Assembly (NCBI GenBank): GCA_031285625.1
Contig: JAITVV010000018.1
Span: 1-64,000, forward strand
Length of the DNA stretch: 64,000 bases
Origin: Prevotella sp.
GTDB lineage: Bacteria > Bacteroidota > Bacteroidia > Bacteroidales > Dysgonomonadaceae
Direction: 5' to 3'
The notes below the pieces were generated by a model that made no database searches, was not told where the DNA came from, and worked only from the letters and a program-made list of their open reading frames with translations. Positions 1-64,000 of the stretch are shown here, one piece after another (the stretch's first letter is position 1; every line of letters begins with the position of its first letter). Made by a program: the position numbers and the translations under genes.

Positions 1-527
1 GCCATACCATAAGCGAACGGGGTGGCATTTTTTTCAAAAGTGGTACCGTCGGCTGCAATGCCTTCGTTGAACTTATTCACCTGAACTTGCAGATCGGTAG
101 CGTATTCGTTCCTGTTCGGATATATCTGCTCCGGAGCAAGGCGTTTGGTATCGCCTCTTAATAACAGAAGATTATGTACATGCAGAAAGTTCAGGTCTAT
201 CAATGCATATTCGGTTTCCTCCTGAGAGAATCCTTTGCATATCATGTGCGGGACAGCCGCCACATTATATTTGTGCTGGATAGATGCGGCAATCGCTACC
301 GAGCCGGGACGTTTACGGATGTTAACCCTCTTTACCGACCCGTCAGGCATTTCCTGATCGAGATATTCGCTATGATGTGTCGTTATATTAATATATTGAG
401 GATCGAATTCAATCAGTTTATCAATGATATTATACACTTTTTCGATATTATTTCCTTTTAACGGAGGAAGTATTTCGAAAGAAAAAGCGGTTTTGTCATT
501 TTTGTTTATTAATTCACTTACGGTCAT
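1..527 (-). CDS. metF: 5,10-methylenetetrahydrofolate reductase, 5' part (runs off the window start)
   Basis: Not in the ORF track. Manual translation from ATG 527 gives MTVSELINKNDKTAFSFEILPPLKG...YINITTH...RKRPGSVAIAASIQHKYNVAAVPHMIC...NLLLLRGD, with the MetF motifs SFEilPP, VPH and LRGD. Confidence 0.9.
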   Translation of the reverse strand, partial: MTVSELINKNDKTAFSFEILPPLKGNNIEKVYNIIDKLIEFDPQYINITTHHSEYLDQEMPDGSVKRVNIRKRPGSVAIAASIQHKYNVAAVPHMICKGFSQEETEYALIDLNFLHVHNLLLLRGDTKRLAPEQIYPNRNEYATDLQVQVNKFNEGIAADGTTFEKNATPFAYGM

Positions 528-614
528 ATCTTAATATCTTTTTTTTTTACTAATAAATATGGTATCCTTAAATCCATTTGCTTATTGTTATATTACCTGA
601 TTCGGTATTTCCTC

Positions 615-2141
615 CTATTTAAAGAAGATTCTCATTATGTCATTTCCATTGGCCACTAGCAGCAGGAGGAGTAAAAACAGCATACCGCCTACCTGTGCAT
701 ATTCCATAAATTTCTCATTCGGTTGCCGCTTGGTTATGGCTTCGTATAAAAGGAACATAATGTGTCCTCCGTCCAGCGCCGGAATAGGGAGTATATTCAT
801 AAATGCAAGTACGATGGACAGGAATGCAGTCATAGACCAGAATGCGTACCAGTTCCATTGAGCCGGGAACATATTGCCGATACCGGCAAACCCACTCAGG
901 TTTTTCACTCCTTCTTTGGAGAATACGAAACGTATCTGTGCTACATAGCCCTTAAGTGTTGCTACGCCATTGTTGATTCCCGCCGGAAATGATTCGAAAA
1001 AGCCATAGTGGTCGGTCTGCATATTCTTTTTCGAGAAAATATCGGCCATCTTTGTCGGAGATTTGAAACCGATGACGCCGGATGTGTCTATCGCAGCTGA
1101 AACTGTCTGTACTTCACCGTTTCTGTAGAATGTGATTGCCACAGAACGGGTCTCCCTGCTTTCCAATTCTTCAAGTATTTTAGCCATAGCATAATTAAGG
1201 CCTTTGAATGCCGGGATAGAATCCGAATCCGATTTTGTAATACTGTCATTCCTTTGCAACCAAACTTTCAATGTTTTGCGGTTCAACAGAGGCGGAATAG
1301 TATTTTTCAAGCTGTCTTCCAGTTTATTACTTATCCTAGTTACATATTTTTGGATACCCAACAGAGAGGTAATCGGCTGTGAATCAAGAGCAGTTATGCT
1401 ATCTCCGCGTATCAGGCCGATTCTTTCGGCTTCGGAATTTTTGGTGACACTGTCTATAACTGGAGATTCCCAATAATTATAAGCCACTTGTTTTGACGCA
1501 ATTACACTGTCAGCAAAGCTTTCGGGGAGAGTCAACTCCATTTGTTTGCCATTGCGTACGATGGTTACGGTCTTGGCATCGATGAAATGCATGAATGTAT
1601 TCATATCCAGAACCCCGCGTCCCAGAACAAGGTCTTTGCCGTCGGCGCTCACCAATATATCTTTATCCTGAAATCCTCCGTTTCTTTTTACTGTTTCGGA
1701 GAAAACCATCCCATCTTTTACATTCTTCAGAGGCAGGTATTCATCACCCCATACGAACAGCATCATAGAGAAGATGATGATAGCCAGTATGAAATTGAAC
1801 AAAACACCGCCTACCATCACAAGCAGACGTTGCCATGCCGGTTTGGAGCGGAACTCCCATGGCTGGGGAGGAAGAGCCATTTGCTCCTTGTCCATCGATT
1901 CGTCTATCATTTCCGATATTTTCACATAGCCGCCTAATGGCAACCAGCCTATTCCGTATTCTGTATCGCTGTTCTTTGGCTTATATTTGAACAGGGAGAA
2001 CCACGGATTGAAGAATAAATAGAACTTCTCAACTCTTATCTTGAAGAGGCGGGCGAATAAGAAATGCCCGAACTCATGTATAATAACCAGTATCGATAAA
2101 CTTAGTATTAATTGTAACGCTTTAATTAAAATTGTTTCCAT
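615..2141 (-). CDS. rseP: RIP metalloprotease RseP (M50 family, PDZ domains)
   Basis: HEFGH zinc motif, PLGGYVKI, NILPIPALDGGH; lies downstream of dxr. Confidence 0.95.
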   Translation of the reverse strand: METILIKALQLILSLSILVIIHEFGHFLFARLFKIRVEKFYLFFNPWFSLFKYKPKNSDTEYGIGWLPLGGYVKISEMIDESMDKEQMALPPQPWEFRSKPAWQRLLVMVGGVLFNFILAIIIFSMMLFVWGDEYLPLKNVKDGMVFSETVKRNGGFQDKDILVSADGKDLVLGRGVLDMNTFMHFIDAKTVTIVRNGKQMELTLPESFADSVIASKQVAYNYWESPVIDSVTKNSEAERIGLIRGDSITALDSQPITSLLGIQKYVTRISNKLEDSLKNTIPPLLNRKTLKVWLQRNDSITKSDSDSIPAFKGLNYAMAKILEELESRETRSVAITFYRNGEVQTVSAAIDTSGVIGFKSPTKMADIFSKKNMQTDHYGFFESFPAGINNGVATLKGYVAQIRFVFSKEGVKNLSGFAGIGNMFPAQWNWYAFWSMTAFLSIVLAFMNILPIPALDGGHIMFLLYEAITKRQPNEKFMEYAQVGGMLFLLLLLLVANGNDIMRIFFK

Positions 2142-2156
2142 TAAAAAATCAGAGTG

Positions 2157-3305
2157 TTATTTGATAAATTCTTTTGCTATGTAACGGGCTTCCGTATCGG
2201 TCTGCACGTAATCTTCATACGACGGAGCCTGAATAAAACTTGTTTTGTGCATTGTTTTTTCTATGACCTCGCTCATTTCCAGAAATCCGACTTTGTCTTT
2301 CAGGAAAGCAGCTACCGCTATTTCGTTTGCCGCATTCATGATGCAGGCCATATTTCCTTTTACCCGCGCGGCCTCGAATGCAAATGCCAGATTGCGGAAT
2401 CGCTCCATATCGGGTTTTTCGAATGTCATTGTTTTCAGCTTGAAGAAGTCGAGACGTTCGAAATTCGATTTTAACCTGTTGGGGTAAGCCAACGCATATT
2501 GTATAGGCAGATGCATATCGGGTAGTCCCAATTGTGCGATGATGGACGAATCCTCGAATTGTACCATCGAATGTATGATGGATTGCGGATGTACAACGAC
2601 CTCAATCTGGTCGGGGGTGACATCAAACAGCCATTTGGCTTCTATCATTTCCAGTCCTTTATTCATCAGGGATGCCGAGTCTATCGTAACTTTTGCTCCC
2701 ATGTCCCAGTTCGGATGTTTGAGTGCTTCGGCTTTGGTTACTTTTGCCAGTTGTTCGGCAGAATGATTCCTGAACGGACCGCCGGACGCCGTAAGGATAA
2801 TTTTCTCGATAGGAGAACGTTCGCCATTGAGACATTGGAATATGGCGGAGTGCTCCGAATCTACAGGCAATATCGGTACTTTATGCTCAATGGCCAGGCT
2901 GGTAATCAGTTCACCTGCTACAACCAGCGTCTCTTTGTTTGCCAAAGCAATTACTTTTCCTGCTTTTATGGCGTTTATAGTGGGCTTCAGACCCGAGTAA
3001 CCGACCATGGCAGTAAGTACCATGTCGATAGGTTCACTTTGTACTACCTGTGCTATCGATTCACTTCCGGCCCATACTTTGACAGGTAAATGCTGTAAGG
3101 CTTCTTTGAGTCGGGTATATTTATTCTCGTTGGCAATAACTACTACCTCAGGAGAGAATTCCTCTGCCTGTCTGATAAGTAAATCTATATTTTCGTTGGC
3201 TGTCAGTGCATATATTTCAAAATGGTCAGGATTTTCTCTGACTATATCGAGCGCTTGTGTTCCAATTGATCCTGTAGAGCCTAGTATTGCAATATTCCTT
3301 TTCAT
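2157..3305 (-). CDS. dxr: 1-deoxy-D-xylulose-5-phosphate reductoisomerase
   Basis: GSTGSIG, LANKE, PVDSEHSAIFQ, TASGGPF, HPNWDMGAKVTIDSA, NKGLE. Confidence 0.98.
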   Translation of the reverse strand: MKRNIAILGSTGSIGTQALDIVRENPDHFEIYALTANENIDLLIRQAEEFSPEVVVIANENKYTRLKEALQHLPVKVWAGSESIAQVVQSEPIDMVLTAMVGYSGLKPTINAIKAGKVIALANKETLVVAGELITSLAIEHKVPILPVDSEHSAIFQCLNGERSPIEKIILTASGGPFRNHSAEQLAKVTKAEALKHPNWDMGAKVTIDSASLMNKGLEMIEAKWLFDVTPDQIEVVVHPQSIIHSMVQFEDSSIIAQLGLPDMHLPIQYALAYPNRLKSNFERLDFFKLKTMTFEKPDMERFRNLAFAFEAARVKGNMACIMNAANEIAVAAFLKDKVGFLEMSEVIEKTMHKTSFIQAPSYEDYVQTDTEARYIAKEFIK

Positions 3306-3313
3306 ATGTGGTT

Positions 3314-4198
3314 TTAGAAAGATATATAGTTTTCAGGATTTACGGCATTGCCTCTATACCAAAGTTCAAATTCGAGTATTGAAGTTGTTGTACTTTCTGC
3401 TTTTTCGTCATCTACTTTGGTCTCTATTACAGCTATAGCCTCTCCTGTACGCACCTTATCTCCTGTTTTCTTTAGTAGCAGGGTATTGTACCTATATACT
3501 GAAATAAATCCGTTTTTATGCTGGATTTGTATTGTATGTCCTGTCTTCAGATCATATCCGGCAAAAATGACCACACCCTCCAGTGTCGCCAGTATGGTCT
3601 CTTTAGGTGAGGTTTTAATTGCGACTCCGAAGTGTCCGCCGGAAGGATCGAATTTGCTTGTTATAATTCCTCTGGCGGGTCTGAAGAATACAACACCTTC
3701 CATTGGATTGGTGGTACTGGATGATAATACAGAGAGATTGTACCGTTCTTCGTCTTCGTATCGTTTGGTATATTCTTTCTCCAGATCTGTTTTCTTGAGT
3801 AAGGGGTCGTTTTCGGATACAGATATCGTATCGAGAATCTTTACCGAATCGATCTGACGGGTGCCGTCGAATATACTGCGGAGGTTGCTTATATAAGCCT
3901 CCTGATATTTCAATTGCTGTTCGAGAGAGTCTGTCTTAATTGCCGACCGGATTGCTTTTTCCCTTACTTCGGCATCGAGATAACCCGGCAGGTAGTAGCG
4001 GATCGGTGTTGCTATGATGATAGCGGATGTGATTGCAATGAGAAAAAAAGCGAATACAAGAACCAAGACAGCACCTGAGAATATAGAAGCTTTAATCTTC
4101 CATATCTCCTCAAGTGTATTTTCATTCATTACGGAAAGGCGGTATTTGAAGTGCAACCGCTTCCATAGATTATGTTTGTTTTTTTTCTTCTTTATCAT
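3314..4198 (-). CDS. Membrane-anchored M23/LytM-domain protein, probably catalytically inactive
   Basis: N-terminal TM helix, coiled coil and C-terminal M23 fold (IQIQHKNGFISVY, GDKVRTGEAIA, FELWYRGNAVNPE). Zinc ligands are substituted. Confidence 0.85.
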   Translation of the reverse strand: MIKKKKNKHNLWKRLHFKYRLSVMNENTLEEIWKIKASIFSGAVLVLVFAFFLIAITSAIIIATPIRYYLPGYLDAEVREKAIRSAIKTDSLEQQLKYQEAYISNLRSIFDGTRQIDSVKILDTISVSENDPLLKKTDLEKEYTKRYEDEERYNLSVLSSSTTNPMEGVVFFRPARGIITSKFDPSGGHFGVAIKTSPKETILATLEGVVIFAGYDLKTGHTIQIQHKNGFISVYRYNTLLLKKTGDKVRTGEAIAVIETKVDDEKAESTTTSILEFELWYRGNAVNPENYISF

Positions 4199-4272
4199 TC
4201 GGCGCTATGGCTTTTCTAAGCATCAAAAGGCTTTCAAATTCTAATTATTTGACATATGTAGCCACTAATCTG

Positions 4273-4280
4273 CAAATTTA
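4273..4280 (-). promoter_or_regulatory. Bacteroidetes primary-sigma -7 element for the M23-dxr-rseP unit
   Basis: Minus-strand TAAATTTG matches TAnnTTTG, about 75 nt upstream of the ATG. Confidence 0.5.
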
Positions 4281-4467
4281 AGAAAAAAGCGGTATATTAC
4301 GGGAAGAAGATGCAGAAGATTGTATTAAAATATCCTTTTTTTAAATATTTATTCCAAAAGGGACACATTCTTATTTTTTTTAGCTATTTTTGCAGCCTGT
4401 AAATCTCGGAATATTAAATTGTTCCTAAGATGCAGTTATAATAATCTACATTTGTTGTAAGTTGAGT

Positions 4468-5673
4468 ATGAGTTTATTAACTGATAAGTTATATCGGTAC
4501 GACGCGGCAAGACTAACACGTGCTGCAGGAATCTACCCTTATTTTAGAGAAATCCAGAGTGATCAGGACACACAGGTTATTATTAACGGGAAAAAAGTAT
4601 TGATGTTCGGATCAAATGCCTATCTGGGATTGACAAATCATCCAAAAGTAAAAGAAGCTGCGATTGAAGCAGTAAAAAAATATGGGACAGGTATGGCCGG
4701 TTCCCGCTTTTTGAATGGTACTTTGGATATTCATGTTGAATTGGAAAAGAAGCTGGCTAAATTTGTAGGAAAAGAAGATGCTATGGTATACTCCACTGGT
4801 TTTGGAGTAAATGAAGGTGTTTTATCCTGTATAACCGGCCGTGAAGATTACATCTTGTGGGATGAGCTTGATCATGCTTCTATTATAGAAGGTGCAAGAG
4901 TTTCGTATTCCACCAAGTTGAAATTCCGTCATAACGATATGGAATCTCTTGAGAAGCAGCTTTTAAGATGTGAACCTGATAAAGTGAAACTTATTGTTGT
5001 TGACGGTGTATTCAGTATGGAAGGCGATATAGCCAAACTACCTGAGATCGTTCAATTGGCAAAAAAATATAATGCGAGCGTAATGGTTGACGAAGCGCAC
5101 AGTTTAGGTGTTCTCGGAACCAACTTTAATGGAAAAGGGCTTGTAGAACAATGTGGACTAGTGGATGATGTAGAACTCATTATGGGTACTTTCAGTAAAT
5201 CTCTGGCATCTATAGGTGGTTTTATAGCTGGTAATGAAACTATACTTGATTATCTGCGTCACAATTCCCGCCCTTATATTTTTACTGCAAGCGCTACCCC
5301 TGCAGCTACAGCAGCGGCAAGTGCAGCTTTGGATATCATCCTGGCAGAACCGGAAAGAATTAAAAACCTATGGGATATTACACACTATGCCCTTGATGGT
5401 TTCAGAGAAATGGGTTGCGAAATAGGACATACTGCTACTCCGATTATTCCTTTGTTTATTCGTGATAATGAAAAAACATTCATGATAACAAAACTGTTAT
5501 TCGAAGAAGGAGTTTTTGTAAATCCTGTAGTATCTCCGGCTGTTGCTCCGACTGATACGTTGATTCGCTTCTCTCTGATGGCGACACATACGAAAGAACA
5601 AGTAGATTACGCTCTTGATAAAATTGAGAAAGTATTTAAAAAAATGGGTGTATTATCTGAAGTGAAAGCCTGA
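4468..5673 (+). CDS. spt: Serine palmitoyltransferase (AOS family, sphingolipid synthesis)
   Basis: GIYPYFR, MFGSNAYLGLT, GSRFLNGTLDIH, DEAH, PLP lysine in GTFSKSLAS. Likely ATG 4468 (track starts at TTG 4462). Confidence 0.88.
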   Translation: MSLLTDKLYRYDAARLTRAAGIYPYFREIQSDQDTQVIINGKKVLMFGSNAYLGLTNHPKVKEAAIEAVKKYGTGMAGSRFLNGTLDIHVELEKKLAKFVGKEDAMVYSTGFGVNEGVLSCITGREDYILWDELDHASIIEGARVSYSTKLKFRHNDMESLEKQLLRCEPDKVKLIVVDGVFSMEGDIAKLPEIVQLAKKYNASVMVDEAHSLGVLGTNFNGKGLVEQCGLVDDVELIMGTFSKSLASIGGFIAGNETILDYLRHNSRPYIFTASATPAATAAASAALDIILAEPERIKNLWDITHYALDGFREMGCEIGHTATPIIPLFIRDNEKTFMITKLLFEEGVFVNPVVSPAVAPTDTLIRFSLMATHTKEQVDYALDKIEKVFKKMGVLSEVKA

Positions 5674-5717
5674 TCAAAAGGGTAGAGCGAAGAATACATA
5701 CTTCTATAAAATAAGAT

Positions 5718-5750
5718 AACCCTCTGTCCGTTAAAAGATAGAGGGTTTTT
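5718..5750 (+). terminator. Rho-independent terminator after spt
   Basis: aaccctctgtc...gatagagggtt stem followed by a T run. Confidence 0.7.
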
Positions 5751-5769
5751 CATTTAAAGATATCGATTG

Positions 5770-7074
5770 ATGAGAACATTATTTATCCTATTGTCCATAT
5801 TTTTTCTATCCCTACAGATATTTGCTCAGAAATATACTGTTTCGGGAGGCACCGGTTCTCCATATTCCTATGGTGAGAACCTAACAGGGACTAATATTGA
5901 ACAAGTGTATCTATTGAATGGGTTGACTAATGCATCTGTAACATATTCATCTTCTGCTGTATCTGTTGTTTTTTATAAATACCAAAGATCTCAGGCGGAC
6001 AGGCAGCAAATACCGGATTCGGATATCTCAATCTCTTCATTCAATAATAACACAACTTATACTATCACCAAGGTAGATGATGGTTATGGATATTTTGCGG
6101 AGGTGAATGGTAAAGCAGAAGATGCAGTCTGGATTATCGATTATAATCTTCATAAGGCTGCGCTAAATTCTATTAAACCCGATGAAACATCTGACCAGTG
6201 TGAAAACTTGAAACTACTGGTAGAAAAAACGGAGGATGAACTATCTTTCTATAGCAAAAGTGGTAATAAAAGAAATATTTTGAGAAAGTACACCTTGAGC
6301 TATGATGATATGAAATGGGATGAAGGAAAGAAAGAATTTGTATCTGACCCATATAACAGAAGCTTCGATATTGGAACAGAGGTTAATATTTCGGCCCCCA
6401 AAAAGAATACAAACTTTGTACTGAAAGGTGACCAGTTTGCAGAACACTTCAATATAGCAAAGCAAATATCAGCCAGTTATGATGCTGTAGCTGTAGAAGG
6501 ACATATTGTATTTGAAAAAGAGAACCCTGCAGGAACAGATGATGAAAGCGCAGAGAGTACAGAAAATTCTGCACCACTTACTGTGAGCTATTCTGCGAAG
6601 GCAAGCGATGCTGTGAATTTTTATACTTGGTATATATATAACGAAAACGATATGGATAATTATATTGTCCGCTATACTGATCAGAATATAAAATATACAT
6701 TTGAGCAGTCCGGAAACTTTATAGTGAGGCTCGAAGTTGCTAATACGGCTTCAGCATGCGCTTCTGATACTACCAGTGTTTCATTAAATATGGCAGACTG
6801 GGATTTGCAGGTACCTAATTATTTTTCTCCCGGAGGTACTACCAATACGGAATTTAGAGTTTCATATAAGTCAATCATAAAGTTTAAATGTACTATTTTC
6901 AACCGGTGGGGTGTCAAAGTATATGAATGGAACGACCCCGAGAAAGGTTGGGATGGAAGACATAATGGAAGATTTGTCAATACCGGAGTTTATTATTATG
7001 TAATAGAATATACAGCTTCGGATGGTAAAAAACGGAATAAAGGCGGTGATATAAACGTTTTGCGAAAGAATTAA
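5770..7074 (+). CDS. Secreted protein with PKD-like domain and T9SS type B (gliding motility-associated) C-terminal domain
   Basis: Signal peptide; YTFEQSGNFIVRL; C-terminal VPNYFSP...IFNRWGVKVY...WDG...GVYYY. Confidence 0.85.
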   Translation: MRTLFILLSIFFLSLQIFAQKYTVSGGTGSPYSYGENLTGTNIEQVYLLNGLTNASVTYSSSAVSVVFYKYQRSQADRQQIPDSDISISSFNNNTTYTITKVDDGYGYFAEVNGKAEDAVWIIDYNLHKAALNSIKPDETSDQCENLKLLVEKTEDELSFYSKSGNKRNILRKYTLSYDDMKWDEGKKEFVSDPYNRSFDIGTEVNISAPKKNTNFVLKGDQFAEHFNIAKQISASYDAVAVEGHIVFEKENPAGTDDESAESTENSAPLTVSYSAKASDAVNFYTWYIYNENDMDNYIVRYTDQNIKYTFEQSGNFIVRLEVANTASACASDTTSVSLNMADWDLQVPNYFSPGGTTNTEFRVSYKSIIKFKCTIFNRWGVKVYEWNDPEKGWDGRHNGRFVNTGVYYYVIEYTASDGKKRNKGGDINVLRKN

Positions 7075-7093
7075 TATAATTTTATTCTAAAAA

Positions 7094-7124
7094 TTTGTTA
7101 ATTAAAAAAGTTCTAATATCTTTG
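7094..7124 (+). promoter_or_regulatory. Primary-sigma promoter of the rtcB-prfH operon
   Basis: TTTG at 7094-7097, 19-nt spacer, TATCTTTG at 7117-7124; an exact match to the Bacteroidetes -33/-7 consensus. Confidence 0.8.
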
Positions 7125-7202
7125 CGATTGAAATTTGAGTACTAACCCTTTAAAAACTATGGAAAGGGTACAATTATGTTAGAGAAAAAATAAATCAGAA
7201 TC

Positions 7203-7297
7203 AGGACTAAGTTGGCTTATCGGGATGAAGAGCATTTGCAACTTATTTTCTTATATCAAATACCAAAAACTACAATTGGTAATTGTTGATTAGTCCT
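7203..7297 (+). ncRNA. Candidate structured leader RNA (three-way junction) of the RNA-repair operon
   Basis: Closing stem aggacta/tagtcct encloses hairpin agttg/caact and hairpin atcaa-taccaa/ttggta-ttgat. Family not recognised. Confidence 0.4.
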
Positions 7298-7389
7298 ACA
7301 ATCAAACTATAATTATTACGAAAGCTGATATATCGGCTATAGGTCTATTTTGTCCTTATGTCGCGCTGTATCACATAATACAATTTTTC

Positions 7390-8172
7390 ATGGGCAATTT
7401 TGCTAATGAGCGAGACCTCATTGTACAAAATAATCTGCCTGCATACCGTTGGAAAATAAGGCGTATACGTACAGCTAATGATAAAAAGTTGCGCCGGATG
7501 GAAAAAGAATATAAACGTGTTTATAATCAAATCAGGGATTTAGGTTACGAAGATCTGAATCCACCAATCCAACGAGGATACAAGCGATTGTTCGTATTGA
7601 CAGAGGAAACCAAGTATAGTAAACAAGCGGATTTTTATCAGGAACTGCTGGATAAGATAAACACAATACGATATAGTCCGCACAAAACTTTTAAAGAGAA
7701 GAAACGGAGAATCGGTAAATGGAAGTATAAAGTGCGGAATGAGCAGGCTTTACAGGAATTTGACAGCTGGACTTTTCATGATAATAAAAAGTTTACAGCC
7801 GAAGAAAAGAAGCTGTTCTACCGGGTTGAGTATTATGACTTTTCCTTGAAGGGGTATAGAGCCAAGTATGTGTTCTTTGAACCGTGGCGCTTTGCTTTGA
7901 GAGTGAAACTGAATATAATTACAAAAGTGCAGATTAAAGATTTTGAATTGGAAAAATATCGCGACGAGCTGAGTGATTATCTGGATCAGGATAAAAATCG
8001 CAGAAGACTGGTAAAAACAGTGTATGGAAGTAACACATATTCGTGGAAGAAAGTAATTAATGAACGTGAGAATAAAAAGAAATATAATTACAATTCTTTT
8101 ATAAATGTGCCTCTCCATATGGTAGAAGAAATATATAAAGAAGAAAAAGATTTAATATGGAAATTCGATTAA
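7390..8172 (+). CDS. Hypothetical, strongly basic (Lys/Arg-rich) protein upstream of rtcB
   Basis: 260-aa ORF overlapping the rtcB start by 16 nt; no recognisable catalytic motif. Confidence 0.75.
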   Translation: MGNFANERDLIVQNNLPAYRWKIRRIRTANDKKLRRMEKEYKRVYNQIRDLGYEDLNPPIQRGYKRLFVLTEETKYSKQADFYQELLDKINTIRYSPHKTFKEKKRRIGKWKYKVRNEQALQEFDSWTFHDNKKFTAEEKKLFYRVEYYDFSLKGYRAKYVFFEPWRFALRVKLNIITKVQIKDFELEKYRDELSDYLDQDKNRRRLVKTVYGSNTYSWKKVINERENKKKYNYNSFINVPLHMVEEIYKEEKDLIWKFD

Positions 8173-9554
8173 AAGAATTAAGCAAATTAGGATATACCGA
8201 CAATGTGGCTCGCAGTTTGGCTATAAATATAATAAGTAAGCATTGCAAGCATAATACGAAAGTTGAGGTGACAAACATATTGACAGATTTGTTGGAATAT
8301 CCTGAAAATTACAAGAACAATGAAGTATGGGGTAAGCTGGCAGAGCATTTTGCCCCAACTATATACGAAAAGAAATTTATGGTATATGATCTCACCGATC
8401 AGCCATTGCCATTCAAAACTTATGGAGGCAAGTTTATAGAAAGCCTGGCTAAGCAACAAATGGAGCTGGCAATGCGCCTACCCATTACGCTTTCGGGAGC
8501 ATTGATGCCGGACGCTCATGCCGGATATGGTTTACCTATTGGTGGGGTATTGGCTGTAGATAATGCGGTGATACCTTATGCAGTGGGTTTAGATATCGGT
8601 TGCCGGATGAGCTTGACCGTATTTGATGCGAAGGTAGATTATTTGAAACGTTATTCGCATCAGATAAAGGAAGCATTGAAGGAATATACACACTTTGGTA
8701 TGGATGGTTGTCTTTCTTTTCCTCAAGAACATGAAATACTGGACAGGAAAGAGTTTCAGCTCACTCCACTACTAAAAATGCTTCATGGTAAGGTAGTACG
8801 ACAACTTGGTTCGTCCGGCGGTGGCAATCATTTTGTCGAGTTTGGTGAAATAGAACTGATAGAAAATAATGTATTGAATTTACCCGCTGGAAATTATGTA
8901 GCTCTGCTCTCCCACTCCGGCTCGCGCGGTATGGGAGCAGCTATTGCAAAGCACTACAGTAATATAGCGCGTGAAGTTTGCAAACTGCCACGCTATGCAC
9001 AACATTTTGCATGGCTGGGACTCGATACTGAAGAAGGGCAGGAATACTGGATGAGTATGAATCTGGCAGGGGACTTTGCACAGGCTTGTCATGAAAGGAT
9101 ACATATTAATCTTTCCAAAGCGTTAGGACTGGAAGCTCTGGGTAATGTGAATAATCATCACAATTTTGCATGGAGAGAAGAAATCGCACCCGGAAAGTTT
9201 GCCATCGTACACCGAAAAGGTGCTACCCCTGCGGGAAATGGCGTTGCCGGATTTATACCCGGTAGTATGGCTACTCCAGGTTATCTGGTATGTGGAAAAG
9301 GTAGTCTGGAATCGCTTAATTCGGCTTCACATGGTGCAGGACGTGCTATGTCGAGACAAAAAGCAAAGGAACAATTCACTCAGTCTGCTTTGAAGAAGTT
9401 GCTTACTCAGCAAGGAGTAACTCTTATTGGCGGTAGTGTAGAAGAAATGCCTTTGGCTTATAAAGACATCGACAGGGTGATGCCTGCACAGGAGTCTCTG
9501 GTAGATATACACGGACGCTTTATGCCGCGAATAGTAAGAATGAATAAAGAGTAA
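8157..9554 (+). CDS. rtcB: RtcB-family RNA ligase with N-terminal extension
   Basis: MPDAHAGYGLPIGG, DIGC, GGGNHFVE, HSGSRG, HHNFA, HRKGAT, PGSM, SASHGAGR, EEMPLAYK. Confidence 0.96.
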   Translation: MEIRLKELSKLGYTDNVARSLAINIISKHCKHNTKVEVTNILTDLLEYPENYKNNEVWGKLAEHFAPTIYEKKFMVYDLTDQPLPFKTYGGKFIESLAKQQMELAMRLPITLSGALMPDAHAGYGLPIGGVLAVDNAVIPYAVGLDIGCRMSLTVFDAKVDYLKRYSHQIKEALKEYTHFGMDGCLSFPQEHEILDRKEFQLTPLLKMLHGKVVRQLGSSGGGNHFVEFGEIELIENNVLNLPAGNYVALLSHSGSRGMGAAIAKHYSNIAREVCKLPRYAQHFAWLGLDTEEGQEYWMSMNLAGDFAQACHERIHINLSKALGLEALGNVNNHHNFAWREEIAPGKFAIVHRKGATPAGNGVAGFIPGSMATPGYLVCGKGSLESLNSASHGAGRAMSRQKAKEQFTQSALKKLLTQQGVTLIGGSVEEMPLAYKDIDRVMPAQESLVDIHGRFMPRIVRMNKE

Positions 9555-9558
9555 AACT

Positions 9559-10050
9559 GTGGGTTGGAAAGTAGTAGAACGAAAGTTAGGCAGGGCAGGT
9601 GGTATAAAACAGCAACAGGCTCGCCAAAAAGAATGGGACAGCAAATATGGTGCGGATAACTGGATGGTTGGTTATATTATTAATGATAAATTTATTACAT
9701 CCGAAGAAGCATTCGACATTATCTATTATCCAAGCTATGTACAGCATTTCAGGAATCATCCCGAAGATTTAAACGAGTTGGTTTCTACAGCTAAAAGTCT
9801 GCGGAATCCACATGCTGAAGCTACAGGAGGTGTTGATTTACAGGTTCCTGCTATTCAGAGATATCTGAGGGAAAATAACCTGACTCTACAAGGTAGTGCA
9901 CTGATGGATATAGGCACATGGGGAAATATACATTCTCATAAACTAAGTGTCAGGGTAAGTCCCTTGCAAATCAAAGTAGTGGGCGACGACAAGATAACCC
10001 TTGAAAAATACTGGCAGGAGAAAAAAGTATTAGTAGTATGGACAGATTAA
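9559..10050 (+). CDS. Hypothetical protein
   Basis: 163-aa ORF with GTG start, 4 nt after rtcB and co-oriented. Confidence 0.7.
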   Translation: MGWKVVERKLGRAGGIKQQQARQKEWDSKYGADNWMVGYIINDKFITSEEAFDIIYYPSYVQHFRNHPEDLNELVSTAKSLRNPHAEATGGVDLQVPAIQRYLRENNLTLQGSALMDIGTWGNIHSHKLSVRVSPLQIKVVGDDKITLEKYWQEKKVLVVWTD

Positions 10051-10061
10051 AAGAAATTAAT

Positions 10062-10829
10062 ATGAAAAATAAAATAAGGTTAGACCACGAATTACCATTG
10101 GCAGTAGTTGAATGGGGTTGGAAATTTCATCACCTTGGAACTCCAACAGATAAAGTAATGCCTGATGAGACGTATTTGGCACTCTTTAAACTTTATGTTT
10201 CAGGATTTGACACAAGCCCTTTTGGCATTGAGTGGATGCGGTATGAGAAAGATTCGCCTATTCATCCGCTAATACAGGAAGTACCCCATATCTGTTTTGA
10301 AGTAGAGAATCTTGATTATGAATTAAGCATACACGATTTTAATATTATAACATTGCCAAACTCACCATCAAAGGATACAAGGGTTGCAATGATAGAACAT
10401 AATGGCGCGCCAATGGAATTAATTGAGTTTAAAAATAAAAAAAATAGTAATAAGAAAAATAAAATAAGATTGGACCACGAATTACCATTGGCTGTTGAAG
10501 AATGGGGCTGGAAATATCATCATTTGGGAATTCCAACAAATAAAGTATTGCCGGAAGAGAGATATTTACCCCAATTTAAACTGTATGTTTCAGGCTTTGA
10601 CACAAGCCCGTTTGGGGTGGAATGGATGCGATATGAAAAAGACAGTCCAATATCAGATATAACAAAATCAGTTCCTCATATTGCATTTGAAGTTGATGAT
10701 ATTGACCAGGAATTCGCCAAATATAATTTTGAAATTATTTCTGAACCAGGTATACCTTCCGATGGAGTCAGAGCAGCAATGATTTTGCATAATGGTGCAC
10801 CAATCGAATTAATAGAGTTTAGAAAGTAA
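10062..10829 (+). CDS. Tandem-duplicated VOC/glyoxalase-like domain protein
   Basis: Two highly similar ~120-aa halves (HHLG, GIEWMRY, PHIxFEV, AMIxHNGAPxELIEF). Likely ATG 10062 (track starts at 10038). Confidence 0.75.
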   Translation: MKNKIRLDHELPLAVVEWGWKFHHLGTPTDKVMPDETYLALFKLYVSGFDTSPFGIEWMRYEKDSPIHPLIQEVPHICFEVENLDYELSIHDFNIITLPNSPSKDTRVAMIEHNGAPMELIEFKNKKNSNKKNKIRLDHELPLAVEEWGWKYHHLGIPTNKVLPEERYLPQFKLYVSGFDTSPFGVEWMRYEKDSPISDITKSVPHIAFEVDDIDQEFAKYNFEIISEPGIPSDGVRAAMILHNGAPIELIEFRK

Positions 10830-11269
10830 TGACAGATTTATATACAGGAAAAGATTTATTGATAAAGAAGTATGGGTTAAATCTCAAGAATGATGGTTAT
10901 TGGTACATTAAGAAGGAAAATGCTCATGAACAATTAGTTTTTAAGGACTCATTCTTTCAAAAGAGTGACCTCATAATTATTCTGTTTCGAATTTATAAGC
11001 TTTGTTTTGCTAAGGTCAGTTATTTCAGGCGAAATATACATAAGTATGAAGCATACAAGTATCATTATAAGGATGGATTTACTCAAACAGACCTATGGGA
11101 TGCAGACTTCTTTAAGCATAAGAAGTCAGGATATATTATTGATTTCAGATTTCTGCAAACTATAACAGATATAAACATATTCTTGCAGTTAGTTGCAGAA
11201 CTAGAGTTGACAGAGGATGAGAAATATCGCGACATGAGTATTTTTTCGCGATTGGAGTCCCTGTCGTAA
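10829..11269 (+). CDS. Hypothetical protein (aromatic/Lys-rich)
   Basis: 146-aa ORF with TAATG stop/start overlap. Confidence 0.7.
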   Translation: MTDLYTGKDLLIKKYGLNLKNDGYWYIKKENAHEQLVFKDSFFQKSDLIIILFRIYKLCFAKVSYFRRNIHKYEAYKYHYKDGFTQTDLWDADFFKHKKSGYIIDFRFLQTITDINIFLQLVAELELTEDEKYRDMSIFSRLESLS

Positions 11270-11289
11270 CAAACATAATTTAAAAAACA

Positions 11290-12135
11290 ATGAAAATAGC
11301 AATATTTGCCGATATACATGGCAAGATACTTCTACCGTTCAAGATGGTGGATGCTTATCAAAAACAATATGGAGAAAAGATAGACCTGATTCTCCAATGC
11401 GGAGATATAGGAGCTTTTCCGGACATAGAAAAACTGGACAAAGCCACAATAAAGCATGCCAAAGGGGACATGCAGGAACTGGGGTTTAGCAAGCAGTTTC
11501 TTTATATCAACCGGGATATCGAACAATTTCTGGACAAGCTGGATATCGATATGATTTGTGTACGTGGTAATCACGAAGACCATGATTTTCTGGACGAAAA
11601 AGAAGGAAAAGCAACAGACTTTCGTTACCCTATCGACTGCTATCATAGAATATTTGTTTGCAAAAGCGGTATCACACAGTCATTTTGGAAAGATGGGGAA
11701 GAACTTGTCTTTATGGGTATCGGACGCATTGGTGACCGTAAACAACGGAATGACAAACGTTTTATCCAGGAATATGAACGCAGGGAAATTAAAAGGGCTC
11801 TTCATCAGGGACATAAAATAGATATTCTTATTTCGCATGATATATCTTCAGAGATGACAAGCCCCGGATTCGGCATGGACGAACTCCGGCCTGTATTGAA
11901 CCAGTTAAGACCTTTTGCACATTTCTTCGGGCATACTGGTAAACCCTATAAGGTAGAACTGGATGAGAATAAGCAGACTTTTTCCGTAAAAATAAAAGAG
12001 CTGGAATTTGATGTCTCCGGTAGTTTGCCCGAAGGTTGCATGTTTATACTTGAAAAAATAAATGGCGTGATTGAAGGAGATCCGGTTAGTATCGATTTTA
12101 TTCGTCAGTTCAATAAACATACATGGCTTTTGTAA
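11290..12135 (+). CDS. Calcineurin-like metallophosphoesterase
   Basis: Full motif set: DIHG, CGD, RGNHE, ISHD, FGHTG. Confidence 0.88.
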   Translation: MKIAIFADIHGKILLPFKMVDAYQKQYGEKIDLILQCGDIGAFPDIEKLDKATIKHAKGDMQELGFSKQFLYINRDIEQFLDKLDIDMICVRGNHEDHDFLDEKEGKATDFRYPIDCYHRIFVCKSGITQSFWKDGEELVFMGIGRIGDRKQRNDKRFIQEYERREIKRALHQGHKIDILISHDISSEMTSPGFGMDELRPVLNQLRPFAHFFGHTGKPYKVELDENKQTFSVKIKELEFDVSGSLPEGCMFILEKINGVIEGDPVSIDFIRQFNKHTWLL

Positions 12136-12306
12136 TTTCGGATAAAATTATCTAATATTATGTTGCATTAGAAGAATAGAAAGTAACAAATTAAAATAGA
12201 GGTAAAAGTGTTACTTTTGTCACCTTTTGTTTGTATTATATTGAATATTAGTATTCTATGAAAATAGAAAAAGTGTTACTTTTTACATTAATTTGAGACT
12301 TACAGA

Positions 12307-12876
12307 ATGAAAAGATATACAAAATCAGGTAGATATTATAAAAACTACTATTTAGTAGAATGTCCCCAATGTCATAAACCAGCCAATGTGGAAAAAGGAA
12401 TACTTAGCTGTCCGAATTGTATGCTACTAAAGAATGCAGATGATGATATTTCATATAAGGCATATGTAAAACGGTTTTGTCCTTATTGTGGAAAAGAAAT
12501 ATATGCTGAACAGTCGGGATTTAAAACTCCCCCGAAAGAAATAAGTGTGACTTGTTCTCATTGTCAGGAAGCTATTGAATATTCTCCGAATATTGAGAGC
12601 TACCGGAAGATATATTCTTTACCTCAGGATACAGGACTAAAGAAAGACCCTTATTTCTGCTTACCATTGTGGTTGCAAACAGAGGTGAAAGGAAATATTT
12701 TCTGGGCATGTAACCGCGAGCATCTGCAGGAAATAAAAGAATATGTAGAATCTGACCTTCGCGAACGGTTATGGCCATATCTGATGACAATGACGGCAAA
12801 ACTACCCGCATTTATAAAAGATGCGAAAAATAGGGAAGATATTATAAAGGGAATTAACCGGCTGGAAAAAAAATAA
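12307..12876 (+). CDS. Zinc-ribbon protein with four CxxC pairs and a helical C-terminal domain
   Basis: CPQC, CPNC, CPYC, CSHC; C-terminal DPYFCLPLWLQ...WACNREHL...LRER. Confidence 0.75.
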   Translation: MKRYTKSGRYYKNYYLVECPQCHKPANVEKGILSCPNCMLLKNADDDISYKAYVKRFCPYCGKEIYAEQSGFKTPPKEISVTCSHCQEAIEYSPNIESYRKIYSLPQDTGLKKDPYFCLPLWLQTEVKGNIFWACNREHLQEIKEYVESDLRERLWPYLMTMTAKLPAFIKDAKNREDIIKGINRLEKK

Positions 12877-12878
12877 TT

Positions 12879-13475
12879 ATGGGATTACTTGATTTATTAT
12901 TTCCAAAGAAGGAAGATGCACAGAAAGTGACAGAAGAGGATATGCGTAATACTATTATTAAGCTGAATCTACTTATAACAATTCTGGAACTATTTGATGG
13001 TACTTGTGCGGATAAGGTTGTTACCCGTTTGGGGCTGAATGAATCTTATGGTTTCACAAAACCATATCCAATCATCGATTTACTAAAATGCCAGCAGGAT
13101 CATTACTTAATTGACCGGTATATTCCTTTACTTGCTTATGGACATGGGACAATATATGCATATGATAGCCTTTTAAATGGATTTATAAAATACTATTTGG
13201 AACTGGGGCCTAAAGATGGGCGATATCCTACTCTTACATGGGACGGCGTATTTATTGACTATATATTCAGTTTATGGGAAAATAAGTGGATAGATGATGA
13301 TAATGAAGAATATACGAATGAGGATATAATATATGTTGGAAAATTGTTAGGCTTGAAACATATTGAAGTGATAATGGAATCCATCGTCAGGAATTTCGAG
13401 GTTGGTACTTTCAACTCTTACGAAAAATGGAAACAAGAGACGACAGACCTATTAAATGCTCATATAAATGAATGA
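12879..13475 (+). CDS. Hypothetical acidic protein, possibly immunity-protein-like
   Basis: 198-aa ORF 2 nt after the previous gene and overlapping the next. Family assignment is speculative. Confidence 0.65.
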   Translation: MGLLDLLFPKKEDAQKVTEEDMRNTIIKLNLLITILELFDGTCADKVVTRLGLNESYGFTKPYPIIDLLKCQQDHYLIDRYIPLLAYGHGTIYAYDSLLNGFIKYYLELGPKDGRYPTLTWDGVFIDYIFSLWENKWIDDDNEEYTNEDIIYVGKLLGLKHIEVIMESIVRNFEVGTFNSYEKWKQETTDLLNAHINE

Positions 13476-14022
13476 TCTTATCCATTATCACGATTTTAAA
13501 CATCATCTATTATCTGACCTGAAATGGTTAGAGAAGAACAAGGGCGAATGGGATGAAGTTATAGAACTTGATCTAAAATCGATAGGTAATTCTCAGTTGG
13601 ATTTTTATATAGGTAATCTTTCTTCTGAAAATATCAAAGCAGAGATGTCTGCATGGTTAAGAAGTCGTCAGCTTTACCAGAAAGATAATTACAAAGATTG
13701 GATCAGCGAAAATAAAGGTTTCAGGGAAGTAAAGCTTTCTGATGATTCGGCATGGACGTTGCGTATTATAGAGAAAGAGTCGTTTATACATATTCATCCG
13801 TCACGCTATTCCACGCATACTATGCGTATAAAGGCAAATACATTGAAAACAGTATTATGCACACTTCTCTTTGAGAATATATACACATTTATATTCAATA
13901 CAGAGTCGGTTAATTATTATAGGGATAAATATTTAGATTTATCTCTTGTTAAGGTTGCTGGCAACCACAATGAACTGGAGGCTGTTTTCAGCCTGTTTAC
14001 AGATAAAAGAATAAATGAATAA
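13468..14022 (+). CDS. Hypothetical protein coupled to prfH
   Basis: 184-aa ORF with 8-nt overlaps on both sides; motif-like IGNSQLDFYIG, LSDDSAW, IHIHPSR, ANTLKT. Confidence 0.7.
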   Translation: MNDLIHYHDFKHHLLSDLKWLEKNKGEWDEVIELDLKSIGNSQLDFYIGNLSSENIKAEMSAWLRSRQLYQKDNYKDWISENKGFREVKLSDDSAWTLRIIEKESFIHIHPSRYSTHTMRIKANTLKTVLCTLLFENIYTFIFNTESVNYYRDKYLDLSLVKVAGNHNELEAVFSLFTDKRINE

Positions 14023-14635
14023 TAAAATATACTTACAAATAACTTCAGGAAGAGGGCCAGCCGAATGTTGCAGGGCTGTGGCTTTAGTTTTGGAGAAAAT
14101 ATTAAAGCAAGCGAAGGATCAGGCGTTAAAAGCAGAGGTGATAGATCGTGAAGCCGGTCCGCTTAACAGGACATTATTATCTGCAACCTTATCGATAGAA
14201 GGTAAGAACCCGCATGAAATGGTTAAAGAATGGGAAGGTACAATACAATGGATATCAAAAAGCCCTTATCGTATTTATCACAAACGTAAAAACTGGTTTA
14301 TAGGTATTCAGACTTTTACTATTCCTGTCAATAAGGAAGCCAATGAAAGAGAAATCCGCTACGAAACTTTACGCGCTTCAGGACCGGGTGGGCAGCATGT
14401 GAATAAAACAGAATCAGCTGTAAGGGCTATCCATACACCTTCAGGCTTAAGCATTACAGCATCTGATCAACGATCACAACTGCAAAATAAGAAACTGGCA
14501 ACAGAACGCTTACTAATAAAACTTGCAGCATGGAATGTGGAACAAGCAATGATTGCCGCACAGGCCAATTGGAGTAATCATAACACTCTTCAACGAGGAA
14601 ATCCTGTAAAAGTAATAGAGGCTCCATTGTCTTAG
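14015..14635 (+). CDS. prfH: Peptide chain release factor homolog PrfH
   Basis: LQITSGRGPAECC, WEGTIQW, HKRKNWFIG, RASGPGGQHVNKTESAVR; about 200 aa and in the same operon as rtcB. Confidence 0.94.
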   Translation: MNNKIYLQITSGRGPAECCRAVALVLEKILKQAKDQALKAEVIDREAGPLNRTLLSATLSIEGKNPHEMVKEWEGTIQWISKSPYRIYHKRKNWFIGIQTFTIPVNKEANEREIRYETLRASGPGGQHVNKTESAVRAIHTPSGLSITASDQRSQLQNKKLATERLLIKLAAWNVEQAMIAAQANWSNHNTLQRGNPVKVIEAPLS

Positions 14636-14745
14636 ACTGACCATTTAACTTTTTCGTCGAGAGAATTTCCCTCTTTGTCGATTATCATTTTTTGGACGAA
14701 AACTTGTTCATAATTTTGAATTAACAAACTTAAAGCACAAAGATT

Positions 14746-15348
14746 ATGAAAAAGTTATTAATAGCCATTAGTATATTTTTTGCAGTAGGAATGGTTTCTC
14801 CTACAATGGCACAGAACATAAATATAAACATAAATTTGGATAAGCAACCGGCTTGGGGTCCAACTGGATACGACTATGCAGGATATTACTATTTCCCTGA
14901 TATTAATGTATACTTTGATGTGAATAATTCCCTGTTCTATTACCTTACAAGTGGGAGATGGATTTCGAACCAGTACTTACCTAGCAGTTATCGTAAATAC
15001 GATCTGTACAGCATGTATAAGGTTGTAGTAAATGATAATCAGCCTTGGTTGCAAAATAAGACACATAAGAAGTCATATTCCCAGTATAAGGGTGATCGTA
15101 CTCAGGAGCCTATTCGTTACAGTAATAATACTAAATACAATAATAGTAAGAATAATACACGAGGCTGGGTAAATACTAATTCGAACTCAAATTCGAATAA
15201 TAACAGACAGAATGCCAGAGAGAGCAGTAATGTTACTAGTAATAGAAATACTGACAGTCGGCAGACAACAAATAGGAATACTACAGACAGACAATCTGAT
15301 AGGAACTCAAGTACTACAAGGAATTCAAATACTACAAATAAAAGATAG
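14746..15348 (+). CDS. Secreted hypothetical protein with Tyr-rich domain and low-complexity N/R/S/T tail
   Basis: Signal peptide; QPAWGPTGYDYAGYYYFPDINVYFD. Confidence 0.75.
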   Translation: MKKLLIAISIFFAVGMVSPTMAQNINININLDKQPAWGPTGYDYAGYYYFPDINVYFDVNNSLFYYLTSGRWISNQYLPSSYRKYDLYSMYKVVVNDNQPWLQNKTHKKSYSQYKGDRTQEPIRYSNNTKYNNSKNNTRGWVNTNSNSNSNNNRQNARESSNVTSNRNTDSRQTTNRNTTDRQSDRNSSTTRNSNTTNKR

Positions 15349-15394
15349 GATAAGTTAATAAGTTAAGTTCAGTAAGATTGATTGGTTAATAAGG

Positions 15395-15422
15395 TAAAGG
15401 CGAGCAGTGATGCCCGCCTTTA
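15395..15422. terminator. Bidirectional terminator
   Basis: taaaggcg...cgccttta stem between convergent genes. Confidence 0.7.
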
Positions 15423-15432
15423 TTATCTGAGG

Positions 15433-15903
15433 TCATTTTGCTATAATTTCTTCTATTTCGCTGATGTGTAAATGCAGGTGACTTGGATATCCGTTAATCA
15501 TATCGTGTAGCGATACTATATTTCCTTCAAAGTCAGTCCATGTATTATTCAATTTGGATATATCTATGTTTTGCACCAGATGTACAATATGTAGATTATA
15601 GAACTTCCATAGGGCTACAAGGTTATTCCAATCTTCATTCTGGTAATTCTGAATAGCTATCCAGCGGTCATTATCCTGCGTATAATCAGGGAATGTAAGA
15701 TCAGAATGATATTGTAATCGCACCATCCGTTGGTGATTGTTAGAGGCCGAGTCGATGAGGTGTCCTATTAGCTGTTTTATGGTCCTGTTTTGTGAATTCC
15801 TTCTGTTTGAAATTGTATCATCTGGTAAATTCAGTAACTTACTCTCCCATACCTCAGTTATATGGTTTATCGCATTTATTGCTTCAGTGAAATTTGCCAT
15901 CAT
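15433..15903 (-). CDS. DinB family protein
   Basis: TIKQLIGHLIDSASNNHQR, YTQDNDRW, HLHLH. Confidence 0.85.
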   Translation of the reverse strand: MMANFTEAINAINHITEVWESKLLNLPDDTISNRRNSQNRTIKQLIGHLIDSASNNHQRMVRLQYHSDLTFPDYTQDNDRWIAIQNYQNEDWNNLVALWKFYNLHIVHLVQNIDISKLNNTWTDFEGNIVSLHDMINGYPSHLHLHISEIEEIIAK

Positions 15904-15938
15904 TCTCTTTTTATTACTGGAAAGATTGAGATAAAAAT

Positions 15939-15973
15939 AAATCTATCCGTTTTCAAAGATAACGAATAGATTT
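15939..15973 (-). terminator. Terminator after the universal stress protein gene
   Basis: aaatctat-cgtt/aacg-atagattt stem followed by a T-rich tract on the minus strand. Confidence 0.55.
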
Positions 15974-16001
15974 ACACTACTTTATTTTTAATATGGGAAA
16001 A

Positions 16002-17123
16002 TTATCCTCTTAATACCAGCAACGGAGTGTCGGAATGGAATAACATTTTCCGGGAGATACTCGGACTGAACATTCTGGCAAATATATTACGCTTACTAGT
16101 GGTGAGAGCTAATACCTGGATATGATCATTCTTTATATATTCATCCAGACTTTTCAGCATATCGCTTGTATCTATTAGCTTATAGTCAAGATTCAGATTC
16201 GGGTATTGTTTGGAAAAATATGTTTTGATACCTTCCAATTTTATCTTATCCCATTGATCTGATTTTTTTACAGCTATATGAGTAAGTGAAATTCTTATAT
16301 CCTGGTATGGTTGCAATAGCTTTGCTAATAAGTCGAATGAGATCAGATCACGCTGACTGAAATTTGTAAGGAAAGCAATATGCTTTACATCCCTGAAATC
16401 ATAAAATGGAGTATTCTCAGGTATAGCTATCAATGGAACGTGAGTCATTTCTATTACTTCAGCTGTCACACTACCTATCAGGTCAGCATCTTTCTGGTCT
16501 TTACCACGTGTACCCATAACTATAAGAGCCGGCTTATATTCCTTTGTAAAGGTTACTATCTCTTCTTCCGGTAAACCTTCTCTCAATACGTATGAATAAT
16601 TCACAGGAGGAAACTCTCCTTCAGATACTTTCTTGTCAATCGTATTGCAGAGTTTCTGTATATTTTCTTTTACTTTTTCTATAATATTCTGAAATTCCTT
16701 TTCTTCTTTGCCCTGGTAGGCAAATGCTTCAGCCATAGGCAGAGCTGTGGGATAATACGGATTAAAATACACATGCAGTATTTTTACCTTTGCATCTAAT
16801 TCCCGTGCGAGATTAAAAGCTATGCGGCAGGCTTTGAGTGAATAATCCGAGAAATCGACAGGGATTAAAATACGTTTTCGCCCGTCATCAGTACGATAAG
16901 TTTCTTCTTCGTCATAACTGAATAGGTGTCGGCTTTCTACTACGCTAAGTGCTTTTGGCAGATCAGATTCTTTTATACGAATACGAACTCCGGCTGCTAC
17001 TCCGGGATTACTCAGATCAACGTCATTGATGTGAACTTCAATCTTTTCACTTTCTAACACTTTCTTTAATATCTGGGCTTTTTCATTCGTATGAATGGCA
17101 AGTGTTACTAGTTTATCTTCCAT
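16002..17123 (-). CDS. Universal stress protein with N-terminal DUF2007-like domain
   Basis: RILIPVDFSDYS, LIVMGTRG, IGSVTAEVI, TPLLVL. Confidence 0.9.
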   Translation of the reverse strand: MEDKLVTLAIHTNEKAQILKKVLESEKIEVHINDVDLSNPGVAAGVRIRIKESDLPKALSVVESRHLFSYDEEETYRTDDGRKRILIPVDFSDYSLKACRIAFNLARELDAKVKILHVYFNPYYPTALPMAEAFAYQGKEEKEFQNIIEKVKENIQKLCNTIDKKVSEGEFPPVNYSYVLREGLPEEEIVTFTKEYKPALIVMGTRGKDQKDADLIGSVTAEVIEMTHVPLIAIPENTPFYDFRDVKHIAFLTNFSQRDLISFDLLAKLLQPYQDIRISLTHIAVKKSDQWDKIKLEGIKTYFSKQYPNLNLDYKLIDTSDMLKSLDEYIKNDHIQVLALTTSKRNIFARMFSPSISRKMLFHSDTPLLVLRG

Positions 17124-17166
17124 AACCTAAATAAGTATTTTAATAGTTCTTTTTTATTATTTGAAA

Positions 17167-17196
17167 AGAGATGAACACTTCTTCGTATTCATCTCT
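17167..17196 (-). terminator. Hairpin/terminator after the 84-aa gene
   Basis: agagatgaa/ttcatctct 9-bp stem. Confidence 0.5.
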
Positions 17197-17204
17197 CTAT
17201 TTTT

Positions 17205-17459
17205 TTAGACCTCCTTTGTTTCCATCATTTCTAAAGCCATATCCAAAATAGTGGTATCGTCGAGTGAAACATAACCGCCGTCCGGCCCGGGTTCTATATG
17301 AACGCCACAGCTTTGTCCTTTTTCATAACTGTATCCGCCAAAATAGTTCCAAACAGTTTCCACCGGAATTTGTAGTCTCTCCGCTATTTGATGTATGCTT
17401 CCATCTGGTAGGTTGTCCTTGATGCTTCGAAGCTCTGCAAATTTAATAACTCTAGTCAT
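17205..17459 (-). CDS. Small Bacteroidales putative DNA-binding (HTH-like) protein
   Basis: ELRSIKDNLPDGSIHQIAERL...VETVWNYFGG...HIEPGPDGG. Confidence 0.75.
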   Translation of the reverse strand: MTRVIKFAELRSIKDNLPDGSIHQIAERLQIPVETVWNYFGGYSYEKGQSCGVHIEPGPDGGYVSLDDTTILDMALEMMETKEV

Positions 17460-17537
17460 ACTCTCTAAGTTTTAAATGGTAAATGATTAGGAATATGTTC
17501 TAAAGTTATAAAATTCTTTTTTGAAAAGCAATTGATT

Positions 17538-18233
17538 TTAGTTAGGAATATTAAATAATGCACTATAGATAGCAATAAATAATATCGTAATTACAATTGT
17601 TGCAATTATAACTTTTGCCCTATCGTTTGAATATACAGGGATTTTCAAATCCCCTTTAGGGACTTTTAATATATATTGGCGAGAGGTTAAATAAATATAA
17701 TACACTAAAAAGCCTATAAGTGTTCCCCAGATAGCTCCACCAACCACGTCGGAGATGAAATGTACTCCAAGATATATGCGCGAGTATGCTGTGGTTGTAG
17801 CCCATATGATCATTGTGATGGTCAGATATCTGTATTTGAAAAGTAATGATATAAATGTTACAACACCAAAACCGTTGGCTGCATGATTTGATATAAAACC
17901 ATACTTGCCTCCGCGATATCCTTTTACGGTATCTACAAAATTCTGGAAGTCGGGGTGATGGGTTGGTCTTGGACGCTCGAAAAACGGTTTTATTAGCTGA
18001 GCCGATACATAATCACATAAGATGCCAACCAATGCTGCACAGAGGAGTAAAAGAAGAGCTTCTTTCCATTTTATTTTATAAACGAAAATAATAAATGAGA
18101 CAATAACAAGAGGCAACCATATTAGCTTACCGCTATATATCCACATAAAGACATCCCAGTAGGCAGTATGATGCTCATTTAGCCACAAGAATAACTCCCG
18201 CTCATAAGGTAAAATTTTTTCGACAAAACTCAT
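17538..18233 (-). CDS. PAP2 family phosphatase
   Basis: KPFFERPRP, FISNHA, SRIYLGVHFISD. Confidence 0.92.
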   Translation of the reverse strand: MSFVEKILPYERELFLWLNEHHTAYWDVFMWIYSGKLIWLPLVIVSFIIFVYKIKWKEALLLLLCAALVGILCDYVSAQLIKPFFERPRPTHHPDFQNFVDTVKGYRGGKYGFISNHAANGFGVVTFISLLFKYRYLTITMIIWATTTAYSRIYLGVHFISDVVGGAIWGTLIGFLVYYIYLTSRQYILKVPKGDLKIPVYSNDRAKVIIATIVITILFIAIYSALFNIPN

Positions 18234-18262
18234 TTATGTGTTTTTCATCTGATTTAGGGGTA

Positions 18263-19099
18263 TTAAATTATTTCCAGTTTTTCCCGTTGAATCCAACCGA
18301 TTGTACCGTTATCTATCTCTATTTCGAGCCAGTTACGGTCTTCTTTTGTTACAGTAACCTTTGTTCCTGCATGTAAAACAGTGAGTTCCTTGCTGTTTAT
18401 ATCGGGAGAACTTACTATTGAAGCTGATCCCGTCATAATCACTGCTGTATCTCTGTTTTCTATTTTATTTTTCTGCCTGAATGAAAAGATATTTGCAAAT
18501 ATAACGACAATTATTAGTACTATACCGGAATAGAATGCAAGTTTTTTAAAGAAGATCAGCCTGCTAAAGAAAAATAAAACCAGACATCCTATAAGTATGA
18601 TAAAGCATACCACACCTATATTAGCCCATGTATTTGATTTAAAGAGATTTTGTACAGCGTTAAACCATATATTCAGGAAGAAAGAATCAGCTACAGGTAT
18701 CTTATCTTCTATTTTGGTCATTATATAGTTGATATTATGCCTTGTATCCCTGTCTCCCGGATCTAGGAGCAATGCTCTTTCATAATTTAATCTGGCTTTT
18801 GCAATCTCGTTTATCCTGAAATAAGCATTTCCCAGATTATAATATAATTCTGGAGATTCCAGGCCCAAAGCTTTTTGCTCATTCCTTTCTTTCTCCAACT
18901 CTTCAATCACCTTACGGAAATCACCTTCGTTATACATCAGGGTTATCGGGTCTGTAGTACCATCTTGTCTAATGGCGGAATTTACGTGAGTGGCACCAGA
19001 ATCTGTTTTTATATTTATTGAATCCTGAGCATATGATGTAACAAATGCAAATAATATGAACAGGTATGATAATATAACTCGTTTCATAATACTCATCAT
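18263..19099 (-). CDS. batE: BatE (TPR plus SH3b domains)
   Basis: YYNLGNAYFR TPR, two TM helices, LHAGTKV...GWI; position in the bat operon. Confidence 0.9.
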   Translation of the reverse strand: MMSIMKRVILSYLFILFAFVTSYAQDSINIKTDSGATHVNSAIRQDGTTDPITLMYNEGDFRKVIEELEKERNEQKALGLESPELYYNLGNAYFRINEIAKARLNYERALLLDPGDRDTRHNINYIMTKIEDKIPVADSFFLNIWFNAVQNLFKSNTWANIGVVCFIILIGCLVLFFFSRLIFFKKLAFYSGIVLIIVVIFANIFSFRQKNKIENRDTAVIMTGSASIVSSPDINSKELTVLHAGTKVTVTKEDRNWLEIEIDNGTIGWIQREKLEII

Positions 19100-20934
19100 T
19101 GTTTTATTTTGTTTATTGTACTTTCCATTTTACCTATTGCATCCACAGTGTCATTGTATAGGTTATCCATTTCATGCCCTGATTCTGAAGGAGCATAGCG
19201 TGCAAATTCTCCTGTATCAAGGATATTCATGAATGTGCCGATCAGATTTTCATCTACACCATACCTTAAAAGTTCTGACTCTATATTTTCCCTGTTAAGT
19301 TCTGCTACAGGGATGGTGAGCTTGTCACTAAGGTACCCCCACACAGCACGTAATATCTCTTCGTAGAAATTATCTTTTTTCTGTGCTTGTAAATATTGTT
19401 TTGCCAGTTTAAGGCGTTTTGTTGCTACCTTATTTGCTTTCTTGGTCCGCATCAGAGCAATATCGGCATTTGCTTTGATTTGTTTCCTATAGATGATGGA
19501 GAACGTAATAAACAATACTAATGGAATCAGGTACCATAGAAGATATGATAATGAACCGACAAAGAAGCTCTTCGGGTTTTTAAAAGAATAATCTCCGGTT
19601 TTGATATAACGGATATCTTGGTCTACTTCTAAATCTTTTTGATTAGAATAGCTGGTTGACACGTTTTTTCCTGCATTTGGATCTTTGTCTACATCAAGAT
19701 CATAAGCCGGAGAAGATACAGTTTTGTATGTATTGGATCTTGTATCGAAATATGAAAATTCGATCGGAGGTATTGTAAATTTACCAGGGTAACGCGGAAT
19801 GAACATATATTCTATCGACTTAGTTCCGGATAAGCCATTTTCAGAGATCCTGTAGTCATTCTTAACCTGAGCATCATAGGTTTCAAAATCTTTCGGGAAT
19901 TTTATTTCAGGATTCTTGATTAGCTTTAAGTTTCCTGTACCTGTGATATCCAGCTTGATTGTAACAGCATCATTTGCCTTCATCTTTTGTGCCGAGATAG
20001 TTGGCTTGAATGTAAATGAACCAACAGCACCTGAGAAATTAGCCGGTTTGTCTTGTGTTGGAAGAGGCGAAATATCTACAGTAACAGGACTGGTACGTAA
20101 TGTTTTTTTTGCTTCAGTCATTACATCCTGTGGCCCGAAAAATGTTTGTACTTTACGCCCTGATGCCACTTCAAATACAATTTCCATTGTTCCGGCAGGA
20201 ATTGTTATCTTACCCGAACGCTGAGGAAATAGTAGCGTCTTCTTTACATCCACGGCCATATAGTTGCGCCCCTTATAGTGTTCAGCAGTTAGTTGCTGAT
20301 TTGTTTGCATCTCAAAGTCTTCAGTCATGAAGCCCTCAAACTCGGGGAATTGAATTTTTCCTACATTCCTGATGTTTAATACAGTATAGAACCTGAATGT
20401 AACCACTACAGCCTCTTGTTCTTTAACTCTGGTCTTGGAAAAGATAGCTCTGATAAAGGCATCATCAGCACTTACATTCCCGTCTGTTGAGGTCTGAGTT
20501 ATGACCTGTGGCTGGCGCCCGGGTTGCTGCGGCTGTGCATTCTTATCAGGAGGGAGCACTTTTATCTGTGTTGTTCCTGATTTATAATTACGCCCATTTA
20601 CTTTGATAGAGGCTGCCGGTAGCGTAAAAGTACCTTCACTATTGGCCATTAGTACATATGTGAATGTAGTATTACTTTCAGAAGTAACCTTCCCGTTTAT
20701 GTTTGATGAACTATAAACCTGAGATACAGATGGCCCGAACAGAATATCAAAACCTTTTATTTCGTCCGGAATCTGAATGTCATTACCACTTCCTCCTTTA
20801 AGGATATATTGCAGTTGAATTTGTGCCCCTTTTACAGTGGATCCGGGAGCATTAATTACAAAGCTAACATCCTGACCCAATACTTCTGTTATACTAATGA
20901 GTAATAATATGAATAAAAAATAATATCTTTTCAT
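19096..20934 (-). CDS. batD: BatD
   Basis: Signal peptide, GPSVSQ...INGK, LFPQRSG, FSGAVG, GTGNLKLI, C-terminal ARYAP. Confidence 0.92.
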   Translation of the reverse strand: MKRYYFLFILLLISITEVLGQDVSFVINAPGSTVKGAQIQLQYILKGGSGNDIQIPDEIKGFDILFGPSVSQVYSSSNINGKVTSESNTTFTYVLMANSEGTFTLPAASIKVNGRNYKSGTTQIKVLPPDKNAQPQQPGRQPQVITQTSTDGNVSADDAFIRAIFSKTRVKEQEAVVVTFRFYTVLNIRNVGKIQFPEFEGFMTEDFEMQTNQQLTAEHYKGRNYMAVDVKKTLLFPQRSGKITIPAGTMEIVFEVASGRKVQTFFGPQDVMTEAKKTLRTSPVTVDISPLPTQDKPANFSGAVGSFTFKPTISAQKMKANDAVTIKLDITGTGNLKLIKNPEIKFPKDFETYDAQVKNDYRISENGLSGTKSIEYMFIPRYPGKFTIPPIEFSYFDTRSNTYKTVSSPAYDLDVDKDPNAGKNVSTSYSNQKDLEVDQDIRYIKTGDYSFKNPKSFFVGSLSYLLWYLIPLVLFITFSIIYRKQIKANADIALMRTKKANKVATKRLKLAKQYLQAQKKDNFYEEILRAVWGYLSDKLTIPVAELNRENIESELLRYGVDENLIGTFMNILDTGEFARYAPSESGHEMDNLYNDTVDAIGKMESTINKIKQ

Positions 20935-20989
20935 TACCCTCCGTTATATTGTTTTACTGATTTCTCTATGCAAAATTAATCTTTTTACT

Positions 20990-21853
20990 TTATATAGCTT
21001 TCAAATCCTGTACTCGTATTGTTACCGGATCTATTTTTAAGACTTTATTGTTTGTCAATACTTCATCATATACATCACCCCATATATCTCTGACTTTACG
21101 CCCTGTAGGTTTCGAATACTGCACCGTAACCGATCCTTCGGGAATATTTATTTCTCCTAGTCTGCGTGGTTGTAATAGCAGTTTACGTATTTCTATGACC
21201 TTATATACTTTACCCTCTATTTCCTTTTCTGTAAAATTCTGCCGACGGCGTGTGATATTACTTGAATAAAAGTCATTTATAGCAGGAAAATCCGTGCTCA
21301 CTATTTTACGTATTTCTTCAGTTGAGTATAACCGGTAGGTAATCGTTACAGTATCGGACAGATTGATACTGTTTCTCGACACGGAGACTTTTATAAATGC
21401 ATCAATGTTATCTATCTCGGATGCTATATCTTCTTTTGACTTTACTGTTATCTTGAAATTGTCTGGCTTGTATTTCTTATTATCAATGGATACTTCTGCC
21501 CGGGGTAACGAATAACTGCCTTTTTGTTCCGCCTTGAGTATATATGTCGATGTAACAGTATAAGACTGTATTCTTTTCCCGTTTTGAAAAGTGGTAGAGG
21601 AGGAGTTTGAAACGGATGGTCCGTAAATAATTTCAAATCCTGGTATATTTTTTATTATTACAGGCTCTCTTACTTCTTTATCGCTTTCCACTATATAGGA
21701 TACTTTAAACTGCTCACCTATAGTGACAGTTTCCGGAGCTTTTATTGAGACTTTCGTTTCCTGTCCGGTTGCGGATATACAAAGTATAGACAAGAAAGCT
21801 AATATAAATAATTTATGTAATGAGTAAAAATTACTTCTTATAGTCATTACCAA
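20990..21853 (-). CDS. Second, short BatD-like protein (two N-terminal domains only)
   Basis: GFEIIYGPSVS, DAFIKVS, LLQPRRLGEINIP parallel the N-terminal half of BatD; no C-terminal TM region. Confidence 0.8.
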   Translation of the reverse strand: MVMTIRSNFYSLHKLFILAFLSILCISATGQETKVSIKAPETVTIGEQFKVSYIVESDKEVREPVIIKNIPGFEIIYGPSVSNSSSTTFQNGKRIQSYTVTSTYILKAEQKGSYSLPRAEVSIDNKKYKPDNFKITVKSKEDIASEIDNIDAFIKVSVSRNSINLSDTVTITYRLYSTEEIRKIVSTDFPAINDFYSSNITRRRQNFTEKEIEGKVYKVIEIRKLLLQPRRLGEINIPEGSVTVQYSKPTGRKVRDIWGDVYDEVLTNNKVLKIDPVTIRVQDLKAI

Positions 21854-22629
21854 TCCTTGTTTTGTTTTCTGTTATTTTCGTTTTTCTGTTTGCGTTCCTG
21901 AGCTTTTGCCTGTTTCACGCGTTCCTGAGTATTCTTTTCATCCTGCTCTATGGCTTGCAGAATCTGTTGCATATTGTCTTGCGACATTTGGTTTTGTTGG
22001 TCTTTATTCTGATCCTGTTTTTGATCTTTATTCTGATCCTGATTCTGGTCTTTATTCTGATCTTGCTTTTGGTCTTTGTTCTGATCTTGTTTTTGATCCT
22101 TGTTTTGATCTTTATTCTGATCCTGTTGATCTTTTATCATCTTTTGTACCACAGCCAGATTGTAACGGGTCTGGTCATCTTTTGGATTCAAACGCAAGGC
22201 ATTTTTATAGGCTTCCATCGAGAGTTTCAGATTATCAGCTTGTTGTTGAGGCTGCTGGGGCTGTTGTCCCTGTGGAACCGGCATCTGTCCTTTCTCATTG
22301 GCTTTCTTTTTGAGAAAAGTATTGCCCATGTTACTCCATGCAGAACTCATTTTGTCAGGATCTTCATTTTCCAGTGTCAGGTAGTGTTGATACTCCTTTA
22401 CGGCTTCATCCCATTTCTGCTGTTTGTAATATGTATTTGCCAGATTAAAAGATGCTTCTTTCGATCCTGCGTTTTCCTTCAATGCTTTATTATATTCAGC
22501 TTCTGCGGCACCATATCGCTGTTCATTATACGCACTATTTCCCGAACGGATAGCTTTACGTACTTCCTTCTGAGCAGATAAGCTAATAGCAATCAAGATG
22601 AATAATGTTATAAATATAGTTTTCTTCAT
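21847..22629 (-). CDS. batC: BatC (TPR protein with Gln-rich repeat linker)
   Basis: Signal peptide from ATG 22629 (MKKTIFIT), TPRs, YKNALRLNP, C-terminal KDW. The track start at 22692 is probably too far upstream. Confidence 0.9.
   Translation of the reverse strand: MKKTIFITLFILIAISLSAQKEVRKAIRSGNSAYNEQRYGAAEAEYNKALKENAGSKEASFNLANTYYKQQKWDEAVKEYQHYLTLENEDPDKMSSAWSNMGNTFLKKKANEKGQMPVPQGQQPQQPQQQADNLKLSMEAYKNALRLNPKDDQTRYNLAVVQKMIKDQQDQNKDQNKDQKQDQNKDQKQDQNKDQNQDQNKDQKQDQNKDQQNQMSQDNMQQILQAIEQDEKNTQERVKQAKAQERKQKNENNRKQNKDW
21993..22130 (-). repeat. Coding 12-nt tandem repeat (DQNK/DQKQ units) in batC
   Basis: Repeated tctttattctga / tcttgtttttga units. Confidence 0.85.
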
Positions 22630-22645
22630 TGTTTTGATTCTAATA

Positions 22646-23674
22646 TTATTTGAACAGTTTGATATTTCTGAATATTCTGTTCTTCTTGTCAAATATGCAT
22701 ACTTCCAGAATAAGTAGTGCTAACATGGCCCATGCAAAAATCTGGAATTTTTCGTCGTATTCAGAATAGGCAATACCATCTATCTCTTTTTTCTGAAGTT
22801 TTTCAAGCTCTGCCTGAAGACTCTTTAAAGCACTGTTTGAATTGTCTGCATGAGCATATAACCCTTGGCCGGCTTTGGCTATCTGGCGACACATTTCTTC
22901 GTTCAGTTTTGTTACTACAGGTTGTCCCTGCATATCTCTTTTGAAATCTCTTGATCCTTCGGATACAGGAATCATAGAACCTTGTGTGGTACCAATGCCA
23001 ACTACATTAACATGGACACCTTTGTCTGCAGCTCTTTTTGCCGCTTCTTCAGCATTGCCTTCATGTCCTTCCCCATCTGTAATCAAAACAATAGCCTTGT
23101 CTATATTTTCATCGTTGGAGAAACAACTCATACTTACATCGATTGCACTACCAATAGCTGTTCCCTGTACTGGAACTAAATTTGTATCTATTGTTTCCAG
23201 AAATAATTTTGCTGACTGGTTATCCGGTGTTAGAGGCAGCTGAATAAAAGCTTCACCTGCGAAAACGACAATAGCTACTTTATCATTTTTCCGCTCATCA
23301 ATGATGCGGGTAAGCATTTGTTTAGCTTTAGTTAGCCTGCTTGGTTTTATATCTTCTGCCAGCATAGAGTTTGATACATCAATGGCAATAACAAGTTCAA
23401 TACCTTTTTTATCCACTTTTTCGACTTTTGTTCCAAACTGCGGACGGGCTAGAACAATTATACCAAATCCAATGATCACCATCGTTACCCAGAATTTCAG
23501 ATAAGAACGCTTAAGAGACAATTCAGGCATCATTTTTTTTACTAATGCCAATGTACCTAGTTTTTCTACACCTTTTCGTTTGGCAATATTTAACAAGATA
23601 AAGCCAATAATGAAAACGGGTATGGCGAAGAATAAATATAGAAATTCAGGATTTGCAAATTTAAATACACTCAT
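22646..23674 (-). CDS. batB: BatB (VWA domain)
   Basis: LARPQFG, MIDAS DVSNSM, ITDGEGH. Confidence 0.92.
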   Translation of the reverse strand: MSVFKFANPEFLYLFFAIPVFIIGFILLNIAKRKGVEKLGTLALVKKMMPELSLKRSYLKFWVTMVIIGFGIIVLARPQFGTKVEKVDKKGIELVIAIDVSNSMLAEDIKPSRLTKAKQMLTRIIDERKNDKVAIVVFAGEAFIQLPLTPDNQSAKLFLETIDTNLVPVQGTAIGSAIDVSMSCFSNDENIDKAIVLITDGEGHEGNAEEAAKRAADKGVHVNVVGIGTTQGSMIPVSEGSRDFKRDMQGQPVVTKLNEEMCRQIAKAGQGLYAHADNSNSALKSLQAELEKLQKKEIDGIAYSEYDEKFQIFAWAMLALLILEVCIFDKKNRIFRNIKLFK

Positions 23675-23694
23675 AATTATCTAACACTTTTTAT

Positions 23695-24678
23695 TTATGG
23701 AATGTTTCTTAACCATGTACGACGAAGGATTAATTCAAATCCGATAAGAGCTAGTGCCAAAATAGCATATGGTAAATAAAGCTCTTTACGTTTCGTTACA
23801 GTGTTTACACTTATATGAGACTTTTCCATCTGATCTATTTCATCATATATACCACTCAGACTGGTATTGTCTGTTGCGCGGAAATATGTACCTCCTGTTA
23901 TGGATGCTATTTCGGTTAATGTACGTTCATCAAAATCACCTGAAACATTCATCGACTGCATTCCATACGGAGTCATGATGCGGGCAACCGAAGTTCCGCG
24001 GGAACCTACCCCGATTGTATATACACGTATACCGTACGAGGCGGCTAATTCTGCTGCTGTAAGTGGCGCTATCTGTCCGGCATTGTTCGACCCATCGGTA
24101 AGAAGAATAACAACACGTGATTTGGATTCACTGTCTTTCAGCCTGTTCACTGAGTTTGCCAGCCCTAAGCCTATAGCAGTACCGTCTTCTATCATCCCGA
24201 ATTTCACTTCACTCAGAAGATTGAGTAAAACACGGTGGTCGGTAGTCAATGGACATTGAGTGAAACTCTCTCCTGCAAAGATCACAAGCCCGATCTTATC
24301 ACTTTTTCTATCGTTGATAAATTCAGATGCTACTTTTTTTGCTGCTTCCAGACGGGTAGGGGAGAAGTCATTTGCCATCATGGTACCTGATATATCCAGT
24401 GCCATAACTATGTCGATACCCTCAGAATTGGAAATATCGGATGAATTTACACTTTGCGGTCTTGCCAGAACAATAATTACCAGTGCAATGGCAATCAGTC
24501 TCAACAGGAATGGCAAGTGCCGCATATATACCCTTATTGTAGAGGGTGCTTTTTCGAATGCATAGCTAGAAGATAATTTGAATGTAGCCTGCACTTTCCG
24601 CAACTTAAAGATATACCATACTATAAGTGGTATAAGCAATAAGAGTAAATATAAATAATTCGGATTAGCATATTCCAT
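23695..24678 (-). CDS. batA: BatA (VWA domain)
   Basis: LARPQ, DISGTM, GTAIGLGL, LTDGSNN, YFRATDN. Confidence 0.93.
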   Translation of the reverse strand: MEYANPNYLYLLLLLIPLIVWYIFKLRKVQATFKLSSSYAFEKAPSTIRVYMRHLPFLLRLIAIALVIIVLARPQSVNSSDISNSEGIDIVMALDISGTMMANDFSPTRLEAAKKVASEFINDRKSDKIGLVIFAGESFTQCPLTTDHRVLLNLLSEVKFGMIEDGTAIGLGLANSVNRLKDSESKSRVVILLTDGSNNAGQIAPLTAAELAASYGIRVYTIGVGSRGTSVARIMTPYGMQSMNVSGDFDERTLTEIASITGGTYFRATDNTSLSGIYDEIDQMEKSHISVNTVTKRKELYLPYAILALALIGFELILRRTWLRNIP

Positions 24679-24689
24679 TTCTATATCCT

Positions 24690-25751
24690 TTAGCTTGGTT
24701 TTTTATCTTGGTTTATAATTTCCTGTCCTTTTTCAGGAGTGTTTCCTGCAACGCCTTCTTTTTGGTCTTCAAGAGTAGGGCGCTCTTCTATCTTTGTCTG
24801 ATTAACAAACAGGAATGCGTTGACCAGACTGAGGTCATTTTCGTCTGCATATGGTGTGTATTTTGCAAACTTAACTAAGTCGGCCAGCCTTAACACCTGT
24901 GCCAGTCCGTCAGTCGCCGATTTAGTATCTGTTGCCAAGTGCACTGCAGCAATAATATCATCAGAAATCATTTCTGGTGCATCAATATTGAAACGGCGGT
25001 CAATGTATTTACGGAGAATATCTGTAAGCTCGGTAAAATATTCTTTCTCCATACCCTTTTGCCACAACTTCGACTCTTTAAGCTTATCGAGCCCTTGCAA
25101 AGCTTCGACATGCGGTGGTAAAATGATCTTAGGAGTGAAGTAATATCCTTTTTTCTTTTTCCTAAGTATAAAGTATACCGCAACACCGATTAGTATCAAT
25201 GCCAGGATAATTAGCAAAGGGATATATAAAAATTCCAGATAATCTTGCCACACAAATGGAGGTTTCTGGATATCCTTTATATCACTTATCTGTAGTTTAT
25301 CAAAGTCTATCGAATCTGTCTGGTGAGTATTCAGCATCTCCAGATAGGCTAATGTAGAGTCTGATAATTGAGGAGCAGAGACTTTCAGTCCAAAATCATT
25401 TGTCCGTAATGTATCGGTTCCGTCGACTACCATCATGTAAGGAATGTGGTAGAGGGTAGAATCGAAGGAGGTGACAACATACTTCTGGCTGATTGTCATT
25501 ACTTCCGTCATAGTAGTGTCAGGTTTCAGCATATGTAGTATTTCCACTCCTGTGATCAATGTATCCTGATATACAGGGAAAAGGATATTTCTATCCTTCG
25601 GACTGATGACTTCTACATTAATGATAGCCTGCTCACCAATCAGTATGTCTGATGGCTGGATGGTTGCTCTTACAGTCGGTTTCTGTGCATATACCGAGAA
25701 GCTCAAGCAACAAAGCAAACAAAACAATATTATATTTTTTATTTTCACCAT
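24690..25751 (-). CDS. Bat-locus membrane protein
   Basis: Signal peptide, DIKDI followed by a TM helix, ADLVKFAK; usual position before batA. Confidence 0.8.
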   Translation of the reverse strand: MVKIKNIILFCLLCCLSFSVYAQKPTVRATIQPSDILIGEQAIINVEVISPKDRNILFPVYQDTLITGVEILHMLKPDTTMTEVMTISQKYVVTSFDSTLYHIPYMMVVDGTDTLRTNDFGLKVSAPQLSDSTLAYLEMLNTHQTDSIDFDKLQISDIKDIQKPPFVWQDYLEFLYIPLLIILALILIGVAVYFILRKKKKGYYFTPKIILPPHVEALQGLDKLKESKLWQKGMEKEYFTELTDILRKYIDRRFNIDAPEMISDDIIAAVHLATDTKSATDGLAQVLRLADLVKFAKYTPYADENDLSLVNAFLFVNQTKIEERPTLEDQKEGVAGNTPEKGQEIINQDKKPS

Positions 25752-25757
25752 ATACTT

Positions 25758-26627
25758 CTAACTTCTCTTTTTAAATAAAGCGAGCAATGCTTTCACATAA
25801 TCTTCATCTGTGCGTACAGACACATTATCCACCTTACTCCGATTGAAAGATGTCTGCATATTTTGCTGTTGTTGTTGCCACCAATCTTTATATGTTTGCC
25901 GCACTTTACGGGATGATGTGTCGATCCATCGTTCTGCCCCGGTTTCCGCATCGAGTATTTTCATTAGTCCTACGCTTGGTAACTGGGTTTCCAGATTATC
26001 ATATACCTGTAAGGCTACAATATCATGCTTACGGTTTGCTATTGTCAATGCATTGTTATAGTCTTTTATATCGATAAAGTCGGAGATCATAAATGTTGTA
26101 CAACGTTTTTTGATCACATTGGTCAGGTATTTTAAGGCCATTCCCATATCTGTTTTGGGGCTTTCCGCTTCAAAGTTTATCAGTTCCCTTATGATATATA
26201 GAATATGCTTTTTACCTTTTTTGGGTGGGATGAATTTCTCAATCTTATCCGAAAAGAAGATCACCCCGATTTTATCATTATTCTGTATCGCCGAAAATGC
26301 CAGTGTTGCAGCTATTTCTGTAACCACATCGCGTTTGGGTGACTGACGGGTTCCGAAATCCTGACTGGCCGATACATCCACTAGGAGCATAACAGTAAGT
26401 TCCCGCTCTTCTTCAAAAACCTTAATAAAGGGTTTGTTATAGCGGGCAGTTACATTCCAGTCTATGTCGCGGATGTCATCACCATATTGATATTCACGTA
26501 CTTCAGAGAAAGCCATACCCCTGCCTTTAAACGCAGAATGGTATTGCCCTGCAAAAATGTTACGGGACAAACCACGAGTCTTTATCTCAATCTGACGTAC
26601 TTTTTTTAATAATTCGCTTGTTTCCAT
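25758..26627 (-). CDS. DUF58 domain protein
   Basis: FKGRGMAFSEVREYQYGDDIRDIDWNVTAR, FEEEREL. Confidence 0.93.
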   Translation of the reverse strand: METSELLKKVRQIEIKTRGLSRNIFAGQYHSAFKGRGMAFSEVREYQYGDDIRDIDWNVTARYNKPFIKVFEEERELTVMLLVDVSASQDFGTRQSPKRDVVTEIAATLAFSAIQNNDKIGVIFFSDKIEKFIPPKKGKKHILYIIRELINFEAESPKTDMGMALKYLTNVIKKRCTTFMISDFIDIKDYNNALTIANRKHDIVALQVYDNLETQLPSVGLMKILDAETGAERWIDTSSRKVRQTYKDWWQQQQQNMQTSFNRSKVDNVSVRTDEDYVKALLALFKKRS

Positions 26628-26635
26628 TAATTTCT

Positions 26636-26698
26636 AAGCTGTTAGCTATTAGCGGATAGCCAATAGCAGATTTATTCTCCAGAAAGCTAATAGCTTAA
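26636..26698. repeat. Intergenic period-7 AGC repeats with an inverted copy
   Basis: agc at 26637, 26644, 26651, 26658 and 26665, then agctaat-agcttaa. Confidence 0.55.
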
Positions 26699-27691
26699 TT
26701 ACGGAACTTCTACTTTATTCAGTATTTCGCTGATGATTTCGTCTGAAGTAGTATTGTTTGCTTCGGCCTCGTAAGTAAGGCCAATACGGTGACGTAGTAC
26801 ATCGTGACATACAGCACGTATATCTTCCGGTATAACATAACCTCTACGTTTGATAAAAGCATATGCACGGGATGCAAGTGCCAAGCTGATGGATGCACGT
26901 GGAGAAGCCCCGAATCCTATCATACCTTTTAGCGAGGTTAGTCCGTTTTCTTCAGGGAAACGTGTTGCAAATACAATATCTACGATATATTTTTCAATTT
27001 TCTCATCCAGATAAACATCTCTTACCACTTCGCGGGCACTGATTATTTCATCGGCTTTCATTACCGGTTCAACTCTGCCGTAATCTCCGGTTAAGTTATT
27101 CCTTAAGATTAATTTCTCCTCTTCTTTTTTAGGATAATTTATCACAACTTTCAGCATGAAACGGTCAACCTGAGCTTCAGGCAGCGGATATGTACCTTCT
27201 TGTTCAATCGGGTTTTGAGTGGCCATTACCAAGAATGGGGAAGGTAACTTATAGGTTTTCTCACCAATGGTAACCTGACGTTCCTGCATGGCTTCGAGCA
27301 GAGCACTCTGTACTTTTGCCGGAGCACGGTTGATTTCATCGGCCAATACAAAATTGGAAAATACAGGCCCGTGTTTTACAAAGAACTCTTCTGTCTTTTG
27401 GCTGTAAATCATTGTACCTATAACGTCCGCCGGAAGTAAATCGGGAGTAAATTGTATGCGGCTGTACTTAGCCTCGATAAGTGATGCCAAAGATTTGATA
27501 GCTAGTGTTTTTGCTAGTCCGGGAACCCCTTCTAGTAATATGTGGCCATCAGCAAGTAATCCTATCAAAAGGGATTCCACAAGATGCTTTTGTCCCACAA
27601 TCACTCTATCCATTCCCATAGTGAGCGATTCTACGAATGAACTTTTACTTTGAATTCTTTCGGTAAGTTCCCGAATATCAACTTGTGCCAT
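26699..27691 (-). CDS. moxR: MoxR family AAA+ ATPase
   Basis: EGVPGLAKT, RIQFTPDLLP, DEINRAPAKVQSALLE, LPEAQVDRF. Confidence 0.95.
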   Translation of the reverse strand: MAQVDIRELTERIQSKSSFVESLTMGMDRVIVGQKHLVESLLIGLLADGHILLEGVPGLAKTLAIKSLASLIEAKYSRIQFTPDLLPADVIGTMIYSQKTEEFFVKHGPVFSNFVLADEINRAPAKVQSALLEAMQERQVTIGEKTYKLPSPFLVMATQNPIEQEGTYPLPEAQVDRFMLKVVINYPKKEEEKLILRNNLTGDYGRVEPVMKADEIISAREVVRDVYLDEKIEKYIVDIVFATRFPEENGLTSLKGMIGFGASPRASISLALASRAYAFIKRRGYVIPEDIRAVCHDVLRHRIGLTYEAEANNTTSDEIISEILNKVEVP

Positions 27692-27898
27692 ACTTTTATT
27701 CTATTTTGTATTTATATTTGATTTTCCTATTTACTAAGCAGGACAAAAATAGAAATGTTAAATCTGAAAACCGATAATTCGGAGTTAAAAAAAATTAAGT
27801 GGAACGAAGTATTTAAGCCAAAAAATTAAATAGTATAGATGATATGCGGCTTATTAGTTAAATTTTGTAATTTTATCGTTCACTATGTAGACCATACT

Positions 27899-28567
27899 AT
27901 GAAAGAATTGCGACCAAATGCCAAAAGAGGGAGAATAGCTGTAGGTGTGATATGGGTAATAATATTACTCGGCATTGTATCATTAATTATTGAGGGTATA
28001 CAATTACTGATTGCTTCTGAAATTATCTCAGTCGAAGATATAGGTGGCAATCTACTTTTTATATTGGATTCGGTCCTATCTTACACTACCTCTTTAATTT
28101 TTGTGGCTACCATCGCTTCCATCGTCACATTTATACTGTGGTTTAGACGTGCATACTATAATATCGGTCTAAAAACAGGAAAAATGAGATATGGCGACGG
28201 ATGGGCTGCCGGTGCGTGGTTTATTCCTATTCTTAATCTGTTTGTCCCTTATCGGATAATGAAAGAACTATATGAAAAAACAGATCAGTATCTTGTGGTT
28301 AATAGCAGGGAACCATATACTGAAAGGCTGAAAACAGATTATGTCAATGGCTGGTGGACATTATGGATTATCAGGTTTTTCACAAGCTACATCTCGTTCA
28401 AAATAGAATGGGGTCCGCTTTCTACTAGTGATGGAAATCCTTTCTTCTCTGTTCTTGATTCCATTATAGGAATTACTCTCGGAATTGTGACTATTATCGT
28501 GATTGAGGATTACTCCAAAGCTGAGAGACTACTTGTCGAAACAGAAGATAATGCGATTGACCAATAA
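27899..28567 (+). CDS. DUF4328 membrane protein
   Basis: WFRRAYYN, GWAAGAWFIPILNLFVPYRIMKEL. Likely ATG 27899. Confidence 0.8.
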   Translation: MKELRPNAKRGRIAVGVIWVIILLGIVSLIIEGIQLLIASEIISVEDIGGNLLFILDSVLSYTTSLIFVATIASIVTFILWFRRAYYNIGLKTGKMRYGDGWAAGAWFIPILNLFVPYRIMKELYEKTDQYLVVNSREPYTERLKTDYVNGWWTLWIIRFFTSYISFKIEWGPLSTSDGNPFFSVLDSIIGITLGIVTIIVIEDYSKAERLLVETEDNAIDQ

Positions 28568-28783
28568 AGAAAATATGTATCAATGAATTGTAGCCTTTTT
28601 GTAAACTCTAATTAACAAATGATCGGATAAAATCTATATTCTGACAAATTTCACCATATTTTCGTTTTTTAGTAAAAAATCTATCACAGAATTTAGTATA
28701 TTTGTATCGCTTTTAAAATCAGGTGGTAGCTGATCAATATGCTGATAATCAATAATATTAATTATATTTAATTAGAAAGAATC

Positions 28784-30046
28784 ATGATTACAATTGACAA
28801 ATTCAACTTTTCAGGCAAAAAAGCCTTTGTTAGAGTTGATTTTAATGTGCCTTTGGATGCACAATTCAACATCACAGATGACACTCGTATTCGTGCTGCA
28901 ATGCCTACGCTTAAAAAAATTATAGCTGATGGTGGTAGCCCTATTATCGCTTCACACTTAGGTCGTCCAAAAGGCGTAGAAGAAAAGTACTCATTGAAAC
29001 ATATTCTTACTCATGTATCTAAACTTTTAGGAGTTGATGTACAGTTTGCAAACGACTGTGTTGGGGAAGAAGCCGGAGTAAAAGCTGCTGCTCTTCAACC
29101 GGGAGAAGCTCTATTGCTTGAAAATCTTCGTTTCTATGCTGAAGAGGAAGGAAAGCCTCGCGGATTAGCAGATGACGCTAGCGATGACGAAAAAGCCGCT
29201 GCAAAAAAAGCGATAAAAGAAAGCCAGAAAGAATTTACTAAAACTTTGGCTTCATATGCGGATGTATATGTAAATGATGCATTTGGTACAGCTCACCGTG
29301 CACATGCTTCTACGGCACTTATTGCTGACTACTTCGATGCGGAACATAAAATGTTCGGTTACCTGATGCAAAAAGAAATTGATGCAGTGGAAAAAGTAAT
29401 GAAAGATACTGCACGTCCGTTTACAGCAATCATTGGTGGTGCTAAAGTTTCTTCAAAAATTGATATTATTGAGAACCTGTTGGATAAGGTAAACAATCTT
29501 GTTATCGGTGGAGGTATGGCATTTACTTTCATCAAGGCTGCAGGGGGTAAAATTGGTAACTCATTGGTAGAAGATGACAAACTGGAGCTTGCTAATGAAA
29601 TAGTTGCTAAAGCTAAAACAAACGGTGTACAACTAGTAATTGCCAGCGATGCTAAGATTGCAGACGCTTTCAGCAACGATGCAAATACTAAGATTTCGGA
29701 AGCTAATGCAATTCCTGATGGATGGATGGGGCTTGACGTAGGTCCTAAAGGCGAAAAGGAAATTGCTGATGTATTGATGGCATCTAAAACTATTCTTTGG
29801 AATGGTCCTGTTGGTGTATTCGAATTCGACAACTTTGCTCAGGGTACAAAAGTAACTGCTGAGGCCGTTGCCTCTGCTACTAAAGCCGGAGCATTTTCTC
29901 TTGTAGGTGGTGGTGACTCTGTGGCTGCTGTTAACAAGTTCGGTCTGGCTGATCAGGTATCTTATGTATCTACAGGTGGTGGTGCTTTGCTTGAGTTTAT
30001 CGAAGGAAAAGTACTTCCTGGAATCAAAGCAATCAGAGGATATTAA
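28784..30046 (+). CDS. pgk: Phosphoglycerate kinase
   Basis: [37 protein letters not shown]. Confidence 0.98.
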
Positions 30047-30065
30047 GACTTCTTTATATTTTACT

Positions 30066-30099
30066 ATAAAGGCCTGGATTGATTAGTCCAGGCCTTTAT
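30066..30099. terminator. Bidirectional terminator after pgk
   Basis: taaaggcctgga/tccaggccttta stem flanked by A/T tracts. Confidence 0.85.
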
Positions 30100-30123
30100 T
30101 TATTTAGAACTGCTTATTAAGCC

Positions 30124-30333
30124 TTATTCATCTTCTTTGTATTCTATAATATCTCCTGGCTGACATTCTAAAGCTTTGCAAATAGCTTCCAATGTTGATA
30201 ACCGGATTGCCTTTGCTTTCCCATTTTTCAATATTGAAATATTAGCCATCGTTATTCCAACTTTTTCGGTAAGTTCGGTGACGCTCATCTTTCGCTTTGC
30301 AAGCATCACATCTATGTTGATTATAATTGCCAA
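30124..30333 (-). CDS. XRE/Cro-C1 HTH regulator (YozG family)
   Basis: MAIIINIDVMLAKRKMSVTEL...ANISILKNGKAKAIR...CQPGD; TTG start. Confidence 0.9.
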   Translation of the reverse strand: MAIIINIDVMLAKRKMSVTELTEKVGITMANISILKNGKAKAIRLSTLEAICKALECQPGDIIEYKEDE

Positions 30334-30344
30334 TTTTTTATCTT

Positions 30345-30827
30345 TTAAATCGTTAAGTCATTTTCATCTTTCATATCCACCCCATTTTGCAAGACTCTTT
30401 CTCCTACAGCCGCAGCTGTACCGATAATAGTAGATATAAAAATCATAGCAAGTCCCATGGCAACACCTCCGGCAATATCCTCAGTACCACGCTGAAATAT
30501 AAAGAAGTAGGCTTCTGCTCCAGTAATAAAAACAATTAGGACTATCGCACAATATTTTATAGTCTGTAAAGCCCTGACAGAATTTCGCGAGAATATTCTG
30601 TTTTGCCCGATATATCCCAGTAGCTTAAAAACTTGATATAATACCACAAAGAAAGAAATAGATGCAATATACACATATGCAAGAAATGGGTCTTTGAAAT
30701 AAATCTCAAAGGGTGTTGCATGTATATTTCTGCCTTCAAGGTGGGGTTCCCAAAGCATAAGAGCCAGAGTTCCTGTGCCGATGAAGACTACGACTATCTG
30801 GAGAAATATTATTGAAACTCTTTTCAT
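30345..30827 (-). CDS. DUF2975 membrane protein (YoaS-like)
   Basis: Several TM helices, C-terminal MKDENDLTI, paired with a YozG-like HTH gene. Confidence 0.85.
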   Translation of the reverse strand: MKRVSIIFLQIVVVFIGTGTLALMLWEPHLEGRNIHATPFEIYFKDPFLAYVYIASISFFVVLYQVFKLLGYIGQNRIFSRNSVRALQTIKYCAIVLIVFITGAEAYFFIFQRGTEDIAGGVAMGLAMIFISTIIGTAAAVGERVLQNGVDMKDENDLTI

Positions 30828-30956
30828 GATTTTTTAAATTATTGATTGATCATTACATTTATATTGTTTGCAAATATATAAAATATATCGAAATACGATA
30901 AATTATTATTGTTTTTTTGTTTATTCAAAAAATATTTGCAGACCTTTTTGTTGATC

Positions 30957-31654
30957 TTATAATCTAAAAACTATGGGTAATATGAAAAAGGCATCTACAT
31001 TTTCTCCTTTATGTTTTGCCGGTATCCAACTTGGCATTAGGTTGATGATACGCAATGCTTCTTTATCTAATAGGGGTGTTAAGCCCTTATAATTTCCGGT
31101 GATTCTATTTTACCTTCCTTAGTTACGATAAAGCGGATAGTTACTCTACCCCGAGGACACAGAGAACAACTGTCTCCAAAGCATTCATACTCAATTATCG
31201 GATATTTAAGATTTTTTTGTATAAAATTATACAAAGCTTGCTCTCCATCTGGAAAAAAAGGGAGTTGATATATTTTCCTACTATTAATAGTAGGAAGCGT
31301 AAAGTTGACTGGTAATATGATTTCATCTGAGAGTTTATTCTTATTTACCGGAATCCATCTAGGCATGGTCTTCATCATTTTTATAACAGCACTATCACAC
31401 GCACTTTCCAGACTTTTATTTATTCTTATGTTTACTACATCTCCGTTAGGAGCAATGTTAAATTGTATAATCACTTGTCCTTCTATTCCTTTTATTTGAG
31501 CAAATTCGGGATATACAAGATTATCTTTTATAAACTTCGTTAGTGCCTTTTCCCCTCCAGGATAAGCTGGTATTGGTTCTGCTGAAACAAAAATATCTTG
31601 TGACATAATAGATAAGCCGTAGAGGAGGAAGATGAAAGTAAATATGTATCTCAT
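30957..31654 (-). pseudogene. Tandem TonB C-terminal domain protein with a frameshift near 31084
   Basis: The ORF stops at IIRA* (31079). The shifted frame continues LTPLLDKEALRIINLMPSWIPAKHKGENVDAFFILPIVFRL* to 30957, completing the second TonB_C domain. Confidence 0.8.
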
Positions 31655-31776
31655 AGTTTAATTACTTTCTTATATAGAAGTACAGAATGATAAAATTCCA
31701 TAATAAGATTTCTGATTTTTTTTGTGTGACTATAAACCGCTAAACTTTTTGTACTTTTGAATAAAAAATCTTACTA

Positions 31777-32088
31777 ATGATTATTTTCAATACAACTTTC
31801 CATGTAGAAGACGATGTGTGTGATGAATATATCCGTTTTATGAAAGAAAATTATATTGTAAAAGCTGCTAACAGTGGTTTTCTACATGAACCACGCTTTG
31901 CGCGGATACATGCGCAACACGAAGAAAGTGGGAGCAGTTATTCGCTCCAGTTCAAAGTGAAAAATCTGGATACACTGAACCATTGGTATGCTACTGAAGG
32001 AGAAGCCTTGCAAAAGGAAATTACAACATACTTTGGTAATAGAGCTTTGGGTTTTGTTACTATCCTTGAAGAAATAGACCTCGGATGA
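31777..32088 (+). CDS. DUF4286 family protein
   Basis: [10 protein letters not shown]...SYSLQF; usual position upstream of ruvC. Confidence 0.8.
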
Positions 32089-32645
32089 TAGAGAAAGAAC
32101 GGATTATATTGGGGATAGACCCGGGGACTCAGGTGATGGGATATGGTGTATTGCGTGTAGTGAACAATAAACCTGAATTATTAGCTATGGGTATTCTCCA
32201 ACTAAGCAAATATGATGACCATTATCTAAAGCTTCGCCGTATTTTTGAACGCATAATTAGTCTGATCGATGAATTTCTTCCTGATGAATTGGCTATTGAG
32301 GCTCCCTTTTTTGGAAAGAATGTGCAAAGTATGCTAAAGTTGGGTAGAGCACAGGGGGTAGCTATGGCGGCTGCTTTGTCGCGTGATATTCCCATTTTTG
32401 AATATGCTCCGCTGAAAATAAAAATGTCGATAACCGGAAATGGTCGTGCTGCTAAGGAACAGGTTGCCTATATGTTACAACATTTTCTGAAAATTCCTGA
32501 CGAAAATATGCTCCCGCAGATGGATGCTACGGATGGATTAGCTGCTGCAGTTTGTCATTATTTCCAAACAAATAATCCTTCTCAGGAAAAAAAGTTTACA
32601 AGTTGGAAAGATTTTATAAATAAAAATCCCGGAAAAGTTAAATAA
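32085..32645 (+). CDS. ruvC: Holliday junction resolvase RuvC
   Basis: [31 protein letters not shown]. Confidence 0.96.
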
Positions 32646-33320
32646 TTGTCTAATCTGATGATTTACAATGATCTGAAAAGTATAGAATACGGGCAGGCAT
32701 GGGAGTATCAGCAGGAGTTATTCGCATATTCTCTAAGCCGCAAGGATAGCCATGTTTCGACAGAAAACTATCTTTTGTTTTGCGAACACCCTCATGTTAT
32801 CACAATTGGTAAACATGGTAAACATGAAAATCTCCTGTTTCAGGAAAGTTTTCTCAAAGAAAAAGGAGTATCACTTTTCCAGATTGACCGTGGAGGAGAT
32901 ATTACATATCATGGTCCCGGGCAACTTGTTGGTTATCCGATCTTTGATCTTGAATCCTATAATATAGGATTGCGACAATATATTTTTAACCTGGAAGAAA
33001 TTATTATACGTCTTCTGTCTTCTTATAATATTCAATCGGAAAGACTAAATGGTGCTGCCGGTGTTTGGATTAATACAACTATACCTTCCCATACGCGAAA
33101 AATAGCAGCAATTGGTGTTCGTAGTAGCCGCTTTGTCACAATGCATGGATTTGCCTTGAATATAAATACCGATTTATCTTATTTTTCACTGATAAATCCT
33201 TGTGGCTTTATTGACAAGGGTGTTACATCTATGGAAAAGGAACTCGGATATAAGGTTGATATGGAGGAGGTGAAAGATAAGATGAGAAAATTATTTGAGG
33301 AGATTTTTGTGGGAAAATAG
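32646..33320 (+). CDS. lipB: Lipoyl(octanoyl) transferase
   Basis: CEHPHVITIG, RGGDITYHGPGQ, KIAAIG, HGFALN, INPCG. Confidence 0.95.
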   Translation: MSNLMIYNDLKSIEYGQAWEYQQELFAYSLSRKDSHVSTENYLLFCEHPHVITIGKHGKHENLLFQESFLKEKGVSLFQIDRGGDITYHGPGQLVGYPIFDLESYNIGLRQYIFNLEEIIIRLLSSYNIQSERLNGAAGVWINTTIPSHTRKIAAIGVRSSRFVTMHGFALNINTDLSYFSLINPCGFIDKGVTSMEKELGYKVDMEEVKDKMRKLFEEIFVGK

Positions 33321-33364
33321 CAGAAGGACAAACTGTGGAAAGGCTTTATCATAGTATTTCACTT

Positions 33365-33674
33365 GTAGGGCGTATTGCATACATCTGAAGACAAAATCCA
33401 ATAAACAGGCGTATTCAATATATTGAATACGCCCGCAAATATAAATATAGTACCTAATGATAATCCGGACATGAACACTACATCCCTACAATCACCATCG
33501 CAAACAGTTGGAGCTATTGTGCGGGGATTCAAATCATCGGTTACTAAATGTATTGGATTTCCTGTATGGCAACGTAATTACCATGAACATATCATACGAA
33601 ATAAAAATTCGTTGCAGACTATTTCCCAGTATATAATTGAAAATCCAGCCCGATGGCAAGATGATTGTTATTAA
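33365..33674 (+). mobile_element. Remnant of a REP-associated tyrosine transposase (RAYT/Y1) with REP-like palindromes
   Basis: Only the C-terminal part remains (VGAIVRGFKSSVT...VWQRNYHEHIIRN...YIIENP). GTAGGG at 33365, CCCTAC ending at 33489, perfect 26-bp palindrome at 33408-33433. Confidence 0.75.
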
Positions 33675-33693
33675 TAAATAATGCTATTTACCA

Positions 33694-34449
33694 ATGAAAA
33701 ATTTACAAAATAAAATAGTTTTTATCACAGGAGGAGCTAATGGTATCGGCAAAGCGATAGTAAAAGCTTTCTGTGAAGCCGGGGCAGATGTTACATTTTG
33801 CGATATGGACGAAATTGCAGGACAGCAATTAAAAGATGAAATGAGATCTTATAAATGTTCATTTGTTCATCTCGATGTTATCGATGCAGGAGCTTTAACC
33901 AATACTGTCAATACTATTCTTTCAGAGAAAGGTAATATCGATATTCTGATCAATAATGTAGGCGTAGGTAATTTTGGTTCTATACTGGATGTATCTGTTG
34001 AGGAATTTGATAAGACGCTGGAAATAAATCTGCGGCCTGTATTCATTACGGCTAAATTATTAGCGAAACATCGTTCATTGTATAAAGATTTGAATTCATA
34101 TGGACGTATTATCAACATGTCATCTACCCGCTACCTAATGAGTGAGCCCGATACAGAGGCTTATGCTGCATCTAAAGGAGCAGTTGTATCCCTTACTCAT
34201 GCATTGGCTGTTTCTTTGAGTAGATATAATATTACGGTGAATTGTATCAGTCCGGGCTGGATAGATACAGGACATTATGGAGAACTAAGGCCTATAGACC
34301 ACAATCAGCATCCATCCGGAAGGGTCGGACGTCCGGAAGATATCGCCGGAACATGCCTCTTTTTGTGTGATCCTGCCAATGACTTTATCAATGGGCAAAA
34401 TATTGTGGTCGATGGCGGTATGACTAAAAAAATGATATATGTAGAATAA
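33694..34449 (+). CDS. Short-chain dehydrogenase/reductase
   Basis: TGGANGIG, NNVG, YAASKG, ISPGWI. Confidence 0.92.
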   Translation: MKNLQNKIVFITGGANGIGKAIVKAFCEAGADVTFCDMDEIAGQQLKDEMRSYKCSFVHLDVIDAGALTNTVNTILSEKGNIDILINNVGVGNFGSILDVSVEEFDKTLEINLRPVFITAKLLAKHRSLYKDLNSYGRIINMSSTRYLMSEPDTEAYAASKGAVVSLTHALAVSLSRYNITVNCISPGWIDTGHYGELRPIDHNQHPSGRVGRPEDIAGTCLFLCDPANDFINGQNIVVDGGMTKKMIYVE

Positions 34450-34484
34450 TTTGCTATCTTTATGTGACTAAAAACCTGATCACT

Positions 34485-35699
34485 ATGAAAGGCCTGAATT
34501 TTATTCTGCTGATGCTATTTGCAGTTTCAATGCAAATTTCAGCTTGTACTACAGCTATTATCTCAGGAAAATGTACTGCAGATGGGCGTCCTTTGCTTTA
34601 TAAGCACAGGGATACCGGGGCTTTGCAAAATAAGCTGATGACATTCACGGATGGCAAATATAATTACATTGGCCTTGTTAATAGTAATGATAAAGTTGGA
34701 AAGGAAGTTTGGGGAGGTTATAACTCTTCCGGCTTTGCAATTATGAATTCAGCATCTTATAATTTGAATAATACAGAAGCCGGACCTGAAGAGCGTGAAG
34801 GAATTGTTATGAAACAGGCTTTGCAACAATGCGCTACTCTTGCCGATTTTGAAAAAATGCTGGAAACTTTACCTAAACCGCTTTATGTAAATGCTAATTT
34901 TGGAGTGATTGACGCTAATGGAGGCGCAGCTTATTATGAAACAGGCGATTATGAATTCAAAAAGTTTGATGCAAATGACCCTTCTGTTGCCCCTATGGGA
35001 TACATTGTTCGTACAAATTTTTCTTTTTCCGGAGAACGTGCCAGAGATAAAGGGTTGAGCCGTTATCAGGCAGCAGAACCTTTATTTTATAGTGCCTCAT
35101 TGACGGGTACTCTCTCTTATCGCTTTTTGTTACAGGAGGTATCCAGGCATTTGGTACACGGACTCACTGGTGCAAATCTGTATGATGCGACCCCTCAAGA
35201 CAGTCATAAACCTGTTTTTGTAGCATTCAGGGATTATATACCCCGTTATTCTACATCTTCTGTTATTGTTGTGCAGGGCGTGAAGGATAAAGAACCTGCC
35301 TCTCTAACTTCTATGTGGACGATACTAGGTTCTCCGCTTACAACACCTGCTGTGCCGGTATGGCTGAATAAAGATAATATTTACCCTTCTGTTCTATTTG
35401 CTAATGAAACTGGGAATGCTAAAATTTGTAACTGGTCACTGGACTTGAAGAAACGACTTTTCCCCATAACAAGAGGGGAAGGGAATGATTATATAAATAT
35501 GGCAGCACTTATCTCTGCCGATGGGAATGGTATTCTGCAAAAATTGAGACCTATAGAGGACCGTATACTTCATAACTCAGATATTTTGTATGACATTATG
35601 CGTAAGGGAGGCTATAACCCCTCAAAGCAAAAAGAGTTTTGCGATTGGGTAGATCAATTCGTAACGGAATCCTACAATCAGATATTTTCAATAAATTGA
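34485..35699 (+). CDS. Secreted Ntn-hydrolase (C45/C69-like)
   Basis: Signal peptide followed by N-terminal nucleophile CTTAII; KHRDT, ANFGVIDA, RTNF. Confidence 0.75.
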   Translation: MKGLNFILLMLFAVSMQISACTTAIISGKCTADGRPLLYKHRDTGALQNKLMTFTDGKYNYIGLVNSNDKVGKEVWGGYNSSGFAIMNSASYNLNNTEAGPEEREGIVMKQALQQCATLADFEKMLETLPKPLYVNANFGVIDANGGAAYYETGDYEFKKFDANDPSVAPMGYIVRTNFSFSGERARDKGLSRYQAAEPLFYSASLTGTLSYRFLLQEVSRHLVHGLTGANLYDATPQDSHKPVFVAFRDYIPRYSTSSVIVVQGVKDKEPASLTSMWTILGSPLTTPAVPVWLNKDNIYPSVLFANETGNAKICNWSLDLKKRLFPITRGEGNDYINMAALISADGNGILQKLRPIEDRILHNSDILYDIMRKGGYNPSKQKEFCDWVDQFVTESYNQIFSIN

Positions 35700-35897
35700 A
35701 TTACATTTATCTATATATAAGTATCTTAGTCAAAAAAAACAATAAAAGAAAGTGACATCACAAAACAATGTAAAAACTATTACTTTTGTAACCTTTGTCA
35801 CCTTTTAACAGTTTATATATTTATTATAAACAAAATATCGATTTTGCAACAGTGTTAACTTTTGCAGATAATATTAACGATTAAATATAAATTGAAT

Positions 35898-37253
35898 ATG
35901 ATTTTATACGATGTTGCCATTATTGGCGGAGGGCCGGCTGGCTATACAGCAGCAGAGAGAGCTTCTGCAAATGGACTAAAAACTATACTCTTCGAAAAGA
36001 ATGCTTTGGGTGGTGTTTGTTTAAATGAAGGTTGTATTCCAACCAAAACACTTTTATATTCAGCTAAAACACTTGATAATATAAAAAATTCCACAAAATA
36101 TGGAATTACCGTAGAAGGTCAGCCCGCATTCGATCTGGGAAAGATAATCGCACGCAAACAAAAAACTGTACGTAAGTTAGTGGCAGGTATAAAGCAAAAA
36201 CTGGCAGCTCATGATGTAACCGTTATTAGTGGTGAAGCAGCTATTGAAGGTGAGGACGGAGAACGGAATGTACTGATCTCTTGTAATGGAGAAACTATCA
36301 CAGCCGCCAAGGTATTGTTGTGTACCGGTTCCGAAACGGTTATTCCTCCTATTAAAGGATTAGATGAATCAGGGTATTGGACATCAAAGGAAGCCTTAGA
36401 TAACAAGGAAGTGCCCGAGTCTTTAGCTATTATTGGCGGTGGTGTTATTGGTGTAGAGTTTGCTTCTTTCTTCAATAGTTTAGGCTCTAGGGTAACAGTA
36501 ATAGAAATGTTGCCGGAAATACTAGGGGTAATGGATAAAGAATTATCTGCCATGCTTCGTGCTGAATATACAAAGAAAGGGATCGAATTCCATTTAGATA
36601 CCAAAGTTGTTGAAATCCGGAACGATCAAATTATAATAGAGAAAGATGGAGAACAATCATGTGTTCAGACTGCTCAGATACTACTCAGTACCGGACGCCG
36701 TCCTATCACGGCAAATCTTAATCTTGACAGGCTCGATATCGAGATGTTCAGAAATGGTGTAAAGGTAGACGAATGGATGAAAACATCGCATCCTAATGTA
36801 TATGCATGCGGAGATATAACAGGTCATTCCCTGTTGGCACACACAGCTGTGCGTGAAGGCGAAGTTGCTATCAATCATATCTTAGATAGGATTGATCATA
36901 TGAACTATCAGGCTATCCCCGGAGTTGTATATACTAATCCTGAAATTGCCGGAGTAGGACAAACGGAAGAGGAGCTTACAGCAAAAGGTGAAAGATTTAG
37001 TGTACTTAAATTACCAATGGCGTATTCGGGACGCTTTGTCGCTGAAAACGAGCTCGGAAACGGTGTTTGCAAGCTAATTATCAGCGAAAATAAGAAAATA
37101 ATAGGCTGCCATATGCTGGGAAATCCTGCATCTGAATTGATTGTTATTGCGGGTATTGCCATTGAGAAAAGTTTTACTGTTGAAGAGTTCCAAAAGATAG
37201 TCTTTCCGCATCCTACAGTAGGTGAAATCATTCATGAGGCATTGTTCTCCTAA
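35898..37253 (+). CDS. lpdA: Dihydrolipoyl dehydrogenase
   Basis: GGGPAG, GGVCLNEGCIP, GGGVIG, HPTVGE. Likely ATG 35898. Confidence 0.95.
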   Translation: MILYDVAIIGGGPAGYTAAERASANGLKTILFEKNALGGVCLNEGCIPTKTLLYSAKTLDNIKNSTKYGITVEGQPAFDLGKIIARKQKTVRKLVAGIKQKLAAHDVTVISGEAAIEGEDGERNVLISCNGETITAAKVLLCTGSETVIPPIKGLDESGYWTSKEALDNKEVPESLAIIGGGVIGVEFASFFNSLGSRVTVIEMLPEILGVMDKELSAMLRAEYTKKGIEFHLDTKVVEIRNDQIIIEKDGEQSCVQTAQILLSTGRRPITANLNLDRLDIEMFRNGVKVDEWMKTSHPNVYACGDITGHSLLAHTAVREGEVAINHILDRIDHMNYQAIPGVVYTNPEIAGVGQTEEELTAKGERFSVLKLPMAYSGRFVAENELGNGVCKLIISENKKIIGCHMLGNPASELIVIAGIAIEKSFTVEEFQKIVFPHPTVGEIIHEALFS

Positions 37254-37272
37254 ATGCTTATTTAGCATTTAG
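37250..37272. terminator. Hairpin between convergent lpdA and nadK
   Basis: ctaaatgct/agcatttag stem. Confidence 0.5.
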
Positions 37273-37275
37273 AAA

Positions 37276-38145
37276 CTAGCTTTGTCGGGGATCGATACCC
37301 CACATCAGCTTGTTTCGGAGAGTATTGTAGAATGTATTTTCTTTACGTTTAATCACCTTGAGCGTAAAGTCAGCTTTCTTAATAGTCAGTCTTGTTCCTG
37401 TTTTAAAGATATTTGACCGGCCATCCAGAGATATCAGGAAATTATCATTCCTGCTCTCTACTTCTAGAGTAATAATACTATCATCTGGTATTACCAATGG
37501 CCTGTTGCCAAGACTGTGCGGGGCAATAGCAGATATGACGAAATTAGAAGTTGTAGGGGTCATTATCGGACCTCCTACACTTAATGAATAGGCCGTAGAG
37601 CCGGTCGGTGTTGCCACAATTAGCCCGTCAGCCTCATACGATGTCAGGTATTCATCATTGATATGTGCATGCAGTGTGATCATTGATGCACTATCCTGTT
37701 TCATGATGGCTATTTCATTCAGTGCATAATTGAACCCGTGGTAAACTTTTTTCTCGGTGGATAATTGCAGTTGGCTACGGTGTTCTATCCGGTAGTTTCC
37801 GTTAAAAATATCCGTAAAAGTTTCCTCCAGATCCTTTTCACCGACGTCAGCTAAAAAACCTAATCTTCCGGCATTTATCCCTAAAATGGGTATATTCTTT
37901 TTACCTATCACCGAAGTAGTACGTAAGAAAGTCCCGTCACCACCTATGCTGACTACCAGATCCACATCAAAGTTTTCATCCTTTATGATTCCGGCAATGT
38001 TATATTGCAGATGAAATGCATCTTTCAGATAATTATAGAATTTCTCCTGAAGGTATATTTCAATATTGTTATCGCCTAAGATGGAAAACAACTTCTCTAC
38101 TTGTTCTCTTTTCTGATGCTTACTTCCGAAGATGGCAATTTTCAT
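37276..38145 (-). CDS. nadK: NAD kinase
   Basis: GGDGTFL, GINAGRLGFL, NE, DGLIVATPTGSTAYSLS. Confidence 0.96.
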   Translation of the reverse strand: MKIAIFGSKHQKREQVEKLFSILGDNNIEIYLQEKFYNYLKDAFHLQYNIAGIIKDENFDVDLVVSIGGDGTFLRTTSVIGKKNIPILGINAGRLGFLADVGEKDLEETFTDIFNGNYRIEHRSQLQLSTEKKVYHGFNYALNEIAIMKQDSASMITLHAHINDEYLTSYEADGLIVATPTGSTAYSLSVGGPIMTPTTSNFVISAIAPHSLGNRPLVIPDDSIITLEVESRNDNFLISLDGRSNIFKTGTRLTIKKADFTLKVIKRKENTFYNTLRNKLMWGIDPRQS

Positions 38146-38351
38146 AATTCTTTCTTTTTAGATCGATCTATTTGTACACAAAACAAATAATCACTCAAGC
38201 TGTTAATAAAATGGAACTGATACCCGCTTTTTCAGCAAATCATATTACATTTGTAGCTTAATATCGTTTCACAAAGTTGCTAAAAAACTTTTAACTGTGA
38301 AGTGGTTTTTGCAATTATGTAAGTGATATTTTTTAATTGTTCAATTCAGAT

Positions 38352-39077
38352 ATGACAAAGTTAAGCGTAAATATTAATAAGGTAGCTACATTACGTAATG
38401 CTCGTGGAGGAAATGTTCCCGATGTAATCAAAGTGGCTCTTGATTGTGAGAGATTCGGGGCTGAAGGAATTACTGTTCATCCTCGTCCGGATGAGAGACA
38501 TATTCGTTTCAAAGATGTATATGATCTGAAAGCTAAGATCAGGACAGAACTAAATGTGGAAGGGTATCCTACTCAGAAGTTCATTGATTTGATCACGACC
38601 ATTAGGCCAACACAGGTAACATTAGTTCCTGATAAACCGGATGCAATTACTTCAAATGCCGGTTGGGATACGATTGAGAACCAACAATTTTTGTCTGACC
38701 TGATTGATACATTTAGAGCTGTAGGTGTTCGTACTTCTATCTTTGTGGGCACTGATCTCAAAATAATAGAATTTGCAGCTAAAACCGGTACGGATAGAGT
38801 TGAATTATATACCGAACCTTATGCCAATATTTATGCTAAAAATAAGGAAGAGGCCGTTGCTCCTTTTATTGAAGCCGCTAAGCTGGTAAAAAAACTCGGA
38901 CTTGGCGTTAATGCAGGTCATGATTTGAGTTTAGAGAATCTGAATTATCTATATAAAAATATCCCTTGGCTTGATGAGGTCTCTATTGGGCATGCTCTGA
39001 TCAGTGATGCTCTTTATTTGGGTTTGGATAAGACAATAAAAGCATATAAAGACTGTTTGAAAGATAAACAAGATTAA
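38352..39077 (+). CDS. pdxJ: Pyridoxine 5'-phosphate synthase
   Basis: [40 protein letters not shown]. Confidence 0.97.
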
Positions 39078-39079
39078 AA

Positions 39080-39943
39080 ATGGAGGCACAAAAAGACAGA
39101 ATGATAAGCATAGGGGCAACTGTAGGGTTCCACTTACTGATTATTTTAGCTCTTATCTTTTATACTTTGGATCTGACACCTATTGTGAGACAGAGCGAAG
39201 ATTTGGGAGGTGTGCCCGTTATGTTCGGCAATGTTCCCGATGCCTTTGGTGATGATGAACCTTTTGGACGGGGAAATGGTGATGTTGGTGCCACAGAAGC
39301 TACATCTCCTAATGTGGTGGAAGATCCAATTCCGTTAGTGGATAATACTTCTAAAGAAGTGAAGCCAGTGGTAAAAAATGCAGATGAGGCTCCCGTTACT
39401 CAAAACTTTGAAGAAACAGTAGCCATAAAAGAGGCTGCTAAAAAAATTGAGGCAAAAAAACAACAGGAAGCTGAGGAGAAACGTAAAAAAGCTGAGGCGG
39501 ATCGTATTATACAACAAGAGGCTGCTAAGAAAGGGCAGATAAATGATAAAATGGCCGGATTGTTTGGTAATGGAACTGGCAGTGGTAGTCGGGGTAATAC
39601 AGAAGGTACCGGTACTCAAGGCGTTCCTACCGGAAATGCCAGCTATGGGAAAACATCCGGAGTTGGAGGATGGGGTTCTTTCGATCTTGGTGGACGTAGT
39701 CTTGGCAGCGGCGGACTGATCAAGCCCAATTATTCTGTGGATGACTATGGTACTGTTGTTGTCGATATCCTTGTCGACGCCAAAGGTAATGTGGTAGAAG
39801 CAACAATTGGGAAAGGAACAAATACCCCTAATACTAATTTGCGGAATGAAGCCGTAAGAGCTGCTAAACGTACTAAGTTTAATGCTGTATCATCTGTCAC
39901 AAATCAAAAGGGAACAATCACATATAAGTTTAATCTAAATTAA
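39080..39943 (+). CDS. TonB/TolA-like energy transducer
   Basis: TM helix with conserved His, charged helix, Gly-rich linker, C-terminal GTVVVDILVDAKGNV...GTITYKF. Confidence 0.82.
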   Translation: MEAQKDRMISIGATVGFHLLIILALIFYTLDLTPIVRQSEDLGGVPVMFGNVPDAFGDDEPFGRGNGDVGATEATSPNVVEDPIPLVDNTSKEVKPVVKNADEAPVTQNFEETVAIKEAAKKIEAKKQQEAEEKRKKAEADRIIQQEAAKKGQINDKMAGLFGNGTGSGSRGNTEGTGTQGVPTGNASYGKTSGVGGWGSFDLGGRSLGSGGLIKPNYSVDDYGTVVVDILVDAKGNVVEATIGKGTNTPNTNLRNEAVRAAKRTKFNAVSSVTNQKGTITYKFNLN

Positions 39944-39949
39944 ATTGAT

Positions 39950-40492
39950 ATGAAGACTATATTCTTATTTCTTACAACCGGATTTGAAGAAATCGAAGCG
40001 CTGGGTACTCTTGATATTCTGCGTCGTGCGGAACTTGATGTTAAATCAGTATCGTTGACTGATAGCAAACAAGTAACGAGTAGTCGTAACGTTTTAGTTG
40101 TAGCCGATCTGATGTTTGATCAGGTTGACTTTTCTCAGGCTGAGATGTTGGTTCTGCCTGGTGGCACACCTAAATTTAATGATCATGAGAATATGAAGAA
40201 GGAACTTTTAGCCTTTGCCAATAAAGGTAATAAAGTTGCAGCTATATGTGCTTCACCAATGGTACTTGGTGGATTAGGTTTGCTTGAAGGGAAAAATGCA
40301 ACTTGCTATCCCGGCTTTGAGCAGTACCTCAAAGGAGCTACTCTTCAAACCGACAAATCTGTGGTTATAGATGGAAATATCACTACAGGTCGTGGTCCGG
40401 GACTAACTATAGATTTTGCCCTCAGTCTGGTAGAGCAACTTGCTGGTAAAGCTAAGAGGGATGAAGTAGCTGCCGGATTATTGGTTCAATAA
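39950..40492 (+). CDS. DJ-1/YajL(ThiJ) family protein
   Basis: GFEEIE, LPGG, AAICASP, ATCYPG, TGRGPG. Confidence 0.92.
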   Translation: MKTIFLFLTTGFEEIEALGTLDILRRAELDVKSVSLTDSKQVTSSRNVLVVADLMFDQVDFSQAEMLVLPGGTPKFNDHENMKKELLAFANKGNKVAAICASPMVLGGLGLLEGKNATCYPGFEQYLKGATLQTDKSVVIDGNITTGRGPGLTIDFALSLVEQLAGKAKRDEVAAGLLVQ

Positions 40493-40573
40493 AATTTATT
40501 TAGGAATGATGGGGTGCGAATCTCATCATTTCTAATATTATTCTATATAATATTAAGTAACACAACTCTAAAA

Positions 40574-41260
40574 ATGGAATTTTTACATGAAGTTTGGACC
40601 TTCTTTCTTAATTTGTTAAGAGATACAGGTGGAACGTTAGACATGCTTGTAACAGAATATGGTGTATGGGTATATGCTATATTATTTTTGATTATCTTTT
40701 GTGAAACCGGATTGGTTGTAACACCCTTTTTACCAGGTGATTCTCTATTATTCTTAGCAGGAGCCATCGCTGTACGTCCCGATAATCCATTACACATTTA
40801 TTTCCTCGTTGGTATTCTGATTGTAGCAGCTATTATAGGAGATGCCGCCAATTACACCATCGGGCGATTTTTTGGACAGAAACTATTTAGTAATCCTAAA
40901 TCTAAAATATTTAAGCAAGAGTATCTGGAAAAAACGAATAAGTTTTATGAGAAGCATGGAGGTAAGACTATTATCCTAGCACGCTTTGTCCCTATTGTAC
41001 GCACATTTGCTCCATTTGTAGCCGGCATGGGTAGAATGAGTTATAAACATTTCTTCTCATATAATGTTATAGGAGGTATAGCCTGGGTTTGTATATTCTG
41101 TGCTTTGGGCGCTATTATAGGTAGTAATGCTTGGGTTGAAAAGAACTTGGATAAGGTTGTAATAATTATTGTAATTGTTTCCATCTTACCTGGTGTATAT
41201 GAAGTTGCCAAAGCAAAATGGGTATCAAGGAAGGAAGCTAAAGCTAAAGCAGAGAACTAA
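40574..41260 (+). CDS. DedA family membrane protein
   Basis: FCETGLVVTPFLPGDSLLF, ARFVPIVRTFAPFVAG. Likely ATG 40574. Confidence 0.93.
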   Translation: MEFLHEVWTFFLNLLRDTGGTLDMLVTEYGVWVYAILFLIIFCETGLVVTPFLPGDSLLFLAGAIAVRPDNPLHIYFLVGILIVAAIIGDAANYTIGRFFGQKLFSNPKSKIFKQEYLEKTNKFYEKHGGKTIILARFVPIVRTFAPFVAGMGRMSYKHFFSYNVIGGIAWVCIFCALGAIIGSNAWVEKNLDKVVIIIVIVSILPGVYEVAKAKWVSRKEAKAKAEN

Positions 41261-41362
41261 AATATAGATTTATTATCTTAATTCTTTTACCACTTACACT
41301 TATAGGGATAATTGTGCCCTACGGTGAAGGTGGTTTTTTATTTATTAAAAAACGATCTACAT

Positions 41363-42661
41363 ATGAGTCAAATTGCAAATATCCCTGATTCAGGAAGTAA
41401 GAAAAGGTTAGTAATAATAGGAGGTGGCTTTGCTGGTCTGGAGCTGGCAAAAAAGATCAATAAAAGTCATTATCAGGTGGTATTAATTGATAAGAATAAT
41501 TATTATCAATTTCAACCATTGTTTTATCAGGTTGCCACAGGCGGTTTGGAACCAAGCTCTATATCTTACCCGCACCGGAAGAACTTTCAGAAGAATAAGA
41601 ACTTTCATTTTCGCATGTGTGAGGCAGAATGTGTGGAGGCGGAGAATAAATTGGTAAAAACGAATATTGGAGATATTACTTATGATTATCTGGTAGTATC
41701 TACAGGATGCGATACCAATTATTTTGGAAATGATAGCCTGAAAGAGAGTACCTTTGCTCTGAAAACCGTATCAGAATCCCTTTTACTCAGAAACCGTATT
41801 TTATTAAGTTTTGAAGAAGCTTTAAATGCTAAGGATGACAAAGAATTAAGAGAAATATTATCTTTTGTTATAGTAGGTGGAGGTGCTACCGGAGTAGAGC
41901 TAGCTGGCGCTTTGGCCGATATGAAAAAATCTATTTTGCCAAAAGACTATCCTGAAATAGATTTTTCCAAGATGGAAATACATTTAGTAGATGCATCTCC
42001 CAGATTGTTATTTGCAATGTCGGAAAAAGCTTCGGAGAATGCCGCTAAAACATTGCGGGGTAGGGGAGTCATAATCCATCAGGATATTTCTGTTAAATCT
42101 TATAATAAACCTTGTGTCGAAATAAGTGATGGCACCCATCTTTATACCCGTAATGTGTTTTGGGTGGCCGGGGTGAAACCAAATAGTCTGAAGGGACTCG
42201 AAGAAACGGCCTATAACCGGGGACGCCTTGCCGTAAATGAATTTAATCAGGTGCAAGGTTATGATGACATCTTTGCTATTGGAGATACAGCATTATTGAT
42301 ATCTGACAATAGTCCCAAGGGGCATCCTCAAGTTGCACAAGTAGCTTTACAGATGGCTAAGCGTTTAGCGAAGAATCTGAATAATACGGCTGAAGGCAAG
42401 AGCTGGGATAAGTTCTCCTATATAGATAAAGGATCTTTAGCTACAATCGGGCGAAATGCAGCTGTTGCAGACCTTGGTAAATTCCGTTTTGGTGGTTGGT
42501 TTGCATGGTGGTTGTGGTTATGGGTACATATCCTTTCTATAGTAGGTATGCGAAATAAAGTTTCCGTGTTTATTGATTGGGTATGGAGTTATCTTAACTA
42601 TGATGTATCTTTGCGTCTCTTTATCCGGCCTAAGTTTAATAAGATGTATAAGGAAGAATGA
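41363..42661 (+). CDS. ndh: Type II NADH dehydrogenase
   Basis: GGGFAG, FQPLFYQVAT, GGGATGVE, AQVALQ, KGSLATIGR. Likely ATG 41363. Confidence 0.92.
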   Translation: MSQIANIPDSGSKKRLVIIGGGFAGLELAKKINKSHYQVVLIDKNNYYQFQPLFYQVATGGLEPSSISYPHRKNFQKNKNFHFRMCEAECVEAENKLVKTNIGDITYDYLVVSTGCDTNYFGNDSLKESTFALKTVSESLLLRNRILLSFEEALNAKDDKELREILSFVIVGGGATGVELAGALADMKKSILPKDYPEIDFSKMEIHLVDASPRLLFAMSEKASENAAKTLRGRGVIIHQDISVKSYNKPCVEISDGTHLYTRNVFWVAGVKPNSLKGLEETAYNRGRLAVNEFNQVQGYDDIFAIGDTALLISDNSPKGHPQVAQVALQMAKRLAKNLNNTAEGKSWDKFSYIDKGSLATIGRNAAVADLGKFRFGGWFAWWLWLWVHILSIVGMRNKVSVFIDWVWSYLNYDVSLRLFIRPKFNKMYKEE

Positions 42662-43185
42662 ACTTTATAAGAGTGAATGAAAATGATGGATGGTATAAAC
42701 AAATTCTCGAAATTTATAAGCCATCTTTTCCTCTATACGAACAAAGAAACGAAGAGCAGCAGAGAAAGGCTTTTGAAGATAATCGTTATCATCTTTTGGC
42801 AAAACTGGCTGAAAATGATGATTTCAAACTAGCCTCTTTTATTTCATACTGGGATTTTGACAGCTATGTTTATATCGAGCATTTTGCTGTAAATTCAATC
42901 ATGAGAGGTCAAAATATTGGGAGTTCTTCATTAAAGCTATTTGCTGACCTTATTAAGAAGCCTGTTTTATTAGAAATAGATCCTTTAGTCGACGATATTT
43001 CGAAGAGCCGTTTTCATTTTTATGAAAAACTGGGCTATCAATTAAATACTTATAAACATTTTCATCCGGCATATAATCCGGAGTTTAAGCCTCATGAATT
43101 ATTGGTATTGAGCTATCCGGAAAAGATTGATCAAAAGCAATATGACCAATTTCGACATGATTTGGAATATGTTGTCATGAAATGA
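42658..43185 (+). CDS. GNAT family acetyltransferase
   Basis: YIEHFAV...RGQNIG, FYEKLG. Confidence 0.85.
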   Translation: MNFIRVNENDGWYKQILEIYKPSFPLYEQRNEEQQRKAFEDNRYHLLAKLAENDDFKLASFISYWDFDSYVYIEHFAVNSIMRGQNIGSSSLKLFADLIKKPVLLEIDPLVDDISKSRFHFYEKLGYQLNTYKHFHPAYNPEFKPHELLVLSYPEKIDQKQYDQFRHDLEYVVMK

Positions 43186-43187
43186 TT

Positions 43188-43979
43188 TTATCTGCTATCT
43201 TTAAGGTATAAATACCAATAGACGCACCCAACTAGAAGTACACCTCCAACCAGATTGCCTAAGGTGGCAGGTATTAGGTTCTGAATTATAAAGTCACCCC
43301 ATGCTACACCAGCTCCCGAATAGATTGCTGCAGGAATAAAAAACATATTGGCTATAGAGTGTTCATAACCTAGTGTAACAAATAGCATGACTGGAATCCA
43401 GATTCCAATACATTTACCTATGATATCCTTAGATGCATATCCCATCCACATACCTAAACATACCAGCCAGTTAGCGCCGATTCCTTTTATAAAAACAGTG
43501 TAGAAATCTTGATTTACTTTGGCTTCTGCAAGATGATGTAAGTACGATTGCCAAGGCTCTTTATCGAAAAATCCAATACTGGAACTAAACCAATAGGCTA
43601 TTATCTGAGCCCCTAAGAAGTTGAAAATATAAGATAAAGTCAGGAACTTAATGAACGCTGGAATTCGTATTCTATTCTGTAATAATGGTATAGAAAAAGC
43701 TGTGCAATCACTGGTAAATAAATCAGCCCCTGTGAAAGAAACAATAATTAATCCGACAGGAAATAAAGCTCCGGCAATGAATTTTACTAATCCGGGATTC
43801 TCTGTGCCTAGTCCGGGTATCCCACCCGCAACCATAACAGACAACAGCCCTCCAAAGGCAATAAATACCCCACCAAGTATAGCGATAATACAGAACTTTA
43901 TAAGTGATAGATTCATTTTGTAAACACCGGAATTTGCAAACTCCTTTGCGATATCTGTGGGGTCATTATAATTTTTCAT
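43188..43979 (-). CDS. focA: Formate/nitrite transporter (FocA-like)
   Basis: FPVGL, GADLFT, KGIGANWLVC, YEHSIANMF, TLGNLVGG; follows pflA. Confidence 0.88.
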   Translation of the reverse strand: MKNYNDPTDIAKEFANSGVYKMNLSLIKFCIIAILGGVFIAFGGLLSVMVAGGIPGLGTENPGLVKFIAGALFPVGLIIVSFTGADLFTSDCTAFSIPLLQNRIRIPAFIKFLTLSYIFNFLGAQIIAYWFSSSIGFFDKEPWQSYLHHLAEAKVNQDFYTVFIKGIGANWLVCLGMWMGYASKDIIGKCIGIWIPVMLFVTLGYEHSIANMFFIPAAIYSGAGVAWGDFIIQNLIPATLGNLVGGVLLVGCVYWYLYLKDSR

Positions 43980-43994
43980 TATTTACTTTAGATT

Positions 43995-44720
43995 TCAGTA
44001 TATTAGCTTTAGTCCATTATTCCGAAAAATGCTTTCAGCGTTTTCTATTTCGGCTTGGGTAGGAGTCGGTACATCCTTAAGTTTGTATTGCTGTTCTATT
44101 TCTTCCCATTTATGTAATCCCATCTGATGAAAAGGAAGGATATCCACCCTTTCCACATTCTCAAATTTTGACGCATATACAGCCCAATTATTCAAGTCTT
44201 CCGCATCATCAGTAAAACCCGGAACAAGAACATATCTTAGCCATACAGGTTTCTGGATTTCTGACAAATACTCCATAAACCTGAATGTTGGTTCGAGAGG
44301 TCTTGCTGTCAGATTTTTATATTTTTTGGGATTAATATGCTTTATATCGAGTAGAACAAGGTCAGTATATTCCAAAACTTCTTTTACTTTATTATTTAGA
44401 ACATAACCTGATGTATCAACTGCGGTATGTAGTCCCTCAGTTTTGCATAACTTGAATAGTTCAGTGACGAACTCTGACTGTAAAAGAGGTTCACCTCCAG
44501 ATACAGTTACTCCTCCGTTTTTAATAAAGGACTTGATTTTGAGTATATCAGACAGAACTTCTTCAGGTGATAACTCATATTTTTTATCAGCAATATTCCA
44601 TGTATCAGGATTGTGACAATAAAGGCATCTTAGCGGACAGCCTTGCATAAATAATACAAAGCGAATACCTGGTCCGTCTTTAGTGCCGAATGTTTCAAAT
44701 GAATGTATCAATCCCTTCAT
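43995..44720 (-). CDS. pflA: Pyruvate formate-lyase activating enzyme (radical SAM)
   Basis: DGPGIR, CPLRCLYCHNPD, SGGEP, LPFHQMG. Confidence 0.96.
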   Translation of the reverse strand: MKGLIHSFETFGTKDGPGIRFVLFMQGCPLRCLYCHNPDTWNIADKKYELSPEEVLSDILKIKSFIKNGGVTVSGGEPLLQSEFVTELFKLCKTEGLHTAVDTSGYVLNNKVKEVLEYTDLVLLDIKHINPKKYKNLTARPLEPTFRFMEYLSEIQKPVWLRYVLVPGFTDDAEDLNNWAVYASKFENVERVDILPFHQMGLHKWEEIEQQYKLKDVPTPTQAEIENAESIFRNNGLKLIY

Positions 44721-44740
44721 TCCGATAGTTATGAATAGAA

Positions 44741-44773
44741 ATCAGGCAGAAATGGAAGCCCAATCTGCCTGAT
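44741..44773 (-). terminator. Hairpin between pflB and pflA (partial terminator or mRNA stabiliser)
   Basis: atcaggcaga/tctgcctgat 10-bp stem with a weak U tract. Confidence 0.55.
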
Positions 44774-44786
44774 AATAATTATACAA

Positions 44787-47018
44787 TTAGATGGACATAG
44801 TTATTGTCCTGTTTATAACATCTAACTGTTGTTCTCTTGTAAGTTTAATGAAATTAACAGCATAGCCTGATACCCGGATTGTTAACTGAGGATATTGCTC
44901 CGGATGCTCCATAGCATCAATCAATAGTTGCCTGTCAAAAACATTTACATTCAAATGATGTCCTGTCTGCAAGAAATATCCATCCAGTAATCCTGATAGA
45001 TTCTGCGCTTCTTCTTCCTTATTCTTCCCTAATGTATTTGGAGTAATAGCAAATGTATAAGATATACCATCATTTGCGTGTTCGAAAGGAAGTTTTGCTA
45101 CCGATGAAAGTGATGCTACTGCACCCTTGGTATCACGTCCGTGCATTGGATTAGCTCCGGGTGCGAACGGAGTGCCATCACGACGGCCATCAGGTGTATT
45201 ACCTGTTTTCTTTCCGTAAACGACATTAGATGTAATAGTCAATACAGACTGTGTAGGGATTGCATCCTTGTACATCTTACGTTTACGAATTTTGTTCATA
45301 AATGTTTCTACAATGTCTACCGCAAATTGGTCTGTACTATCATCATTATTTCCAAATGGAACATAGTCTTTCTCATTGATATAATCTATTGCATCTCCAT
45401 CAGCATCTCTTACAATACGTACTTTACCATACTTAATTGCTGCAAATGAGTCTGCAATGATGGATAGGCCCGACACGCCGAATGCCTGTGTGCGTACAAT
45501 ATCCACATCGTGAAGAGCCATTTCAAGGGCTTCGTATGAATATTTGTCGTGCATATAGTGGATTATGTTCAGGGCTTTTACATAGGTTTCTGCTACCCAG
45601 TCGAGTGTACGGTCAAATTTTTCCCATACTTCGTCAAAATCCAGATAATCGCCTGTCACTTTCTCTACCCAATGTTTAGGTAATACCTGAGCTTTTGTTT
45701 TTTCATCTTTACCTCCATTTATTGTGTAAAGTAACGCTTTAGGTAAATTGGCACGAGCTCCGAAAAACTGCATCTGATGGCCAATACGCATAGGTGAAAC
45801 ACAACATGCAATACCATAATCATCTCCTAGCTGAGGACGCATCAGATCGTCATTCTCGTATTGAAGGGAAGATGTGTCAATAGATACTTTTGCACAGTAT
45901 TTCTTCCATGGCTCAGGTAAACGGTCACTCCAAAGAATCGTCAGATTCGGTTCTGGAGCAGGTCCCAGATTATAGAGCGTATGCAGCATACGGAAACTGT
46001 TTTTTGTTACCATTGAGCGGCCATTGTTGGTCATACCTCCTATTGACTCCGTAACCCAAACCGGATCTCCTGAGAATAGCTCATTGTATTCACTGGTACG
46101 AAGGAAACGCACAATACGCAGCTTCATAACAAAATGGTCTATCATTTCCTGAGCCTCTTTCTCAGTAATGATACCATTCTTAAGATCGCGTTCGATATAG
46201 ATATCCAAAAAGGTAGTAACACGTCCCAAACTCATCGCAGCACCATTTTGATCTTTGATTGCACCCAGATACCCGAAATATGTCCACTGGATAGCTTCCT
46301 GTGCATTAGTAGCAGGCTTAGATATATCGAACCCATAAGCTGCCGCCATACGCTTAAGCGCTTTTAAGGCCTGTATCTGAGAACTTAATTCTTCACGAAG
46401 ACGGATCAGATCGTCTGTCATAACAATAGGATCACATTCTTTGAATCGTCTTTCACGTTCAACAATCAAACGGTCTACACCATAGAGGGCGACACGGCGA
46501 TAATCACCGATAATACGTCCACGCCCGTATGCATCTGGTAGTCCGGTTAGTAAGCCATTGCTTCTGGCACGACGGATACTATCGGTATATGCAGAGAATA
46601 CACCTTCGTTGTGAGTCCTGCGGTATTTGGAAAATATTTCAGTTGTGATTGGATCCAGTTTATAACCGTATTCTTCGAGACTTTGTTGCACCATACGGAG
46701 CCCTCCATTAGGGAAGATAGCCCTCTTAAGAGGTTTGTCTGCCTGTACACCCACTATCTTTTCCAGATCTTTGTCAATATAGCCTGCCCCATAAGCATCT
46801 ATCTGGGATGGAATCTTAGTTTCGGCATCATAGACACCTTTTTCTTTCTCTATTTTGAACATTTCACTGAGTTTATCCCACAATTTTGTGGTAGCTTCAG
46901 TTGGTCCTTCAAGAAAATTTTCATCACCAGTGTACTCTGTATAATTTTTCAGGATAAAATCGTTCACATCGATCTTATCTTTCCACTTTACTCCTGCAAA
47001 ATCTTTATATGCTTCCAT
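44787..47018 (-). CDS. pflB: Pyruvate formate-lyase (formate C-acetyltransferase)
   Basis: [16 protein letters not shown], adjacent active-site cysteines IACCVS, glycyl-radical motif TIRVSGYAV. Confidence 0.97.
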
Positions 47019-47187
47019 TTATTTAATTATTTATTAAAATATGTTTGTCCTTCTTTATGAAGCTTATCAGGGATAAATGAAGACAAAAAGTATGCCTAAC
47101 AATAGACATAAAAATTAAAATGCTTAAATAAAAAATAATAAAAGAGAATAAGAACACATTTTATATAAAATATATCAGAAGTTCTCC

Positions 47188-47473
47188 AGCTTTATTCCCC
47201 GAAAGCTTTAAACTACGTATTTTGGCAGGTCTTCTGACTTACTCCATCTTTGAGCGCCTTCCCGCTAATACCAATAGTTCTAAATTAATAGTTCAAATAC
47301 CTCCTACTTTTTTTCATGGATAGTTTTTGTTGACCATTAACTGTAACTATTACAGCAGTGGATTGAGTTAACTCAAAGACTTTGGTGGAGCTTACAGCAG
47401 CGGGTCTGTTCCGGATTTACACCGGATTCCCTTTTCACCACTTTGTACGGATGTATAAAGTGACACCAAAATG
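47188..47473 (-). ncRNA. Cobalamin (B12) riboswitch with downstream P13 hairpin
   Basis: Minus strand reads ttttggt...aaagggaatccggtgtaaatccggaacagacccgctgctgtaag...ccactg...gggaagg...agtcagaagacctgcc (B12 box). The P13 loop CGGGGAAU can pair with L5 ACCCG. Confidence 0.93.
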
Positions 47474-47479
47474 TGGCAT

Positions 47480-47510
47480 CAAAGATAAGAATTTTTATGT
47501 AAATCTTCAA
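47480..47510 (-). promoter_or_regulatory. Primary-sigma promoter of the riboswitch-pfl transcript
   Basis: TTG, 20-nt spacer, TATCTTTG (47487-47480), directly before riboswitch P1. Confidence 0.75.
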
Positions 47511-47577
47511 TTAAAATAAATCAAAGACGGATCTGTGGATTTTATGGATATAGATCTATTGTTAAATACTCTGAAAC

Positions 47578-47611
47578 AATGTGGGTCAATAGCTCTCTAT
47601 CAACCCACATT
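47578..47611 (-). terminator. Terminator after susD
   Basis: aatgtgggt/acccacatt stem. Confidence 0.65.
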
Positions 47612-47622
47612 TTACAAATTAA

Positions 47623-49062
47623 TTAATACCCCGGATTCTGTATCAGTTTTGTCGAATTCATGTCGGATATCGGGATAGGTAATATCTCATGAATTCCTTT
47701 TTTGAAACCTCTGAAAGCTAAAACTTCCGCAGCCTTTCCTATTCGAACTAAATCGAACCATCGATGTCCCTCCATAGCTAGTTCTAATCTGCGTTCTTCA
47801 TAAATATTATCTAACGTAGCAGGTTTGGAGCCCAGTCCTACCCTGCTTCTAACCTTATCCAAATAATATTGAGCCTTAGCAAGATCTCCTCCTCCTCTGA
47901 CTATAGCCTCTGCCTCCATAAGATATGTGTCGGCTACGCGGATTTCGATAACATTGAAGTCCCAGTTCAAAGCGGCTGGATATTGGGTATTCACATATTC
48001 TAATTTTGGAGAATATTTATTTGTAAAATAGCCTGTATTTTGGTATCCTGCAGAATATGTAGCACCTTCTGTTTCCACCAGTTTATTTACATCGATAATA
48101 GTGTATGGATAACGTGGATCATTTTCCATTGATTTTACAAAATCAAGGATAACTGGATTAAAACCATACCCGTTGTGATAATATGGTCCTATATAATCCC
48201 GGATACCCAGATAATCACCTAATCGATTGCCAAAATTACTGGCTTCCCCTTTATATGTAACTTCAAAAATAGATTCTGAGTGAAATTTATTTTTAGGATC
48301 AAACAACTTACCAAAATCACTTATTAAAGAATAAAGAGGGGATGAGTTTACTTTTTCGAAATAATCGGCAGCCTCAAGCATTCTGCTTTCATCGTTTTGA
48401 GTTAAAATAACTTTGCCTAATAGTGCATTTCCCGCACCTTTTGTTATTCGTCCTTTTTCATCATCGCTTCTTTCTTCCGGTAGGTCTGGAATGGCTGCTT
48501 TTAGGTCTGTTTCTATCTGAGCATAAACATCCTCAGGCTTCGCTTGTTCAACATCATATACTTCCATTGTCTTCAATACCTCAGTTATTAATGGTACATT
48601 CTTGAAAGAACGCACCAACCAAAAGTTGTAATAAGCTCTTAACCATTTTGCTTCAGCAATGTATTGTTTTTTTAGATTATCCGTCATTCCCGGGATATTA
48701 TCAATCTTTGATAAAAGTACATTACAGCGATAGATTCCCAGGTAAGATCTTTCCCAAATCGATGATTGAGGACCAACACTTTCGTCCAGAGTGTAATTAC
48801 CCCATACCTGAAAATGATTCCAGTCTGCTGCGCCACCACCACCAAGATAACATTCATCAGAAGCAGAAGTTGCTCCCATGACTGCAATAGACCAAATATC
48901 CCTTAATGGCTGATATGCGGCAACTAAAGCTGCAAAGGCCTCCTGAGAATCTTTATAATAATCCGATTCAAGATCTATCCCTTTTGGTTTCACATCCAAA
49001 AAGTCATCGCAACTACAAAATATTAATGTCAACAGACTTATTATTAAAATATATTTTTTCAT
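47623..49062 (-). CDS. SusD/RagB family lipoprotein
   Basis: Lipobox FCSC followed by DDFLD; EAKWLRAYY, ERRLELAMEGHRWFDLVR, QNPGY. Confidence 0.95.
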   Translation of the reverse strand: MKKYILIISLLTLIFCSCDDFLDVKPKGIDLESDYYKDSQEAFAALVAAYQPLRDIWSIAVMGATSASDECYLGGGGAADWNHFQVWGNYTLDESVGPQSSIWERSYLGIYRCNVLLSKIDNIPGMTDNLKKQYIAEAKWLRAYYNFWLVRSFKNVPLITEVLKTMEVYDVEQAKPEDVYAQIETDLKAAIPDLPEERSDDEKGRITKGAGNALLGKVILTQNDESRMLEAADYFEKVNSSPLYSLISDFGKLFDPKNKFHSESIFEVTYKGEASNFGNRLGDYLGIRDYIGPYYHNGYGFNPVILDFVKSMENDPRYPYTIIDVNKLVETEGATYSAGYQNTGYFTNKYSPKLEYVNTQYPAALNWDFNVIEIRVADTYLMEAEAIVRGGGDLAKAQYYLDKVRSRVGLGSKPATLDNIYEERRLELAMEGHRWFDLVRIGKAAEVLAFRGFKKGIHEILPIPISDMNSTKLIQNPGY

Positions 49063-49085
49063 AATCGTAGATTAATAGTTTTTGA

Positions 49086-52000
49086 TTAAAAAGAAAGATT
49101 TAGACCGAACATGTAGGATCTAGCCTGTGGATATATACCCCTGTCAATACTTTTCGCCATTTCCGGATCGTAACCGGTATATTTTGTAAAAGTTGCGAGG
49201 TTATTTACCGTCATATACACACGTAATCTGTTTATATCTAATTTCTGAGTGATTCTGGATGGGATATTATAGCCTAACTGTATTGTTTTTATCCTGAAGA
49301 ATGCTCCACTTTCTAAATAAAAATCAGAAGGTTTTGTGAAATTCCGGTTAGTATCCGAATCGGTAAGGCGAGGATAACTATTAGATGTTCCCGGGCCTGT
49401 CCATCTGTCAAGTGCTGCTGTACTATAGTTCGCAGTCGGAATATCGAGACGGCGTAATCCCTGGAATATTTTATTTCCTCCTGATCCTTGCCCGAATATG
49501 GAAAGATCGAAATCCTTGTATGTAAGATTTACTGTCAAGCCGTAATACCATGTAGGTATTGATGAACCCAGAAAATCTCTGTCGCCTCCGGATATCTGCC
49601 CATCTCCATCTAAATCTGCAAAGCGGAAATCTCCCGGTTTTGCATTTGGCTGTATAACTTTTCCATCTTTGTTTTTGTAATTATCCACTTCCTCCTGAGT
49701 TTGGAAAATACCCATCGTTTTAAAACCATAGAAAGATGCAATCGGTTGCCCTACAGCTGTTCTTGTAATATTGTAGTCACTAGCTTGGAAAGTATCCCCT
49801 TCAAGATAATCTTTATCATCACCTAGATAGATAACTTCATTTTTGACATGTGAAATATTACCCTTTACATCAAGAAAAACATTACCTAATTGTTTGTGAT
49901 ACCCTAATTCTATCTCAAAGCCTTTGTTATCCATATCTGCGATATTCCCATATGAAGAACCGCTGATACCTACATATTTAGGATAGCTTACAGCTAATAA
50001 CATATCTCTGGTTTGCTTTTTATAGACATCTACAGATAGATCGAAATTCTCAAGAATTCGCATATCAACACCAATGTTTGTTTGTGATGTTTTTTCCCAT
50101 TTCAGATCCGGATTTGCCAGGCCGTTCGGGCTATAACCAATGTGTATATTATTATCTGTGCCGAATATATAGTTTCTCCCGCTGGATATAGTAGATACAT
50201 AACTGAACGCTCCAAAATTGTCATTTCCTGTTACACCATAAGAAAGACGCAGCTTGAGTGTATTTATAATATCACTTTTCCAAAAACTTTCGCGAGATGG
50301 TACCCATCCTGCCTGCACGGAAGGAAACGTTCCGTAACGGTTGTTCTCTCCAAATCTGGAAGAACCATCGACACGTATAATTCCGGTAAACAGATATTTT
50401 TCTTTGTAGTTATATGATGCACGTCCAAAGAAAGAACTTATCCGGTATGGTTGATCTTCAAATCCTGTAGCTATTTTATTTTCATTTGATAATGAATAGT
50501 TTAGTGATGCATCATCGAAATTATCTGCCGGAATTCCCCGGAATTTACCGGAAAGACCATCCGCACTTCTGTCTTGTATGCTGTTTCCTACCATACCCGA
50601 AACAAAATGATCTCCAATGGCTTTTGAATATGAAGCTGTATTTTCCAGTGACCATAACAACGTTTTTTTCAGGGAACGATCATATATCGTTTTTTCAAGA
50701 TTTGTTTGAACAGCATTAAGATAATATAGAGGTGTGAAGCTTTCATCTCCCCAGAAAGTCATTTTTGCTGCTATCTGTGATCTGACTTTTAGGTCTTTGA
50801 GAGGTTCTATCTCGAGATAAGCGTTAGATATAATATTATGTGTCCATGCGTAATTTCCATCCTTCGTTTTTATATAAGCAAGAGGATTGGTGATTTCATT
50901 GGCAACATACTTAGATATTCCATAAGGATATCCGTTTTTGTCTCTCATTACAGGTTGTGAGGCGTAGGGATTCGACTCCATTTCCTGTGGGTCAGTAATA
51001 ATTACAGGTGTTATTGGGTCAAGGTTTATTGCAGAATTCAATACGCCCCCTCTTTCTGTATTGGCACTTATATTATTACTGTTCTTTACATAAGAATAGG
51101 TTGCATTTGCTCCTAATCTAAGCCAAGGTTTAATTTTATGCGTTGTGTTTAGTCTGAATGTAAGACGTTTATATCTGGCTGCATCAGGAGTTACAATTCC
51201 TTCCTGATCAAAGTAACTGAAAGAAGAATAATATGTAGATATCTGATTACCTCCCGAAAGACTGAATTCATGATTTTGAATTTTTGCACTATTACTGAAT
51301 ATAACATCCTGCCAATCGGTTCCCTTCCCTAATGATTCTACATTATCGAAAACAAGCCCTTTTCCTGCTGCCTGAGAAGATTCATTCCTTAAGGTTGCAT
51401 ATTGTGTTGCATTCAACAGATCTAACTTTTTATCCGGTGCCTGTAATCCAAAATATCCATTATAACTTAATCTCATTTTACCTTCTTTTCCTGATTTTGT
51501 AGTTACCAGAATTACACCACTTGCTGCTTTTGTTCCGTAAATTGCAGCGGAAGCCGCATCTTTCAATACCTCAATAGATGCAATATCGGATTGATTCAGG
51601 AAATTTATATCTCCAATAGGGATAACCTGTCCGTCTACTACATACAGTGGATCACTATTGTTAATTGAAGTTACTCCACGCACACGCACAGTGGCGTCTG
51701 CTCCCGGCATACCGGAACTGCTAATAACACTCACGCCTGATGTCCGTCCTTGCAACGATTGTTCAAGACGCATAACTGGCATATTTTCGATGTCAGAACT
51801 GGTGATTTTAGAAATTGAGCCTGTTACAACACTCTTCTTTTCAATCCCATATCCTACCACTACTACTTCTTCTAATAGTTGAGTGTTTTCCTGCATGACA
51901 ATGGAGAAATCTGTTTTGTCTCCGATTTTAATCTGCTGATCAATATATCCCACATAGGTGATTTTGATAGTGGATGCTTCGGATGATACAGAAAGTGTAA

Positions 52001-52505
52001 ATTTACCCTCGATATCAGTCATCGTACCGTTGGTTGTTCCCACTTCAACAACGCTGGCTCCGATTATTGCTTCATTGTTTTGATCTCTGACTATACCTTG
52101 AATTATTTTGGTTAGTTGAGTAATCTGGAGTTTTTCCTTCTTCATTAGTAGAATGTTATTCCCTTCCATAGCATAAACAATATCTGTATTCTCGAATATT
52201 TTGGAAAGGATATTGGCTACAGAAGTATTCTCTGTCTTCATTGTAATATGCGAAGACAGATTTACATTATCATTGTTATATACAAACAGATAATCCGTTT
52301 GGGATTCAATTTGGTCAATAATCACCTTGATTTGTTGGTTAGATGCATTGATATTGACACGTGCAGTCTGTGAATTCATTGTTGTGGCAAAACAACAGGA
52401 AATGCAAAAGACTAAAAAGACTAAGGTTAATTTCATGATTCTAAAGAAATGTTTGTTTTTTGCTAACAATTCGGGTATAGTAGTCCCTACAAGTTTTTTT
52501 TTCAT
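49086..52505 (-). CDS. SusC-like TonB-dependent transducer with N-terminal STN domain
   Basis: IESQTDYLFVY (STN), DIASIEVLKDAASAAIYG, NPDLKWEKT, terminal Phe. Confidence 0.95.
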   Translation of the reverse strand: MKKKLVGTTIPELLAKNKHFFRIMKLTLVFLVFCISCCFATTMNSQTARVNINASNQQIKVIIDQIESQTDYLFVYNNDNVNLSSHITMKTENTSVANILSKIFENTDIVYAMEGNNILLMKKEKLQITQLTKIIQGIVRDQNNEAIIGASVVEVGTTNGTMTDIEGKFTLSVSSEASTIKITYVGYIDQQIKIGDKTDFSIVMQENTQLLEEVVVVGYGIEKKSVVTGSISKITSSDIENMPVMRLEQSLQGRTSGVSVISSSGMPGADATVRVRGVTSINNSDPLYVVDGQVIPIGDINFLNQSDIASIEVLKDAASAAIYGTKAASGVILVTTKSGKEGKMRLSYNGYFGLQAPDKKLDLLNATQYATLRNESSQAAGKGLVFDNVESLGKGTDWQDVIFSNSAKIQNHEFSLSGGNQISTYYSSFSYFDQEGIVTPDAARYKRLTFRLNTTHKIKPWLRLGANATYSYVKNSNNISANTERGGVLNSAINLDPITPVIITDPQEMESNPYASQPVMRDKNGYPYGISKYVANEITNPLAYIKTKDGNYAWTHNIISNAYLEIEPLKDLKVRSQIAAKMTFWGDESFTPLYYLNAVQTNLEKTIYDRSLKKTLLWSLENTASYSKAIGDHFVSGMVGNSIQDRSADGLSGKFRGIPADNFDDASLNYSLSNENKIATGFEDQPYRISSFFGRASYNYKEKYLFTGIIRVDGSSRFGENNRYGTFPSVQAGWVPSRESFWKSDIINTLKLRLSYGVTGNDNFGAFSYVSTISSGRNYIFGTDNNIHIGYSPNGLANPDLKWEKTSQTNIGVDMRILENFDLSVDVYKKQTRDMLLAVSYPKYVGISGSSYGNIADMDNKGFEIELGYHKQLGNVFLDVKGNISHVKNEVIYLGDDKDYLEGDTFQASDYNITRTAVGQPIASFYGFKTMGIFQTQEEVDNYKNKDGKVIQPNAKPGDFRFADLDGDGQISGGDRDFLGSSIPTWYYGLTVNLTYKDFDLSIFGQGSGGNKIFQGLRRLDIPTANYSTAALDRWTGPGTSNSYPRLTDSDTNRNFTKPSDFYLESGAFFRIKTIQLGYNIPSRITQKLDINRLRVYMTVNNLATFTKYTGYDPEMAKSIDRGIYPQARSYMFGLNLSF

Positions 52506-52606
52506 AACTTTGTATTATTCAATGTTGGTACTAAATCAAATTTTTTTTGGCCTTGGTACTGACCGTAAGGCCGGGTTATGTTACAGCATAATCCGGTCGT
52601 TTTTTG
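52505..52606 (+). ncRNA. Candidate cis-antisense sRNA (DonS-like) opposite the susC leader
   Basis: TAACTTTG -7 box at 52505-52512 overlaps the susC start codon; terminator hairpin at 52569-52598 followed by T6. Confidence 0.6.
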
Positions 52607-52629
52607 TTGTCATTTTTTACATAGGCGTG

Positions 52630-53568
52630 TTATTTTATAGTTATTAGATTTAAATTTTTGTCAACAGTATAGGTGAATTTGTGCTCAATCTGTAGTACCT
52701 TAAGTATTTGTTCTATTCCATCCTTGGTGCGGAATTTTCCTGTGTAGCGGAATTTTAATAAGGTATCTTTCTTTACCTCTATGCGTGTGTCATAGTATAG
52801 TTCAAGTTTTTTTATAATACTTTCTATCGGTTCATTATTGAAACAAAGTAATCCCTCTTTCCACCTGAAATAGTCAAAATCGTTTATGACAGAAGAATAT
52901 AATTTTCCGTCTTTTATCTTTACCAAATCATTGGGCTTCATAACAAGTCCCTGATTAGGCATCTTAGGACTTTTAAGTTCGATAGAACCAGTAAGAAGTG
53001 ATATTTCAGTTAAAGGCATATTGTGATAAGCAATTACATTAAATTCTGTGCCCAAAACGTGTATGTCAACATCCTTCGTTTTTACAATAAATGTTTGTTT
53101 CGATTTTTTTACTTTAAAGTAGGCTTCTCCATTTAATTCCACCTCCCTATTGTTTTTTCCAAAATCGGTAGGATAAGTAATACTGGTTTGAGCATTTAGC
53201 CATACTATACTACTATCTGGTAATAGAAGTTCAGCCCGTTGACCGGGAGGTACAAATAATGTTTGAGAATTAATCTCCGTTTTCTTATTCAGAAAATATC
53301 CTCCGGCTAAGAAGATTAAAAATACTGCCGCTATTTTAGAAAGCTCAAACAATAATTTCTTTATTTTGAAGTTTTTCTTTTCTACTTTTTCTATTGGAGT
53401 CTTGGCTGGCTCATTGAGCAGAGATATATTATGTAACTTTCGTAGTGAAATCATTTCTTGCAAATGAGATTCGTGCGAGTCCAGCCATTCTACAACTTCT
53501 GCAATTTCTTCCTCAGTTGCTTCGCCTGTTATATATTTTTGAAGTATTTTGTTTTCTATCATTTGCAT
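52630..53568 (-). CDS. FecR family anti-sigma factor
   Basis: LPDSSIVWLNAQT, LNGEAYF, VLGTEFNV, WKEG. Confidence 0.93.
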   Translation of the reverse strand: MQMIENKILQKYITGEATEEEIAEVVEWLDSHESHLQEMISLRKLHNISLLNEPAKTPIEKVEKKNFKIKKLLFELSKIAAVFLIFLAGGYFLNKKTEINSQTLFVPPGQRAELLLPDSSIVWLNAQTSITYPTDFGKNNREVELNGEAYFKVKKSKQTFIVKTKDVDIHVLGTEFNVIAYHNMPLTEISLLTGSIELKSPKMPNQGLVMKPNDLVKIKDGKLYSSVINDFDYFRWKEGLLCFNNEPIESIIKKLELYYDTRIEVKKDTLLKFRYTGKFRTKDGIEQILKVLQIEHKFTYTVDKNLNLITIK

Positions 53569-53602
53569 ATATAAGTTAATTATATGACCGATTATAGTAT
53601 AG

Positions 53603-53629
53603 AGACAACGCAGAATAAAAAATCCCTAA
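53603..53629 (-). promoter_or_regulatory. Putative ECF-sigma promoter, copy 1 (before the anti-sigma gene)
   Basis: TTAGGGATTT-N10-GTTGTCT; same motif and spacing at 56594-56620. Confidence 0.65.
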
Positions 53630-53642
53630 TTGAAATTTTATT

Positions 53643-54197
53643 TTAATTATAAAAAAGTAAAATATAGAATAAAGGGAGATAATCTTTCAATGCAAAACGT
53701 AGGGCTTTTAGTGATTTCGTTATATGATATTCTACAGCTTTGGAGCTAAGTGATAATTCATCTGCAATTTCTTTCACTGACTTGGATTCGTAACGGCTCA
53801 TTTCAAATATCCGGCGAGTTTGTTCGGGAAGTGATTGTAGAGTTTCTCGGACTATCTCAGCAATCTCTGATGAGAAAATCTCTTCCGGATCACATGCCTG
53901 AAGGGTCACAATTCTGTAGTCGAGATCTCTGATCATAACGGATGAGATAGACTCCATTGCCGTACGTTTTACTTTCAGGTGTTTTAAATAATTTAATGAT
54001 TCATTTCTGAGGATAGAAAGGAGCATAGCTAAAGGATTCTGAACATTCCCTTTTTTTATTGCTCCCCATAAATTTATGAACGAATCGGAAACAATATCTT
54101 CCGCAACTTCTGTATCGTTAACATACGATTTTACGAACAATAAAAATTTCTTATAATATTGTTGATAAATTTCATCGAAACCCAAATTTTGATTCAT
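53643..54197 (-). CDS. ECF sigma-70 factor (Bacteroides PUL type)
   Basis: AEDIVSDSF, LPEQTRRIFEMSR, EIADELSLSSKAVEYHI. Confidence 0.93.
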   Translation of the reverse strand: MNQNLGFDEIYQQYYKKFLLFVKSYVNDTEVAEDIVSDSFINLWGAIKKGNVQNPLAMLLSILRNESLNYLKHLKVKRTAMESISSVMIRDLDYRIVTLQACDPEEIFSSEIAEIVRETLQSLPEQTRRIFEMSRYESKSVKEIADELSLSSKAVEYHITKSLKALRFALKDYLPLFYILLFYN

Positions 54198-54346
54198 AAG
54201 CTGTCCCTTTTCTCCGTGTCTGATATAGCTTGATTAATTAAGCTGATGAATGTTCTATGCAAATATATAAATATAAAAGGCAACAGAATATTTCTTCATA
54301 TTTAAACAGAAAGCCGGGTGTATTAAAATACTATTTTCAATATTCT

Positions 54347-56566
54347 TTATTCAATTAATTCAAATTCGGTCTGTTTAAGATTATCAGAGCTGTTTCCAAC
54401 AAAAAGTTTAAAGATACCGGGTTCCGTAATAAGCTCATTTTTTAGATTAAAAGAGCCTAGATCTTTATTTGTTAAAACAAATTCAATTTGCTTCTCTTCA
54501 CCTGGTTTCAATTCAATTTGCTGAAATCCGCAAAGTTCGATTACCGGGCGTGTAACAGAACTTACAACATCTTGCAGATATAATTGTACTGTTTCTTTCC
54601 CCTTATATTTCCCTGTGTTCTTTACCAAGGTTTTTATTCTGATATTTTCATTGTACCCATATTGCTTTTTTGACATTACCGGGGTGGTTATTTCAAAGGT
54701 AGTGTAGCTAAGCCCATATCCGAATGCATATGCAGGTCTAACATCTTCGTCTATATACCGGCTTGTGTACTGATTATCCGCACTCCATGGGCGTCCGGTA
54801 CTCTTATGGTTATAGTATATAGGGCATTGTCCACTGTGTTTTGGAAATGTTATAGGTAGTTTGGCTGAGGGATTATATTGGCCTGTAAGAACGTCTGAGA
54901 TAGAATTTCCGGCTTCTACCCCCAGCCACCAAGTCATCAAAATAGCATCTGCATATGGTTCCATCGCGGAGAAAACTAAAGGCCTTCCGCCTGTAATAAG
55001 TACAATGACAGGTTTGCCTGAATCTTCTTTTAGTTTCTTTACCAGTGATTGTTGGTTTTGATCGATGCTTATGTCTACTTTCGATTTAGCTTCGCCTGAC
55101 TCAGTTGCTTTCTCCCCAATAGTTACGATTATGATATCAAATTCTGATAAGTAGGGAAGCTCTTTTGTCGTATTAGTTTTGTGATCATAGCCTTCGATAT
55201 ATGTAATATTCGATTTTGGTAAACTGGCCTTTAATCCATCTAAGATTGGTATCACGTATTCGGCTTTGCCCATGCCAACCCAATTGCCTAGCATATCCCA
55301 TTTCGATGTATTTAGGGGTCCAATCAAGGCAATATTTTTAACTTTGTCTGAAATCGGCAACACTGAATTATTCTTAAGTAATACTATCGATTTGGCTCCG
55401 GCTTCACGGGCAAGTGTCCGGTATCTATTGTTGATTTTTTCATTCTTGAGTTCTGCTTCCCTGTTGTTATAGCAGAAAGGATCTTTAAATAATCCCAGTT
55501 CAAATTTCTTTGTCAGAATACGTTTTACGGCATCATCAATTATAGAAATGTCGACATCCCCTGTATTTACAAGGTGTTCCAGATTTGAAATATAACTACT
55601 GGAGCACATATCCATATCACAGCCTGCTAATGATGCAAGTTTAGCTGCATCTTTGGCATTTTGTGCAACTCGATGATTTTGTAATTCACCTACTGATTCC
55701 CAATCACTAACCACAAAACCATCAAAATCCCATTTGCCTTTTAATAAATCTCTCATCAATGGTCTGTGTGCTGTGGCCGGAATTCCGTTCAGATCATTAA
55801 ATCCGCTCATGAAAGTAGCCACTTTAGCTTCTATTGCAGCACGAAAGGGTGGAAGATATACCTGATGCAATGTGTTTTCTGAAATGTCTGCTTCTGCATA
55901 ATCTTTGCCTGCGATGGCAGCACCATAAGCAGCAAAATGTTTGGCACATGCCAATATTGTTCTTTTATCAGTATAATCTTTTCCTTGAAAGCCTTTTACT
56001 CTGGCTTTTGCAACTAGACACCCATACCATGTATCTTCCCCTGCACCTTCCATAACCCGTCCCCAGCGTGCATCTCTCGAAATATCTACCATTGGGGCAA
56101 AGGTCCAGTGAAGACCGTGTGCCGAAGCTTCTGCTGCTGCAACCTCAGCCGTTTTAGTCATCAACTCCAAGTCAAAGCTAGAGGCTTCTGCAAGAGGGAT
56201 TGGAAATGTAGTTTTCATACCATGCACAACATCCATTCCAAAAATCAATGGTATTCTTAACCGCGATTTCATAGCTTCCTCCTGGTATTGTTTCGCACGC
56301 GAAACGGAGGTGACATTTAGCATTGAACCTACTCTGCCTTTTCTGATCTCTTCAAGATGATTGAGGTTATTTATAACCGGACCAGTATTCTTTCTGTCGT
56401 TAGAATACTGGTTCATCTGACCTATTTTTTCTTCCAGGGTCATTAACCTTATAATGGAATCGACCTGGTAAGAAATATTGTTATGAATAGTTTGGGATTG
56501 AATTAATAAAGCCTTTGTGAAAAATATAAATACAAGAAAGGTGAGTCTAGGAATAACAGATTGCAT
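54347..56566 (-). CDS. GH3 beta-glucosidase (BglX-like)
   Basis: LEEKIGQ, DVVHG, RDARWGR, KHFAAYG, VVSDW nucleophile, FGYGLSYT. Confidence 0.93.
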   Translation of the reverse strand: MQSVIPRLTFLVFIFFTKALLIQSQTIHNNISYQVDSIIRLMTLEEKIGQMNQYSNDRKNTGPVINNLNHLEEIRKGRVGSMLNVTSVSRAKQYQEEAMKSRLRIPLIFGMDVVHGMKTTFPIPLAEASSFDLELMTKTAEVAAAEASAHGLHWTFAPMVDISRDARWGRVMEGAGEDTWYGCLVAKARVKGFQGKDYTDKRTILACAKHFAAYGAAIAGKDYAEADISENTLHQVYLPPFRAAIEAKVATFMSGFNDLNGIPATAHRPLMRDLLKGKWDFDGFVVSDWESVGELQNHRVAQNAKDAAKLASLAGCDMDMCSSSYISNLEHLVNTGDVDISIIDDAVKRILTKKFELGLFKDPFCYNNREAELKNEKINNRYRTLAREAGAKSIVLLKNNSVLPISDKVKNIALIGPLNTSKWDMLGNWVGMGKAEYVIPILDGLKASLPKSNITYIEGYDHKTNTTKELPYLSEFDIIIVTIGEKATESGEAKSKVDISIDQNQQSLVKKLKEDSGKPVIVLITGGRPLVFSAMEPYADAILMTWWLGVEAGNSISDVLTGQYNPSAKLPITFPKHSGQCPIYYNHKSTGRPWSADNQYTSRYIDEDVRPAYAFGYGLSYTTFEITTPVMSKKQYGYNENIRIKTLVKNTGKYKGKETVQLYLQDVVSSVTRPVIELCGFQQIELKPGEEKQIEFVLTNKDLGSFNLKNELITEPGIFKLFVGNSSDNLKQTEFELIE

Positions 56567-56593
56567 GATATTATTATTTAAGATTTATTACAT

Positions 56594-56620
56594 AGACAAC
56601 TCAATAGTAGAAATCCCTAA
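56594..56620 (-). promoter_or_regulatory. Putative ECF-sigma promoter, copy 2 (before GH3)
   Basis: TTAGGGATTT-N10-GTTGTCT. Confidence 0.65.
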
Positions 56621-56875
56621 GAATAAATCTTAATATTTTCTGGAAATAAATAATAATAATGATTTTAGATATCTGTGTCCTGTTGTTCGGGGCAGGACTA
56701 TGAACTCTGGTAGCTCATAGCTTTGAATAATGAAATGTAATACCTCAAAACTTGCATACGGTTTTCACAAATAGTACACACTGAAGTCTTTTGTATAGAC
56801 CTGAAGACAACTCGCGCTTGTTTTTATTTTGAGTCTCCATATTTCGAGGTATTAATATTTCATTATTTATAAATT

Positions 56876-57230
56876 ACATAGTGGTTATTTTAAATCCTTT
56901 CGAAAACATAGAACTGGTAGGGATACTAATGAATGAACTAGTAGCTGATATACCGAGTGGAGCTCCGAATGAAGGGCCCGGACGCTTGATTATCATTCTG
57001 ATTCGTTAAATGTGAATGAATGATCGGCATTACGGGTTAATAAGTTCCCGTAATTCGATTCATCGGCTGCTGCCCATGAAATTCTGAATAGTTTTGCTTT
57101 GCACATACAATATTTTATTGATAGGAGCTTCAGGAGCAGCAATTCCTATTGAACCATCGCTAACCATCACGGCAGCACCCGAATATGCAGGGGCTGTAGC
57201 GAGTTTCATGTCTCCGTTTACATGTAGTGA
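56876..57230 (-). pseudogene. Decayed fragments of a Bacteroidetes surface/secreted protein gene
   Basis: Frame-broken pieces SLHVNGDMKLATAP...VSDGSIG...KILYVQS and NLLTRNADHSFTFNES; no start or signal peptide. Confidence 0.45.
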
Positions 57231-57466
57231 CCTTTAAGTATTCCACTACGATCTATTTCAGATTCGACGAAACAGAAGAAACCGACGTGTGGAGTTTTTT
57301 ACCAAATCCTATTTATCTGAATAATAAGTCTGCATGCGCCACTCATATAAAATGGCTTTACTCCTTAAGGCGTTATTCAGCTCTAGTGTCCGGCGCGAAT
57401 GAGAATCTTCTGTATGATTTTTATAACAAACAATATGAGTATATTGAGAATATTGGTTTAAAATAA
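57227..57466 (+). pseudogene. Possible 3' gene remnant or small hypothetical protein
   Basis: 79-aa ORF with GTG start that ends directly at a terminator; family not recognised. Confidence 0.3.
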
Positions 57467-57494
57467 AAGGCTATTCATAAAGAATAGCCTTTTT
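57465..57494. terminator. Bidirectional terminator
   Basis: aaaaggctattc/gaatagcctttt 12-bp stem. Confidence 0.8.
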
Positions 57495-57508
57495 GTTAAG
57501 TGTATTAT

Positions 57509-58945
57509 TTAATTAAATAATTCAGGATAATATTTCTGTATTAAATCCTTATCATTAGTTGTAAGTTCGTCAATAAGTTTTGGCGCATCCTGAGGTCGCA
57601 ATCCTTTTTGGTTCATCACATTTATCAGACTCCAGTCTTTTACAGGCTTTTCAGGTGAAGGATCCGCCGGTTCTACCGCTTTTAGGTCATAACGGGTAAA
57701 ATCTATTACGTATGCGGGATCCCCTTTCTTATGCCAATTACGCAGTAAAGCTAATCTAAATTCTTTATTCATGAACCACTTGATCTCAAGGTTATTATAA
57801 GAATCGCCCAAGCCTGAACCACGTTCTACAAACTTGTAATTCCAGTCGTCATTCGATTTGTTTTCCTGTCTCCATATATTACCGAATTCGCCAAATGTCA
57901 GAAAATGAGTATCAGGCCAGCGCTTTTTTGTTTCTGTTACCCACATTTCCATTGCATCGCAGATAAGTTCTTTCCCGAACTCATGCACCATTTGTGCTTC
58001 CCATATATTGGTTACCCATCCGAAACCATTCAATTCGAGTCCTTTCTCAAAATGAATTGATTGGGTATGCATCACTTCACGGTGACCAAGATCGAGTCCC
58101 CAACCTTTATATGTTTCTATAGGGCCTACTCCACGCCGGCTGTTATATCCGTCGATACCATGACCGGTTTGTCCACTCTGGCGTGCACAAATGAAATCCA
58201 TAGTCCATCCATCTAAATTCACACAATCGATAAAGTCCTTTTTCCCTTGTGCCGGTTTGCAAAAATGCTCAGTAGAGGGATAGAAAGGGTAGGACGGAGA
58301 TCCGTCGGCTCCTCCGCCATCTATATTGTGCTGGCTCCAGATAACGGCATGTGCTACATGTATATCTTCTTTTTCCGCCAGATATTTTAAGTTATCAGCA
58401 GACAAAAAGCCACCTATTATGGATTGCGGGCGATAGTTGTTCCCTACCATTTTAGAAATAATTTGAATGGCTTCCGACATTTCTCGGTTTACCCGTTCAC
58501 GAGGCAGGTACATTGCCGGAAAATATCCAGGAAAGTATGATACCTCATCACCATATTTCTTCTGGCATTCTACAATATATTGCCGTATTTGCTTATAGTT
58601 TTCTCTCTGATCCTCTAGAGCATTCATTGTGAAACCCCAGGTTAACCGGCCGTCAGGGTTGTTTTTGGCAAATGCTTCGCGCAACGAACGTACTCCATCA
58701 AGTGTGTGCCAATCTCCTTCGTCGCGCGGATGTATCTTAACATCCCGTGACACTTCCCAAGGAGTGGTCCTTATCATTATGCAAAGGGTGACAAACCTAT
58801 TCCCGTTTAAAGTTATAGGAGGCTGGCTAATAGGAATAACAGGTTCTTTAGCTTGTAGATAACCAGTACATAGGATTATTATCAGTAGTGAGAAAAGAAT
58901 TCTTTTCGTAAAAATATTCTTCTTTTTATATAAAATATATTTCAT
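57509..58945 (-). CDS. DUF3863-like secreted protein (putative glycoside hydrolase/deacetylase fold)
   Basis: Signal peptide; TTPWEVSRDVKIHPRDE, PGYFPAMY, WSQHNIDGGGADGSPSYP. Family recalled from sequence. Confidence 0.7.
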   Translation of the reverse strand: MKYILYKKKNIFTKRILFSLLIIILCTGYLQAKEPVIPISQPPITLNGNRFVTLCIMIRTTPWEVSRDVKIHPRDEGDWHTLDGVRSLREAFAKNNPDGRLTWGFTMNALEDQRENYKQIRQYIVECQKKYGDEVSYFPGYFPAMYLPRERVNREMSEAIQIISKMVGNNYRPQSIIGGFLSADNLKYLAEKEDIHVAHAVIWSQHNIDGGGADGSPSYPFYPSTEHFCKPAQGKKDFIDCVNLDGWTMDFICARQSGQTGHGIDGYNSRRGVGPIETYKGWGLDLGHREVMHTQSIHFEKGLELNGFGWVTNIWEAQMVHEFGKELICDAMEMWVTETKKRWPDTHFLTFGEFGNIWRQENKSNDDWNYKFVERGSGLGDSYNNLEIKWFMNKEFRLALLRNWHKKGDPAYVIDFTRYDLKAVEPADPSPEKPVKDWSLINVMNQKGLRPQDAPKLIDELTTNDKDLIQKYYPELFN

Positions 58946-58972
58946 TATATCTAATTTTTGTAAGTATAGCCA

Positions 58973-60799
58973 TTATTTTTCTTTTGTATTTTTTATAACA
59001 GCTTCATTTATTTGTTTTACTTTATTCAAATCCATTTTTTCTACCCAGCGATCATAGGTTACCAAACCATTTATCTCATGCTCTACATCTGTAGTCTGGG
59101 TGTAAACAGCAGCACTCAGGCCATAATATTTTACGATCTGTTCCAATTCGTTGAGCATTAGAATATATGTGTCTGTCAGATTTTCTTTATTAAGCATCAT
59201 TTCATATGCATCGTTACGTACAGGCCATAAATGATCCCGTACAAACAATCCTTTTCCTCCGAATTCGCCAAGTGAAGCTGCTCGCTTTTCATCAGGTCGT
59301 GGCATCGCTTTAAGTTGAATTTTTCCATAGTGGTGAAGATCTACGAAATCACCATTGCCAGGATCACCATATGCGGGACGATAACCAGGAGCATTATTAT
59401 ACCCCGAATTTCCATTTACTAAACGTGTAGGATCATACTTCTTCACCCAATCTGTAATATCCGCTACTTCAAAAGCACCCCAATTTTCATTGAACGGAAC
59501 CCATTGGATGATAGAAGGGGAACTTATATGCTGATCGATCATTGCTTTTAATTCCTGGCGAAACTGCTTGCGAACAGCAACGGAATCTACGTCGTCAGGT
59601 TCCCACAGATTAGGCATGTCCTGCCATACAAGTAGTCCTAAACGATCGCAATGATAGTACCAGCGTTGTGGTTCTATCTTGATATGTTTACGTATCATAT
59701 TAAAGCCGGACCGCTTAGCTAATTCTATATCATACAATAGGGCACTGTCGGTAGGAGCTGTAAAAATACCGTCGGGCCAGTATCCCTGATCCAAAAGGCC
59801 TATCTGGAATACAAATTCTCCATTCAGCAATATACGATTAAATTCTCCAACCTTTTCGATAGTTATCGAACGCATTCCGAAATAAGAATCAATTTCGTCT
59901 ATTACTTTTCCCTGACGATCTTTGAGTTGGAGTTTTAAATCATATAAAAAGGGATTATCCGGACTCCATGTCTTAGGGTTTTTGATTGGAATATAAAATG
60001 CCTTGTTGGTTGTTCCTTGTGTTTTGCCCACTTCGGTGAACCCATCTTTGGCTATTGCTGAAACACTAAGGTCTGATTTGTCTGCATAGGCTACTACTTC
60101 CAGACGACTGTTCTTTAGGTCGGGAATCAACTTAATTTGAGAAATGTATTGTTTTTCTACCGGTTCAAGCCAGACTGTTTGCCATATGCCGGATGTAAAG
60201 GTATAATCACCACGGGGGCCATTCTTGCCACAAGCTGTTTTGCCGTCATTCGGATCATATGCACCTACGACAAGAATATTGTTTCCTGCTTTTATAAAAT
60301 CTGAAATGTCAAGGGTAAAAGCATCATAACCTCCTGTATGCGAACCCACCTTTTTCCCATTTATAAAGACTGTTGCAATATGGTCTACGGCTCCAAAATG
60401 CAACAAAATATTTTTACCATTCCACTCTTTAGGAATTGTGAAATTGCGACGATACCAAAGATTTGTTTCACCTTTTCGTTTCACTCCTGATAGCTCTGCT
60501 TCTGGTGGGAATGGTACGCGTATTTTCTCCGGCGTGGCTGGAAATACAGGGGAAACTGTCACCGTAAGAGGATTTGTGAAATCTTTACCTCCCATATAAT
60601 CCCACATGCCATTCAAATTCAACCATTTCGATCGGACCATTTGGGGACGAGGATATTCCTGTAGAGGTGTCTCTGCCTGTAAGGCTCTTTCTGTCCAAGG
60701 AGTTGGTAATGTAAAAGAACTAGTATTCTGTGATTTTATTCCAGAAAACCCGGTTAATAATAAGCAGATTAAGAGAAGGCTGCTTTTCACTTTTATCAT
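58973..60799 (-). CDS. GH2 glycoside hydrolase
   Basis: [37 protein letters not shown], acid/base FNENWG, nucleophile LGEFGG. Confidence 0.92.
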
Positions 60800-60843
60800 T
60801 TCTAATTTAGTTATTGATTATACACTCTCAGTTCTTCAGGCAA

Positions 60844-60882
60844 TACTTCTCCTTTATTCTATTTTGGAATAAAGGAGAAGTA
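60844..60882. terminator. 16-bp hairpin between susD and GH2 (attenuator or stabiliser)
   Basis: tacttctcctttattc/gaataaaggagaagta; no U tract on the coding strand. Confidence 0.6.
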
Positions 60883-60926
60883 AACTTACCAAAAGAATAT
60901 TTTAATTACAATTCTTCTATTCAGAT

Positions 60927-62618
60927 TTAATCCCAACCAGGATTATTTGGTGCGAGATTTTTATTAAGCTGGAGTTCATCCAATGGAAGAGAAAAATAAT
61001 AATTTTTAGGGGTCACAAAGTTACGATTTGCTACAGGTTCTACTATTAAGAAACCTTCGCTATCTACTAAGCCCGGATTTCCACTATTTAAGACTTCCAG
61101 ATCTTCGTATTCTGTCCCTTTGTATTTTATACCTCTGATGGCTTGCTTCAATTCTGTTTCAGCTGTTTTCCAACGTCTCAGATCGTCGCGCCTGAAACCC
61201 TCAAACGCAAGTTCGACTGTTCGCTCGCGACGTATTTCAGTTAACATATTTAAGCCGTTATCTGTTATGAATTTATTAGTCAGGCCAGGCATTTCAACTC
61301 CTTTGCGAGAACGGATCACATTGATTGTATTTCTTAAAACTTCATCACTGATAGAACCATTTTTCTCGTATGTTGCTTCTGCCAAAATGAGTAACACTTC
61401 GGGATAGCGGATAATATGATAATCATAAGTCGCTTCGTTTGTGTTTCCTTTAACTTCTCCCATAAATTTCCATAGTTTATACCCTGTACGTGTTTCAGGC
61501 CGGGTTGTAAATTTAGGTGAACATATCAGGTCTCCTTCCTGAGCACTAATATACGCAGTTCCAGGCATTAATAACGTTTGGCTCATACGGGGGTCACGGT
61601 TCTTGAATTCATCCTCTATCTTCTCATAGCCAGAAAATCCTGCTCCGGGAACGTCGATTGGTAACCCTGTGCTTTTACACAGATACATATCTGCCATTTT
61701 TTTAGTTGGAGTACCTCTCCAACCCCAATATGTTGAATGTGCGGTGGAATGCATTGCAACATCTTTGGCATAGCGACGAGAAAAAATACCTTCTGGTGAA
61801 TCATCCCCTTTTTCTATAAATAACTGACGATAACTCTGATCGCCTTCCTTTTCGAATAGCCGATATTCGTTACTGGCTATTACTTTTTCGGCTGCAGTTA
61901 TTGCCTGATCTAGTAATTCCACATAATCGGTACGATGTTTATGGTTCTTAGCCCAAGTACCCGAAAATAGAGCAACTCTTGCTTTTAGAGCCAATGCAGC
62001 ACCCCTTGTTACACGTCCTAGTTCGTCTGTTGTAAGTTCGCTCTGTAATGGAAGTTTATTATATATTGCCTCCAATTCTGAAAGAATAAAATCTTCTATA
62101 TCTTTCTGTGGTGTTCTGGCGCTATATAGTTCTGGAGAATCGAACGTCAACGGGATTGTTATCAATGGAACCTCGGTGTATCTTTTCATCAAGCGCCAGT
62201 AATAATATGCTCTGAAAAAACGTGCTTCCATTACATAACGTTCAATTTCGGTAACATCACCTTTATAAGTTTCACTTTTTTGAACAATCAGGTTGCTGCT
62301 ACGAATTTGTTCATAGCATATATTCCATTCGTCCTCACTATTGGGAGCGATTTGTGTCCCATTACTTATTGTGTTTTCCGATAATTCGTAAGCAATATCA
62401 CTATCTACGTCTCTTGCCTTGTTGTCTTTTGCATAAATAACGAGAAAAGTTTCGAGATCGTTATACAATTGATTAGCAGCCTTTACGTAAGCAGCCGAAT
62501 TATCCCAATACCATTCGTCAGGTAATTCGGATTTGGGAGATAAATCGATATCTTCACAACTCTGCGTAGTTATAAGGGCAACTACTGCAGCAGAAATTAT
62601 TAATATATATTTTTTCAT
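60927..62618 (-). CDS. SusD/RagB family lipoprotein
   Basis: Lipobox TQSC; EARFFRAYYY, RDPRM, ERTVELAFEGFR, NNPGW. Confidence 0.95.
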   Translation of the reverse strand: MKKYILIISAAVVALITTQSCEDIDLSPKSELPDEWYWDNSAAYVKAANQLYNDLETFLVIYAKDNKARDVDSDIAYELSENTISNGTQIAPNSEDEWNICYEQIRSSNLIVQKSETYKGDVTEIERYVMEARFFRAYYYWRLMKRYTEVPLITIPLTFDSPELYSARTPQKDIEDFILSELEAIYNKLPLQSELTTDELGRVTRGAALALKARVALFSGTWAKNHKHRTDYVELLDQAITAAEKVIASNEYRLFEKEGDQSYRQLFIEKGDDSPEGIFSRRYAKDVAMHSTAHSTYWGWRGTPTKKMADMYLCKSTGLPIDVPGAGFSGYEKIEDEFKNRDPRMSQTLLMPGTAYISAQEGDLICSPKFTTRPETRTGYKLWKFMGEVKGNTNEATYDYHIIRYPEVLLILAEATYEKNGSISDEVLRNTINVIRSRKGVEMPGLTNKFITDNGLNMLTEIRRERTVELAFEGFRRDDLRRWKTAETELKQAIRGIKYKGTEYEDLEVLNSGNPGLVDSEGFLIVEPVANRNFVTPKNYYFSLPLDELQLNKNLAPNNPGWD

Positions 62619-62639
62619 AATTTTGTACTTTAAATAGAA

Positions 62640-64000
62640 TTAGAAAACAATACTTGCACCAAAAGAAAAATTACGGGCAAACGGATAAGATATGATAGAT
62701 GGTTGTTCAATTCCGTCTCCTCTTATTCCTATATCTTCAGGGTCCCAGCCTTTAGGTGCATTATGTATCTCAAATAGGTCTTCAGCACTGAAATATACTC
62801 TTATCTTCTCCAATTTAATTTTCTCAGTATATCTTTTTGGTATTGTATAACCAACCTGTAGATTTTTCATGCGTATATAAGCTACATTATGTTTTGTGTT
62901 GGTTGAGTATTGATAGTTGTAATTTCGCTTATCCTTACTTGTTATGGCTGGATACTTGGCATCCGTTCTTTCTGCTGTCCATGTTTTACCATACCAGTAT
63001 TCGGAAGACTGATACCATGGCTGAGGGAAAGGCATTCTGGCTTCACCTTCCAGGAACATAGTACGGCGGCCTACTCCCTGAAAGAAAGCTCCCAGGTCGA
63101 TTCCTTTATATTCGATATTCAGATTCAAACCGAATGTATAGCGTGGATTCAAGTCTCCTAAATATTTAACGTCTCCACTACCAGCTTCACCGTTACCTAG
63201 TGTTGTCAACTTTCCGTCTCCATCAAGGTCCTTATATTTAGCATCTCCTACAGCTAAGTCTCCCGGAATACCTCCGTTTTTGAAATGTGCTTTGTATTCT
63301 TGCAGTTCCTGTTCTGTTTGGATGATTCCATCAAACTCATACCCAAAATATGAATTTAGAGGATAACCTTTGGGTGAGTCATTTAAACCTAATTGAATCA
63401 ATTGATCCCCTGCTCTTTCTACCATTTCGTTTTTAGCATCACTTAAGCTACCTCTTACCGAGTAACTGACATTTCCAATGCGGTCTCTCCAACCTATTGC
63501 TACTTCCCAACCATTGATTTTTAAATGGCCGTCATTGGTTGTAGGAGGATCGATCCCAAGCATTTTAGGATAAGATTTCAGGATGAGCATATTCTTATTT
63601 TCTTTCCAGAAATAATCGAAAGATCCATATAGTCTGTTATTCAATATGCTGAAATCCAATCCGATATCTGTTGTGTGGATAGTTTCCCATGTGCGTTCGG
63701 TAGAAACCAGATTCTTTGCTTTGTACATTTGACCTTTCAGTCCGTTTCCGAATGGGTAATAAACGTCTTTTCCTCCCGATCTGTTGATCGCCATAAATGC
63801 TATGTAGTCGTAATAAGCATTTCCAAGCTGGTTACCCATTTCTCCATATGAAGCCCTTAATTTTAGATCATCAAAAATGTTCAGATTCTTCATAAGTTGT
63901 TCTTCGCCTAAGCGCCAGGCAACACTTACTCCCGGGAACCAGCCCCAGCGATGTCCTTTAGCATATCGAGAGCTACCATCGGCACGTAGCGTACCTTCGA
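62640..64000 (-). CDS. SusC-like TonB-dependent transporter, 3' part (start lies outside the window)
   Basis: The frame stays open past track start 63893 to the window end (RADGSSRY...WGWFPGVSVAWRL); LKLRASYG; terminal Phe. Confidence 0.95.
   Translation of the reverse strand, partial: EGTLRADGSSRYAKGHRWGWFPGVSVAWRLGEEQLMKNLNIFDDLKLRASYGEMGNQLGNAYYDYIAFMAINRSGGKDVYYPFGNGLKGQMYKAKNLVSTERTWETIHTTDIGLDFSILNNRLYGSFDYFWKENKNMLILKSYPKMLGIDPPTTNDGHLKINGWEVAIGWRDRIGNVSYSVRGSLSDAKNEMVERAGDQLIQLGLNDSPKGYPLNSYFGYEFDGIIQTEQELQEYKAHFKNGGIPGDLAVGDAKYKDLDGDGKLTTLGNGEAGSGDVKYLGDLNPRYTFGLNLNIEYKGIDLGAFFQGVGRRTMFLEGEARMPFPQPWYQSSEYWYGKTWTAERTDAKYPAITSKDKRNYNYQYSTNTKHNVAYIRMKNLQVGYTIPKRYTEKIKLEKIRVYFSAEDLFEIHNAPKGWDPEDIGIRGDGIEQPSIISYPFARNFSFGASIVF

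Follow-up and report, generated by a model that had tools for sequence, protein, structure and literature searches.

Within the window, the whole 64,000-nt stretch of Prevotella sp. DNA that we analysed, the open reading frame listing places ten co-oriented, close-packed genes on the forward strand between positions 7390 and 14635 (Table 1). The g1 and rtcB genes come first and prfH comes last, and the successive junctions from g1 to prfH measure −16, +4, −13, −1, +20, +171, +2, −8, and −8 nt. These coordinates agree with the first-pass annotation of this DNA, which had described ten same-strand genes with overlapping or near-abutting ends, a basic protein ahead of rtcB near the front, and prfH at the end. 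Its remark that the block lacks an obvious internal terminator is borne out as well: a scan of the + strand across the genes returned no terminator-like site. The gene order is not a product of chance: a contig obtained in a different study (X3) shows the same arrangement, complete with its ten genes and about 95% identical.

Table 1 Features of the rtcB-prfH region, in window positions.
Feature	Position	Strand	Description
promoter	7094-7124	+	TTTG at ~7095 and TAtcTTTG at ~7116, i.e. TTTG ... TAnnTTTG
conserved leader RNA	7130-7389	+	hairpin, mini-ORF, long-range stem enclosing an inner hairpin
mini-ORF	7176-7193		MLEKK, 5 codons, within the leader
g1	7390-8172	+	260-aa basic protein, pI 9.7
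RtcB	8157-9554	+	465-aa Bacteroidota form, ~90-aa N-terminal extension
g3	9559-10050	+	163 aa, highly conserved family
VOC x2	10038-10829	+	263 aa, tandem-duplicated VOC/glyoxalase-like protein
g5	10829-11269	+	146-aa rare protein, presence/absence gene
MPE	11290-12135	+	281-aa calcineurin-like metallophosphoesterase
intergenic gap	12136-12306	no strand	one copy of a ~115-nt dispersed repeat
g7 / ZnR	12307-12876	+	189 aa, two zinc ribbons, conserved basic C-terminal helical domain
g8	12879-13475	+	198-aa acidic protein, pI 4.6, small family
g9	13468-14022	+	184-aa two-domain protein
PrfH (release factor H)	14015-14635	+	206 aa, GGQ motif, no C-terminal tail

Both promoter boxes are invariant across 16/16 aligned loci and form the pair that we take to be the Bacteroidetes promoter consensus. 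The front promoter of the first-pass annotation is thus retained, but its standing as the only one is less secure, since the sole sizeable gap in the block contains a TAnnTTTG-like box. A second promoter is therefore possible there, and g7 to prfH could form a separate unit. The 25-nt core of the gap repeat has 87 copies in the genome (≤3 mismatches). In many contigs from other sequencing runs, positions 12204-12237 are the sole matching part. An integron-like cassette array was considered and rejected: no repeat family was found at the gene borders (6900-15000) and no recombinase among the flanking genes.

The core pair, g1, and the leader RNA

RtcB matches PF01139 with 260.1 bits (E 5.9e-77; gathering cut-off 27), and its PDB matches to solved RtcB reach down to 1.9e-28. 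Residues C149, H225, H253, H334, H335, and H392 do not vary across 24 sequences and presumably correspond to the metal-binding Cys/His and the GMP-accepting His of solved RtcB. Against the NCBIfam model of PrfH-paired RtcB, release_rtcB (TIGR03073), the protein scores 134.1 bits, under the cut-off of 271.8; being paired with PrfH all the same, it therefore represents a distinct Bacteroidota branch. PrfH exceeds the release_prfH (TIGR03072) cut-off of 166.65 with 295.8 bits (E 1.3e-88; 295.1 bits in the genome search). Its GGQ motif (G125, G126, Q127) is invariant in 20 sequences, and its RF-1 domain match spans residues 108-185 of a short protein that has no RF domain 1. Judged by sequence, the core is a genuine RtcB and PrfH pair of predicted ribosome rescue-and-repair function.

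The g1 protein belongs to no Pfam family. Its gene precedes rtcB in 19/80 PrfH loci and, when the search was started from the accessory side, homologues were found in 4/190 genomes, all four directly upstream of rtcB. Thus, g1 is a dedicated RtcB/PrfH-linked accessory, the sole strictly linked one among the families tested.

RNAalifold predicts 30 base pairs in the leader alignment (A2), with compensatory changes in 12 of them, and the leader matches no Rfam family. The mini-ORF is present in 33/78 loci, as counted with a regular expression composed after the data had been seen. In Pseudomonas aeruginosa, the leader peptide PA5471.1 upstream of armZ-PA5470 controls the prfH operon. There, as here, a tiny ORF lies in a structured leader before a prfH-containing operon, whereas the 5-codon mini-ORF (4-5 codons in relatives) and the sequence and structure of the present leader differ from those of PA5471.1. 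The leader was also examined for an attenuator terminator, and none was identified.

Seven genes in the rtcB-prfH junction

We compared the spacing of rtcB and prfH in 77 related Bacteroidota loci, and gene content in 80 PrfH loci. The two genes lie ≤100 bp apart in 56/77 loci, 101-300 bp apart in 7, 301-1300 bp apart in 13, and 3976 bp apart in L004. At 4464 bp and seven genes, the insert described here is the largest among the loci compared; 14 loci carry genes in the junction, and these vary from locus to locus. A chromosomal frame consisting of kbl, a T9SS-signal protein, g1, rtcB ... prfH, and dn200 is common to L004, L005, and L043. Within this frame, the slot is empty in L005 and L043, holds MPE, ZnR, and g9 in L004, and holds seven genes here. 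Identity to L004 is uneven (RtcB 92%, MPE 89%, ZnR 80%, g9 60%, PrfH 89%), and dispersed repeats occur in the L004 slot too. Even between close relatives the content varies: contigs of X4 and X5 carry 124 other letters instead of positions 10825-11283 and so lack g5, which X3 keeps. The short junction of most loci, its variable fill, the presence or absence of g5, and the same-frame loci, two of three without any slot gene and the third with three of the seven, all favour one option of the first-pass annotation, a variable cargo slot inside the rtcB-prfH backbone.

Other genes gather at the pair in relatives. An RNase_T exonuclease and an NTase-like gene were seen inside the slot; downstream of prfH we found an RNA ligase (19 loci), an HD and kinase protein (15), Tpt1/KptA (12), an AAA and M41 peptidase protein (12), and NADAR, Nudix, and TatD proteins.

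The first cargo protein, g3, has 697 homologues of about 60% identity in at least five phyla, one of them fused to a Macro-like domain, and is found in 0/80 PrfH loci and 0/400 Bacteroidota genomes. Its AF2 model (pLDDT 91) matches no PDB fold. The gene is damaged in two related strains: L137 has lost 60 nt in frame and carries H127Y, and X2 has lost 10 nt. Such relaxed selection fits neutral hitch-hiking and useful cargo equally. The VOC protein scores 20.2 bits against Glyoxalase PF00903, just below the cut-off of 20.6, and has weak FosB matches in the PDB (E 0.005). Its gene contains a tandem duplication of 390 nt, 204 nt of which align at 82% identity; its homologues elsewhere are single-domain, and 6/80 PrfH loci have one just 3′ of prfH. 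For g5, 16 homologues exist among 5.8e9 proteins; the L041 locus has a copy immediately 5′ of prfH.

MPE matches PF00149 with 44.8 bits (cut-off 21.5), displays the motifs DIHG, CGDIG, and GNHED, and matches phrog_1649 (E 2.6e-16). It occupies the slot in L004 and L027, and in the only other genome with a homologue (G125) the gene follows two RNase_T-type exonuclease genes. ZnR carries 10 Cys, including four CxxC pairs, and lies between rtcB and prfH in 6/80 loci, in Dysgonomonas and Flavobacterium, at about 32% identity. Its presence in one slot in both genera argues for a real functional tie, though the family also occurs elsewhere. A word search found two homologues of g8 and an exhaustive phmmer search 37 cluster representatives; g8 has no match in Pfam or the PDB, and 28 of its relatives have none in Pfam either. 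In g9, the residues K/H/H, D, Y, H, and R are invariant (alignment A3), and the AF2 model (pLDDT 95), compared with known structures, shows no clear fold (best Z 4.5). The slots of L004 and L039 contain this gene as well.

Linkage was also examined from the accessory side in samples of 190-300 genomes of the order, with adjacency defined as rtcB or prfH within 1.5 kb on either side. VOC is carried by 33/300 genomes, with 0/29 loci near rtcB or prfH and 0/33 carriers having prfH over the cut-off; g9 is carried by 22/300 (0/22 adjacent, 2/22 carriers with prfH), and ZnR by 9/300 (0/9 adjacent, 2/9 carriers with prfH). prfH itself exceeds the cut-off in only 6/300 genomes of the order. Homologues without rtcB or prfH linkage elsewhere, which the first-pass annotation had named beforehand as speaking against its proposal of one larger integrated repair module, are thus what we found for all three families, and for the genes tested that proposal is not supported. 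Most cargo families live mainly elsewhere, singly, in genomes without prfH. As these three families are unlinked and g1 alone is strictly linked, the locus is best described as an already known core pair around a slot of changing cargo, whose genes mostly look like independent, swappable passengers and not like parts of one bigger repair machine.

Possible roles of the cargo

No system other than RtcB-PrfH is known to rescue ribosomes cleaved in the decoding centre and to seal them again. We consider it probable that a leader-led g1-rtcB...prfH rescue operon has had its junction turned into an accretion site, and that the cargo consists of stand-alone tools and not of machine subunits. The conserved promoter and the leader RNA with its 5-codon mini-ORF would drive g1-rtcB...prfH for ribosome rescue and 16S rRNA repair, while the junction, normally ≤100 bp, would have opened to receive the seven genes piecemeal. 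Ribosome stalling would cause the leader to turn the operon on, and, if the leader does respond to stalling, any gene landing behind it would be expressed exactly during an attack on translation. The cargo would then comprise self-sufficient tools against RNA- or translation-directed damage that act outside the RtcB-PrfH machine: a phosphoesterase, a VOC metalloenzyme, a zinc-ribbon/basic-helix protein, and g3, g8, and g9, which have no recognised fold.

Were the operon such a landing pad for stress-timed genes, the cargo lists of genomes would catalogue candidate anti-ribotoxin or translation-protection functions, and g1 would be a candidate third component. The conserved mini-ORF leader is a candidate stall sensor in a phylum with poorly understood translation control. 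More tentatively, a putatively stall-induced rtcB-prfH operon could be the place where Bacteroidota dock a set of self-sufficient tools against attacks on translation, with g3, g9, and g1 as new kinds of tool. The N-terminal half of g9 may, going by its model, be a RelE-like ribosome-dependent RNase that empties the A site for PrfH, and g1 may be a basic protein dedicated to partnering RtcB and PrfH.

It is unlikely that an insertion-tolerant junction has merely collected unrelated mobile small genes with no tie to translation damage. The dispersal of the cargo families, singly, across unrelated contexts, the decay of g3 in two strains, the dispersed repeats in the gap and in the L004 slot, and the tiny families of g8 and g5 would suit such a neutral collection, but the ZnR, MPE, g9, VOC, and g5 families recur at prfH in separate lineages, the identifiable accreted genes of relatives are overwhelmingly RNA-repair or RNA-end enzymes, and the ORFs described here are intact and tightly coupled.

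We regard as decidedly improbable an integrated, expanded repair machine in which all ten proteins jointly treat ribotoxin-damaged ribosomes, with MPE healing RNA ends, ZnR and g1 binding rRNA, g9 trimming mRNA, and VOC and g8 sensing or neutralising the toxin. The close packing and the stop/start overlaps agree with such a machine, as do (i) the strict linkage of g1 to rtcB, (ii) the recurrence of ZnR, MPE, and g9 in the slots of other loci, (iii) the G125 MPE gene, which adjoins RNase_T exonuclease genes, a family also found in the slot, and (iv) the known RNA-repair enzymes that gather at prfH in relatives. Tight operon packing, however, does not prove a single machine. Against it stand the adjacency of rtcB and prfH in most loci, the absence of all seven genes from two of the three same-frame loci, the lack of linkage of VOC, g9, and ZnR in genomes that mostly have no prfH, and the strains in which g5 is dispensable or g3 broken. 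Moreover, RtcB joins 2′,3′-cyclic-P and 5′-OH ends without prior end healing.

We rate as very improbable a toxin-immunity or toxin-antitoxin pair in the slot, in which g8 would serve as the immunity protein or the antitoxin and g9 would be an RNase resembling RelE. In its favour, g8 is acidic, overlaps g9 by 8 nt, and lies near SUKH and 'immunity' clusters (0.90) in the Atlas language-model feature search only, and g9 residues 1-120 can be aligned with about ten RelE, ParE, YoeB, MqsR, and CdiA-CT chains. The Z scores of these alignments, 3.1-3.9, however, fall in the range that the tool itself describes as noise; sequence-profile searches of Pfam and the PDB give no support for g8 or g9; hhalign returns a probability of 0.6% between g8 and the SMI1 proteins of its own genome; and g9 occurs without g8, and with no conserved neighbour, in L004, L039, and 22/22 other genomes. 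A SUKH/SMI1_KNR4 immunity assignment of g8 (PF09346, PF14435, PF14568) was likewise rejected: no profile matches, and a genome scan with PF09346 passes g8 over.

Relation to described systems

The E. coli RtcB2-PrfH module (PMC9304027, PMC9223846, PMC13166195) likewise combines a GGQ PrfH equivalog and an RtcB ligase in one operon, and shares with the present pair the presumed release of peptides from 16S-cut ribosomes followed by religation. Unlike in E. coli, the RtcB described here is a 465-aa protein under the release_rtcB cut-off and is preceded by g1, seven genes separate the pair, and the leader is Bacteroidota-specific. A tailed PrfH subfamily of 225-250 aa with a conserved C-terminal tail is exemplified by the PrfH of Capnocytophaga gingivalis, also a member of Bacteroidota (bioRxiv 10.1101/2025.01.09.632186). 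Membership in this subfamily is excluded for the 206-aa, tail-less PrfH described here, which therefore falls into the EcPrfH-like class that the same source ties to damaged ribosomes only.

What is new at this locus is the size and content of the array and the conserved leader RNA with its 5-codon mini-ORF, together with, as far as models can tell, two confidently modelled proteins without a recognisable fold, g3 and g9, the former about 60% identical across phyla. Both families are well-defined targets for structural and biochemical work. To call the whole an undescribed system, as the first-pass annotation did, is an overstatement, since Burroughs & Aravind 2019 (PMC6514570) already describe how accessory genes accumulate at RFH-RtcB ('RFR' domains). 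Among the accessories in the main text of that paper (section 2.4) are TPR and Pol-beta NTase proteins, one that joins one or two zinc ribbons to a basic C-terminal helix, and a charged-helix protein lacking homologues. This main text names no MPE, VOC, g3, g5, g8, g9, or seven-gene insert, some of which its supplementary list may record. Matched by description only, the charged-helix protein resembles g1 and the zinc-ribbon protein resembles g7, which has four CxxC pairs, a basic C-terminus, and a place in the slot. Two families seen in Flavobacteriia, TPR-like F2 (26 loci) and NTase-like F19 (5 loci), also resemble entries of that list.

The RtcB-PrfH core and its control region

The ten operon ORFs (named g1, RtcB, g3, VOC, g5, MPE, ZnR or g7, g8, g9 and PrfH in order) are separated by −16, +4, −13, −1, +20, +171, +2, −8 and −8 nt. 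The core together with g1 is a genuine rescue-and-repair operon. PrfH is assigned to its equivalog family well above the cut-off, its GGQ motif is invariant, and at 206 aa it is without the tail that extends the C-terminus in the Capnocytophaga-type subfamily. RtcB matches RtcB structures in the PDB down to 1.9e-28, and its Cys and His residues are invariant across 24 relatives. Against the NCBI model of PrfH-paired RtcB it scores 134.1, below the cut-off of 271.8, and so represents a separate Bacteroidota branch. In a related locus (L031, 6703-9963), one prfH is preceded by two tandem full-length rtcB genes.

Features of the operon and its control region
Feature	Position	Strand	Properties
Bacteroidetes-type promoter	upstream of g1	+	conserved in 16 aligned loci
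Leader RNA	7130-7389 (260 nt)	+	conserved in 16 aligned loci
Mini-ORF MLEKK	7176-7193		5 codons, in leader
Ten ORFs	7390-14635	+	ORF listing of the window
g1	directly before rtcB	+	basic protein, pI 9.7
RtcB ligase	second ORF	+	PF01139, E 5.9e-77
g3	slot (rtcB to prfH)	+	163 aa
VOC/glyoxalase-like protein (VOC)	slot	+	tandem-duplicated
g5	slot	+	146 aa
Metallophosphoesterase (MPE)	slot	+	PF00149
Only intergenic gap	12136-12306
Dispersed repeat	12175-12290		~115 nt, single copy in gap, intergenic
Zinc-ribbon protein g7 (ZnR)	slot	+	two zinc ribbons
g8	slot	+	acidic
g9	slot	+	final slot gene before prfH
PrfH equivalog	last ORF	+	TIGR03072, 295.8 bits vs cut-off 166.65

The promoter is of the Bacteroidetes consensus type, and it is kept with the leader in the aligned loci whether g1 is present or absent. 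Besides the mini-ORF, the leader contains a hairpin and a long-range stem that encloses a second hairpin; compensatory changes affect 12 of the 30 pairs predicted for the leader. The leader is common to loci of Dysgonomonas, Bacteroides, Tannerellaceae and some Chitinophagaceae; a mini-ORF of this kind was found in 33 of 78 loci by a regular expression composed after the data had been seen. Rfam gave no match in 6900-15000, leader included, and no terminator-like site was found on the plus strand of the operon. The gap consists of one copy of a dispersed repeat based on GTTAC/GTCAC motifs, of which the genome holds 87 copies (counted as a 25-nt core with at most three mismatches) and which interrupts the assemblies of other sequencing runs at 12204-12237. 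A TAnnTTTG-like box within the gap makes a second promoter there possible.

The surroundings of the operon are ordinary, comprising an aminotransferase-class enzyme, a T9SS-signal protein, and DinB, Usp and PAP2 proteins. PADLOC returned nothing meaningful over the operon, PHROGs matches were limited to RtcB, MPE and the RF domain, and no paralogue of an accessory gene was found in the genome's own 4.8 Mb.

The slot and the genes downstream of prfH in relatives

The seven genes between rtcB and prfH are best read as a stack in which each gene is self-sufficient and moves independently, and not as subunits of the repair machine. Scanning genomes with PrfH as query yielded 80 Bacteroidota loci, 77 of which hold both rtcB and prfH. 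The distance between the two is 100 bp or less in 56 of these, 101-300 bp in 7, 301-1300 bp in 13, and 3976 bp in one (L004), compared to 4464 bp in the window. Filled slots hold ZnR (6 loci), an NTase-like protein (5), a 156-aa family, MPE and g9 (2 each) and an RNase_T exonuclease (1). Three of these loci share the window's own chromosomal frame (kbl, T9SS-signal protein, g1, rtcB, prfH and dn200); L005 and L043 are without a slot gene, and L004 carries MPE, ZnR and g9. Identity between the window and L004 is uneven, at 92% for RtcB, 89% for MPE, 80% for ZnR, 60% for g9 and 89% for PrfH. In L004, which is the closest relative, two GC-rich elements of 280 nt (6416-6695 and 9677-9956) bracket the three slot genes; they are 93% complementary, internally palindromic and look like miniature mobile elements.

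Downstream of prfH, relatives carry a thematically linked set of genes: an RNA ligase (19 loci), an HD + kinase protein (15), Tpt1/KptA (12), an AAA + M41 peptidase (12) and a single-domain VOC (6), as well as NADAR, DUF4291, Nudix-NrtR and TatD proteins. The AAA + M41 product is soluble and FtsH-like, and its gene follows prfH in L012, L020, L023, L025, L027, L030, L033, L038, L039, L044, L047 and L065. In the genome studied here, seven prfH-downstream families are clustered on another contig (C37, 133-147 kb), which encodes RNA ligase, HD + kinase, Tpt1/KptA, two NADAR, DUF4291, Macro-like and Nudix-NrtR proteins; relatives carry the families of this island directly downstream of prfH.

Accessory families on their own

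When the accessory families were searched individually, with adjacency defined as rtcB or prfH within 1.5 kb of the homologue, g1 was the family found immediately 5′ of rtcB throughout. prfH itself is rare, scoring above the cut-off in 6 of 300 genomes of the order.

Occurrence of accessory families and their linkage to rtcB/prfH
Family	Genomes with homologue	Adjacent to rtcB/prfH	prfH in carriers
VOC	33/300 (order)	0/29 loci	0/33
g9	22/300 (order)	0/22	2/22
ZnR	9/300 (phylum)	0/9	2/9
g1	4/190 (phylum)	4/4, immediately 5′ of rtcB
MPE	1/190 (order)	adjoins two RNase_T exonuclease genes	0/1

A Chitinophaga locus (L053, 7696-10001) has three tandem g1 paralogues immediately 5′ of prfH, and rtcB was not found in the 10 kb upstream; this arrangement suggests that g1 may partner PrfH or the ribosome instead of RtcB. 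A predicted complex of RtcB, PrfH and g1 scored 0.19 against a mark of 0.32, which says nothing for or against an interaction. For g5 there are 16 homologues, one of them immediately upstream of prfH in L041, and for g8 a word search gave 2 homologues, with 37 cluster representatives.

The 697 homologues of g3 (~60% identity) span at least five phyla (Acidobacteriota, Planctomycetota, Chloroflexota, Spirochaetota, Bacteroidota). In genomes the family is nonetheless rare: none of 400 Bacteroidota genomes searched carries it, and it was found in no phage and no viral contig. Its one plasmid match, on an Alkaliphilus megaplasmid (L141, 7992-9017), is a fusion with a domain of weak resemblance to Macro and lies 1 kb from rnr (RNase R). 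A metagenome scan, which used a single-protein query and over-specific patterns, gave three g3 loci, one of them useful. A PDB profile search with g3 returned nothing, and Atlas scores (at most 0.82) were at noise level. The g3 and g9 models have pLDDT values of 91 and 95, respectively, and neither fold search gave a clear match (best Foldseek E 0.29 and VIA Z 3.2 for g3; Foldseek E 0.08, VIA Z 4.5 and nothing in BFVD for g9). About ten RelE/ParE-type toxin chains align with residues 1-120 of the g9 model at Z 3.1-3.9, the noise range by the tool's own rating, and the likeness is a lead only. An NADAR/YbiA fold for g3 appeared in VIA rows at Z 2.4-2.7 and was taken as noise; SUKH membership of g8 was rejected, being without Pfam or PDB support and having an hhalign probability of 0.6%.

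Reading of the slot cargo and strain-level variation

Accretion of genes around RFH-RtcB has already been described (Burroughs & Aravind 2019, PMC6514570), the accreted products including a TPR protein, an NTase, a charged-helix protein and a protein that combines a zinc ribbon with a basic helix. By description only, g7 resembles the zinc-ribbon/basic-helix protein of that account and g1 its charged-helix protein. A literature search for prfH together with a metallophosphoesterase or glyoxalase found no paper.

Most of the accreted genes that can be identified in relatives encode RNA-end or RNA-repair enzymes, from which we infer that the slot cargo is a themed toolbox, which would be expressed from a putatively stall-sensing leader. 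That the slot genes are neutral hitch-hikers is a serious rival to such a toolbox; that all the genes form one integrated machine is a weaker rival than hitch-hiking.

Contigs of other sequencing runs vary within the slot. In one, which comes from a different study (X3), all ten genes are present at ~95% identity; another (X2) has a 10-nt deletion within g3, and two (X4, X5) carry 124 other nucleotides in place of g5. The latter two derive from RNA libraries and cover most of the stretch; as contigs, they are uninformative on transcription or operon structure. In a metagenome contig (L137), VOC is 99.6% identical as against 89% for rtcB, and its g3 is missing 20 residues, invariant ones among them, and carries H127Y. 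The gene pair upstream of the operon occurs a second time, as kbl (89% identity) and T9SS-signal protein (45%), at the end of another contig of the genome (C25, 806-2857); it could have been duplicated, or the assembly (contamination 3.85%) could include a second strain.

Follow-up and report, generated by a model that had tools for sequence, protein, structure and literature searches.

The locus described here occupies positions 43188-47510 of the window, that is, the entire 64,000-nucleotide stretch of DNA that was analyzed, whose host is an insect-gut Dysgonomonas. It comprises a riboswitch followed by pflB, pflA and a focA-like gene, all on the minus strand (Table 1). PflB combines an equivalog-level score with an adjacent cysteine pair (Cys405-Cys406), a C-terminal glycyl-radical motif (RVSGY at residues 715-719) and a cognate activase encoded by the adjoining gene, the latter with CxxxCxxC at residue 28, and it is the sole PFL-like protein found in the genome. 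The focA-like gene begins 15 nt past pflA. Its product is, by sequence, a formate/nitrite channel of the FNT family that falls under the cut-off of the FocA equivalog itself (TIGR04060, 179.3 bits against 290.1), and the position of the gene in a pfl operon suggests formate as the probable substrate.

Table 1. Features of the pfl locus and its upstream neighborhood, in window coordinates
Feature	Coordinates	Strand	Basis or remark
FNT-family channel, focA-like, 263 aa	43188..43979	-	TIGR00790, 237.6 bits (cut-off 232.3)
pflA, PFL-activating radical-SAM enzyme, 241 aa	43995..44720	-	TIGR02493, 337.6 bits (cut-off 231.75)
pflB-pflA spacer, G+C-rich hairpin then T-rich sequence	44721..44786	-	read from sequence
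pflB, pyruvate formate-lyase, 743 aa	44787..47018	-	TIGR01255 equivalog, 1154.7 bits (cut-off 994.2)
Start-proximal hairpin	47044..47087	-	holds segment 47059-47074, complementary to P13 5' half and loop
Terminator-like 8-bp hairpin, then U tract	47083..47110	-	-7.5 kcal/mol; putative function
P13-type hairpin directly 3' of aptamer, loop CGGGG	47188..47208	-	loop complementary to L5 (ACCCG)
Cobalamin riboswitch aptamer RF00174, complete	47207..47485	-	Rfam cmscan
Bacteroidetes-type -7 promoter motif TAnnTTTG	47480..47487	-	read from sequence
Long hairpin 3' of susD, before riboswitch promoter	47578..47611	-	read from sequence
susD-like gene	49062..47623	- (as pfl)	upstream of riboswitch
susC-like gene	52505..49086	- (as pfl)	upstream of susD-like gene

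An earlier note on this DNA had placed here a promoter, a complete B12 riboswitch with a possible L5-L13 kissing loop, and pflB-pflA-focA on the same strand, with the Cys-Cys pair of true PFLs; all of these were recovered by our analysis. The note had also proposed that a terminator insulates the operon from the susD-like gene. The hairpin is indeed visible (15+15 bp), but it is followed by a poor T-run and is absent from the list produced by a terminator scan.

Architecture of the riboswitch and leader

The aptamer matches the Rfam cobalamin model over its full length (model positions 1-189 of 189; 93.6 bits, gathering score 31.5; E 5.5e-22), and its P6 extension carries 83 inserted nucleotides. 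It is the only match at the gathering threshold in a cmscan of the whole window, and the copies in D. gadei score about as high (92-93 bits). Flush with its 5' edge is the motif TAnnTTTG, which we take to be the Bacteroidetes -7 promoter consensus and which each of the 15 distinct pfl-linked leaders has in this position. The aptamer is separated from pflB by 188 nt, a spacer that holds neither a same-strand ORF of 80 aa or more nor a canonical internal TAnnTTTG motif, and thus no recognizable sign of the private pfl promoter that the earlier note regarded as the mark of an orphan riboswitch. Two other leaders, L022 and L040, have an extra copy of the motif less than 90 nt from the ATG, at -43 and -87 respectively.

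Comparison of the 15 orthologous aptamers revealed compensatory double changes at 23 of the 45 consensus pairs, with the B12-box columns being nearly invariant. The window copy forms 38 of the 45 pairs, the fewest in the set, and relative to D. gadei it displays 7 compensatory pair changes at 64% overall identity. The P13-type hairpin is present in 14 of the 15 pfl-linked leaders and recurs at other Dysgonomonas riboswitches (btuB-type, cbi and nrdD); some riboswitch copies have a CGAGG loop, which pairs more poorly with L5. The loop complementarity suggests that P13 and L5 form the kissing-loop part of the expression platform, and the element as such appears to be a working-type adenosylcobalamin riboswitch, predicted from its sequence to bind this ligand and repress the genes downstream.

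Further downstream, a duplex between the 47059-47074 segment and P13 is computed at -17.8 kcal/mol, a value equalled by none of 200 shuffles. Among the other leaders tested, those of the D. gadei clade were the only ones in which a comparable P13 complement reached significance (1 of 200 shuffles). The 3' arm and U tract of the terminator-like hairpin are likewise conserved with the D. gadei clade, although a simple terminator scan, which requires three G-C pairs, does not list this hairpin. These folding calculations suggest that the leader segment may serve as an alternative pairing partner of P13. The transcript probably starts at the promoter directly 5' of the aptamer, which would then constitute the first ~280 nt of the ~470-nt leader of a pflB-pflA-focA mRNA. 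In the most likely mechanism, B12 on the aptamer would lock the L5-L13 kissing loop and keep P13 closed, whereupon the terminator-like hairpin and its U tract would form and the operon would be off; without B12 the 5' half of P13 would pair elsewhere in the leader, permitting read-through. We infer the termination mechanism, as well as the sign of regulation and the physiological reason discussed below. The sign is presumed to be OFF because the riboswitches that these genomes have at TonB-receptor/BtuF, cbi and nrdD loci share the promoter-aptamer-P13 layout. A weak point of the termination model is the low stability of the leader hairpin.

Distribution of the riboswitch-pfl pairing

The same PflB is encoded by 29 of 35 Dysgonomonas genomes, among which 13 have an intact riboswitch, 2 deletion remnants and 12 none, while 2 could not be judged. 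Of the 27 judgeable genomes, 13 thus have an orthologous riboswitch immediately before pflB, and the pfl-linked element is also seen in D. macrotermitis and D. capnocytophagoides. No cobalamin riboswitch was detected upstream of pflB in 40 further Bacteroidales regions or at 11 fusobacterial pfl loci. The survey of Bacteroidales that the earlier note had suggested therefore shows that the pairing is real and that relatives keep it, albeit patchily, with no occurrence outside Dysgonomonas among the Bacteroidales sampled. The two remnants document its loss. Dysgonomonas sp. 521 retains a 131-nt piece of the aptamer (32.8 bits), whereas D. termitidis has lost the aptamer core and kept the promoter, the 3' tail of the aptamer, P13 and the leader. 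Within 500 nt of the D. termitidis pflB no second copy of the promoter motif was found, and the survival of this one despite the loss of the aptamer core argues that this promoter drives pflB.

Why pfl might be under B12 control

The gene neighborhoods point to the ribonucleotide reductases, a link that the earlier note had not considered. The window's genome encodes a B12-dependent NrdJ of ~850 aa, as does each of the 24 other Dysgonomonas genomes that were searched, and beside this universal enzyme the genus has class I reductase genes that are also located behind a cobalamin riboswitch. It is an established pattern that genomes with NrdJ carry B12 elements in front of nrdDG (PMC545781). Among the 13 genomes in the searched set with an NrdD above the cut-off, 12 have a cobalamin riboswitch before nrdD. 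In 7 genomes nrdDG adjoins the pfl operon, in three gene orders (RS for riboswitch): RS-nrdDG-RS-pflBA-focA in G003, G005 and G325, RS-pflBA-RS-nrdDG in G019, G022 and G324, and RS-nrdDG-pflBA in G006. This juxtaposition of a riboswitch-controlled nrdDG with the pfl operon suggests a connection with a class III reductase that uses formate. The NrdD of D. gadei matches the protein of the Prevotella copri NrdD structure 8p23 with 1156 bits, against 196 bits for T4 NrdD and 31 bits for T. maritima NrdD, and it preserves the MGC finger loop, the RGN(L) motif and an Asn replacing the third Cys. PcNrdD, in which Asn435 replaces this Cys, needs formate (PMC11226230). By these sequence features the NrdDs of the relatives are predicted to be formate-dependent class III reductases of the NrdD1 type.

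We therefore consider the best explanation to be an adenosylcobalamin switch on the pfl operon by which formate is fed to a back-up NrdDG, a reading that we regard as having about an even chance of being correct. The standing reductase of Dysgonomonas would be the B12-dependent NrdJ, with NrdDG as a B12-independent back-up that is itself controlled by a cobalamin riboswitch and that would use formate as its stoichiometric reductant. PFL, as the formate source of the cell, would have been placed under the same B12 signal, resulting in a B12-sparing module of two operons. NrdD is present in 11 of the 13 genomes with an intact pfl riboswitch as opposed to 4 of the 12 that lack it; once relatedness is allowed for, this co-distribution is not significant (5 independent pairs, 3.4 concordant and 0.2 discordant, median p 0.25). 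There are also counter-examples, namely G017, where NrdD is present but the pfl aptamer is gone, G181, G331 and G332, which have NrdD and PflB without the pfl riboswitch, and G018, which has NrdD without PflB. The window's genome, whose assembly is 94% complete, is itself one in which neither NrdD nor NrdG was found (TIGR02487 search and tblastn with the D. gadei NrdD and NrdG), yet its pfl riboswitch is intact. Here the switch might be an intact survivor of the module, or it might serve another formate need, such as the synthesis of 10-formyl-THF via Fhs.

A second cobalamin riboswitch of the window's genome (C24:37548-37772) precedes genes for a Cys_rich_CWC protein, a 576-aa PEPCK-like protein (so called from the automatic name of its Atlas clusters, PEP carboxykinase) and PEP carboxylase. 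This riboswitch locus is conserved in at least 8 genomes. It is possible, though we are inclined to doubt it, that the adenosylcobalamin riboswitch was recruited in Dysgonomonas as a global metabolic signal for a single B12-sparing program, and that in genomes without nrdDG the B12 status directly sets the PEP-pyruvate fermentation route, which keeps the pfl switch in place. Such a program would include PFL and the formate channel, the PEPCK-like protein and PEP carboxylase, and the class III and class I reductases.

The earlier note had instead invoked fermentation, with a block of methylmalonyl-CoA mutase under B12 shortage rerouting pyruvate to formate. In its fuller form, closure of the succinate-to-propionate route would be accompanied by derepression of B12-independent PEP-pyruvate routes, with PFL acting on pyruvate and the PEPCK-like protein and PEP carboxylase providing oxaloacetate. 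We see this as unlikely and find no specific support for it. MutAB is indeed present in the window's genome and in every one of the 24 further Dysgonomonas genomes searched for it, but it is this very universality, set against a riboswitch found in under half of the judged genomes, that makes mutase dependence alone no predictor of the pfl riboswitch. PFOR offers another sink for pyruvate, and by our own reasoning ending at succinate or at propionate makes no redox difference and PFL releases no CO2, such that no stoichiometric benefit can be derived. The retention of the switch in a genome without detectable nrdDG would be accommodated, whereas the nrdDG neighborhoods are left unexplained. 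The riboswitch-ppc locus partly favors the fermentation idea: the same-strand distance between the two, 2.46-2.67 kb, recurs in G002, G005, G007, G008, G013, G019 and G022, although the genes are spaced 149-262 nt apart, which allows for separate promoters.

Supply of one-carbon units, also raised in the earlier note, is possible but in our estimate has a smaller chance still. In this scenario B12 shortage would stall MetH and trap folate as 5-methyl-THF, and formate from PFL would, together with Fhs, maintain 10-formyl-THF for purine synthesis. In the window's genome no methionine synthase other than MetH was detected, MetE included, and Fhs is present; the apparent lack of NrdD fits, and with no ZTP riboswitch in this genome another signal would be needed. 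The scenario also parallels the logic of the ZTP riboswitch on pfl in other phyla. Against it, Fhs still requires free THF, PurT, which uses formate independently of folate, was not found beyond weak ATP-grasp matches, the gene evidence comes from this one genome, and the adjacency to nrdDG has no explanation. That the element is instead a decaying leftover, for instance of the nrdDG-pfl cluster of the relatives, with pfl transcribed from an unrecognized spacer promoter or by constitutive read-through, is improbable: losses in other genomes, the lack of nrdDG, the low pair count of the window copy and the second motifs in two other leaders are consistent with it, but they are countered by the full-length match, the intact P13 and L5-L13 complementarity, the compensatory changes, the motif-free spacer and the retention of the upstream promoter where the aptamer was lost.

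Relationship to known riboswitch systems

The literature search, in line with the earlier note, turned up no description of a cobalamin riboswitch-pfl pairing, and the main text of a large riboswitch-regulon survey, supplements aside, contains no occurrence of "pfl" or "formate" (PMC3766115). The categories of the cobalamin regulon in that text, namely biosynthesis, B12 transport, cobalt transport and isozymes, do not cover pfl (PMC3766115). We predict pfl to be an addition to the regulon of a riboswitch class that is itself known.

The B12 enzymes found in the window's genome are MetH, MutAB and NrdJ. PFL is not known to have a B12-dependent isozyme, in agreement with the earlier note, and we accordingly rejected pfl as a B12-independent isozyme under a cobalamin riboswitch. 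It works beside the isozyme class and is not a member of it. The pfl element shares with the cobalamin riboswitches that precede nrdDG, nrdAB/EF and metE in genomes also encoding the B12-dependent counterpart both the RNA family and the logic of repressing what only a lack of B12 requires. Unlike these targets, PFL on the best reading would supply formate as the co-substrate of such an isozyme, making it a second-order regulon member. A B12-sensing switch before formate-making genes would in this way extend the cobalamin regulon, most likely via formate for a B12-free back-up reductase.

The RNA commonly associated with pfl genes is the ZTP riboswitch (the pfl motif, RF01750), an ON switch that answers 10-formyl-THF shortage. 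Both elements lie in the leader of pfl genes and would tie formate production to a cofactor-related shortage, but the aptamer and ligand differ, the element here being a cobalamin aptamer of presumed OFF type. No RF01750 match was obtained in the window, its genome or any scanned pflB upstream region. The pfl element resembles kissing-loop riboswitches such as those of E. coli btuB and env8 in that its aptamer is followed immediately by a hairpin whose loop is complementary to L5. In the models of those two, P13 holds the ribosome-binding site, whereas in the pfl leader the start codon is another 170 nt downstream of P13. Given this distance, and as translation in Bacteroidetes is not dependent on Shine-Dalgarno pairing, the output is more likely to be termination or RNA stability. 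The promoter-aptamer-P13 layout recurs in the B12-uptake riboswitches of Bacteroidales (TonB-dependent receptor, BtuF and BtuG-type), which differ in that the pfl target is a central fermentation enzyme rather than an uptake or biosynthesis function. The window's genome has the same layout in its TonB-receptor/BtuF/CbiK and TonB-receptor/DUF5074 riboswitches, and a paralogous riboswitch in this genome pairs an L5 of UCGCG with an L13 of CGCG, a compensatory change.

The cobalamin riboswitch and the pfl operon

The Rfam search proposed in the earlier note returned a single match to the cobalamin model in the window, over the full length of the model, with 83 extra nt in the P6 extension, a variable part (see table). 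That the riboswitch stands ahead of pflB and pflA on the same strand, as had been read from the sequence, is borne out: pflB (TIGR01255 equivalog, 1154.7 bits; Cys405-Cys406 and RVSGY present) begins 188 nt past the aptamer, and pflA (TIGR02493, with CxxxCxxC) lies 66 nt beyond pflB. A third gene, previously called a formate channel, follows 15 nt past pflA; its product passes the FNT subfamily model but does not reach the FocA equivalog cut-off. On the 5' side of the riboswitch, susC-like and susD-like genes occupy the same strand. A terminator had been placed after susD, and there is indeed a long hairpin there, but its T-run is poor and it is absent from the list produced by a terminator scan. 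The spacer between pflB and pflA (44721-44786, minus strand) contains a G+C-rich hairpin with T-rich sequence behind it; together they may act as a partial terminator setting the pflB:pflA ratio.

Features of the window and of its own genome (G000; C24 and C52 are contigs of that genome, L109 a locus fetched from it)
Feature	Location	Strand	Remarks
Promoter motif TAnnTTTG	window 47487..47480	minus	flush with first aptamer base; read from the sequence
Cobalamin riboswitch, RF00174	window 47485..47207	minus	Rfam, 93.6 bits (gathering score 31.5), E 5.5e-22
P13 hairpin	window 47208..47188	minus	directly 3' of aptamer; loop CGGGG complementary to L5 loop ACCCG
Terminator-like hairpin with U tract	window 47110..47083	minus	-7.5 kcal/mol
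ppc-locus riboswitch	G000:C24:31000-38300 (L109); aptamer at L109 6549-6773	minus	followed by genes for CWC protein, PEPCK-like protein and PEP carboxylase
NrdJ (B12-dependent reductase)	G000:C52:134140-135996		present; sole class I/II reductase match
NrdD and NrdG	G000		not found
MutAB	G000		present
MetH	G000		present
MetE	G000		not found
Fhs	G000		present
PurT	G000		not found
PFOR	G000		present
PFL-like genes	G000		one only
ZTP riboswitch	G000 and window		none

A P13-type hairpin is found in 14 of the 15 pfl leaders (the RNA from promoter to pflB start codon) and, elsewhere in the genus, in the riboswitches of uptake, cbi and nrdD loci. Its loop and that of L5 presumably form the L5-L13 kissing loop known from this riboswitch class. 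This possibility, raised earlier, gains from their complementarity and from the ppc-locus riboswitch of the same genome, in which both loops are altered together (UCGCG with CGCG). Because the pfl riboswitch shares the layout of the uptake ones, and because all cis-acting cobalamin riboswitches known to us switch off, we infer that B12 represses pfl. The element is very probably a functional cis-regulator of pflBA-focA and, with slightly less confidence, very probably an OFF switch.

Through its 5' half and loop, P13 can pair with 47074..47059 (-17.8 kcal/mol, 0 of 200 shuffles). The counterpart of this complement in the D. gadei clade lies immediately next to the 5' arm of the hairpin that matches the terminator-like one. 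These elements would fit an anti-terminator scheme, in which pairing of P13 with its complement would be set against the terminator-like hairpin and its U tract. As a general feature such pairing fails: it is significant only in the window's genome and the D. gadei clade, marginal in G019 and G022 (two comparison genomes), and absent by shuffle comparison from the remaining leaders tested. Because the complement is not significant in those leaders, we offer the mechanism as inference.

Conservation within Dysgonomonas and natural deletions

The window PflB is 94% identical to those of D. gadei and D. termitidis, and judged by these named relatives the window belongs in Dysgonomonas. The genome is of 4.84 Mb in 96 contigs and 94% complete. 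DNA near-identical to the window occurs in sequencing runs from termite, ant and other insect guts. A 7.3 kb Logan contig from an RNA library spans 43000-47251 at about 98% identity, and further contigs from the four RNA-labelled runs compared bridge 47222-47411 (191 nt) and cover 47382-47800; such contigs record the same gene order in other samples and show neither transcripts, starts nor levels.

The earlier note had called for a survey of riboswitch-pfl linkage in Bacteroidales, which we carried out by matching riboswitch and pflB coordinates and scanning pflB upstream regions. Our genus set comprised 35 species genomes including the window's own, and this PflB occurs in 29. An intact riboswitch lies directly 5' of pflB in 13 (G000, G002, G003, G005, G007, G012, G014, G016, G019, G021, G022, G324 and G325), a deletion remnant in two (G017 and G326) and no riboswitch in 12; the other two, with pflB at a contig end, were not judged. 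The pairing is also seen in D. macrotermitis (locus L032) and D. capnocytophagoides (L040). Outside this set, an order-wide draw of 301 Bacteroidales genomes contained 46 with PflB (two, G300 and G309, not fetched; four examined earlier), and 0 of 40 pflB upstream regions, from 39 other Bacteroidales and G181, had a cobalamin match. Nor was a riboswitch found before pflB in further Bacteroidales loci (L025, L026, L039, L042, L044, L047, L048 and L050) or in 11 Fusobacteria loci, some of these two groups offering less than 520 nt of upstream sequence; this outside-genus scan covers Bacteroidales and Fusobacteria and leaves out L064-L107, from other phyla.

The 15 orthologous aptamers align well, with compensatory double changes at 23 of the 45 consensus pairs. 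Between the window and D. gadei 36% of aligned positions differ and seven pairs show compensatory changes; the window aptamer forms 38 of the 45 pairs, at the low end of the range across orthologues (38-45).

The motif TAnnTTTG, which we take to be the Bacteroidetes -7 promoter consensus, stands exactly at the 5' edge of the aptamer in all 15 distinct leaders. In D. termitidis the aptamer core has been deleted (L007/L028, 503 nt upstream of pflB), while the promoter motif, the last ~55 aptamer profile positions, P13 and the whole leader are kept, nearly identical to D. gadei; the kept motif is the only TAnnTTTG within 500 nt of pflB. Because this species lost the aptamer core yet kept promoter and leader, the comparison speaks for pfl being driven from the promoter that precedes the riboswitch. 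The alternative that pfl has its own promoter downstream, which would leave the riboswitch an orphan, finds no second TAnnTTTG in the window's 188-nt spacer and runs against the D. termitidis deletion. A weak, non-canonical start within the spacer might still drive pflB, and in two other species a second motif does lie less than 90 nt from the pflB ATG. A further deletion is seen in Dysgonomonas sp. 521, which lacks NrdD: a 131-nt riboswitch remnant (L034, 2711-2841; 32.8 bits) that has lost P13. In the riboswitch-free Dysgonomonas loci L011/L046, L010/L033 and L016 the sole promoter motif lies 256-291 nt before pflB, and these long leaders have no Rfam match at the gathering threshold. The riboswitch-free pfl leader of G006 comes directly after riboswitch-controlled nrdDG.

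Possible reasons for the putative cobalamin control of pfl

Of the origins considered for the pfl switch, a need for formate in class III ribonucleotide reduction has the best support, though we put it about evenly between right and wrong. In D. gadei, G003 and G325, nrdD (NF005497, 902.7 bits) and nrdG (TIGR02491, 167 bits) lie just upstream of the pfl riboswitch, with a cobalamin riboswitch of their own; the order is riboswitch-pflBA-riboswitch-nrdDG in G019, G022 and G324, and riboswitch-nrdDG-pflBA in G006. A riboswitch precedes nrdD in 12 of the 13 genomes judged. NrdJ is present in 24 of 24 other Dysgonomonas genomes searched, and repression of a B12-independent isozyme by B12 is an established pattern (PMC545781). 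Five Dysgonomonas genomes have a class I reductase in addition, just downstream of a cobalamin riboswitch in 4/4 with coordinates listed: a 698-aa large subunit lies 1.2-1.4 kb downstream on the same strand (G002:C22:49523, G007:C106:7847, G013:C5:7039-8592 and G014:C2:79024; C, contig). The fifth gene, in G021, is on a short contig.

Dysgonomonas NrdD is ~80% identical to that of Prevotella copri (8p23, 1156 bits) and keeps the residues marking formate-type enzymes. The P. copri enzyme was shown to need formate (PMC11226230), and formate is the electron donor of classic class III enzymes (PMC4493059 and PMC4390871). PFL is the obvious internal source of formate, and it therefore makes sense that pfl and its channel should share the signal of nrdDG.

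A statistical link between the two traits did not hold up. The raw counts are suggestive, with NrdD in 11 of 13 genomes with an intact pfl riboswitch versus 4 of 12 without, but an independent-pairs test on the PflB tree is not significant (median p 0.25; five contrasts, 3.4 concordant and 0.2 discordant). The tree had 22 genus rows, with weak NrdD-like matches in G008 and G016 coded absent; G013 and G329 (state unknown), G021 (two partial copies) and G324, G328, G331 and G332 (pflB not fetched) were left out. On it riboswitch and NrdD change often, at least eight and at least seven times, and counter-examples occur in both directions.

The formate rationale does not carry over as it stands to the window's genome, where NrdD and NrdG were not found; either loss of nrdDG or its location in the unassembled 6% may account for this. 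NrdJ is the sole ribonucleotide reductase found there, with no class I match. If it is truly the only one, the organism needs a corrinoid to make DNA.

The main idea of the earlier note, that B12 shortage blocks methylmalonyl-CoA mutase and pyruvate is rerouted to formate, carries some weight. MutAB is indeed present; a second pfl, for which that note advised looking, is not among the genes found. In favor of this proposal is a conserved locus in which a cobalamin riboswitch precedes three genes. The first encodes a Cys_rich_CWC protein of 72 aa and the last PEP carboxylase; the product of the middle one is a P-loop protein of 576 aa that has no Pfam family and whose Atlas clusters are auto-named PEP carboxykinase. 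The riboswitch-to-ppc spacing is 2.46-2.67 kb on the same strand also in G002, G005, G007, G008, G013, G019 and G022, and 3.86 kb in G014. Ppc occurs in 24 of 24 other Dysgonomonas genomes searched versus only 2 of 16 from other families.

It is also possible that formate supplies one-carbon units: among methionine synthases only MetH was found in the window's genome, which also has Fhs. PurT, as a folate-free user of formate, is dropped, not having been found there. A ZTP riboswitch as regulator of pfl has no match in window or genome.

Relation to known cobalamin regulons

Cobalamin regulons are usually described under four heads: synthesis of B12, its uptake, uptake of cobalt, and isozymes that work without B12. 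For pfl the usual partner RNA is the ZTP riboswitch, which is absent here. As an RNA the pfl riboswitch is an ordinary RF00174 member, but its target is not ordinary. A large regulon survey recognizes four functional classes for cobalamin regulons, and its main text does not mention pfl or formate (PMC3766115). Searching full texts for the riboswitch-pfl pairing, or for riboswitches in Dysgonomonas, brought up no relevant paper, in line with the earlier impression that the pairing is undescribed. What is new is that a familiar switch and its familiar logic reach, in one genus only, an enzyme that either supplies a co-substrate or belongs to fermentation.

A riboswitch on PFL would add a layer to the regulon, namely control of the formate on which a back-up enzyme draws, or of fermentation as such. 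The amount of formate that a fermenter releases could then depend directly on how much of the vitamin its gut community offers. In the guts of termites and other insects, where DNA of this organism is found, formate serves methanogens and acetogens as a currency. The sister species are natural controls: they share the leader but differ in the aptamer, which is whole in some, truncated by deletion in others and missing altogether in others again. Several riboswitch carriers are cultured (D. gadei, D. capnocytophagoides and D. macrotermitis).

After Dysgonomonas the nearest PflB proteins are those of Leptotrichia and Fusobacterium (77-79%), a pattern of kinship that suggests transfer between phyla. 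Identity to most other sampled Bacteroidales PflB is only 55-58%, with a few at 65-67% or 79-80% (L051-L062 versus L118-L157).

Five cobalamin riboswitches occur in the window's genome, three ahead of ordinary targets (a TonB receptor with BtuF and CbiK, a tetrapyrrole methylase with BtuF and FecCD, and a TonB receptor with DUF5074), one ahead of pfl and one at the ppc locus. Elsewhere in the genus, a second cobalamin riboswitch pointing away from that of pfl faces an iron-containing alcohol dehydrogenase-like gene in G021 (L027 2394-2594, plus strand) and a gene for a membrane protein with a faint ThrE-like match in G019 and G022 (L020 4266-4449, plus strand).
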